DNA of 40,804 nucleotides from Catajapyx aquilonaris (taxonomy: Eukaryota). The stretch spans positions 62,001 through 102,804 of the forward strand of contig KZ538202.1 in assembly GCA_000934665.2 (NCBI GenBank). The letters are read 5' to 3'. Below are positions 1-40,804 of the stretch, one piece after another. The translations under genes and the position numbers were made by a program. Under the pieces are notes generated by a model, which saw nothing but the letters and a program-made list of their open reading frames with translations, had not been told where the DNA came from and made no database searches. Numbering within the stretch: the first letter of the stretch is position 1; each line of letters begins with the position of its first letter.

Positions 1-413
1 GGCATTTTTTCTGTACAATTTGGAGGTATGAATTGCCATTGTGGGATGGTGTAAGGAGGTGGGCCAAAAGTTGCATATTATGTGAAGGTTGCGGAGAGGC
101 AGCTTATGTCAACTTGCTAAGTTTGTTTTTGATTCTTCAGGGATCTTATTATTGAGGCGTACACACAGTACGTTGGCAGGTTAGGTTAGGTCAAGTCAGG
201 TAAATGTGGCTTATAAGCATCCATATACAGAGGCAAGAGTGTAGGTATTCTTTTCATAAGTAATGGGTGAATTAAATCGTATTTCCCGCATATAACACTA
301 CTTTTAGCGGTCACTTAAAGAGCGTTATATCGAGGTTGTACTTCAAACCCTGTTATCTCAATCCAGTATGACTCTCATCGTTTTGCACTTCATGTCTTCA
401 TAGGAACACTTAC

Positions 414-2177
414 CAATAGAAGGTCGAACTATAGCTACTGGCAATTTGGCCTCCTCTGCTTCCTTCTGCAGCAGAACTTCTGCCATGGCTTTGGTATAGA
501 TGTACGTGTTAGGCTTCGGCCTAATTAATCTGATGATGAAAACCCTTGATTAACATTCATCTACTGAGCACAATAATTTTAGATGCAAATCAATTTTTAA
601 AGTCAGTTTTGCGTGGAAGTCTCGCATGATATCAGTAATTTACAGAGCAAACCCTGTTCCCAAAGATCTTTCCACGCACACAAGCGTAACAACTATTTTT
701 TTTTTACTCTACAGTATAGTGTTCGTGTCGCTTTTCTTCCCATAAATTGCACGCGAATTGTCCTTTCGTTAGATAGAAAAATACTTACGTAGGCGATATG
801 TTATTGAGCGTGGCTTCGTCCAAGTTGTCAGCAATGTTGAGGATGTGCGTGGGATGGTACGCCATCGGATACACGGTTTCGTGTATTTCCTTGCGTTCGC
901 AGTTGCAGTACGCCGTGGACACGTGCACCAATGCCTGTCAGTACAGTACACGTACTTGTAAAATGTTCTAAACTCCAGTCATTCTTACAGCTTTCTACTT
1001 GGCAATAATATATATCACCCTAAGCAATATTGCTGAATATTTATGAATGCATAATAATAGCGGCTGCTGCAATTAATGTTGCTATACGCTACTGTTGTAA
1101 CTAGAACTTGTTTCGCATACCAATGCTCATCTACACTAACATGCCTTTCTAAAATGATAAATAATCACAATCTTTGAGGCTACTTACTGCCACATTTTTC
1201 ATTCGACGACACAGTTCCACCACTCTAATGACTGCTAGTACATTGATCTGCAGGGATCCCTTTAAGGGTTGATCGAACTTGACAGTAGCTGCAGAGTGAA
1301 AAACTACAGACACCTCCTCCAGCAACACTTTTTCGTCTTCCTCGCTCAGTTGGAGGTCATCCTTGGACACATCTCCCTTGACGGGCACCACTTTGCTTAG
1401 AGCCTGAGGGCATTCTTGTTTCAATCTGTTAAACACCTGCAAGAATATTACAACTTGAAAATACGTTGGTACGACCTAAGCATCTAAAGAAGTACCGTAT
1501 GTGCTATATTTTCGTGGCAACTTTTAGAAAGTTTACAATCTCCTGGCCCTTTATAAAAACAGACGTTCATATAAGTGACCGAATTTTTTTGCTGTTTTTT
1601 CAGTCTCATTACCTAGCGGACTCATTAGACAGGGGACGTTTGTTTAGCCATCATCGAAATGATGGATGATACATTGTGAGACTTGAGAGAAAGTTACAAA
1701 TTGGTATTTGAGATTTTCTTACTTATTTGAATTTTTTTTTTGACAACCATTGGCGTACTTGTAAGTAACATACGGTATAGAAAGTATGCATCCGAAATGA
1801 CTCATTCATAAAGAATCTGTGCATGTGACACGTTCCAGTCAAAATATGTCGAACTTCTGGACAGACAACTTTTCCAGCGTTTGTAACTTGTCAAGTACAT
1901 GCACTAACAAGGAGCTAACAGTGAGGAAAAGTAAGGAAAGTTCCCGAAGGAAGCGACAGACCTGGCTTTTTGTGAGAAGGTCAAGCCTCTGAGAAAGGGT
2001 GTGTCCCTCTTTGGGACGCAGCAGCACATATATACGGACAATTCCAGGACATGCTCTCAGCAGTTTTTCCAGAAGGACCTTCCCCATAAATCCAGTGGCT
2101 CCTGTGATCAGCAAGGTCCTGCCGGTAAAGAAACTGGCAACCGACAATTCTTGCTCCGGTACTGGTTCAGATTCCAT
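414..2177 (-). CDS. FAR: Fatty acyl-CoA reductase paralog A, 5' part only; coding exons 2177-1962, 1436-1188, 934-789, 529-414; continues beyond the left edge
   Basis: Spliced translation gives Rossmann motif [10 protein letters not shown], then [28 protein letters not shown], catalytic [12 protein letters not shown] and VRPSI. All introns are GT-AG with consistent phases (0,0,2,1). Internal exon sizes 249 and 146 nt are identical to FAR-B. Confidence 0.95.
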
Positions 2178-4439
2178 TCTGAATAATCAAGTTCAAGTCT
2201 CCTTGTCTGTGGGACAGAAAGGAAAATGTAATATCAAGAAGAAAGTGGAATCACTGCTTTTCCTTTAAGCAAGCTGACCTGCCTAAAAGATGCACAACGG
2301 ACAGCCGAGGCAGTTACACTGGCCATGGACCAACAAAAGGCAATACACAAACTACAACAGGCACATGTGAAGTAGAAAAGACATTCCCCAGGGAAAGAAC
2401 ACTCATGCGATCACTTTCCCAATCGGTCTCTTACAGCACCTGACCGGAAGCTGCAGTAATTCAAGTGACCATCACATATTTCAACAACACTATTACCACT
2501 ATGAAAAGATGACTGGGAACCATCCCTCATAAAATTACACCCAGGTCTGTAGCAAGAGATGGTACCGACACCAAATCGACCTTTCTGTTCCAAGTCTTTG
2601 GGTGTCCCAGAAGAGGACGGTCGGCCGGTTGTTTCTTTCCCGATCAAACGACTTTCTTTTCCTGTTTGTACCTCGCCCCTTGACCCGGATTTTGCCTACT
2701 ATACGTACTTATCTCTTCTTCTCTTCCTTCCTTCCTTCCTTCCGCTGACGAGTCTTCTATGAGTGACGGTGGCGCCACTAGGTTCCACACTGAAACCCAA
2801 CTGTCTGAACAACACCCACGTCTTCCATCTTCACCTCAGGCTGACTTCCAGTAACGGAACACAGTCGGCGTACCTGAAGACGGTATAACAGCGTATGAAC
2901 CACACGTGCAGCGCTTGCCTTGGCGCCAACTGACATGGGCCAGCACTGGTCCTTCTAGTTTCCTACGCCTGAATGACCTCTTTAAGCGGCCAAGCAAGTG
3001 ACTCAAGGCAAAGGGCCATCCTCCTCTAGTCCCCTCCTTCTTGCCCTCCCTCCCCTTCTCCTAGACCACTATTCTACGCGACGTCTTCCACTTTCTTCTA
3101 ACCTCTTCTCTTTCTCTCGGGTCATGGCCACGAATCTTTGGTCGGTCAAATATCCATGGATGATCCCTACATAAGCGAATCCACGTGCATCCAATTATGC
3201 AGTTTCCGTATTTTTTTTCCTCCCCAAAAAATATGAGGAGGTGTAACCACCAAGAAATCGGAGGCTTGACCATATTTGACCGGAAAAAAGATGGAAATCG
3301 AAAAAAAAACTTGTAGCATAGAGAAATTTCTAAGGCATGAACCAGGATGGATTGTGCGAACCAATTGGTGCGTGTGACTTGCTGCGTGAATTGTATCAAA
3401 ATGAAAACAGAATGCATGGGCCCCTGTTCTTCTTGAATTTTTGTTATTCCGTACCGTACCGCTGCGCAGTTGGCCCTGTTCGCCGAATGGCTCTGTGTCA
3501 CCTGGAAAAGAGCAGGTATGATGGGAGAAAGCGATTCAGAGGTCACGTGAGGATATGAATACTGGCCCCAACTAACTTTCCTTGAAAAGCTCTTTTCTCG
3601 TTAGCATAATTAAACGAAAGGAGAGCGGTCCTGCAAGATTTTTTCAGTCTCCTTTTGACTTCGCCAAAAGTCTGCTGCCATGCGAACAAAAAGCGGGACT
3701 TTTTTTTTTAAAAAAGGCTTTTGACAAGTTCTTTCTCAGGAATGCAATGAAGATGGGATGAGGCGGGGTGGAAAAAAAAAATCTTACACAATATAGTAGC
3801 ACTGAGTAAGAGTTATTTTTCAACCCATTGTATCCGTCGGTTTGTTCAAGTCAGTGCATAACATTATTGCATAAAGATATCCAAATATAACGTTATTATT
3901 ACACTCGTGTTGAAGGACACAATCATATGCATCACTATCATTCGTGCTGTCCGGTAACATTGTCTCTCTAGTAGGTTGAGCCCTTCATAATAATATGGAA
4001 TGCTTCGTCATTACGTTATGTACCGAAATGAATAGGTAAGGAACGTATATCGTAGGAAAGATAATGCATTACAAAAGGCTTTACAGCTCTGGAATCTCAT
4101 GGCCTCCAAGGTACTACAGCGTAGAATGAAATATTGAAAATATTGTTATTGTTGTTGATGTATATAGGATCAAGGTAACATCACAACAGTAATGTTTTAA
4201 AATGACCTTAACAGGTGTAAGCTTTTTTGTTTGCAATAACCAATTATTAGGGAGGGCTATCGTGGTGCTGTAGTTTCTGTCTTATTATTTCCGTGGTGGA
4301 AAAAATATATCGTATATACGGAAAATTACCAAGGCTGCAATAGAGAAGTTATTACACGGTATATATCGTATGATTTACGTTATGCAATTCCATTCTATAA
4401 TTCATGGGTTCATTTTCCACGACGCGCGTGAACTCGCCA

Positions 4440-5560
4440 TTATTAAAAGTCTGATACTTCGACGTGGTTTTTATGGTTTAAATCCGAACTTTTAGAGTGG
4501 CATCGTGTTTAGTTACAACCAGCAAGCTATCGCATCGCTGTTGTCATGTACTTCATCCCTGGTCAAACGGTGTATTTACAAAAATAGACCTCCCTTGACA
4601 GATAGTATTGATAGATTATTATCCTCGCATTCACGTGGTCGTCTTGGAATTTTCCCGTTTTTCCACATTGCAAAGTCTAATATGGCTACGACAATAACGT
4701 CGGGTCTAATAATTTTAAGAGGTAGGAATCTAATTTTACACTCCTTACCTAACTTTGTAATCCTGTGTTGGCACTCCTGCAGTGCCAAGATTAGTCTTCT
4801 TTCATCTCCTGAACATTCCATATAGGCTTGCCTTAAAATTTTCCAGTTGGAGAAGCAAGTGAAGGTGAGTGCATGTTTTGAATACTTTAAAGTGACCCAT
4901 TTAAACTATATATACTCGCGATTTTGAGAATTCCAGCATATGAATGGCCAGTTTTAGTTATGTATTACCATGCATCCTTCTCCAGCAGTTATTGATGATC
5001 ATTTTCCAAACATTCCATACGGTTATCAGTGACTTACACTTGTTATACCCACAAAAGTTTTTTATATAAAATTATGACTAGAGAAGTTTCGAGGAGGCTG
5101 GAATCACCGTTCAAAAACGGTTTGATTGATATGGAGTTTCTGTGCGGTAGTAATTAACCATAAGCGCCATCACGTGGCTATGTTGAATTTTGCGGAGTTT
5201 TAAACAATTACGCCGGATCTCACTTTACGAATGCGGTAATATTATTACTGCAATATTTTCAAGGGTAGTCTTTAATATTATCTCCAACTTTTGATAAGCA
5301 CCTGATCCCGTGGGTAAAGTTATCCAGGCTGTCCAGACTGTGTCAGAGTTACGGCGACCCGACCATAAAGGCCCCGCGCCAAAATGTACAGTAGTAACCA
5401 TAATAACTATATATGCTGGTAAGTTAGTAACTTGTGTACAGTACATGCTGGTGGGAATTCTAATTACAGTTGATGTGATATCACATTTAAAATGATAAAG
5501 GGCAGGCCTATACTTATACAATAAATTTTCTCACACTTTGTCGGTCCATTCCTGATCTAC
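4440..5560 (-). mobile_element. Highly degenerate LINE reverse-transcriptase remnant
   Basis: Colinear minus-strand pieces resemble RT motifs: CLSKV/LEIIL, YRIRKVRS (~QYGFRKGRS), YAGIL (~AGVPQG), LQECQHRITKLGKECKIRFLPLK (~LQ.D...I..WG......F...K), NLSILSV, SSDLNHKNHV (~S.DL.W..H). Many stops and frameshifts. Confidence 0.5.
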
Positions 5561-7754
5561 AATGCAATAATTTGACGGCAACATGAGGGCCACCCAATGA
5601 CGTTTTGGAAGTGAACAGTTTACATCTTTGTATTTAGAACCTCCTGCTCTACCTTTGTCCACTACAGGGTGGCCTAAAAGTCCATCAATGGGTCAAAACA
5701 ATAATAAATAATTCAATTGGTGAAAACTACAATTTCTTTTCCATGTGGCTCTCCTGAATGTCAAAACATCATTATAGGCGTGTTTTCATGTTCTGAAATC
5801 CAAAGTGTACGCTGTGAAGATAAAGAACAACATGAGATATTGATACAGAGTACTGCACCATTTCGCCTGACATGGAAACACGCCTATACAGTTATGTTTT
5901 GACATTCGTGGGAACCACATTGAAAATATATTGCATAGCTTTTACCCATGGAAATATTGCATACTGTAATCGCCCATTGATGCGGGACTCTTCGCCATCC
6001 TGTAGAATCAGAAGTAGGGGTATGACAAAAATGTCCTTCCCTATAGTTAGACCACTTGGATAATTGCATGTTCAGAGAGTCACAGGGAAATTTTAATCAG
6101 AAGAGTAATGTTATGCCATTTTAGAAAATGTAGGCATGCCCCTTGCCTTAGCCCATTCACATAAACACATTCACATTCACGTAAACGCGGGACTACTCTG
6201 TGCTATCTCATTTACACAAATATATTAACTTATCTAATTATTATTAGATACTGCGTTGCCCGATTTTATTAAGAGTGTAAGAAGATATAATGGGAGAACA
6301 TAATTAAACTCATCTCAGGCGAGTACCCTATATATTTTTTTGTCATCTCCAGGGACTATGCGTTGACAACATGCATATTGGCTCCTCATCTATGGCAAAA
6401 ATTGCATTCACTGCACATTCGATCCGCATAATGATAAAATGCAGTAATAAGTAGCTTGGTACGTGCAGGAAATAATTAATGGCCTGTTTTTATGGCACAT
6501 TGTCACATGGTCATGTGACTGGGATTGACCATTACATGTCTGGGAAAGATCGAAATCTTTGTTAACATTGACATCCAATTACGATTTAAATACGCTAAAA
6601 TTTTCTACGAAGATTAGCACCATTTGCTATACATTACCTGATTCCTCGGGTTTTGCACTGTCTTCTGTAACTGCTTATGTACACTGCACTGAAAAAACTG
6701 GTACATGACTTCCTGCTTATATCAATTTACTGTCCAACATAATTATTGAGTTTACATGATATCAACACCTTAATGGTACAAAGACATACTCCCAAGGACA
6801 ATGGAACCATGTATAATTAAGTGTAATATTTGACCCGCACGCCATATTACTTGTGAAAATCTCAACTGCCTAATTATGATTTGACGTGTATACAATGGGA
6901 CTTGTTCTGGCTGGTAATTAATTCGCTCTCACAGGAAGAGCGTACAACATGCACATCCAGTGCGAGTGTCCCTTGCCATTTCCCTGAACCTGTGGCAGGT
7001 CCCTGTCTTATAGCCACTGAACTACTGTGCGTGTAACATACTCAGCACGCTCTCAATTGCTGATGAAGATTAGCATTTTCACCATTTCCCTTTCACTATT
7101 CAGCACACTGTACACACCAACGATCACTGAATGTATCTCAACAGGGGGGAAAAAATACATGGAACTGGAATCTGGCTTTTTACAGCAGTACATCCTTTCA
7201 CACAATCATTAGTTGATTTTGCACAAGAATAACAAAAAGAAAACCCACACCTCTGATTGGATTACGCAACATTTTTTTCAGGAACCTGCCATCATTACTT
7301 AAGTATTGGTGTAAGAGTGCATTATTTTACCGAATTCACATGGCGTGTTTTCTTTACTTACACATTATCTCAAGTGCAGTATCTGGAATCCAGGGAGAGT
7401 TAGGAAAAGGAAGTGATGTAACGGAATGTAGCATGTTATGTGGCCCAAAAACTCATACAATTGAAACGTTGCCCTAGGCTACCAAGTTTGGCAGTTGAGT
7501 TACTTTCGCAATTCTACCGCTTCATTATCCTTGCACTTATTAGCCTCTCAAAATGCATTCTGACAATAATTGAAGTCTAGAATGGGCATTGAGCTTATCC
7601 TGTTGCAATGTTCCTGCAACTTAGCAAACTGCATACCTCATACCTTCAGCATAACTCCGCAAGGAATTTCATAATAATTTTATATAATTATACCTTAAAC
7701 GGATTTTTCTCACTCTAATGCCTGGGTTATCGGTGTCCATTCTGAACTCCATAT

Positions 7755-7938
7755 CAAGGGGTTAACCACTTTGGTACTCCGGTGTACACCTGCAGTGGTA
7801 TACTCCCAGGTACTCCTTAGGTACCTTACTCTTTGGTACTCCGGTGTACACCTGCAGTGGTACTCCTTGGTACTCCTTGGTACTCCTTGAATTTTGGTAC
7901 TCCAGTGTACACTTTACAGTCGAGTGGTTAACCCCTTG
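7755..7938. mobile_element. MITE with 16-bp TIRs, 8-bp TSD (hAT/P-type) and internal tandem repeats
   Basis: TIR CAAGGGGTTAACCACT (7755-7770) / AGTGGTTAACCCCTTG (7923-7938). Flanks CTCCATAT / CTTCATAT. The interior is built from GGTACTCC and GGTGTACACCTGCAGT units. Confidence 0.8.
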
Positions 7939-8437
7939 CTTCATATTCACCTAATTCAGTATATGCCTACAGGAAGATGCAAAATTAGCGCACTTCCAGT
8001 TGGACTTTGGTTCTTTGCGAAATTCCAAGATGATATTCCTGTAGTTGATTTTTGTGATTTCTGTTTCATTACGGAATTAATCTCATTAGTTCTAATTTTG
8101 TCACAGGCTTGAATCATATGATCTATCTACACCTCTAGACGGGTCCTCTCATGCAGGATATTACCCACGTGTGTGACGAATCTCACTTATCTTCGTAATG
8201 AATCCGCAAAGGCCAGAATCATAGAGAGTGATTTAATCATCGAAATCTTTGAGAGGAAGTGGACTAACTTTGCATTATCCTATATATTTGATGCAACTTT
8301 ATGGGTACCGGTAACAAAGACCGGATTTCCAATAATAATGAGAGGTACTTAGGTACAAAAGACACATTGCGGTAATTAGAATTTCGAAGCAAACTGTGCC
8401 AACTGATTTCGCTCTATACAGTTGCGCAACTGTACAT

Positions 8438-11400
8438 TCAGGAAGCAAAACCATCTCCTCCATGCAGGGCTTTTGCCCATATACCTGGATTACCATGGAA
8501 CGATCCTGGTTCCACTCCGTACATGAACCAGACCCACAGATAGGAAAATAAAAGCCACTCCACCGGAGTGAAGACCAACACCAGGACTTGCTCAATGCAC
8601 CACAGGATGGGTGCTCCAATTGCGAACATGAAGAATCCTTGCAGTAGTCGTGTCCATATAATTCTCCTGGGTGACACAGACCCCCGGAAAGACAAACGGT
8701 AGCAGATTAGTACAATGTGACTTTTGACGATCTGGTTTACACTTGATGCTCATTCACTCACCTCATCATTTTTCTACGCTCGTTCCTCGTGGCAATGGGC
8801 CGATCTTGCATCTGGTACTTTCGAATTGCGGCCACGAAGTGACTCATGTAGGTGGGCCAATCCATGGAGCGCACGTCAAAGTGGAACAGCTCCTTGTCCA
8901 CAGGGTTCATCTCATCCCACAATGCTAAACTTTTGGTCATGTTGAACTGCCATTCTCTGTGAGTGAAGAAGTCAATGGCGTCTATCACACGATGCAGCTT
9001 CCGGCGAAGTCTCAACATCCTGTAATGCATTTTGAATTGTAGAGATGTTTGACAGGTAACAATGAAGACCGTACATTGGAATTTGCTTGTTGAGTGAGCA
9101 GTAGAAATCGATGATTGAAGCTGGCATGAAGTGGTACCAGAAGTCGTCGAACCAGTGCCGCCAAAGCCACGTGTGAAAGGTGGCCCTGGGCATCCACAAG
9201 GCTCCAGACACCTGGTTTCGGACAATGTGGAACTGAACCCAATACTGGAAGTCGCCCCATGTGATTGGACTGAGGGTGCCTGTGGTGCTGTGATACACCT
9301 GGATCTTGGAAGGTCTGCGGGTGCCCACATACCATCCGGCAGCTAGACACAAGTTGATGGTGACGTCTACAGGCACTAGGTCGACTATCATGTGGTTCTC
9401 GGCCATCCAGCTTCGTACAATGCCCTCGTAAATGCCGGAAACTAGTTGAATCGGCCCGTTTTGGCCGTCGATCCATCCTGGGAAAGGCTCCTTCCGCGAA
9501 CTCACCACTGTCAAATACCAACATGTTGTACTAACTAAGAAGTTGTGTCTAACAATTTATAGACAGCTTTGGCTCTGGCATCATCAATAATTGCTGCAAT
9601 AATATTCAAGGGTGGTGCCAGAATGGGGTAAATCAATTGTTAATCGGCGTTCATGTAATGGGTAGACTAGTTTAATAAAAAATTGCCGGATCGTTTGGTA
9701 CAAGAACGGGAATCATCGCCATTCACAGCTAATGACAAACTGTGGCTTATGTTTGCAATTAGCCCATAAGACCAGTTTTAATGCACATCGAGTATATAAT
9801 TATGGAATTCAAATTTTATAAACAAACGTCCTAAAAAATATAGATATGGATATCCCGACCACTATCACCATAACATACCCGGGCAACGCCGGGTAACCTG
9901 CTATACACTATACTTGGTACGTGGAGAAATCCTCTAAAGTGATTTTAATTTTGTTAGCAGCAAGTAGACAATAATTTTCACAGATTATTGAGTCCACCCA
10001 TAGTAGTGTGATTAGTTTCAACTTTTTACGTACCAATAGAAGGTCTGATAATGGTCACTGGCAGTCGGCCTTCTTCTCTTGTCAAAAGTACTTCGCTTAG
10101 GGCTTTGGTGAAGATATACGTGTTCGGCATGTCTCCAAGCAACCTAACGGGACAAGTTGTGGAAAAACCGCATTATACTGGTGTGTAGGGCTATCACAAA
10201 GGTAGGTTAATGACATGCTTACTGAGGAGTAATTGTCTCGACCTCTTCATCAGTCATTGTGTCTATGTCTTCCATAATCTGGATCGGATCGTACCGGAAG
10301 GGGTATACCACCTCGTCTATAACAGATCTCTCGCAGTTCGCATACGACGTCGACACATGCACCAATGCCTGAAAGTATGAAACAATTGTTAGGAGGAACA
10401 TCGTACCACTTCCCAATAAAATTTCTGCATGAGAACCGGATGGTGACAAGAACGTTGTAAAAACAAAATCGCACTCACGACTAGGCGGGTCATGCGATGG
10501 CAGAGATCAATGATGCGTTTCGTTCCCATGAGATTGAGACGCAGCGCCGGTCGAAGTTTTTCGTCGAAACGCACCGTAGCTGCCGAATGCACAACCACAG
10601 ACACGTTATGCACTAATTCTTCTTCGTCTTGCACCGTAAGACCCAGCCTCTCTTCGGAGACATCTCCCTTCATAACTCGAACCTTGGCCATAACCCCTGG
10701 GCACGTCGCCCGAATCTTGACAAACAGCTGAAACACATGGGGATTCATTAATACATTATTTTAGTACCTTACAATGCCTCGGTACCTCATAAACAGATTC
10801 ACAGGTTATTCCTGTGGAGGGGGCGGGAGTGAACAAATTACTCCTCTACCTAGTGAATGGACTTCATGTTGAGTTTGAATTTTCCCAGAGGAAATTTACA
10901 TAGTGTGAAACTCAAACAACGCACATAATCTCTTCTATCTAGAATATACGTTCCTAGCATAACTCGAAACAAGCAAGCATTTCCCATAACTGCAGCTTTC
11001 CATAACGGCGCGGCGCTTGTTTTACCCCACTTGGCAATCTAGCAGCTACAGAGAAAATGATTGTTCCAAGCAGGCATACCAGCAGTGGTCGTCTGCATCG
11101 CAGTGTGAATATCGAGGACGAACTATTCATCCACATTCTCTTTTTTTTCTCTCTCTTTCTCTCTCTCTCTGGTTAACGATACAGACCCGAAGGGAAAACG
11201 TCACTTGTCCTACTAAGCCTCAGAAAAATAAAGGTCGTTGTCTTCACAGTAGCTATGCCAGGAAGTTAGAACCTTGATTGTGATATTCATTAGAGAAACC
11301 CCAAAAACGGATAGTACATCCTGGAAGTTCGGGGAGAAAAGGTGGAATGGAATTACGGGAAGCTTGTGCTAACAGAAGCAAAAAGGGTCTCCCTTATTAT

Positions 11401-12598
11401 TCATTCTTCCCTGTGAAGAGCACGAAGCGGAACCAAGTATCTGGTCCCGTTACTGCCCCTCTCCATCCTCCCACACTGTCATCCACATCCAACTATCTTA
11501 TCTTAATAAGCCGGAATTTACCCATCAGATCAGCAGATCAAAATGCATGGCATATCATCTAATATTGCTGCATTTATTTTTAAAAAAAGTTTAAATGCAG
11601 GACAGGTTTAATAATGCGCATCTTTTGGGAAGTAATGTATAAAGGCATGAAGGTTCATGGTTATAGTTTGACGTCAATGTAATTGTGTTGCTAAATATCA
11701 AACTTACGCTATAGCAATTGAGCAACAACTTCAATAGGTCACACATGCACACAAGTGAAAGACATGTGTGTAAGTTAAAAACAAGACTCCCTGCATGTTT
11801 CTTCACAAACTAGTTTTTTAGAAAGGATATAGGGTATTACGCGCATAAAAATTACGTAAAGGTAAAAGACCTGTACCTACAATTTTTTCCGGGGTAACTA
11901 AGGTTAGTATAGAATTACCGTATATAAAATGTTCTTATGGGCCTACTAATCTAATACTTCCGTCCTTTAAAAAAAGGCATATCTGGGCTTTAATCTGCAT
12001 TAAAGAACCAGCCATTGAATTAAAGGCCAATAATTGGCCTTTAATTCAATGGTCAAACAGTGTCCAAATTGCGACAAAATTAATATTCCATTATACCACA
12101 ATAATTGTGGTATAATGGAATATTATTTTTCTCGCATTATTTTTAAAATCAAATTAGTGAATCAGGATGTACATTTTAATCTAAAAATACCTTACTATCT
12201 GATAATTTTAAAATATAATTTTTACAATGTTTTTTTTCTACCTTAGATTTCAAAACCTTGGAAGTAGGCCAGTATAGAAATGCATCTGTTGGCTAGCTAC
12301 TTGTGAAAGGCAACATATTAGCGTTGCGTGTGTAGTTAAATCCGCATAGCTTATAAATAGCATGAGTATCAGTTGGTTGCACACAATAACACTTTACCGG
12401 AGACTCCAGGATGTCTTGCAGGCGACGCTGCACAGTGTGGCCATTCTTTGGTCTTAGCAACAAGTAGATGGTTCCAACTTGTGGGCAGGACCGCAACAGT
12501 TTTTCCAGAAGCACTTTGGCCAGAAAACCAGTGGCTCCGGTGATGAACACGTTCTTGCCTGCATAGAAATCGGCAATCTCACTAGGAAGAGTAGCCAT
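8438..12598 (-). CDS. FAR: Fatty acyl-CoA reductase paralog B, complete; coding exons 12598-12398, 10727-10479, 10368-10223, 10143-10034, 9507-9075, 9019-8762, 8666-8438 (1626 nt, 541 aa)
   Basis: [64 protein letters not shown]-terminal domain (FFTHREWQF...[10 protein letters not shown]) and a hydrophobic C-terminal tail. All introns are GT-AG and the frame stays open to TGA at 8440-8438. Confidence 0.95.
9876..9904 (+). mobile_element. Helitron-like 3' terminus in FAR-B intron 4
   Basis: GC-rich hairpin TACCCGG-GCAACG-CCGGGTA followed 5 nt later by CTAT (degenerate CTAG end). The 5' end was not identified. Confidence 0.45.
12012..12052. repeat. Perfect palindrome, 20-bp arms with 1-nt spacer, in FAR-B coding intron 1
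   Basis: CCATTGAATTAAAGGCCAAT-A-ATTGGCCTTTAATTCAATGG. Confidence 0.95.
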
Positions 12599-13374
12599 CT
12601 TTTGCTGCGGAAGCCCGCTCACTGTGGATAGAAAAATTTACCGGAGTATAGCTTTTTTTGTGTGTCTCTTCACACACGTCTGCTGTAAATTGTACGCATT
12701 CCTTAAAACTGTGGTAGCGTATAGCCTCAGTCGATTTTCCGGATAAAAAAGACAGTAGATTTATCCAAGTAAAAAAACGACAATGTTGTTGTGTTCAGGT
12801 GCAAGTTCAATTGATATATAATGTCATGATGACGCAGGTGTTTAGAAAAATACATATCGCAAATAGGCAATATGTATATGGCGAAACCGTGACCTTGCCA
12901 GAGTACAAAACGTGCAGGCTATCAGCTACGTAACTGATCAGCCCTATGAGTTTCCTTTAGCAACCGATAGACTATCAAGAAGTAGTTCCCCCAAAAAGGG
13001 TACTGCCCTCGAAATGGGTATCGTAATAAAAAAATAATAAAAAAAGACTATCAAGTAGTATTGAGGCAGTCATTCAGACTGTCCTTGAGGCTGTGACACT
13101 GAATTAGTATACATTCAACTGAATTATCGAAGGAAATTCATACTTTCCTCCTTGAGTTTTTGTGCGGTAATTGATGGTAGTTCTGTGCGTGTTTTTTTCT
13201 GTTGAGTATAGGCCATCAATAGCTGTCGGATATAACTTACGTACTTTCAACAAAGGCGGCTCACACTTGACGGCCATCAGGATGCCATTATTTGCTAGGT
13301 CAACATCTTGAATAAATAATTGCTCCGTAACCTTCGATATGCTAATTAACTATATTAGTATGCAATATGAGTAA

Positions 13375-13568
13375 AGGTGCGTTTATATGTGAGCGATTTG
13401 ACGAGCGAAGTCTTCGCCGAGGCTGAGTAACCCAAGTAACCAATATTGTTTGAGGCGAAAATAGATTGTTAATTTCAGCCTCGGCGAAGATTCAAATCGC
13501 TCACATGTTGTTTTTTAAAATTTATTTACCCCGTGATACAACTGAATCGCTCACATGTAAACGCACCT
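13375..13568. mobile_element. PIF/Harbinger (Tourist)-like MITE
   Basis: TIR AGGTGCGTTTA(T/C)ATGTGAGCGATT at both ends, TAA on both flanks, and an internal inverted repeat TCTTCGCCGAGGCTGA / TCAGCCTCGGCGAAGA. Confidence 0.8.
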
Positions 13569-14484
13569 TAAAACTCATTTAATTTTAGCCGTCAAAGTCC
13601 AATCGAATTCAAAAGAAATATTAAAATGGCCACATCACTCCCAAAATCTATTTCAAAACACCGCGACAATAATTGAAAAATTAAATTTCTAACACTTATA
13701 ATCGCAAATCGTACCCACCACATGTTGATCCACCGATAACTTCATCTCAAACAGAAACATATTCCCGTAACTTGTTTCGCAGATCTTTTCATGCAACAAC
13801 GAGAAGAATGTTACTCAAGAAACTCTCTCACCTGTTTCCGCCGAAGAGTTGACTGTGGCAAAGTTGGCCGATAAGTGAAGCTGCGAGCAGGTGGGTCCTT
13901 TGCTCCCAACAAAACGTTATACTTATTATCACGCCACTTATTCCAGCCTATAGGAGACACCCGCTTTAACCTACTTCAGGCAAACGTGACGGAACAGAAT
14001 AGGCAGCGAGGCAGACTCCTACACACGTCCACGTTTTCCCGGCTACTAAATTCTTGAGAAACTTCAACGCTGGAAGGAAAGGGGAAACCCTCCACGTAAG
14101 CCTCACGAGACGATGACGCTACGTGATGCGATTAACAAGTGAGCATCGGAACGCGGGATATACAGAAGCAGAAAATCTAGAGACAGTGAACTTATGCAAC
14201 TTTGTCCAAATTGTTGTCCAAGTTGATGTATTAGTCACTCCATAAGGAGTGCCGAGGAATGGATTCTACGGATCAACTTGGGCAGAGGAACTCCCTGTAT
14301 ACTGGCTCTACATTGTTAAATAAAATGCCTCCGTGGCGGATCAAGATGATAGGTTCACTCACTGTTGTAATCGCGTGTGTCTGATGGTCGAGGACCAACT
14401 GATCCCTTCAGTCCACTGCACTCAAGACAGCACCGACTGGAGCAGGTAGAGGCTGCTGGTGGGGGGGGGGGAGGGGGAAGGTAA

Positions 14485-14516
14485 NNNNNNNNNNNNNNNN
14501 NNNNNNNNNNNNNNNN
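14485..14516. other. Assembly gap (N run) beside a G-rich tract
   Basis: 32 N; GGAAGGTAA is duplicated on both sides. Confidence 0.99.
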
Positions 14517-15633
14517 GGAAGGTAAAAAAAATAGTCACGTGGTGAATAGAGGACGAATATAAGAGTAGGGATATAAAAAATTTGAGCAGCCTTGGCCGCC
14601 TTGCTGGCAGCTCGGCCTTCACCTGGCCACTAGCAGAGTCTCCACCTTCCACTTGGCTTATGCTTTCTTTTTCTGCTTGCGTGATTACCTGAAGAGGCCC
14701 TTCCCATCACCTGCTGCAATGCCTCTCAACCAAACATGTTAAGGGAAAAATTAAGGGAAATAAAAGTCAAAATTGCTCTGGAAATCCGCGTTTTATCATT
14801 AGTTGTTTTTTTTCCACGGCCATGAAGCTCGGGGTTATGTAACTGTATGTTGTGGCAAGGTTTTACATGTGCATGTAGGTACCAAGTTTGCATAGTGCAT
14901 TCATTATTTACCCAATGCTTTGTGTTTATAATTTGTTAATTTACTGATTGTAAAACTGCGAGGACTTCTACATCACACAATACTGCACAGTACTTATAAT
15001 TTTGCAATTAAACTTAATATCATGCATCTCTCTATTTGCAACGTCCTAGCACTAAGATTGGATGTGGAAAAGGGTACTCCACGCGTAGACTGGCAAGGTA
15101 AAATGTTGTAACTTCCTTTTTCCAAAATATTGGTGAAAAAAAAGTAAAGTTACTTACTGACTCTGCACAAAAGTACTCCATTGGTAATGCATTGGATGCT
15201 ATAGGAACTGCCGATACGACAATGCAACGTCGTCACTCGGCCAAGTGGGTTTTTCACATGGAAGAAGCGATAAAACACTGTATCTCAAGGTCATCTTGCA
15301 ACAAAAAATTACTTTATTAGTCTTATTATAATGTCATGAAATGACGGTTCATGTTCCCAACATTAAATTATTGTAACATTTCCCTTTGAATTCAGTGTCA
15401 TAACATTGTATTTTATATACTGGAAATTCGTGTGGTATGCACAAACCTTTAAAAATAAATTCATATTAATATGTGTTATATAGCCAAATCAAGACGTGGA
15501 TAAAATACACTTTTCTATGCTGCGGGCAACTGGAAATAGCTAATGCGCTGCAACATCTCGGGCCTACTGCATGTTTTTTAACCTTGAGGGGATAAAGGGG
15601 TTTCCCCTTTAAAGGAACACTGCACCAGTATTT

Positions 15634-15923
15634 AATAATAATAATAATAATCATCATCATCATAATAATCATAATCATAATAATAACAACAACAATGGAT
15701 ACCCAGTGATAGGCCTCCTTGGGCCTTTTAAGTTTTTATAGATTTTATGATGGGTTTTGATAGTGGAAGGAAACGGGAGAACCCAGAGAAAACCCACGCG
15801 AACACGGAGAGAACCCATTGAAACTATATCCACATAAGTATCCTCTGTCTGATCCGGGGATCGAACTCGGGACCTCAGAGGTGGAAGGCTGTGGCGCTAA
15901 CCACTATATCTCCGGCACGCTCC
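15634..15923 (-). mobile_element. tRNA-derived SINE (V-SINE-like core) with trinucleotide-repeat tail
   Basis: Minus strand has A-box-like ATATAGTGGTTAGCG, B box AGTTCGATCCC and core GTTCTCTCCGTGTTCGCGTGGGTTTTCTCTGGGTTCTCCCGTTTCCTTCCAC. The tail is (GTT)(ATT)(GAT)n at 15634-15696. No clear TSD. Confidence 0.8.
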
Positions 15924-16301
15924 TATGCAACCATTAGTTAAACATGTGATACCGGTATGTAGTACTTTTTCTTAAGTCACCAAACAGGTTCAATCTACCC
16001 GTGTTCTGATATAAATTCTGAAAGTTGAAAGTTGAATATTCCATCTTCTGTTGACTATAGTACGTACAGTTCGTCATGGCCAGAGTTTCATAATCATTAC
16101 GCCCAAAGTAATTAGTCACGATAGACTGCAAAGCTTGTCAATTTTGCCAGGAAGTTAATTGTAGTCAATTAGGTTACGTGATTTGACTATTTAAAATGCG
16201 CTTCGTATGAGAGCGACAACGGGATTATATTATAGGCAAAATATGAGGTGTGATATACGGGTGTGTAAGAATAAATTTACCAAAAATTATATGGATGGTA
16301 T

Positions 16302-16598
16302 GGAATGCATATGGAAGAAGAATTGCATGGGTCCGAAAGGTCATCTACGACATTGACGCCTACGATGTCTAACGTGACAAGTATGGATACTTGTGCATGC
16401 CTGCATTGCTGGTTGCTGGAGTCAGGCGGTTGAGCAACGGTTTGACTCTGGCAACCAGAAATGCCGGCATGCATGGGGGGGTATCCTCCGTATCCACACT
16501 TGTAAGGATGGACATCGTCAACGTCAAAGGTTGACATCTCCAAAACGGATCGTCGCCGGCCTTTCGGACCCATACCATGCTTCTTCCATATGCATCCC
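16302..16598. repeat. Long imperfect foldback/palindromic element (about 300 bp)
   Basis: Nested arms ATGCATATGGAAGAAG/CTTCTTCCATATGCAT, ATGGGTCCGAAAGG/CCTTTCGGACCCAT, TTGACG..ACGATGTC/GACATCGT..CGTCAA and CTGGTTGC.GGAGTCA/TGACTCTGGCAACCAG. Confidence 0.85.
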
Positions 16599-19500
16599 CT
16601 ATAGGGTAGGCCTATGCAATGTTGAAAAAAGTCGAATAGGTATGTATTGGTTCATTGATGATTTACACAAGTAAAATAGCCATTAGATGACTAATACCTA
16701 CAGTAGGCCTTGAACAATACAGCAAGCTATGCAGCAATCTGATGCTACTACTAAGAAAAGTCTAATCTGTTTATGATGGTTGCATATGAACCCCAGTCCC
16801 TTATAAGATTGGCACTGTTATTGTGAAATTGAACACAGTGTGGTGACTGGGGGAAAACCGATTGTGCTATTACGAGAAAATTCATCACTGATGAGTGGTT
16901 GTTTCTTTACAAGCCCGTGAGAGATTCAGCGGCATGAATATGTTCTTTTCAGTAACGCGTAGTACGGATCATGAGCTGTTTACTGTTTGACTTTGAATGG
17001 GTTGTGATGTCTAATAATATATTGTATGACCTTTTATGTGGATTCACGGTCAAAGTAATAGTGTTATTTTAATTTGATGTAATAATGTGCTTTCCGCTTG
17101 ATAAATGCAGCATGAATATGAAGACTATTTATTCCATAAAATTGATCAGATTATGTTCCGATCACAAAACTTTTGTGGTGTGTGAATACCCCTACTGACA
17201 TAGATGAATACAGAGTATATGGTAACTGGAATTACGTCACGCTGCTTCTCTGCAATTGACTGAGTACACATCGCGCTGGAGAAACAATCTTAACATAATC
17301 AAGATAAGACACCTCTTGGGTTTTGCGTAATAACCAACAAGGACATCAATTCAAGAAAAGCGTGCAAAAAAGATTATTCAATTGTAATTTATCCTCAGTG
17401 TGCAAAACAGTATGCATTAAACTCAATGTGGACGTCAAGGACATTCTTATGCAAGCAGAACTATCTTAATATGAGTTTGTGGCAGAAGATGGTTTCTCAA
17501 GGTGTTATCTCTATTTGCATAAGGACCATTTCTGATGTCATCACATTGAACATAAAAAAAAGTTGTCATAGGTTGGAGCACAGCTAGAATACAACATTGG
17601 CAACAGCGTTTTTGTTAGTAAGTTTTATAAAATGCTGTCGCCACATTTGTATTGTTTATTTTCTTTTGATGTAAAATTCTGAATACTTGAAATAATAAGT
17701 TTATGACTCCGTGACCGTAGATTAATGAGATGGATTTTCTCATAGGATACCCTACTGCAAGATATTCAGTATTTCAACACGTTCGTCTGATTACACATAT
17801 GGAAAATCAAGCGACATGGGACAGGGGGCCTGTAAAAATGTAAACAACTTTCACATCTGTGTGTCTCTTCAAAACTATAAATGATGTAATTTCATGACGT
17901 CATTGAGACATGCCTTCTTTTGAAAGAATGATTGAGAAATGCGTTAATTGATTTACAGAACGATGAGTCATATTCTGATCGAAATGAAGTTATGTCATTA
18001 ACTCATGGTTAGGCAGTGTGTAATACTGTAATGTAGTTCTTGATGAGTACTATCAAGTCACGTGTTTTTTGTTACAGCAATAACTACAGTTTCCGAATAG
18101 AGAAATGTTTGAAAGATATATTCTAATACGGGCATAATACACTCAGCAAGCTTCAAACCCTCATAATTATCTATAAATTACTTGGTTGAGACTGACACTT
18201 TTTTATTTCAAGTAGAACCGCTTTTTAAACATGCTGTAAGCCTATGAGTGATGGGAGAAAGACACCCACAGTGAAGCCTGCTGTATGTAGACGAATCGCT
18301 TCAATCCCAAAAGCGTTCCATGCAGTACAGGTTGAAGTCATGAGTGACAGAAATGCATGGAAAATCCTGCATCTGGACCAAAACAGTTGCATAATGGGCA
18401 GGTTTCTGCTGTATCAAGAGTCCGTAATAAACTGGTTCAATTGGCACATTATGCAGCATTTTTGTAGCATATGGCGTGAATCAGCGTTAATTATTATTTT
18501 ATATCAGTAAGGAAATGAACTAACTTGATGTAAACTGTACAGTATGCTTCCGGCAATAAATTACAGGGTACAATACATACACATTAATTATACTCTGTGT
18601 CCATATCAAGATATTTCAAAGTAAATTATATTGTAAAATCTTCAGCACTTTATTCTGCACACACACAGTCACCTCTTGATATATAGTGTTGAAATAACGT
18701 TACACATCATTTATTTAGCATTTTAGGGCAAGTGTGTATCATGTAGCTACCTGAGGATTCCTATACTTCATTTGAAACACAATTATTGTGGGACAGAATG
18801 GCCGGAAAAAGGCTACAGTATTCACATGTCGGGATTTAAATTTCTATATTCAATAGATCATAATTGGCCCCAAGATTGGCCCAGAATAAAAGAAACTACT
18901 TTGGTTTCCTGCTGACCTCGGACCACTGTGTGCCCCCAGATTATTCTCATCATTAGCGGAGAGTGCAGAAAGGTTTGCTGCTCTCTGGAAAATATGTTGG
19001 GTAGTCCTGACCTTAATGCGGGAGCTGCCTAAAATTCTATATTAATTTTTGACAATTATATTCCGTCTATTAAAACATGGGTATCATTGTAGTTTAAACT
19101 TTAAAAAATTACGCAAGACAAAAGCATGTCAGCAAATATGCATTTATTGGATTAGCATACAGTGGAATTGTGAAGCATTTGGAATATTGTTCTATCTTCG
19201 ATTCAAGTTCGCCAAACACTCTTGATTACCACATACCAGTAATGTGTCACTACCAGTGCATACTTTTTCAATCAGATTGAATAACATTATCAGGGGGAAT
19301 AATTGCATATACCTGTTTCTGATTATGCTTCAGCATACTTTTACAAAAGATACATGAAATGTTCAAGGTCATTCGGAAAAGTTATATCGAGTTGATTCAA
19401 TTGCTGGACAAAAAACTTCAGCAGTTCAGTTTTTTTTTCTTTTGCGTTTTAAAGCTCTCATAATCAAGCCATTTAAAACATTTCCATTGTGAAATTTTAC

Positions 19501-20418
19501 AGTATCATCGGTGCAAAAGAAAATTTTAATTTTTTGTTGTTACGGTTCAACGTAGGTATTAGCCTTGTGCATGTGTAAAATTACACTTGTATCGTATATT
19601 ATCCCATAATTTTTCTTGCCAAGGAAGGTAGATACGTGCAAAAGAGAGAAGGTAAGCCTACTGTGCTTGTGCAAAGCATGTGCTAATTACTGTTGCAAAT
19701 ATGCCCGAGTCTCAACTTCGTGCAAAAAAAAACGTGACTTAATTCCAGTGCAAGCAATAGCAAGTTGGCTCATGCAAAGGTCACACGGTAACACTGATCA
19801 ACAAATTTTGACAAAAGTGAAATTTCTGAGGTTCAAGTAGACATATATTAAAGATATCAATGTGCTGATCACGAATATGACAATAAAAATTCACAATTGT
19901 TTATGATTCCTGAGAAATCCGCAATAGTTTCTTACATAATGGGTGTAACACGTAGTACATATGGAGTGTATACCAGTAGAGGGCCGCTTCTATTGCCGAT
20001 ATTGCCGACTAATTGCCGATAATAAATAATAAAATTCACAACCTTGGGTGTCTATAGGTTAATGCCTAAAACTCGTTTTGCTTTCATGCACTATAGAAGC
20101 CTTATTGACGCTTCCCCCCTTATATTTCGCTTATATTTCATAATATTCCTAATTTCCAGCTTTACTATTGTTTTCCCCATGCAAAGAAACCTTTATGCAC
20201 CAAAAACCTCGCCGATATCAGATGTAAAATCCAGCTTCCTCAGATCCTTGCAAAATAGATCAATTTTTGACCTTTCGACCACCGCATCTCATGAATTCTT
20301 GAGAACTATAGGGTTTTTCTGGAGAGGTGCTTTCTTCCTAGCAGATGAAGAACCAGAAAAACACATTTTGAACTTGACCTTCACATAGAAATTCGCGATG
20401 TTCCCTTGTATGTCGTGT

Positions 20419-20481
20419 ATACAGCTTAGATGGTCATAATATGGCCATGTCATGGCCATATTATGACCATCTCAGCTGTAT
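20419..20481. repeat. Near-perfect palindrome, 31-bp arms with 1-nt spacer
   Basis: ATACAGCTTAGATGGTCATAATATGGCCATG-T-CATGGCCATATTATGACCATCTCAGCTGTAT (1 mismatch). Confidence 0.95.
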
Positions 20482-21654
20482 CTCCTAAACTATAGAGCCA
20501 ATATTTCTTTTTAAATGTCATATCCTTATTACTCTTTGAGGCACCCAGATGCTTAATGGCATGTCCAGGGTTACACTTTTCAGTTTTTTAATTGTTGTTG
20601 CGTCATCAGTACACCACAGAGTAGTCCTACTGCCCAGTTGCTTTCTACAAGTATAGGTCTATTAGTTTATTCATTGAAAGCGATGAGCACCATTCCCTTC
20701 GAAATGGTGCCAGTAATGAGCAATTAATGAATGGAATGGGCGGGAATGGTCATAAATAAGCGACAATTGGAAATTAAATGGGTTACGAGTGCTCACGAGT
20801 TGGAAGAAATATCCTCATTTACACCAGGACATCCTTACTCGGCTACCACACAAATGATAAACGTGAGAAACAAAAAAAAAGTTCCCTTAATAAATTTTAT
20901 TATAATAGCATTACCTACGCAATTAATTCGAAATGACCTAATCAAATGTTCAACTATTTCGTTTCGAAATGTGATGGGGAAGATGACTGTATACATTTAT
21001 GATTTCCCAGCACCCCATGCATAACATACAGTAGGCCTATGCAACAAGCTCAAATAAATAGCCATTGCTAAGTACAGCAGTAGGTAGCAAGTACACTAAA
21101 ATATCTCGCAAGATGCTACGTAACACACAGTGTACACTATATGAACGCTATTATTACGATATAATCCGGCTAGGGTTGCAGTGGATGTGTTTGTGTTCTA
21201 ATACATGCTGTGTATAATTAGTTAATGACTTTGACCTTGATTCGACGCCGTAAGCTACAGTACGTGCCATGTGAATTTTACTCGGAAAGGATTGCATTAC
21301 AGCGGATGGTTATTTCAAATTCTTGGTGCCCATTAATGATATGAATCAAGCCTTCCATGTTTCTAGCATTTGATTTAGCAAGGTAATTCCGATGCAACAA
21401 ATTATTGCTCATGCCTTTTATACTCCAGTACGCTTATTATTCTGGCCATGTTCCTTCTCCTTTTCGGAAATAAAGTGCACTCTCGTATATAGCTTAAGTT
21501 TTACCATTTACCATCCACATTGGATTTAGTATTTCAAGGAGGATTTAAAAAGAGCCTACTCAATTAATATTTTAAAACTGTGATCCAGCAACATAGAGGA
21601 TACGTCTTTTAAAACAAGTGTTTACAGTCATAATGGAACCGCAAGTGGAAGGCA

Positions 21655-21720
21655 TAAATACATACATACCGGTACATACATACATACATACATAAATACA
21701 TAAATACATACATACATACA

Positions 21721-21754
<34 letters not shown>

Positions 21755-21760
21755 AATAAA
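21655..21760. repeat. (TACA)n/(TAAA)n microsatellite
   Basis: Visible tandem tetranucleotide repeat. Confidence 0.95.
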
Positions 21761-23403
21761 TAGAGCCTGACCAGGCAAAATGAAAATGCTGATGGTGTCG
21801 TTTGAAAAAAGTAGTTGATCAGGGAAAAGGTGAAACTTTGGAACTACAATGGACTATAAGTTTTATTGTATTGAACATTTATTGTGAAAAATAAATTTAG
21901 TACAGAGTTCTTTTGTTTATTGTCTTGGTTTTTGCAAATGAGACACTTAGGTCACTCAACTAGTTTCTCTGAAAAAAGAGAAAGTTTATAGCTGGCAGAA
22001 TGCTGTTACAGGCGAGACCTACATGTTCCAGTTATAGGTTTTCATAAGGATTCCGGCCAACTCCTTAGTAGTAACTCATTACTTGTTTAGTTACTTGACA
22101 GTAATTAGAGTTAATCAACGTAACCAGGAACTATAGTTACAAATAAACAGTAAGTGTAACGTACCGGTATGTTACAAGGTATTTCCAGGGAGGTTTTACT
22201 TTTTTACTATTTTTATATGCTCTTCTGGAGGGATGGCGATTATAATAGATATCTGCGGAAGATGTAGGCTATACAAGCGTGGCTACAAGTCATGCAATAG
22301 GTGATTTCGCAATAAGCTGTAGTATAGCCTATATGCTCAAATTAAGCGATAGCGGGCACATTTAATACCTCTTATTTTGAATTACAGTACGTATTCATTT
22401 TCTATCAGGCGCAGAACAACTTATCGCTTAGACGATGAGCGATTTCACTTCCTTTTCAGGATACTCCGAAATACACTATTAATGTAGCATGCATATCTCG
22501 CTGATTTTCTGCTTTTTTGACCTCCACATCTCACTGTCACGTAGTGACACTGAACTGACCCTTCTTTCAATAAGTATGTCAGATTCTTTTGAACATTAAA
22601 AATTGAGATCATCTCCGTAATGACGTCGAAATATCAAATATGAAATTTCATTTTGGAATATCGAAAGATAATGACACCTACGGTACCCTGAGTCTAAAGT
22701 GGCACCTGGAATATTATTGCGCTTAATAGTTTTGGTTCTATATCTTAATTGAGTAGCGATCAGATCGAGCTTGGTGGGGGTGGGTATAAAATGGATTAAG
22801 TTGGTCCTCACTTGCCTACCTCCCATACAGTCGTAAACAGGCAGCTCCGAATTCATATTGCGCTATCTTTCTGTAGAATGACTATACTGTGCAGTAAATC
22901 AGAGGGGAAATGGGCACATTCTACAAACACCAAGTATAACGTGAGGCGCTTACATAATAATTATTATGAGACTCATGGACCAATGCATGGTATAATACTC
23001 TCTGTAGTTGGCAGATTTCGTGTCAAGTTGTTTTAGGAAATACGTTGCCAGCATATGACGCTATTTCTACAGTGTGTGCTGCAGAGTCTACCACACCAAG
23101 ATGCCTACAAATGAGCACTTTATTCTACTCATTTGAGGCGAAATAGCACATAATGATTTTTCAATAAGGCAATCCGATGTTAAAATTTGTGCAGCAAAGA
23201 CCGAATGGAATAACGAATCACCTTATATATGTAACAGTCTTTACTCCCCACACCTTTAGCTTTTATCCTACTGTGCCATGTGTGCTGCCATAATAAAGTA
23301 TTTTCTTCCTCATTCCTTCATACAGCATAGCACAAATTGACCGCATTGAATTCCACAACTTTAACTATGACATGTAGTGGGGAAAAGGACTGCACAAAAA
23401 CTT

Positions 23404-23665
23404 TCCAGTATAATCCACTGCATAGCCTACATTTTTGACAAGTGAAGACGGTTGAGTAATACTTGTATTTACACCTGAATGATCTAGGCCTGTAACTACT
23501 GACTGTGAGTGTGGCTGTAGCCCGAACTTGGACCATTCGCAGTTCTTTGTGTTACAGCCACACTCAGTAGATACAGGCCTAGATCTGGTGTAAATTAATA
23601 CGAGTGCTACTCAACCGTCTTCATCACTTGTCAAAAATGTAGGCTATGCAGTCGATTATACTGGA
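23404..23665. repeat. Long imperfect foldback (about 115-bp arms, about 30-nt loop)
   Basis: TCCAGTATAATCCACTGCATAGCCTACATTTTTGACAAGTGA...GTGTGGCTGTA pairs with TACAGCCACAC...TCACTTGTCAAAAATGTAGGCTATGCAGTCGATTATACTGGA. Confidence 0.85.
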
Positions 23666-24893
23666 TAATGCCGGAGATTTCTTGGTTATGCTTTACAGAA
23701 AGATTACATTGAATTCGCCATATAACAAGTTTTACAGTATTGTTGGCCTAAATTAGGATGCGCAATATCAAACTTATTAAACCCTAGGGTTTTCCTGTTC
23801 TAGTTACACTGGTCAACTTGCTACTTGTTAGTGACACTTACCGTTATCGAGAGAAAAAGTTAGCGAATAAGGCCAACTATGGTGAGACGGAATGACTGGT
23901 TTATTATCCATGTGATTTCAGATAAAAGCATTTTATATTCAGCATTTGAATGTCATATTCCAAAATGGCGAGATCAACGGAGTAATATATTAGTTTTACG
24001 ATTGTAATATTTTTTTGCAAGTGCCAAGAATAGCATATGTTCACACTAAATGTTTACAATCATAAAGAGCTTAAAAGGGAAATATAGCCCATGTTCTTTT
24101 AAATTGCAAATACATTATTATCGGGGGTCAAAATGAGATTATGGGCTTATATTCATGCTAACTCTGGCTTTCTGTAAACTGCGTTTATCAGTACGTTTAA
24201 TAACGGAGGGGTTGGGCCCTCTTTTAGCATATCATCAAATACTTGTCTGGAAGGAGAAAGTTAACATGTTTGGCCCTTTATTGTTTAGCCGCAATATAAC
24301 CGTCATAGGGATAGGTCCTCATTGCAACAAGTCATCACATATATGTTGTGTTTCCATTTTCACGGCACTCTATAAAATACGTGTCGGTATGGACCTTGTG
24401 GAATTGATGTACTCGTATAACAGGTTGCCTTGTCCGGTAAGGAGTCCGTGTAACAGGAACGGCCACTAATCGGAAGGAGTTTCCTGTTGTAGAGTCACTA
24501 GTTCGTACATCAGGTCAAATGGAAACGGGTACATGCTTGAGTGTGGTTTCAAAACCGGATGGTTCTGTGGATGACCCGCAGAAATATTGTAAGCAGGGCG
24601 ATGAGAGAGGTGCAAAGAAACCAGATAGTCAACCAACCAAAACCGACAAAAATCTTATAGCACCTGCCGTTAATGGCGTCTTCATCACGCCAGGTCTTCC
24701 TGGCACAGAAAGGGATACGAACTGGACAGAAAGTGACGTGGGAGCACAAAAGAATACAAAATGTATGCGTTACAAGCCAAATTTACAAACAGTTGAAAAT
24801 AATCATCATCATAATCATCATCACGACACCCCCCCCCCCCCACCCCAACACTTACCAAACAATGTCCCATCTCCCATGGTTCTATAAATGTTT

Positions 24894-24991
24894 NNNNNNN
24901 NNNNNNNNNNNNNNNNNNNNNNNNNNNNNNNNNNNNNNNNNNNNNNNNNNNNNNNNNNNNNNNNNNNNNNNNNNNNNNNNNNNNNNNNNNN
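24894..24991. other. Assembly gap (N run) beside a poly-G tract
   Basis: 98 N. Confidence 0.99.
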
Positions 24992-25392
24992 NGGGGGGGG
25001 GGGGGGCGTGATTACGGCAACGGCCAACTGCAACCAATAAACTCCAATGAATTGGCAGAGCTAATACTTGCTGGACTCGCACAAAATGACCTAGACCATG
25101 ACCTTTGAAGGTAAAAATGACCCCGAATCATCAGAAATGAATTCCTCTCACTTAATTAGACCGTGAGGCGGGGGGATACGAGGTATAACTCGTATTTATA
25201 AAGCAAAAAAACAAAAAGAAATAAGAAAAAAAACAGCATGGACTGATGGACGACATAGGGCCTACTGTACCGCTTGGCAGCAACACCTTGTCTACGTACG
25301 TAGAATCACTCTTGCGCTGAAAAAAAGAACAATATTGTCGGCATACTTACGTTTGAAGGTTTTAAGTTATTTACTAATACTAGTACTGGTTA

Positions 25393-25936
25393 CGGTTGAT
25401 TCCGGATATAACAGACTTCAAGGGACACCAAGGAAAAGTCTGTTATAGGCATATAGCCGAGGTCTGTTACAGCCAAATCGCCACTTTTGCAACGAATGCA
25501 CAAGTTTTCTGATGCTTACAATGCACACTACTGCATTTTTTAATGAAACTATCCACACAAAAATGCAAAATAAGCTCACCCGTGAATTATGTAGGGTATT
25601 TTAAAAATCCGTAATTTGCTTCTGCCGTCTCCTTGTTGGCAATTACACCAGAAAAAGTATAATTTTGAGTAACTGAGAGCAGTTACAGATGCGAAAATCA
25701 CCCCTCCCCCACCTCCAGTATTCTCTGTTTCATTCCTGCACGTGGGAAAGGAAGTTGAATGACCAAAAACAGCATATTTTCCCTCCGAGGGGCCAAGAAA
25801 GGGTATGTTATACCCGAGGTGAGGCGAAAATGGATGTTAAAAATACACACTACGGAAGTTTGCCAGGACTGGCCCTTCGAGTCTGTTATAACCGAAAGTC
25901 CGTTATAACCGAGGTGGTTATAACCGGATTCAACTG
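25393..25936. mobile_element. Tc1/mariner (pogo/Tigger-like) non-autonomous element
   Basis: Imperfect 20-bp TIRs CGGTTGATTCCGGATATAAC vs revcomp CAGTTGAATCCGGTTATAAC (17/20), subterminal GTTATA(A)C repeats, TA at the left flank. Confidence 0.7.
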
Positions 25937-25989
25937 CATTTAAAACTCCATGGATAATACTACTGTATTAAAAGGACGACAATGACGAT

Positions 25990-26282
25990 GCACGGGTGTC
26001 GCCGGGATAATCGGAAAATACGGATAATCCTAAAATGGTACCGTAAAAACGAGCTATTTAGAGGTTTTCAATGTATTACTGTTAGTTTAATCAAAATTTT
26101 AATGAAACTTACCATAGATTTTCAGTTTGTCTCCTAGAAAAAGTATGTTCAATATTTCTTCGTGTGCGAGATATATTGACATTTTTTTCGGAATTTAATT
26201 TTTAATATTATTTTCCGGCGCTGCACGACGGATAATCAGAAACACTGATAATTCGCACCCGAATAACCTGGAGTACAGCGTA
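25990..26282. mobile_element. Non-autonomous DNA-transposon remnant (GGATAA-repeat family); related pieces at about 36590-36715 plus 37156-37201 and at 37360-37436
   Basis: Shared end GGATAATCGGGAGTACAGTGTA-like and shared internal segment CTAGAAAAA...ATATTTC.TCG..TGCGA.ATA.ATT. 25992-26030 is the reverse complement of about 37362-37399. Confidence 0.6.
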
Positions 26283-26551
26283 TTTCCTCCACGAAAACCC
26301 GAAAGAGTGCGTAAACTATAGAAAAATAAGTAAGTAAATAAATAAATAAATGCCCCTTTCAGTTGACATGGAGCTTACGTTAGTAGGCCTACATGTCGCA
26401 CCTCGCAGCACCTGCTTGACGCAATCGAATTCTCGAATTCATCGAATTCTCCACGACGGATGGCATGGCGCGGGAGCGGGACAAAACTAAACAGAAAAAA
26501 AACGAATAGGTAAAATAAATCAATGATAAAATAAATAAAAAAATAAAAAAT

Positions 26552-26557
26552 AAAAAA
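26552..26557 (-). terminator. RNA polymerase III oligo(T) terminator of the tRNA-like gene
   Basis: TTTTTT, followed by further T-runs, immediately downstream of the 3' acceptor strand on the minus strand. Confidence 0.7.
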
Positions 26558-26559
26558 GG

Positions 26560-26697
26560 TAGTGCGAGACGGATTTGAACCGCCGACTTGAGATGGCCCC
26601 CCCCCACCTGACTTGCTTCGGGCGCTCAGCTAGCGCTATGCAATGACAAGCTGGAAGAATTAAGGCCTCACGCTCTAACCAACTGAGCTATCGCACT
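26560..26697 (-). tRNA. Intron-containing tRNA-like gene on a tRNA-Tyr-like scaffold; anticodon position TTA (ochre-suppressor-like or non-canonical tRNA); intron 26659-26595 (65 nt)
   Basis: Minus-strand exons AGTGCGA TA GCTC AGTTGGTTA GAGC G TGAGG CC TTA A | A TCTCA AGTC GGCGG TTCAAAT CCGTC TCGCACT A form a 73-nt cloverleaf with all four stems paired. A and B boxes are intact, the intron sits at canonical 37/38, and TTTTTT follows 2 nt after the discriminator. Non-canonical positions: C33 and A1:T72. Confidence 0.8.
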
Positions 26698-26729
26698 ACC
26701 GTCCTGTGGGGCCTCTCCTTTTGAGGTGC

Positions 26730-26763
26730 TTTATACCCCTCCCTCACGTGACCACTGACGTCA
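26730..26763 (-). promoter_or_regulatory. Upstream element cluster: TATAAA (26735-26730), E-box TCACGTGA (26744-26751), CRE/ATF TGACGTCA (26756-26763)
   Basis: TATA lies at -38..-33 from tRNA position 1, with two perfect 8-bp palindromic factor motifs directly upstream. Function is inferred. Confidence 0.5.
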
Positions 26764-27560
26764 CCAGGGGGGGGGGGGGTGAGGGAGAAGGGTGGGCGAT
26801 TCTGTTTCGTTCGCTCTGCAAGTATGGCGGCTCATGAGTTACTGTATTGAGCCACGTTCTGAGCAGGTTCTGAGCCCTGCTGGTCGCCTTTCTCGCCCCT
26901 TCTCTGCCTGCCCCCGGGGCGGGAGGTCGGAGGAAGTGGGGCCTCCATCGGTCCCTATCCGTGCCCCTCCAGCCAGGCTCATCTCCTCCACAAGCACGGG
27001 GGAGATTATCGTCTCCAGACCAGTTATTATTATTATTTTTGAAAGGTGAGAGAGTTCTTGATGGTAGTGGATTTCAAATGACAGTTACCAACCACATTTT
27101 GAAAATCCGCTGTAACCCTAAATAATTTTATTTTGCATCATTTTGTAGGATCCAGGTTGGAAATTTTATGGGCAGCTGAGTGTAAGTTGCTACCTCTGGT
27201 ACTACTGTTTCTCTGCCTGGCTATAGGTGAGATTTCTTGTGCACCTCAGCTGCTCGGTTTCTGTCAGTAGCTGCTTCCATTGGGCCAGCAGAGGAGGGAG
27301 GTTGCTGCCTTGCCACACCACACTCGTATATATACAAGGTATGTCTGGTTGGTGCCCGTTTCCCCATCCCTCTCTTACTGAGAGTCAGGCTTTATTATTT
27401 TATGTGCCAGGCAGGCAGGTGATATTTACCCTACTTACTACTTTTGATCTAATAGAGGTTGTAATGTCTAGTGTGATGCAGATATATCCAGTAAGGTGTT
27501 ACTTGGTTATAATTCTGAGTAGCCTACATGTTGCTATTGTGTTGTCATAACCTAACTCTA

Positions 27561-27854
27561 GACCGAAGCAGTAGTGGTGTAGTGGTATGGTGTCCGACTG
27601 CTAATCGGGAGGTCCTGGGTTCGAATCCCGGAGGCCGGCGACCCTGATCATGGTTTTCTGTGGTTTTCCATGGTCACCGCAGGATAATTCCGGGGTCGTT
27701 ACCTTAATTATAGGCCACAGCCGCTTCCTTCCTTACCTATCCTTGCCTCAATTCCGATGAAAAAGTATAGTAAAAATGGAACGAGTTCCAGACAAAAAAA
27801 ATTGGGAGAAATCCCCCCCTAATAAAGTCTAAAGCGCTGATAATGGGGTATCAA
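27561..27854 (+). mobile_element. tRNA-derived SINE (central domain resembles Nin/Inv-type invertebrate SINE cores)
   Basis: A box TGGTGTAGTGG, B box GGTTCGAATCC, body GGTTTTCTGTGGTTTTCC...TAGGCCACAGCCGCTTCCTTCC. Exact 16-bp TSD TCATAACCTAACTCTA at 27545-27560 and 27855-27870. Confidence 0.9.
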
Positions 27855-30404
27855 TCATAACCTAACTCTAATGGTAGGCCTTTCATACCAGGCGCAGTGT
27901 GTGGAAAAAAATAATTTATATGGTAGTGTAATAACTTCATCAGTTAGTGTAATATTTTTGTCTGAAAGAACCTACAATATCTGTAATTTTTGGGAGAATT
28001 GCTCAGGGTGCACAATAATTGGCCATATACATCAAATACTTATAGGAGCAGCTACATACAAAATTAATTACAATAGCATTTCTTATACATATGGTTCTAT
28101 ATATGGTTGTTTTCATACATATGGGGCCAAGTTTTTAGAGATAAATGTTACATCATTACAGAGGGAAGTAATGAGTTGGACACTGATGAGCAAGATGCCA
28201 ATTCCAATCCCCAGAATAATGGAAACAAATAATAGTGAAATAAGTGTGGAAGAAGCACAATTCGGCCAAACAAGGTACATTCCGGTCTCATATACGTCAT
28301 GAGCATATGCAGACAAGAATGAGATTGAGTGGATGAGACACACAGACTTACATCTCAGGCTGTTGGTCTGACTACACCAAGTCACCTGACGAACCAAAGA
28401 ATCACACATTCATACAATAACTACATAGATAAAACCATATGCGATCATTTAGCAATTCCGGCTTTCACATTTCCAGGAGACATGTCATGACGAATATTTC
28501 AATATGTGTCCTACCAGCTTGTTCATCTCAATGGTAGTGTTGTCTCCACATGTACCACTTAATTATTTGCGATAACGTTACACACGATACATTTGGATAG
28601 CACTTACGTCTATGTGTGCATGTACAAAAAATAGGCCCTGTTGCCATCAAGTACTGATGTACTGTACCAAAAATGTTGCGTGCGTGATAATGTAATATTT
28701 TAAAAAAAGTAAGCCTGTTCATATGGATTGACCGGTAAGTCCTTGTGACATGTTTATTCCTTCCCTTACACTCCTAAATGGCCACAAAAGGTGAACGTCT
28801 GGACAGGTACGTGAATAGCGATGGTTGTGATATTAGAAGCTTTCTTTCACTAACTGAGCCCACTCCGGTGCAAATCCAGACTCCAATGTCAGAAATGTAT
28901 AAGAAAGTTCACTGTTGCCCTGGCCCAACTAAATGTCAGGACATTGCACCACAGAACTTATCGTACTGTCACCAGTGCTGTGGGTAAAGGGCAGCTAAAC
29001 AGGTGTAATGCCAACTGCAGTTTAAATTGTGCAGTGATGTCAGTAGAACACTTTCCCTAGAGGCCTAGGAGCCAAGTACAGCTGCTACTGTTCTGAAAGA
29101 GTGCTTGATCTCATGAGATCAACGCATAAAACTCATTAGGACTTTCACTTACTGCACAAAAGCTTCAGTCATCATCTGGACAGAGACAGTTTCATTAAAA
29201 AGCTTATGAACAGATTGATGAACCGACATGAAAAGACACAATTTGATTTTTAAACATAGTGTAGTCCTCCTGACTGTGACGCATCACACCTGATATCAGT
29301 GATGCCACATCTGAGCCTCTTGAGTCTAACAGGAATTTTGACTGAAGTCAGTGGTGACTTAATCTGAAACAAAGTGAAAGCTCAAGATCAGTTGAGGAAG
29401 TACAGAACTATAGGATTCTCAGAGACGAACGATATGCAAAACATTCCAGAAAATTCAATTGAATATCCCAACAAAGTGGAAGTCCAGTTATATTATTCAT
29501 GTTATACCACCAATATGTGGATTCCATTAACCCATTCGCAGGTGCTAGTAGTCTGGCCACCCGTAGAGATCACTCCATGGCAGACAAGAGATGACCAATG
29601 CCAAAAAGACCACCGAAGGTGTCACACTGCTCACGACGGAGGGACCAAAGATGACTATTTCTCAAGAATGACGACACACAGGGAATTACTGTACAAACAG
29701 GCCTAGCACCCCAACCATAACGACACCCAGAAATAGTGTCAGCAAGGATGCCCCTATCTGCACTCTTCCATTCCAATACCATCTTTGTCGCCAGTTTTGA
29801 GTTTCCATATCTCTGTGAGGCGTAGTGGAATCCGCAATGAAGAACCCGGAGTAATACACACAGCGGGTAAAGAAAGGAGACTATATAATGGGTAAACGCA
29901 TCAGTTATTTCAGTTGCTTTAAAAAAAGGCATCTGTCTCACCCTAATCCCAGTTACACCCATTTATGACACAACTGGTAATAAGCTCCCTATTTATCTAC
30001 TAATACTACATTCGTACAGAATAACATCATTTGAAAAATTAATAAAGACCACAGACGAGTAATTAAAAGCTGCTGGTAACAACCCAATCATGTGTCTTTC
30101 ATATTATCAAATAGTTCAGGTCCCATTAAAAGGGAAATGTGCCAAAAAATGGACTATTTTAGTCATAAAATATGTAAATGAAGTTATGAAGACTCCATTA
30201 CAGGAAAAAAAAAAAATCTCATAACAACATATGAAGAAGACGTGGGTGCGTCAACCAAGACATAAAGTAGGTACTGATATAAAATAACAGCCTGCTCCAT
30301 AAAGCTAATTTAAAAAAAATTGCAATTAATTCATGTTCTACGCTTCGAACGCCAATCAAAATGCCAATAAATTGATGGTTGCAAAAGGCAATGTGTTTTG
30401 AGTA

Positions 30405-31332
30405 AGGGAGAGGGGGGTCGGTTGTAACAGGGTATGGTTGTAACATCGCCAATAATACTGTAAATACGTTTGGAAGGCCCTGAAGCTAAAACTCACACTG
30501 TAGGCCTCTAAGCTATGCCAAACTTTGGCTATTCCTTTTTTGTGTTTTGTTCTTTTATATGCAAAAAAAACAAAACAAATCAAGGTAGTGTTCCCAACTT
30601 TTTTGAGTGGCAGTGATCAAGTAATTATGTGAAGGGTACAGGTGTTATTGAATTTCCCTTGGTATCATGAGAAAGGTTCCTTTAGTAGGGTCACACTGAC
30701 TGTATGGATGACCAAATCATGTGCACAGTTAAAAAGTAGTAAGCTTATCTACAAGACAACACACTATTGGGGTCAGTTGTAACATGGTAAAATCATGGGA
30801 GAAAGGTCAAGTCTGTGTACAAATGTTATACAGCTACATATCTCACAGGATATTGAGAGTAGAAATTTTAGTTACTATTTGTGCAATAGAGCCTCTTATA
30901 ACCAGTTGTCGAAACTTTATATGAATAAAAAATCCATTTTCTTGTAATACTTATCTGCTGAATAAATATATTCCAGTGTATGGAGAGATAAAGAGTAATC
31001 TCGGTGGATCAAGTAGGCTATGAGACAATTGTCGATAGGATAAGTGGGTGTAAACTGTTCTTCCATATTACATTTCCCCTTAAAGACATAGTGTTACAAT
31101 CGACTCCGCCCTCTGTTACAACTGCTCCTATGATGGGATCATTGTAACACTCTGTACTGCCTTGGAAAAAAAATTATAAATCTATCAAATTTTATTATTA
31201 AGGTTTTATAATGTTAACTTTAGAAAGAGGGATGTTGCCTTATTTCCACCACGTCTAAATGCCTAAATGCATATGTTACTGAATTAAAAAATCCAGACTA
31301 AAAAGTGTTACAACCGACCTCACAATCTCCCT
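30405..31332. mobile_element. Tc1/mariner-superfamily non-autonomous element with TA TSD
   Basis: Ends TA|AGGGAGAGGGGGGTCGGTTGTAACA ... TGTTACAACCGACCTCACAATCTCCCT|TA. Internal GTTGTAACA/TGTTACAA(C) repeats at about 30438, 30777, 31093, 31114 and 31142. Confidence 0.75.
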
Positions 31333-31427
31333 TACTGGTACGGTGCTGGTTTTTAAAAACCCTAACATGACATTTAAAAAAAGCGATTGGGCACATTCAG
31401 TATTTGATAGAATAGATACGGTCAAGA

Positions 31428-32030
31428 TACGGTGTATTGATAATGCTGATGCTGGTGATGAAACCTCAAAAATAAATGAAGGTTGTCTAATTTGTTGTGA
31501 CCATAATGTTCTCATTTATGTTTCAGCATGAAGCTGAGTTGCTGGAGATACTGGAACCTGGAACCAGTGGTTCATCCTAGGATGTCTGTACTTGCTCTTA
31601 CTGGTGCGGGGGAGGTGGGAGGGTAGATAGTCGGTGATGGCAGCGGACTGTGTCGCTAATATATGTCTGTATCCGCAAGGAAGGAAGGTTAGGTATGGTT
31701 AGTTGGGTTGGTACAGCATACCCCTTCCAAAATCCAAAAAATCAATCTGCCTTGGCGACATAGCCAAGCTGCCCCCAGCCATCACTCCCCCTCAGCTTCC
31801 CGCACGCCGGTAAGAGCAAGGCCTTCCCAAAGTTCTTCAACATTTTCCACGGTTGGCAGAAAAGGCCATTGATGCACTTGTGGAGCTGTGTGAAGATGAT
31901 ATTGTGATGGCTGTAAGAGAGGAATAAATTTTCGTACTTATAAAAGAGGTAACTGACAGAGTTTTCTATGTTAGGTTTTGAAGCAAAGGATAATAATTTT
32001 AGACTTGGCCTGTTTCCACAAGCATAATTT
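31428..32030 (+). pseudogene. API5: Decayed 5' fragment of apoptosis inhibitor 5 (API5-like), exons 1-3 with intron remnants, interrupted by an insertion at about 31578-31823
   Basis: Pieces read YGVL/ADAGDETSK (31428-31471), ttcag|HEAELLEILE (31527-31556), FPKFF/HFPRLAEKAIDALVELCEDD..A|gtaaga (31824-31912, 1-nt frameshift) and ttag|VLKQ..DLACFHKHN (from 31975). They are colinear with the API5 N-terminus as I recall it (YGILADA..Q/HKDAYQVILD..FIPKFFKHFPELADSAINAQLDLCEDEDVS/IRRQAIKELP). Frameshifts, stops and a dead first donor are present. Confidence 0.75.
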
Positions 32031-32687
32031 TTGAGCACAAAATGAAAAGCACAAAAATAGAGCACAAAATCAAACAAACTTTATTATTACTACTTTATTA
32101 CTTTATTATTAATCGCCTTGCAACAAAAAATTGTTCTGGCTTGAATTGCATCCATAAGAAAAATTATGGGTGGAAACAGGCCTTTACTGTACAGTACATA
32201 ACATGGTGCAGGGTTCTACCTTATAAAGATGGGTCTTAACAAAAGGATAAAAACCACACCAATAAATTATTGTCTTCCCATATTATAATACATACCATAC
32301 CGAATATCTGTGTCTGACTGGTTGTAAAGTTTTCACATTAATGAGCCATATTTGACGATAAATACAATGACATTTTAGCTATCCAATATCAGCTGGTCCC
32401 AGTCTGTAATTCAAGTGTATAAATTTTAGATTGTTTCCCCCTAACAACACATTTAAAGAGAAACAACAAGTGAAACAAAACTAGTAAATATATTGTTCTG
32501 AGATAAACAATCCATAACCTTATCTACTAATCTCCTCTTAATGCTGACATGGCCATAAGGCCTCTTCTGTAAATGTGCATACTTGTGTGGTTCACATCAC
32601 CAAGTAGGCCCTATTACATATCTGCGCCGATTAATATGCTTACATTTTTCTTCACCAATGCATGTCAGGATATATACTGTACATGAG

Positions 32688-33022
32688 GGGAGACGGAGTG
32701 GCGCAGCAGTAACGCGCGCGCCCACGGATGTTAAGGTCCCGGGTTCGATCCCAGCCCGGGGACACCCCCTTCATCTCGTGCAGAGGTCGGTCACCTCTGG
32801 CTTCGTCTCGGGAGGTATTTCCTACAGACTAAACCACCCGGGGGAACTCACTAAAAATGGCCACACGTCAGATGCACTGCACTTGCACATCCCCTCCTGT
32901 CATCCTGCCCGTGGGCCCGGGCGATACGTATAAAGGCTCCAATGTATACAACAAATAAAGGTCCATGCAATAAACCCTGATAGGGTGAAAGCATTACCCA
33001 ACCAATTATTTATTATTATTAT
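32688..33022 (+). mobile_element. tRNA-derived SINE with (TAT)n tail, inserted antisense just downstream of the FAR-C stop codon
   Basis: A box TGGCGCAGCAG, B box GGTTCGATCCC, (TAT)n tail. Exact 15-bp TSD TATACTGTACATGAG at 32673-32687 and 33023-33037. Confidence 0.9.
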
Positions 33023-33068
33023 TATACTGTACATGAGCGATGGATAAGAATGGTCATTGCTCTTGTCA

Positions 33069-36000
33069 TCACTGTATCTTGATAATGGAAACCCCTATGA
33101 TCATCAGGAGGCAGCAGAAGGCAAAGGACCAGAGTAAGGTCCGAATCTGAGCAAGTCGTGAGCGAGCTGCCGGTACAGTGGAAGGGTTCTGTCTGAGGAC
33201 GAATCGACGGACTCCTGCCACATAGTCCTTCAGATGTGTGTCCCAGTTGATGCGAGATGGATGGAAAGGGAAGAGGACTCTGTCTTTGGGCGTCATCCAT
33301 TGCCATATGGCGTGCATGTGACTGCACTCGAATACCCAGTCCTCAGTGATGAAAAAGGAACAGAGGTCAGACATGATGTCCAAGCGACGCTGCAGACGTA
33401 AGCTACGGAACTGAAACTGTACAAAAGAAGCTATAAATAACCAATTCCTTTCAGATTCACCATAAGTAGATCTCACCTTCACAATATCAAAGAAGAATGC
33501 AGGCAGGAGCTGAGCGAAGAATCTGTGTATGTCATACCCAATTTTTGAGGCATGGAACACCGGCGACGGTGGTAATATTAAATCTTCAGACGGCATTTCT
33601 GACATGTAAGAGCTCACGAGTTGGTGAAATTGGCGCCATAAGAGAGGGTTGATGGTTCCGGAAGTCATGTGAAGAACCAGAGGCTTCTCGCTTATCATTT
33701 GAGTTGTACCCAGATGATGAATGCGCATGGCTGCCACTAGGAGGAAGTTGGCCAGATGATCGACGGGTACCATGTCCGACAACTTGTTTGGATCAGCCAG
33801 GACCGAATGCATCACTCCCTGGGCCATCGCAGCCATAATCGCAGTCGCACCAAATATAGACTCGACCCATCCTGGCTCCGGATCCTCTGCAGACGACACC
33901 ACTGCAAGAATCGCTTCCAGGTTAAAGAGCTACTGCCTCCAAATTCAAAAATTGTGAGAAATGAGTGGAATGTGTCTATATACAACAATGTATCCAAGTT
34001 GTAATACTTGGGACAGTGCAGTGGCCCTGCAAGATTGGCATTGCCCTTAGATTCACATTGTTAAATCTTACCGATGGATGGCCGCACAATGGCTACTGGC
34101 AGCCCATACGAAATGCATGCTTGCTGCAGATAATTCTCGGCCACAGATTTGGTGAGAACATATGTGTTGCACTTGTGACCTCTGAGTTTGGGAAGAAGCA
34201 TCTCCATTTGTTCCTGGGTGCAGCTCTCCATCAAGTCCAGCATGAGTCTTGGGGAGCAAGGGGAAGGGTAGACCATCTCTTTGACAATTGGTTTGTCTGG
34301 GCAGTCGTGGTTGCAGTAGACAGTGGAGACATGCACAAAGGCTCGAAGTTGGGGCATGCCCTGGGCAAGGCTGACCAGGTGGTGCACCGAACCCAAGTTG
34401 ACATGGGCTGCTTTCAGCAGAGGATCCGCCATTTTCACAGAGGCTCCGACATGGAAGATGACAGAAACACATTTCTCCAGTCGGTTCCACCATTCTTCAG
34501 ATAGGCCCAGTTTGTCGCATGCCAGGTCTCCCTCCACAGCCACCACCTTTGACATGCAGTCAGGTTGTTCTCTCATGGCACGACTCAACCCCTGTGTGCA
34601 GATAGGTGAAAAAAGTAATTTTTTAATTTGTAGAAACTAAAGTGCTGAATATAGCTTTTCTCATGGGAAGTAAATTACGATTCAGACATGTACATGAGTA
34701 TTTCTTTCAGATATTAAAATATTTTAGATACATTTATAGTCTTCTGCTTTTCGCAATTACTTGCAGACTTCGACCTTATTAGGGCATCATCTACCAAGTC
34801 ATGCAAAATTAAATGAAAATTTTGCAGGCTTCCAAACCCCTTTTATTGCCATTTTAAAATAAAACAAATTGCAAGTTGACAACACTACAACCTCCCATAT
34901 CTTAACTCAAGATCCTTGGTATGCAATTATAGCGTTCAATTTTCTAGTCGATGCTGTAAATCTCACTGACATTAATATATCCATGTCACCCTGCATTCTT
35001 AGAGAATTATTTCCAACCTTTTCACTCAATATCCTACTTAATAATCTTTAGACCTCATCACAAGTCACCTCGTGCTTCCTTTGTGAAAGTGATAGGAGCT
35101 AGTCTATTTAATTGCCGGATTTGAGCTCTTTTCTCAACATAATTTCTTTTTAAGGTATTCGATGAGAATAAGGACATAGTGTAATCATATTATTCGATTA
35201 TATCCATTCAGAGCAGTATCTTCAACCATTATCTCCATTTTAGACCAGGGCCCTTTCATTATTATCGATTCAAATGCATAAATTACATAGTAAATTATTA
35301 GGACCAGTTCGAATTATGGAGAACTTATTAGATCTAGAAATTCTACATAGAGTTGAACAGAAAATATTCAAAAATCTCCACCAGGCTGTAGCTTCATTCC
35401 GAATTGCACAAAAATGGTTCCTGGTTAGACTGGTCACAAGGAGGGTAGCATAGTCTCTTTTTGCAATTACGTGAATGTCCAGTACATCAGAAGGAGTGGT
35501 CCTCCTAATAACCCGAACAAAACCTCGGAGTCCGTACTACATGATCACAATTCATCTTTTATGTGTACAACTTCGCATTGATTTCGTTCCAGGATAATAA
35601 TTCTACTGTAACTGACACAAAATTGGAAAAATTATTGAGGCTGTATTTAAATTTATTGAAATGATTCATGTTAATATAAAATACATTCCTGAGTTCCTGC
35701 CTCCTGGTAGCATCTTTCCATATTTTTGCTATTTATAAGTCATTACTTTGATGCAATTTTTGATGCAGAAAAGAGACACGCACTTTTGCATGTAGGTGAA
35801 GTGAAGTGAAAGCTTGTGAGAACTCCACGTACGGTATTAGTCATACACTATAGGTTGGTGCATTGGGGCCTTAGAGCCAGGAAGAACAGCCACAGCAACA
35901 TAGTAATCCTTACCAATCAAGAAATCAAGCAAAAGAAGAGAGCTTCCAAAGCATGTGTACTTCACAACGTGGAAGAGAGGTTTTGGGAATGTGGGAAGAA

Positions 36001-37946
36001 ACTGAAGAACCAGAATAAAAGTCATGCACATCTCAACATCTGACATGTAATATACAGGATGTTCAGTAATTATACCAGCAAGATTCAAGGGTAAATTCAT
36101 GGGGGCAAGAGAATGATATTTTTATGTATAGGTTTTTAGTTTCCATACCCTCATCGTTATTGAGACAGTGGGCTGCAAACACCAGGCATAAAATATCCTG
36201 ACAGATATTCACTCCTACGTGCGACCTTGCATTTTTCATTTCAACTAAAGTATATGTTAGGATTCAAGTTTAATTTAAACTGAGGTCTCATTAGGTGCAG
36301 CTGGAAGTGGACGAGATGATATAAATATTGTAAGCTGTAGGACATGGTGATGTAACTAACTTACAAGTCATTTACTTTTTAAACCAAGTAACTTATTTAC
36401 TAACTAATTGCTTTTAGCAGTAACTAGTTATTATTAAAGTAACCTACCCAACTCTGGGTGTAACTCACCATTTGATATTATCTCAGTAACGAGGATGTGG
36501 AGATCAATGACAACCTCTATTCATAAAGATTAGTGATCCTCTTATCAGGAGTTCTCAGAACATTATCATAATTATTATTACGAACACCCTCTAGTCTAGA
36601 AAAAATTACTTATATTTCCTCGATTGCGAAATACATTACAGATTACACCATTACATTTTCTCAGACTTTAATCTGTTCATTTTTTTTAGCAGATGCACGG
36701 ATAACACCGATTAATTTATTTATTCATTTTATTTTATTTATTTTACCCCATTGGAGGGCAGAGCCCTTTTAGGGGGACACAACGCCATCGCTTATACATG
36801 AATACGTCACTAGTCAAGAGAACTTCCTCTACATAAGTACGGATACATCCATGTAATTGGTTGGCCAAACTCGCCCATCTCTCAGTCGCACATTTCTATT
36901 CTTTTAATTACGTTTTCTAAGAAGTTATTCAGGTTGAAGGATTGTTCTTTGGTTATGTCAGCCAGCATTAACAGAAAACGGTCAGGAGGGTAGGTAGGCA
37001 AGCTGTACAGATAGGCCTATGCATGTCTGGGGGTACGGAAAAAGGGACAAGTGTAGATTATATGGTGGGGGGTGAATGGTTCGGCGATGTTACACCAAGT
37101 ACAGTCCTCCGTGTAGTCAAAAATCAGCCGGCGGCCCAAAATGAAAAGGCTCTGAGATAACACCGATTAATCAGCACCTGGATAATCGGGAGTACAGTGT
37201 ATCTCAGAAACAAAGAAATATAAGTCTTTATTCAGAAGACCAACTAAAAATCTATGGTAAGTTTTTATTATTATGATTAAACTTAAAAGAGGTTATGTAG
37301 GCCTACAGCAGTTCATTAAAAATCTCAGAATAGTTCATTTATGGCATATAGGACCACTTTCGGCTTATCCGTGTTTACTGATTATCCGGGCACACCCGAG
37401 AATTCCTTAACACGGATAAATCGGGAGTATAGTGCATTTGTTGCAATTTTCCTACTTCAGTTCACAACCTACACTTCGCAACATGGACAAGCCAAAATCG
37501 GCTATCTTCAAATCTTTATCATTACGCCATTAGGCCAATCGTGACAGGTACATATTAAGCTCTTGATTATGACATGATCAAAATTTTTTAAAAAAATTAA
37601 ATTTTAAAATAGAGGCATTCCTTGGCCAAGTGCATAAGCACTGCCCTAAACTATAGATACTCAAAATATATACTGGTACCGGACTATGGAGCAATTTTTC
37701 CTTCCTGGTTTCTACATCGACTCCTTTTAACGGTCGTATCAGCACGAACACTGTGCCCACATGTAGACATGACCTCAGAATCTTCTCCAGAAGTGCTTTC
37801 CCGACAAAACCCGTGCCTCCAGTCACCAATACATCTCTTCCTGAAAAGAAGGTCGAAATATTTTCAGTGGCGCCTTCTACACCGTTGTCTAATGAGCCGT
37901 CTTTGATAGCTTCAATGCCCATTTTGTGTCCTCGACTCAGCAACAT
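33069..37946 (-). CDS. FAR: Fatty acyl-CoA reductase paralog C, divergent, complete; coding exons 37946-37680, 34591-34072, 33901-33477, 33416-33069 (about 519 aa; alternative start Met at 37922)
   Basis: VTGGTGFVGK, VEGDL, HVSTVYCN, NTYVLTKSVAE, VRPSI, DPEPGWV, DMVPVD, FFITEDWVF, INWDTHL..GVRRF and a C-terminal hydrophobic segment. Introns are GT-AG. The third intron (33476-33417) is in-frame and stop-free, so its exact use is uncertain. Confidence 0.92.
36716..37155 (-). mobile_element. 5'-truncated non-LTR retrotransposon (LINE 3' end) in FAR-C intron 1
   Basis: 16-bp TSD GATAACACCGATTAAT at 36700-36715 and 37156-37171, and an A-rich (TAAA)n tail at about 36716-36745. Minus-strand translation DCTWCNIAEPFTPHHIIYTCPFFR is a CX2CX9HX4C knuckle typical of LINE ORF2 C-termini; one in-frame TAG follows. 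Confidence 0.85.
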
Positions 37947-38871
37947 GCTGTACGACACAGAGAGTGAAGCTCAATTCAGTCCAGGTTCCCTAAAGTACAG
38001 TACTTTGGGTGACCAGGGGTTACCCAACACAGGCTTCTGTAGGTGCCATCTAGGAGCAGCTGAGATACTTTCACCTGAAGATTTGTGTTGGTGTCGTCTG
38101 TTGTAGACCTTGACCTTCGCGAGAAATTTTATGACCTGGACCCACTTGCGGACTCAGCGTTGCTCTTGTCACGTGCGTAAAAAAGTGTTTACATTGTCAA
38201 AAGTTACGTGCTGTTCACAATTAGCTGATCTTGGCACTGACGTGACTGAGGTGGTCATAAAAATTTAGTGTCGTGTGTGAACACTGTATTTGTAATGGTT
38301 ATCTCGACACATGACTTGCTATGTATTTTTATATAAATTATAGCTTATTAAATTATAAGTAATACACTTTGAGTGTTTCAGGTAGGATAAGTGCGTTTCA
38401 TCTCTTAATTAATACAGAGCAGTAAATATGGATGTACAGTACTCTGGGGATTAATTCACCTATAAAAAGTATTCTTCCCATTGCATCACTCGTCACTACT
38501 CTCTTTATAGGGCAATGCAATGCTTATGGATGTGTACTTAATATTATGCAAGCACTGTGACTGTAAGCAGAAGCATTCTGTTTATGGCCTATGTAATTTT
38601 ATTGTCTATTAACACGATGAAAATTGCGAAACTTGTGTATGTGAAAGAAGTGTGAAGGCAATGAACGTTTATTACCAAGTTTACTTAGTAAACCATAAGA
38701 GGATATGAAGCACTTGTATTATTTTTTGTTCATTTGAAGCAGGCGTTATGGTACAGTACAGCACTGAAGAGCCTTTCGCTGATGAACCCTATATGGTAAT
38801 AGTGACACAGCAACAAAGGAATTCAGGAAATGAATTTGACTTTTGCGTCAACGTCAGGGGACGAGAGGTTT

Positions 38872-38940
38872 TGTGGCAAAATGAGGAAACGGGAGAACCT
38901 TGACAAACTTCCAGTAATATGGAGAGAACCTCTCAAACTA
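38872..38940 (-). mobile_element. Degenerate fragment of the same V-SINE-like core
   Basis: GGAAACGGGAGAACC...GGAGAGAACC...AAACTA matches 15769-15826. Confidence 0.55.
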
Positions 38941-39839
38941 ATCATGTTACTTAGAAATTGAATCATTAAGGGTTGGTTGCATGATCTATAGTAAATTCAG
39001 AATTAGTGATTAATCCTATGTGAATGGCATAGATTAACAACGTGTTCAGGATTTACCATCGATCACGTATTCGGACCTAAGGGTGTTGAGCACCAAACTC
39101 AGGAAAGCAAATCAAGAGATTTTGCTGTAAACCTGTTGTTATTAATAATTGTGGGTTAATTGGTTGTCAACAATTCATAACAATAAGCGAAATCTGACCT
39201 GATTTGTTTCACTGACTGCGAGTTCATTCCTCCTGTCCCAAGTACTAGTAACTAGCACATATTTAATTATATCTTATTCTACTCAATACCAGTAAATTGT
39301 TGTGAAAATAAAATCTTGGAAGCATTTAAGTATTTCAGAGCACCCACATTCTGGACAGGCAATCATTTTGAGATGCCAAAATGTAGTCAAGTGATAGCTA
39401 TCGCACATGTAGGCTATAGCCTATAGGCATATACACACAAAACAAAAGCACATTTGAGATGTTACTTCGGAAACACGTTACATTCACAATGACCAGTAGC
39501 TATCATAAGGTCACATCTCATATGAAGGTCATTGAAAGCAACCTTGTTGTCGACTCAAACAATACGAGAGGAATGGTTGCAACATTCTAGGCCTACTCTA
39601 TAGTGAACATTTCCAAGTCAAATATGGCGGTACAACGGGCAAAGACCGTACTTGGACTTGAGCCAGATTAAATTGTTGAGGAAGTCTTGGGATGGTACTG
39701 TCTCAAGGCCAGAAGCAGCGGCATAAACATGGATGAGATAGGTGTTTCACCCGACTTAGATGAACTCTATACAAGATGTTTCTGATTAGTGGAAGATCCC
39801 GCCTCCAGAATAATCGTTGGCCCAATAAAAGTTAATAAC

Positions 39840-40104
39840 ATATGAAGACCTCGGGGGAAGAACGATCAAGGTCCACTTTTTGTCAAAATTGAGTTACATA
39901 TCTCAGAAGATACTTTCACTATAGTGTGTAATAATTGTGATGGTTTGGTCATGGTTGTGGAGTAATGATCATAGGTCACTATGGAAGGCCCCGAAAGTGT
40001 GATTTACAATTATTGAGCCTTATGGGCCTTCGAAATTTAAAATTGGAATATCTCAGTTTCACCTGAGGTGGACCTTGATCGTTCTTCCCCCGAGGTCTTC
40101 ATAT
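39840..40104. mobile_element. Element bounded by perfect 37-bp inverted repeats (MITE-like)
   Basis: ATATGAAGACCTCGGGGGAAGAACGATCAAGGTCCAC (39840-39876) and its exact reverse complement (40068-40104). Confidence 0.7.
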
Positions 40105-40300
40105 ATAGGGATGGTAAATGTTGAGAGACTAACCAATAGGTAGACGACCAGACGTTTGTCTGCCCCTGACCTCTGTCAGATTGGTACAACCACCTGCAGT
40201 GGTTGCCTAAGAGCAGGATGCGAAGAAGTTTGCTATGCATGAGGAGTTTACTGCTTATAAAGTAGGTTGTCGTAAGTTATTGTTCCCTCACACATGTATA

Positions 40301-40446
40301 TACTATGGGGCTGAAATTGTTTTGGCCACTTTATCCTGGTCTTGAAGCAACCCTTCACACACACACACCTGCTCAACGTGGGGCCTGTGCGAAGGGTCCC
40401 TTCAAGACCAGGATAAAGTGGCCAAAACAATTTGAGTCCCATAGTA
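40301..40446. repeat. Foldback hairpin with perfect 34-bp arms
   Basis: AAATTGTTTTGGCCACTTTATCCTGGTCTTGAAG (40314-40347) / revcomp (40400-40433); pairing extends imperfectly inward and outward. Confidence 0.85.
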
Positions 40447-40804
40447 CATGGTAGTGAAATGTGGATTTGGTGAGATAGACATAAGATCAGGCTGAAAAAA
40501 CCATAACCAGCATTCCTGATAATATTGATATTCCAGCCTCGAACCCATAGTTCGCGTAGGTCTTCGAGATCTTTCAGAGTCATAATTTTGAACGTGTTTG
40601 TACAGATGGATTGTAAGTCTATTCAATTAATTAGTTTTAAGGTCCGTATAACTGTGTCCAACTGAAGAGAGAATATACTGTATTTTAGTCTATTAGTCCA
40701 TGGCAACTTAAGAGGCTAGACTAGTGGGCCTACTTACTCAAATTTTCGCCAGTAGCGCTGCATGTTGACTACACTAGCGACCACTGGTGACAGTCTACGA
40801 AACT

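Follow-up and report, generated by a model that had tools for sequence, protein, structure and literature searches.

The 40.8-kb stretch of DNA analyzed here (hereafter, the window) is eukaryotic nuclear DNA of 40% G+C, and it carries a single intron-containing tRNA gene whose anticodon, UUA, is complementary to the stop codon UAA and is preceded by C instead of U at position 33. On balance, we lean toward the view that this gene belongs to a small paralogous tRNA family, kept now or until recently by selection on the mature RNA and its promoter, whose product would be attenuated in decoding or would not decode at all. The argument for this reading comes from the anatomy of the gene, from sister copies found in sequencing contigs of two samples, and from the contrast between exons and introns among those copies.

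Anatomy of the tRNA gene

The gene occupies positions 26560 to 26697 on the minus strand, as judged by an Rfam match together with our reading of the sequence; its pre-tRNA body is 138 nt long, and the mature form would be 73 nt without CCA. Its parts, with the basis for each, are as follows.

26660-26697, minus strand: 5' exon, tRNA positions 1 to 37 (5' strand of the acceptor stem, D arm, 5' strand of the anticodon stem, and C32 to A37); Rfam and sequence
26661-26663, minus strand: anticodon UUA (positions 34 to 36); sequence and contigs
26664, minus strand: C33; Rfam, sequence, and all contig versions
26595-26659, minus strand: 65-nt intron at 37/38, with a long hairpin; Rfam and folding
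26560-26594, minus strand: 3' exon, positions 38 to 73 (3' strand of the anticodon stem, variable loop, T arm, 3' strand of the acceptor stem, and A73); Rfam and sequence
26679-26690, minus strand: A box, positions 8 to 19; sequence
26571-26581, minus strand: B box, positions 52 to 62, GGTTCAAATCC; sequence
26552-26557, minus strand: T6 Pol III terminator, two bases past A73 and followed by further T runs; sequence
26730-26735, minus strand: TATAAA, −38 to −33 from the mature 5' end; sequence
26698-26738, minus strand: 41-nt upstream block that holds the TATA box and is identical in all family versions compared; contig record 5

Rfam model RF00005 matched the gene along its entire length (model positions 1 to 71 of 71) at 51.0 bits against a cutoff of 29 (E = 3.3e-08), and this was the sole match at gathering level in the window. 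The alignment flagged no nonstandard pairs, and all four stems are standard-paired; a 70-letter insertion in the anticodon loop comprises five loop positions plus the 65-nt intron. Read directly, the sequence gives a 7-bp acceptor stem whose first pair is A1:U72, followed by discriminator A73; a 4-bp D stem with a 9-nt loop that includes G18 and G19; an anticodon stem UGAGG/UCUCA with one G-U pair; an anticodon loop CCUUAAA (C32, C33, U34, U35, A36, A37, the intron, and then A38); a variable loop of 4 nt; and a T stem GGCGG/CCGUC, again with one G-U pair, closed by the T loop UUCAAAU. Conserved positions U8, A14, G18, G19, G53-T54-T55-C56, A58, and C61 can all be read in the gene. This is a real, well-formed nuclear tRNA gene with an intron.

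ARAGORN found no tRNA when run without its intron option. With that option it proposed a Val(tac) tRNA of 95 bases, its intron 45 nt long and its extra arm 22 nt long and unpaired; this candidate is poorer than the covariance-model alignment, and we set it aside.

Nearly all elongator tRNAs have U at position 33; here, C33 is present in the window copy and in every contig version from two samples. The anticodon is that of an ochre suppressor, and the complementarity of UUA to UAA was confirmed in both samples. Of the features expected of tRNA-Tyr(GUA), an intron at 37/38 and A73 are present, whereas the GUA anticodon and the C1:G72 pair that marks eukaryotic tRNA-Tyr are absent.

An initial annotation, made from the letters of the window, had described a complete 73-nt cloverleaf with a 65-nt intron at 37/38, and the full-length RF00005 match and our own reading bear this out. 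The A and B boxes, the T6 terminator, and the absence of a SINE body or tail can likewise be read in the sequence, and the TTA anticodon with C33 holds in the sequence, in the Rfam alignment, and in the contigs of two samples. The same annotation held that loss of C1:G72 speaks against an ordinary Tyr suppressor, with which the A1:U72 pair agrees.

Genomic context

The window contains the following further features.

1-2186, minus strand: fatty acyl-CoA reductase (FAR) gene, with few large exons (NAD_binding_4 plus Sterile), running off the window
8758-12637, minus strand: second of the three tandem FAR genes, of the same make-up
33069-37970, minus strand: third FAR gene, of the same make-up
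14485-14516: assembly gap (N run)
24894-24992: assembly gap (N run), flanked by simple repeats

Two of the FAR genes are separated by a 20-kb spacer, and the tRNA gene sits within it. Of the 11 open frames scanned, nine match NAD_binding_4 and/or Sterile, and the FAR exon frames are gapless in the Pfam profile (positions 1 to 49, 57 to 206, and 207 to 257, plus Sterile). Across the three FAR genes, some 1,300 codons in Pfam-contiguous exons contain no in-frame stop, and TGA closes both terminal exons; the genes of this window use the standard code, and none of them shows a variant code in which UAA is a sense codon. For one FAR exon, the nearest protein-atlas clusters are mostly from Arthropoda, a weak hint that this is an arthropod genome; homology searches with a FAR exon gave no hits.

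Several other elements lie in the window. A second tRNA-like stretch at 27575 to 27631 on the plus strand, extending to about 27700, scored 28.6 bits against the cutoff of 29 over model positions 8 to 63; it has a GCU-type loop, lacks an acceptor stem, and is followed by non-tRNA sequence, and as a whole it resembles a tRNA-derived SINE head. At 20418 to 20482 there is a near-perfect palindrome in which a 22-nt unit is repeated twice; microRNA-precursor models matched it on both strands below threshold (35 to 42 bits against cutoffs of 80 to 100), and a hairpin-forming repeat or MITE is a more probable identity for it than a known microRNA. Positions 25993 to 26286, in the spacer, show a weak inverted similarity to 37159 to 37398, which lie in intronic sequence of the upstream FAR gene; identity is 66% across 206 bases and 79% across 47 bases, and the similarity probably reflects an old dispersed repeat. 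A search for a retroelement primer-binding site complementary to the 3' end of the tRNA matched only the gene itself.

Predicted splicing of the intron

Fly intron-containing tRNAs, in the available part of the report that describes them (bioRxiv 10.1101/497545), have a C-G proximal pair in 16 of 16 cases, an invariant 3-nt bulge at the junction of intron and 3' exon, and 6 nt between the C and the end of the 5' exon. The predicted fold of the window gene shows all three of these features of a splicing endonuclease substrate. C32 is able to pair with the third-last base of the intron (G at −3), and the 3' cut site then falls in a 3-nt bulge. When we enforced the cloverleaf and paired C32 with G(−3), the pre-tRNA folded at −48.1 kcal/mol with a BHB-like motif: below the anticodon stem lies a 3-nt bulge made up of the last two intron bases and A38, then a short helix (C32:G(−3), C33:G, and U34-G), then a 4-nt bulge containing the 5' cut site, and then the long intron hairpin. 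The unconstrained minimum was −52.4 kcal/mol (z = −2.4), and 3 of 200 shuffled sequences were equally stable.

The four versions of the gene that we rebuilt from contigs (see below) all fold to a cloverleaf with a long intron hairpin; in the three versions other than the window copy (A, B, and C), the intron is 63 to 64 nt long and retains both the G at −3 and the long hairpin. We considered a second anticodon-like hairpin within the intron and rejected it: the loop of the central hairpin is 5 nt, without a 7-nt loop of the U33 type.

From this anatomy, Pol III would be expected to start a few bases upstream of 26697, guided by the TATA box and the A and B boxes, and to stop at the T6 run. The tRNA splicing endonuclease would then cut at 37/38 by way of the C32:G pair, the 3-nt bulge, and the 6-nt spacing, and ligation would give a 73-nt tRNA with a CCUUAAA loop.

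Family versions in sequencing contigs

We aligned contigs from four sequencing runs to positions 26450 to 26850. Three runs (X1 to X3) come from one sample (S1), which may be the source sample of the window assembly, and the fourth (X5) comes from a second sample in a second study. Contig differences are listed only if they reach at least 10% of depth and are 31 letters or more away from where a contig piece ends.

Exact-match contigs cover the TTA and C33 in all three S1 runs and in X5, where they span 26559 to 26738 (records 25, 27, and 28; 0 other letters). The TTA and C33 are real; assembly error, which the initial annotation had raised as a concern, is ruled out by exact contigs in two samples. 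Because exact-match contigs are found in the second sample as well, neither feature is private to one assembly.

Among the records listed, S1 holds three intron versions, with depths in X1 of 48 for the exact copy (record 1), 62 for variant A (record 2), and 40 for variant B (record 3). Variant A shows 13 listed substitutions and 6 gap letters, and variant B shows 5 of each. The exact copy and variant B join an exact contig (record 4; 26629 to 26691, depth 74); record 4 and variant A, in turn, join a further exact contig (record 5; 26662 to 26738, 0 other letters), which has the highest depth in X1 (142). Record 5 spans C32, C33, the remainder of the 5' exon, and 41 nt upstream with the TATA box, and both anticodon types run into it. 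X5 contains the exact copy and a fourth version, C, whose intron resembles that of B in its 3' portion and, to some extent, that of A in its 5' portion; judged by this mosaic, copies of the family evidently exchange sequence. The family comprises at least four intron versions, three with TTA and one (A) with TTT.

The TTT anticodon of variant A results from T>A at 26661 (plus strand), the sole exon difference listed for any version. Measured as word depth, which does not equal copy number, the A at this site accounts for 61.9 of 135.7 in X1, 49 of 114.3 in X2, 61.5 of 148.9 in X3, and 0 of 12.5 in X5; that is, the TTT version makes up 41 to 46% of word depth in S1.

The totals of other letters and the listed differences are 14 and 13 for A, 6 and 5 for B, and 13 and 12 for C. 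Because the contig ends that overlap exact contigs cannot hold it, the additional unlisted difference falls within 26565 to 26594 in A and B and within 26560 to 26589 in C. As judged from these totals and overlaps, a single 3'-exon change most likely sets the window copy apart from A, B, and C, and it would fall within 26565 to 26589 (tRNA positions 43 to 68).

Past 26738, the copies diverge: between 26743 and 26833, record 8 shows 9 other letters along with 5 gap letters, and one contig has a 7-letter insertion behind 26732. The region just upstream of the gene (26740 to 26790) contains an inverted repeat, CCCTCAC ... GTGAGGG, around CACGTG and TGACGTCA motifs, as well as a run of 13 to 14 G bases, with a 9-base run of the same kind in the intron; here the paralogous copies differ by substitutions and small insertions. 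In one X1 contig, the match to the gene begins at 26669 and extends to the right (tRNA positions 1 to 28), whereas the 255 letters to its left are unrelated; this contig represents another member of the family, partial or rearranged, at a different place in the genome.

The summed depth of the gene was 142 to 306, compared with 23 for a 799-nt flank contig, that is, at most about 6- to 13-fold, which suggests a handful of copies rather than hundreds. The hundreds of dispersed copies that the initial annotation had entertained were not seen. Further decayed copies may exist, given the 10% depth and 30-letter limits on listing. The window itself contains no second copy of the gene.

Exon and intron divergence

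In counts that include the deduced 3'-exon site, the window copy differs from A at 2 of 68 exon sites and, in the intron, at 13 of 65 sites with 4 indels besides (Fisher p = 0.002), from C at 1 of 62 exon sites and 12 of 65 intron sites (p = 0.002), and from B at 1 of 68 exon sites and 5 of 65 intron sites (p = 0.11). Across all versions, exons differ at 0 to 2 sites and introns at 5 to 14 of 65. Among the other versions, the intron substitution distances are 14 for A-B, 13 for A-C, and 7 for B-C; by these distances, the deepest split separates the UUU type from the UUA types, and the UUA types have themselves diverged from one another with their exons kept.

A conversion tract that homogenized both exons would also span the intron between them, and for this reason selection on the mature RNA and the proximal promoter is the simplest reading. 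The conservation of exons across diverged introns points to such selection and away from a decaying pseudogene, a SINE, or an assembly error, although the paralogues compared all come from a single species and part of the pattern could stem from gene conversion between copies. The initial annotation had suggested selection on RNA structure instead of random decay; its suggestion, drawn from stem covariation relative to tRNA-Tyr, gains weight from a different line of evidence, namely paralogues that keep their exons while their introns diverge.

It is unlikely, in our estimation, that these genes are a nonfunctional pseudogene family, in which a Lys- or Tyr-type intron gene gained U33C and anticodon changes, was duplicated, and is now drifting, with exon conservation arising from conversion or limited sampling. 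C33 and a stop or variable anticodon do look like disabling mutations, and a drifting family would be consistent with the putative private 3'-exon change of the window copy relative to A, B, and C, the partial copy that breaks at 26669, and the recombination between copies implied by mosaic version C; predicted "Sup" tRNA genes are, moreover, common in animal genome annotations. Against drift, however, the gene scores 51 bits with its four stems and tertiary positions preserved, and the excess of intron over exon changes (5 to 14 of 65 versus 0 to 2) is significant (p = 0.002) in two of the three comparisons with the window copy. Conversion of both exons would take in the intervening intron, and the conserved block ends 41 nt upstream, just beyond the TATA box. 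We favor selection on the mature RNA and promoter as the explanation for this pattern.

Amino acid identity

Two lines of evidence bear on the amino acid identity of the tRNA. Introns in animal tRNAs occur mainly in Tyr-GUA, Ile-UAU, and Leu-CAA genes, and more than 90% of tY(GUA) genes carry one, according to the accessible part of a survey (PMC12168002); this distribution favors a Tyr-type origin. On the other side, variant A has the anticodon UUU and the window copy UUA, and because U34 and U35 are shared by both anticodon types, a Lys-type identity would fit better than a Tyr-type one. U35 is the main synthetase contact of tRNA-Lys(UUU), and the loop of the UUU sister presumably differs from the usual Lys(UUU) loop at position 33 only.

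The derivation from tRNA-Tyr offered in the initial annotation thus survives in part: the intron at 37/38 and A73 agree with it, but C1:G72 is absent and there is a TTT sister with an otherwise identical 5' exon. As read from the sequences, a Lys-type (UUU/UUA) identity appears at least as likely as a Tyr origin.

C33, A1:U72, and decoding

All copies combine C33 with A1:U72, a feature of initiator tRNAs that disfavors use by the elongation factor. In yeast, as reported in a study of human Elongator, C33 blocks Elongator-dependent modification of U34, and the SUP4 ochre suppressor (UUA) with C33 loses readthrough of ade2-1 and can1-100 (PMC11096365). This yeast result may not transfer to animals. 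Among human cytoplasmic tRNAs that decode ANN codons, C33 is found only in the initiator, and initiators of multicellular eukaryotes carry it; since the KEOPS complexes of human and nematode tolerate C33, this base is not a block to every modification in animals (PMC8887486, in the portion available).

With C33, by the yeast result, and A1:U72 in all copies, the product would be expected to read UAA very weakly or not at all, which would in turn let a standard-code genome tolerate several copies. By analogy with yeast, C33 probably keeps the tRNA from reading UAA efficiently, and the conserved tRNA is probably attenuated or non-decoding. An anticodon that is UUA in some copies and UUU in another, among copies otherwise conserved, is odd for a decoding tRNA.

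A bolder form of this reading, which we consider quite unlikely, is that purifying selection in a standard-code animal keeps both the UUA intron-tRNA family and its UUU twin, each deliberately attenuated by C33 and A1:U72, for regulated low-level readthrough of UAA or as a tRNA-shaped RNA with a non-decoding job; alternatively, the family might represent a standing "ambiguous intermediate" as proposed for stop-codon reassignment, of which the UAA = Lys code of one ciliate is an example.

We regard it as very unlikely that the gene is an active natural ochre suppressor, one in which the tRNA, once spliced, would receive an amino acid, most likely Lys, and insert it at UAA at a low but useful level, for example in programmed readthrough of particular genes. 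The UUA anticodon followed by A37 and A38 (A36-A37-A38), the intact elements of the L shape, and the conservation of UUA-type copies across diverged introns would all suit a suppressor. Lysine is, reportedly, the meaning of UAA in a ciliate code that separates UAA from UAG. Predicted genes of this kind also occur elsewhere: planarians have 17 predicted SUP-TTA genes, and the one that was tested gave a tRNA band on a Northern blot, according to the part of the preprint available (bioRxiv 10.1101/2020.08.25.266106). However, in the sole direct test that we found, yeast sup4-U33C did not suppress ochre codons (PMC11096365, available in part); the genes of the window use the standard code and show no sign of UAA as a sense codon; and the third anticodon base is not fixed, as sister copies have UUU. 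The initiator-type A1:U72 pair also counts against efficient suppression. The attenuated or non-decoding product set out above remains our preferred reading.

That the gene is a tRNA-like SINE head, another dispersed repeat, or an assembly artifact is exceedingly improbable: a separate SINE-like tRNA-derived head does lie in the window at 27575 to 27631, and an A/T-rich stretch downstream of the gene was treated as a repeat in the contig comparison, but the terminator comes two bases past A73 with no body or tail, a tRNA intron is not expected in SINEs, which are retro-copies, word depth is at most about 6- to 13-fold that of the flank contig and not in the hundreds, there is no second copy in the window, and exact-match contigs occur in two samples.

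Stop-anticodon tRNA genes in standard-code animals are usually dismissed as pseudogenes. Here, comparison of paralogues indicates constraint on the mature RNA, and the base that the gene carries at position 33, C, is the very one that silences an ochre suppressor in yeast. Should the family be expressed, it would show how a genome can safely carry suppressor-type tRNAs, and it would bear on stop-codon reassignment in evolution and on the tuning of therapeutic suppressor tRNAs; if it is not expressed, it would be a well-preserved small family of dead tRNA genes.

Comparison with known systems

In open-access full text, we came across no account of a UUA/UUU family that bears an intron and carries C33. 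The exon strings did not occur in full-text papers, and the exon words gave 0 matches in metagenome and viral contigs.

The closest laboratory counterpart is yeast SUP4-o (tRNA-Tyr, UUA), which is also an intron-containing nuclear tRNA with anticodon UUA. The window gene differs in having A1:U72 instead of C1:G72, A37, and a 4-nt variable loop, and it belongs to a natural multicopy family rather than being a laboratory allele. The sup4-U33C laboratory mutant has the identical C33-U34-U35-A36 arrangement, in the part of that study available (PMC11096365).

The intron places the gene near the animal tRNAs that carry one. Long, structured introns are a feature of fly tRNA-Tyr. As far as the accessible portions of the sources describe them (PMC12168002; bioRxiv 10.1101/497545), animal Tyr-GUA, Ile-UAU, and Leu-CAA tRNAs share with the window gene the intron at 37/38, the C-G proximal pair, the 3-nt bulge, and the 6-nt spacing, and fly intron tRNAs also yield circular intron RNAs. 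In contrast to these tRNAs, the window gene has an anticodon that is none of theirs, lacks the Tyr identity pair, and has no long variable arm of the Leu type.

Initiator tRNA-Met, like the window gene, has A1:U72. It also shares C33, according to the part of the source available (PMC8887486). The window gene differs from it in lacking the CAU anticodon and the run of three G-C pairs in the anticodon stem, and its T loop is of the elongator type (T54 and A58).

As for the genetic code itself, a ciliate has been described whose code assigns different meanings to UAA and UAG (PMC10553269, available in part), and the genes of the window use the standard code. Closer in this respect are the planarian SUP-TTA genes cited above and those of zebrafish, where Sup-TTA clusters with Lys-TTT, one change away, in the available text (bioRxiv 10.1101/2024.01.30.575011). 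As described in these partial sources, both are likewise nuclear, with a TTA anticodon and several copies, in standard-code animals, and the single-change step between zebrafish Sup-TTA and Lys-TTT parallels the TTA and TTT versions of the window family. The planarian genes, as far as can be told from the Northern probe given in the accessible text, seemingly have a different tRNA body. Sup-TTA genes have thus been predicted before, in published work on standard-code animals. For the planarian and zebrafish genes, the available portions of the two preprints describe no intron or C33; in the window family, an intron, C33, A1:U72, and a conserved TATA block occur together.
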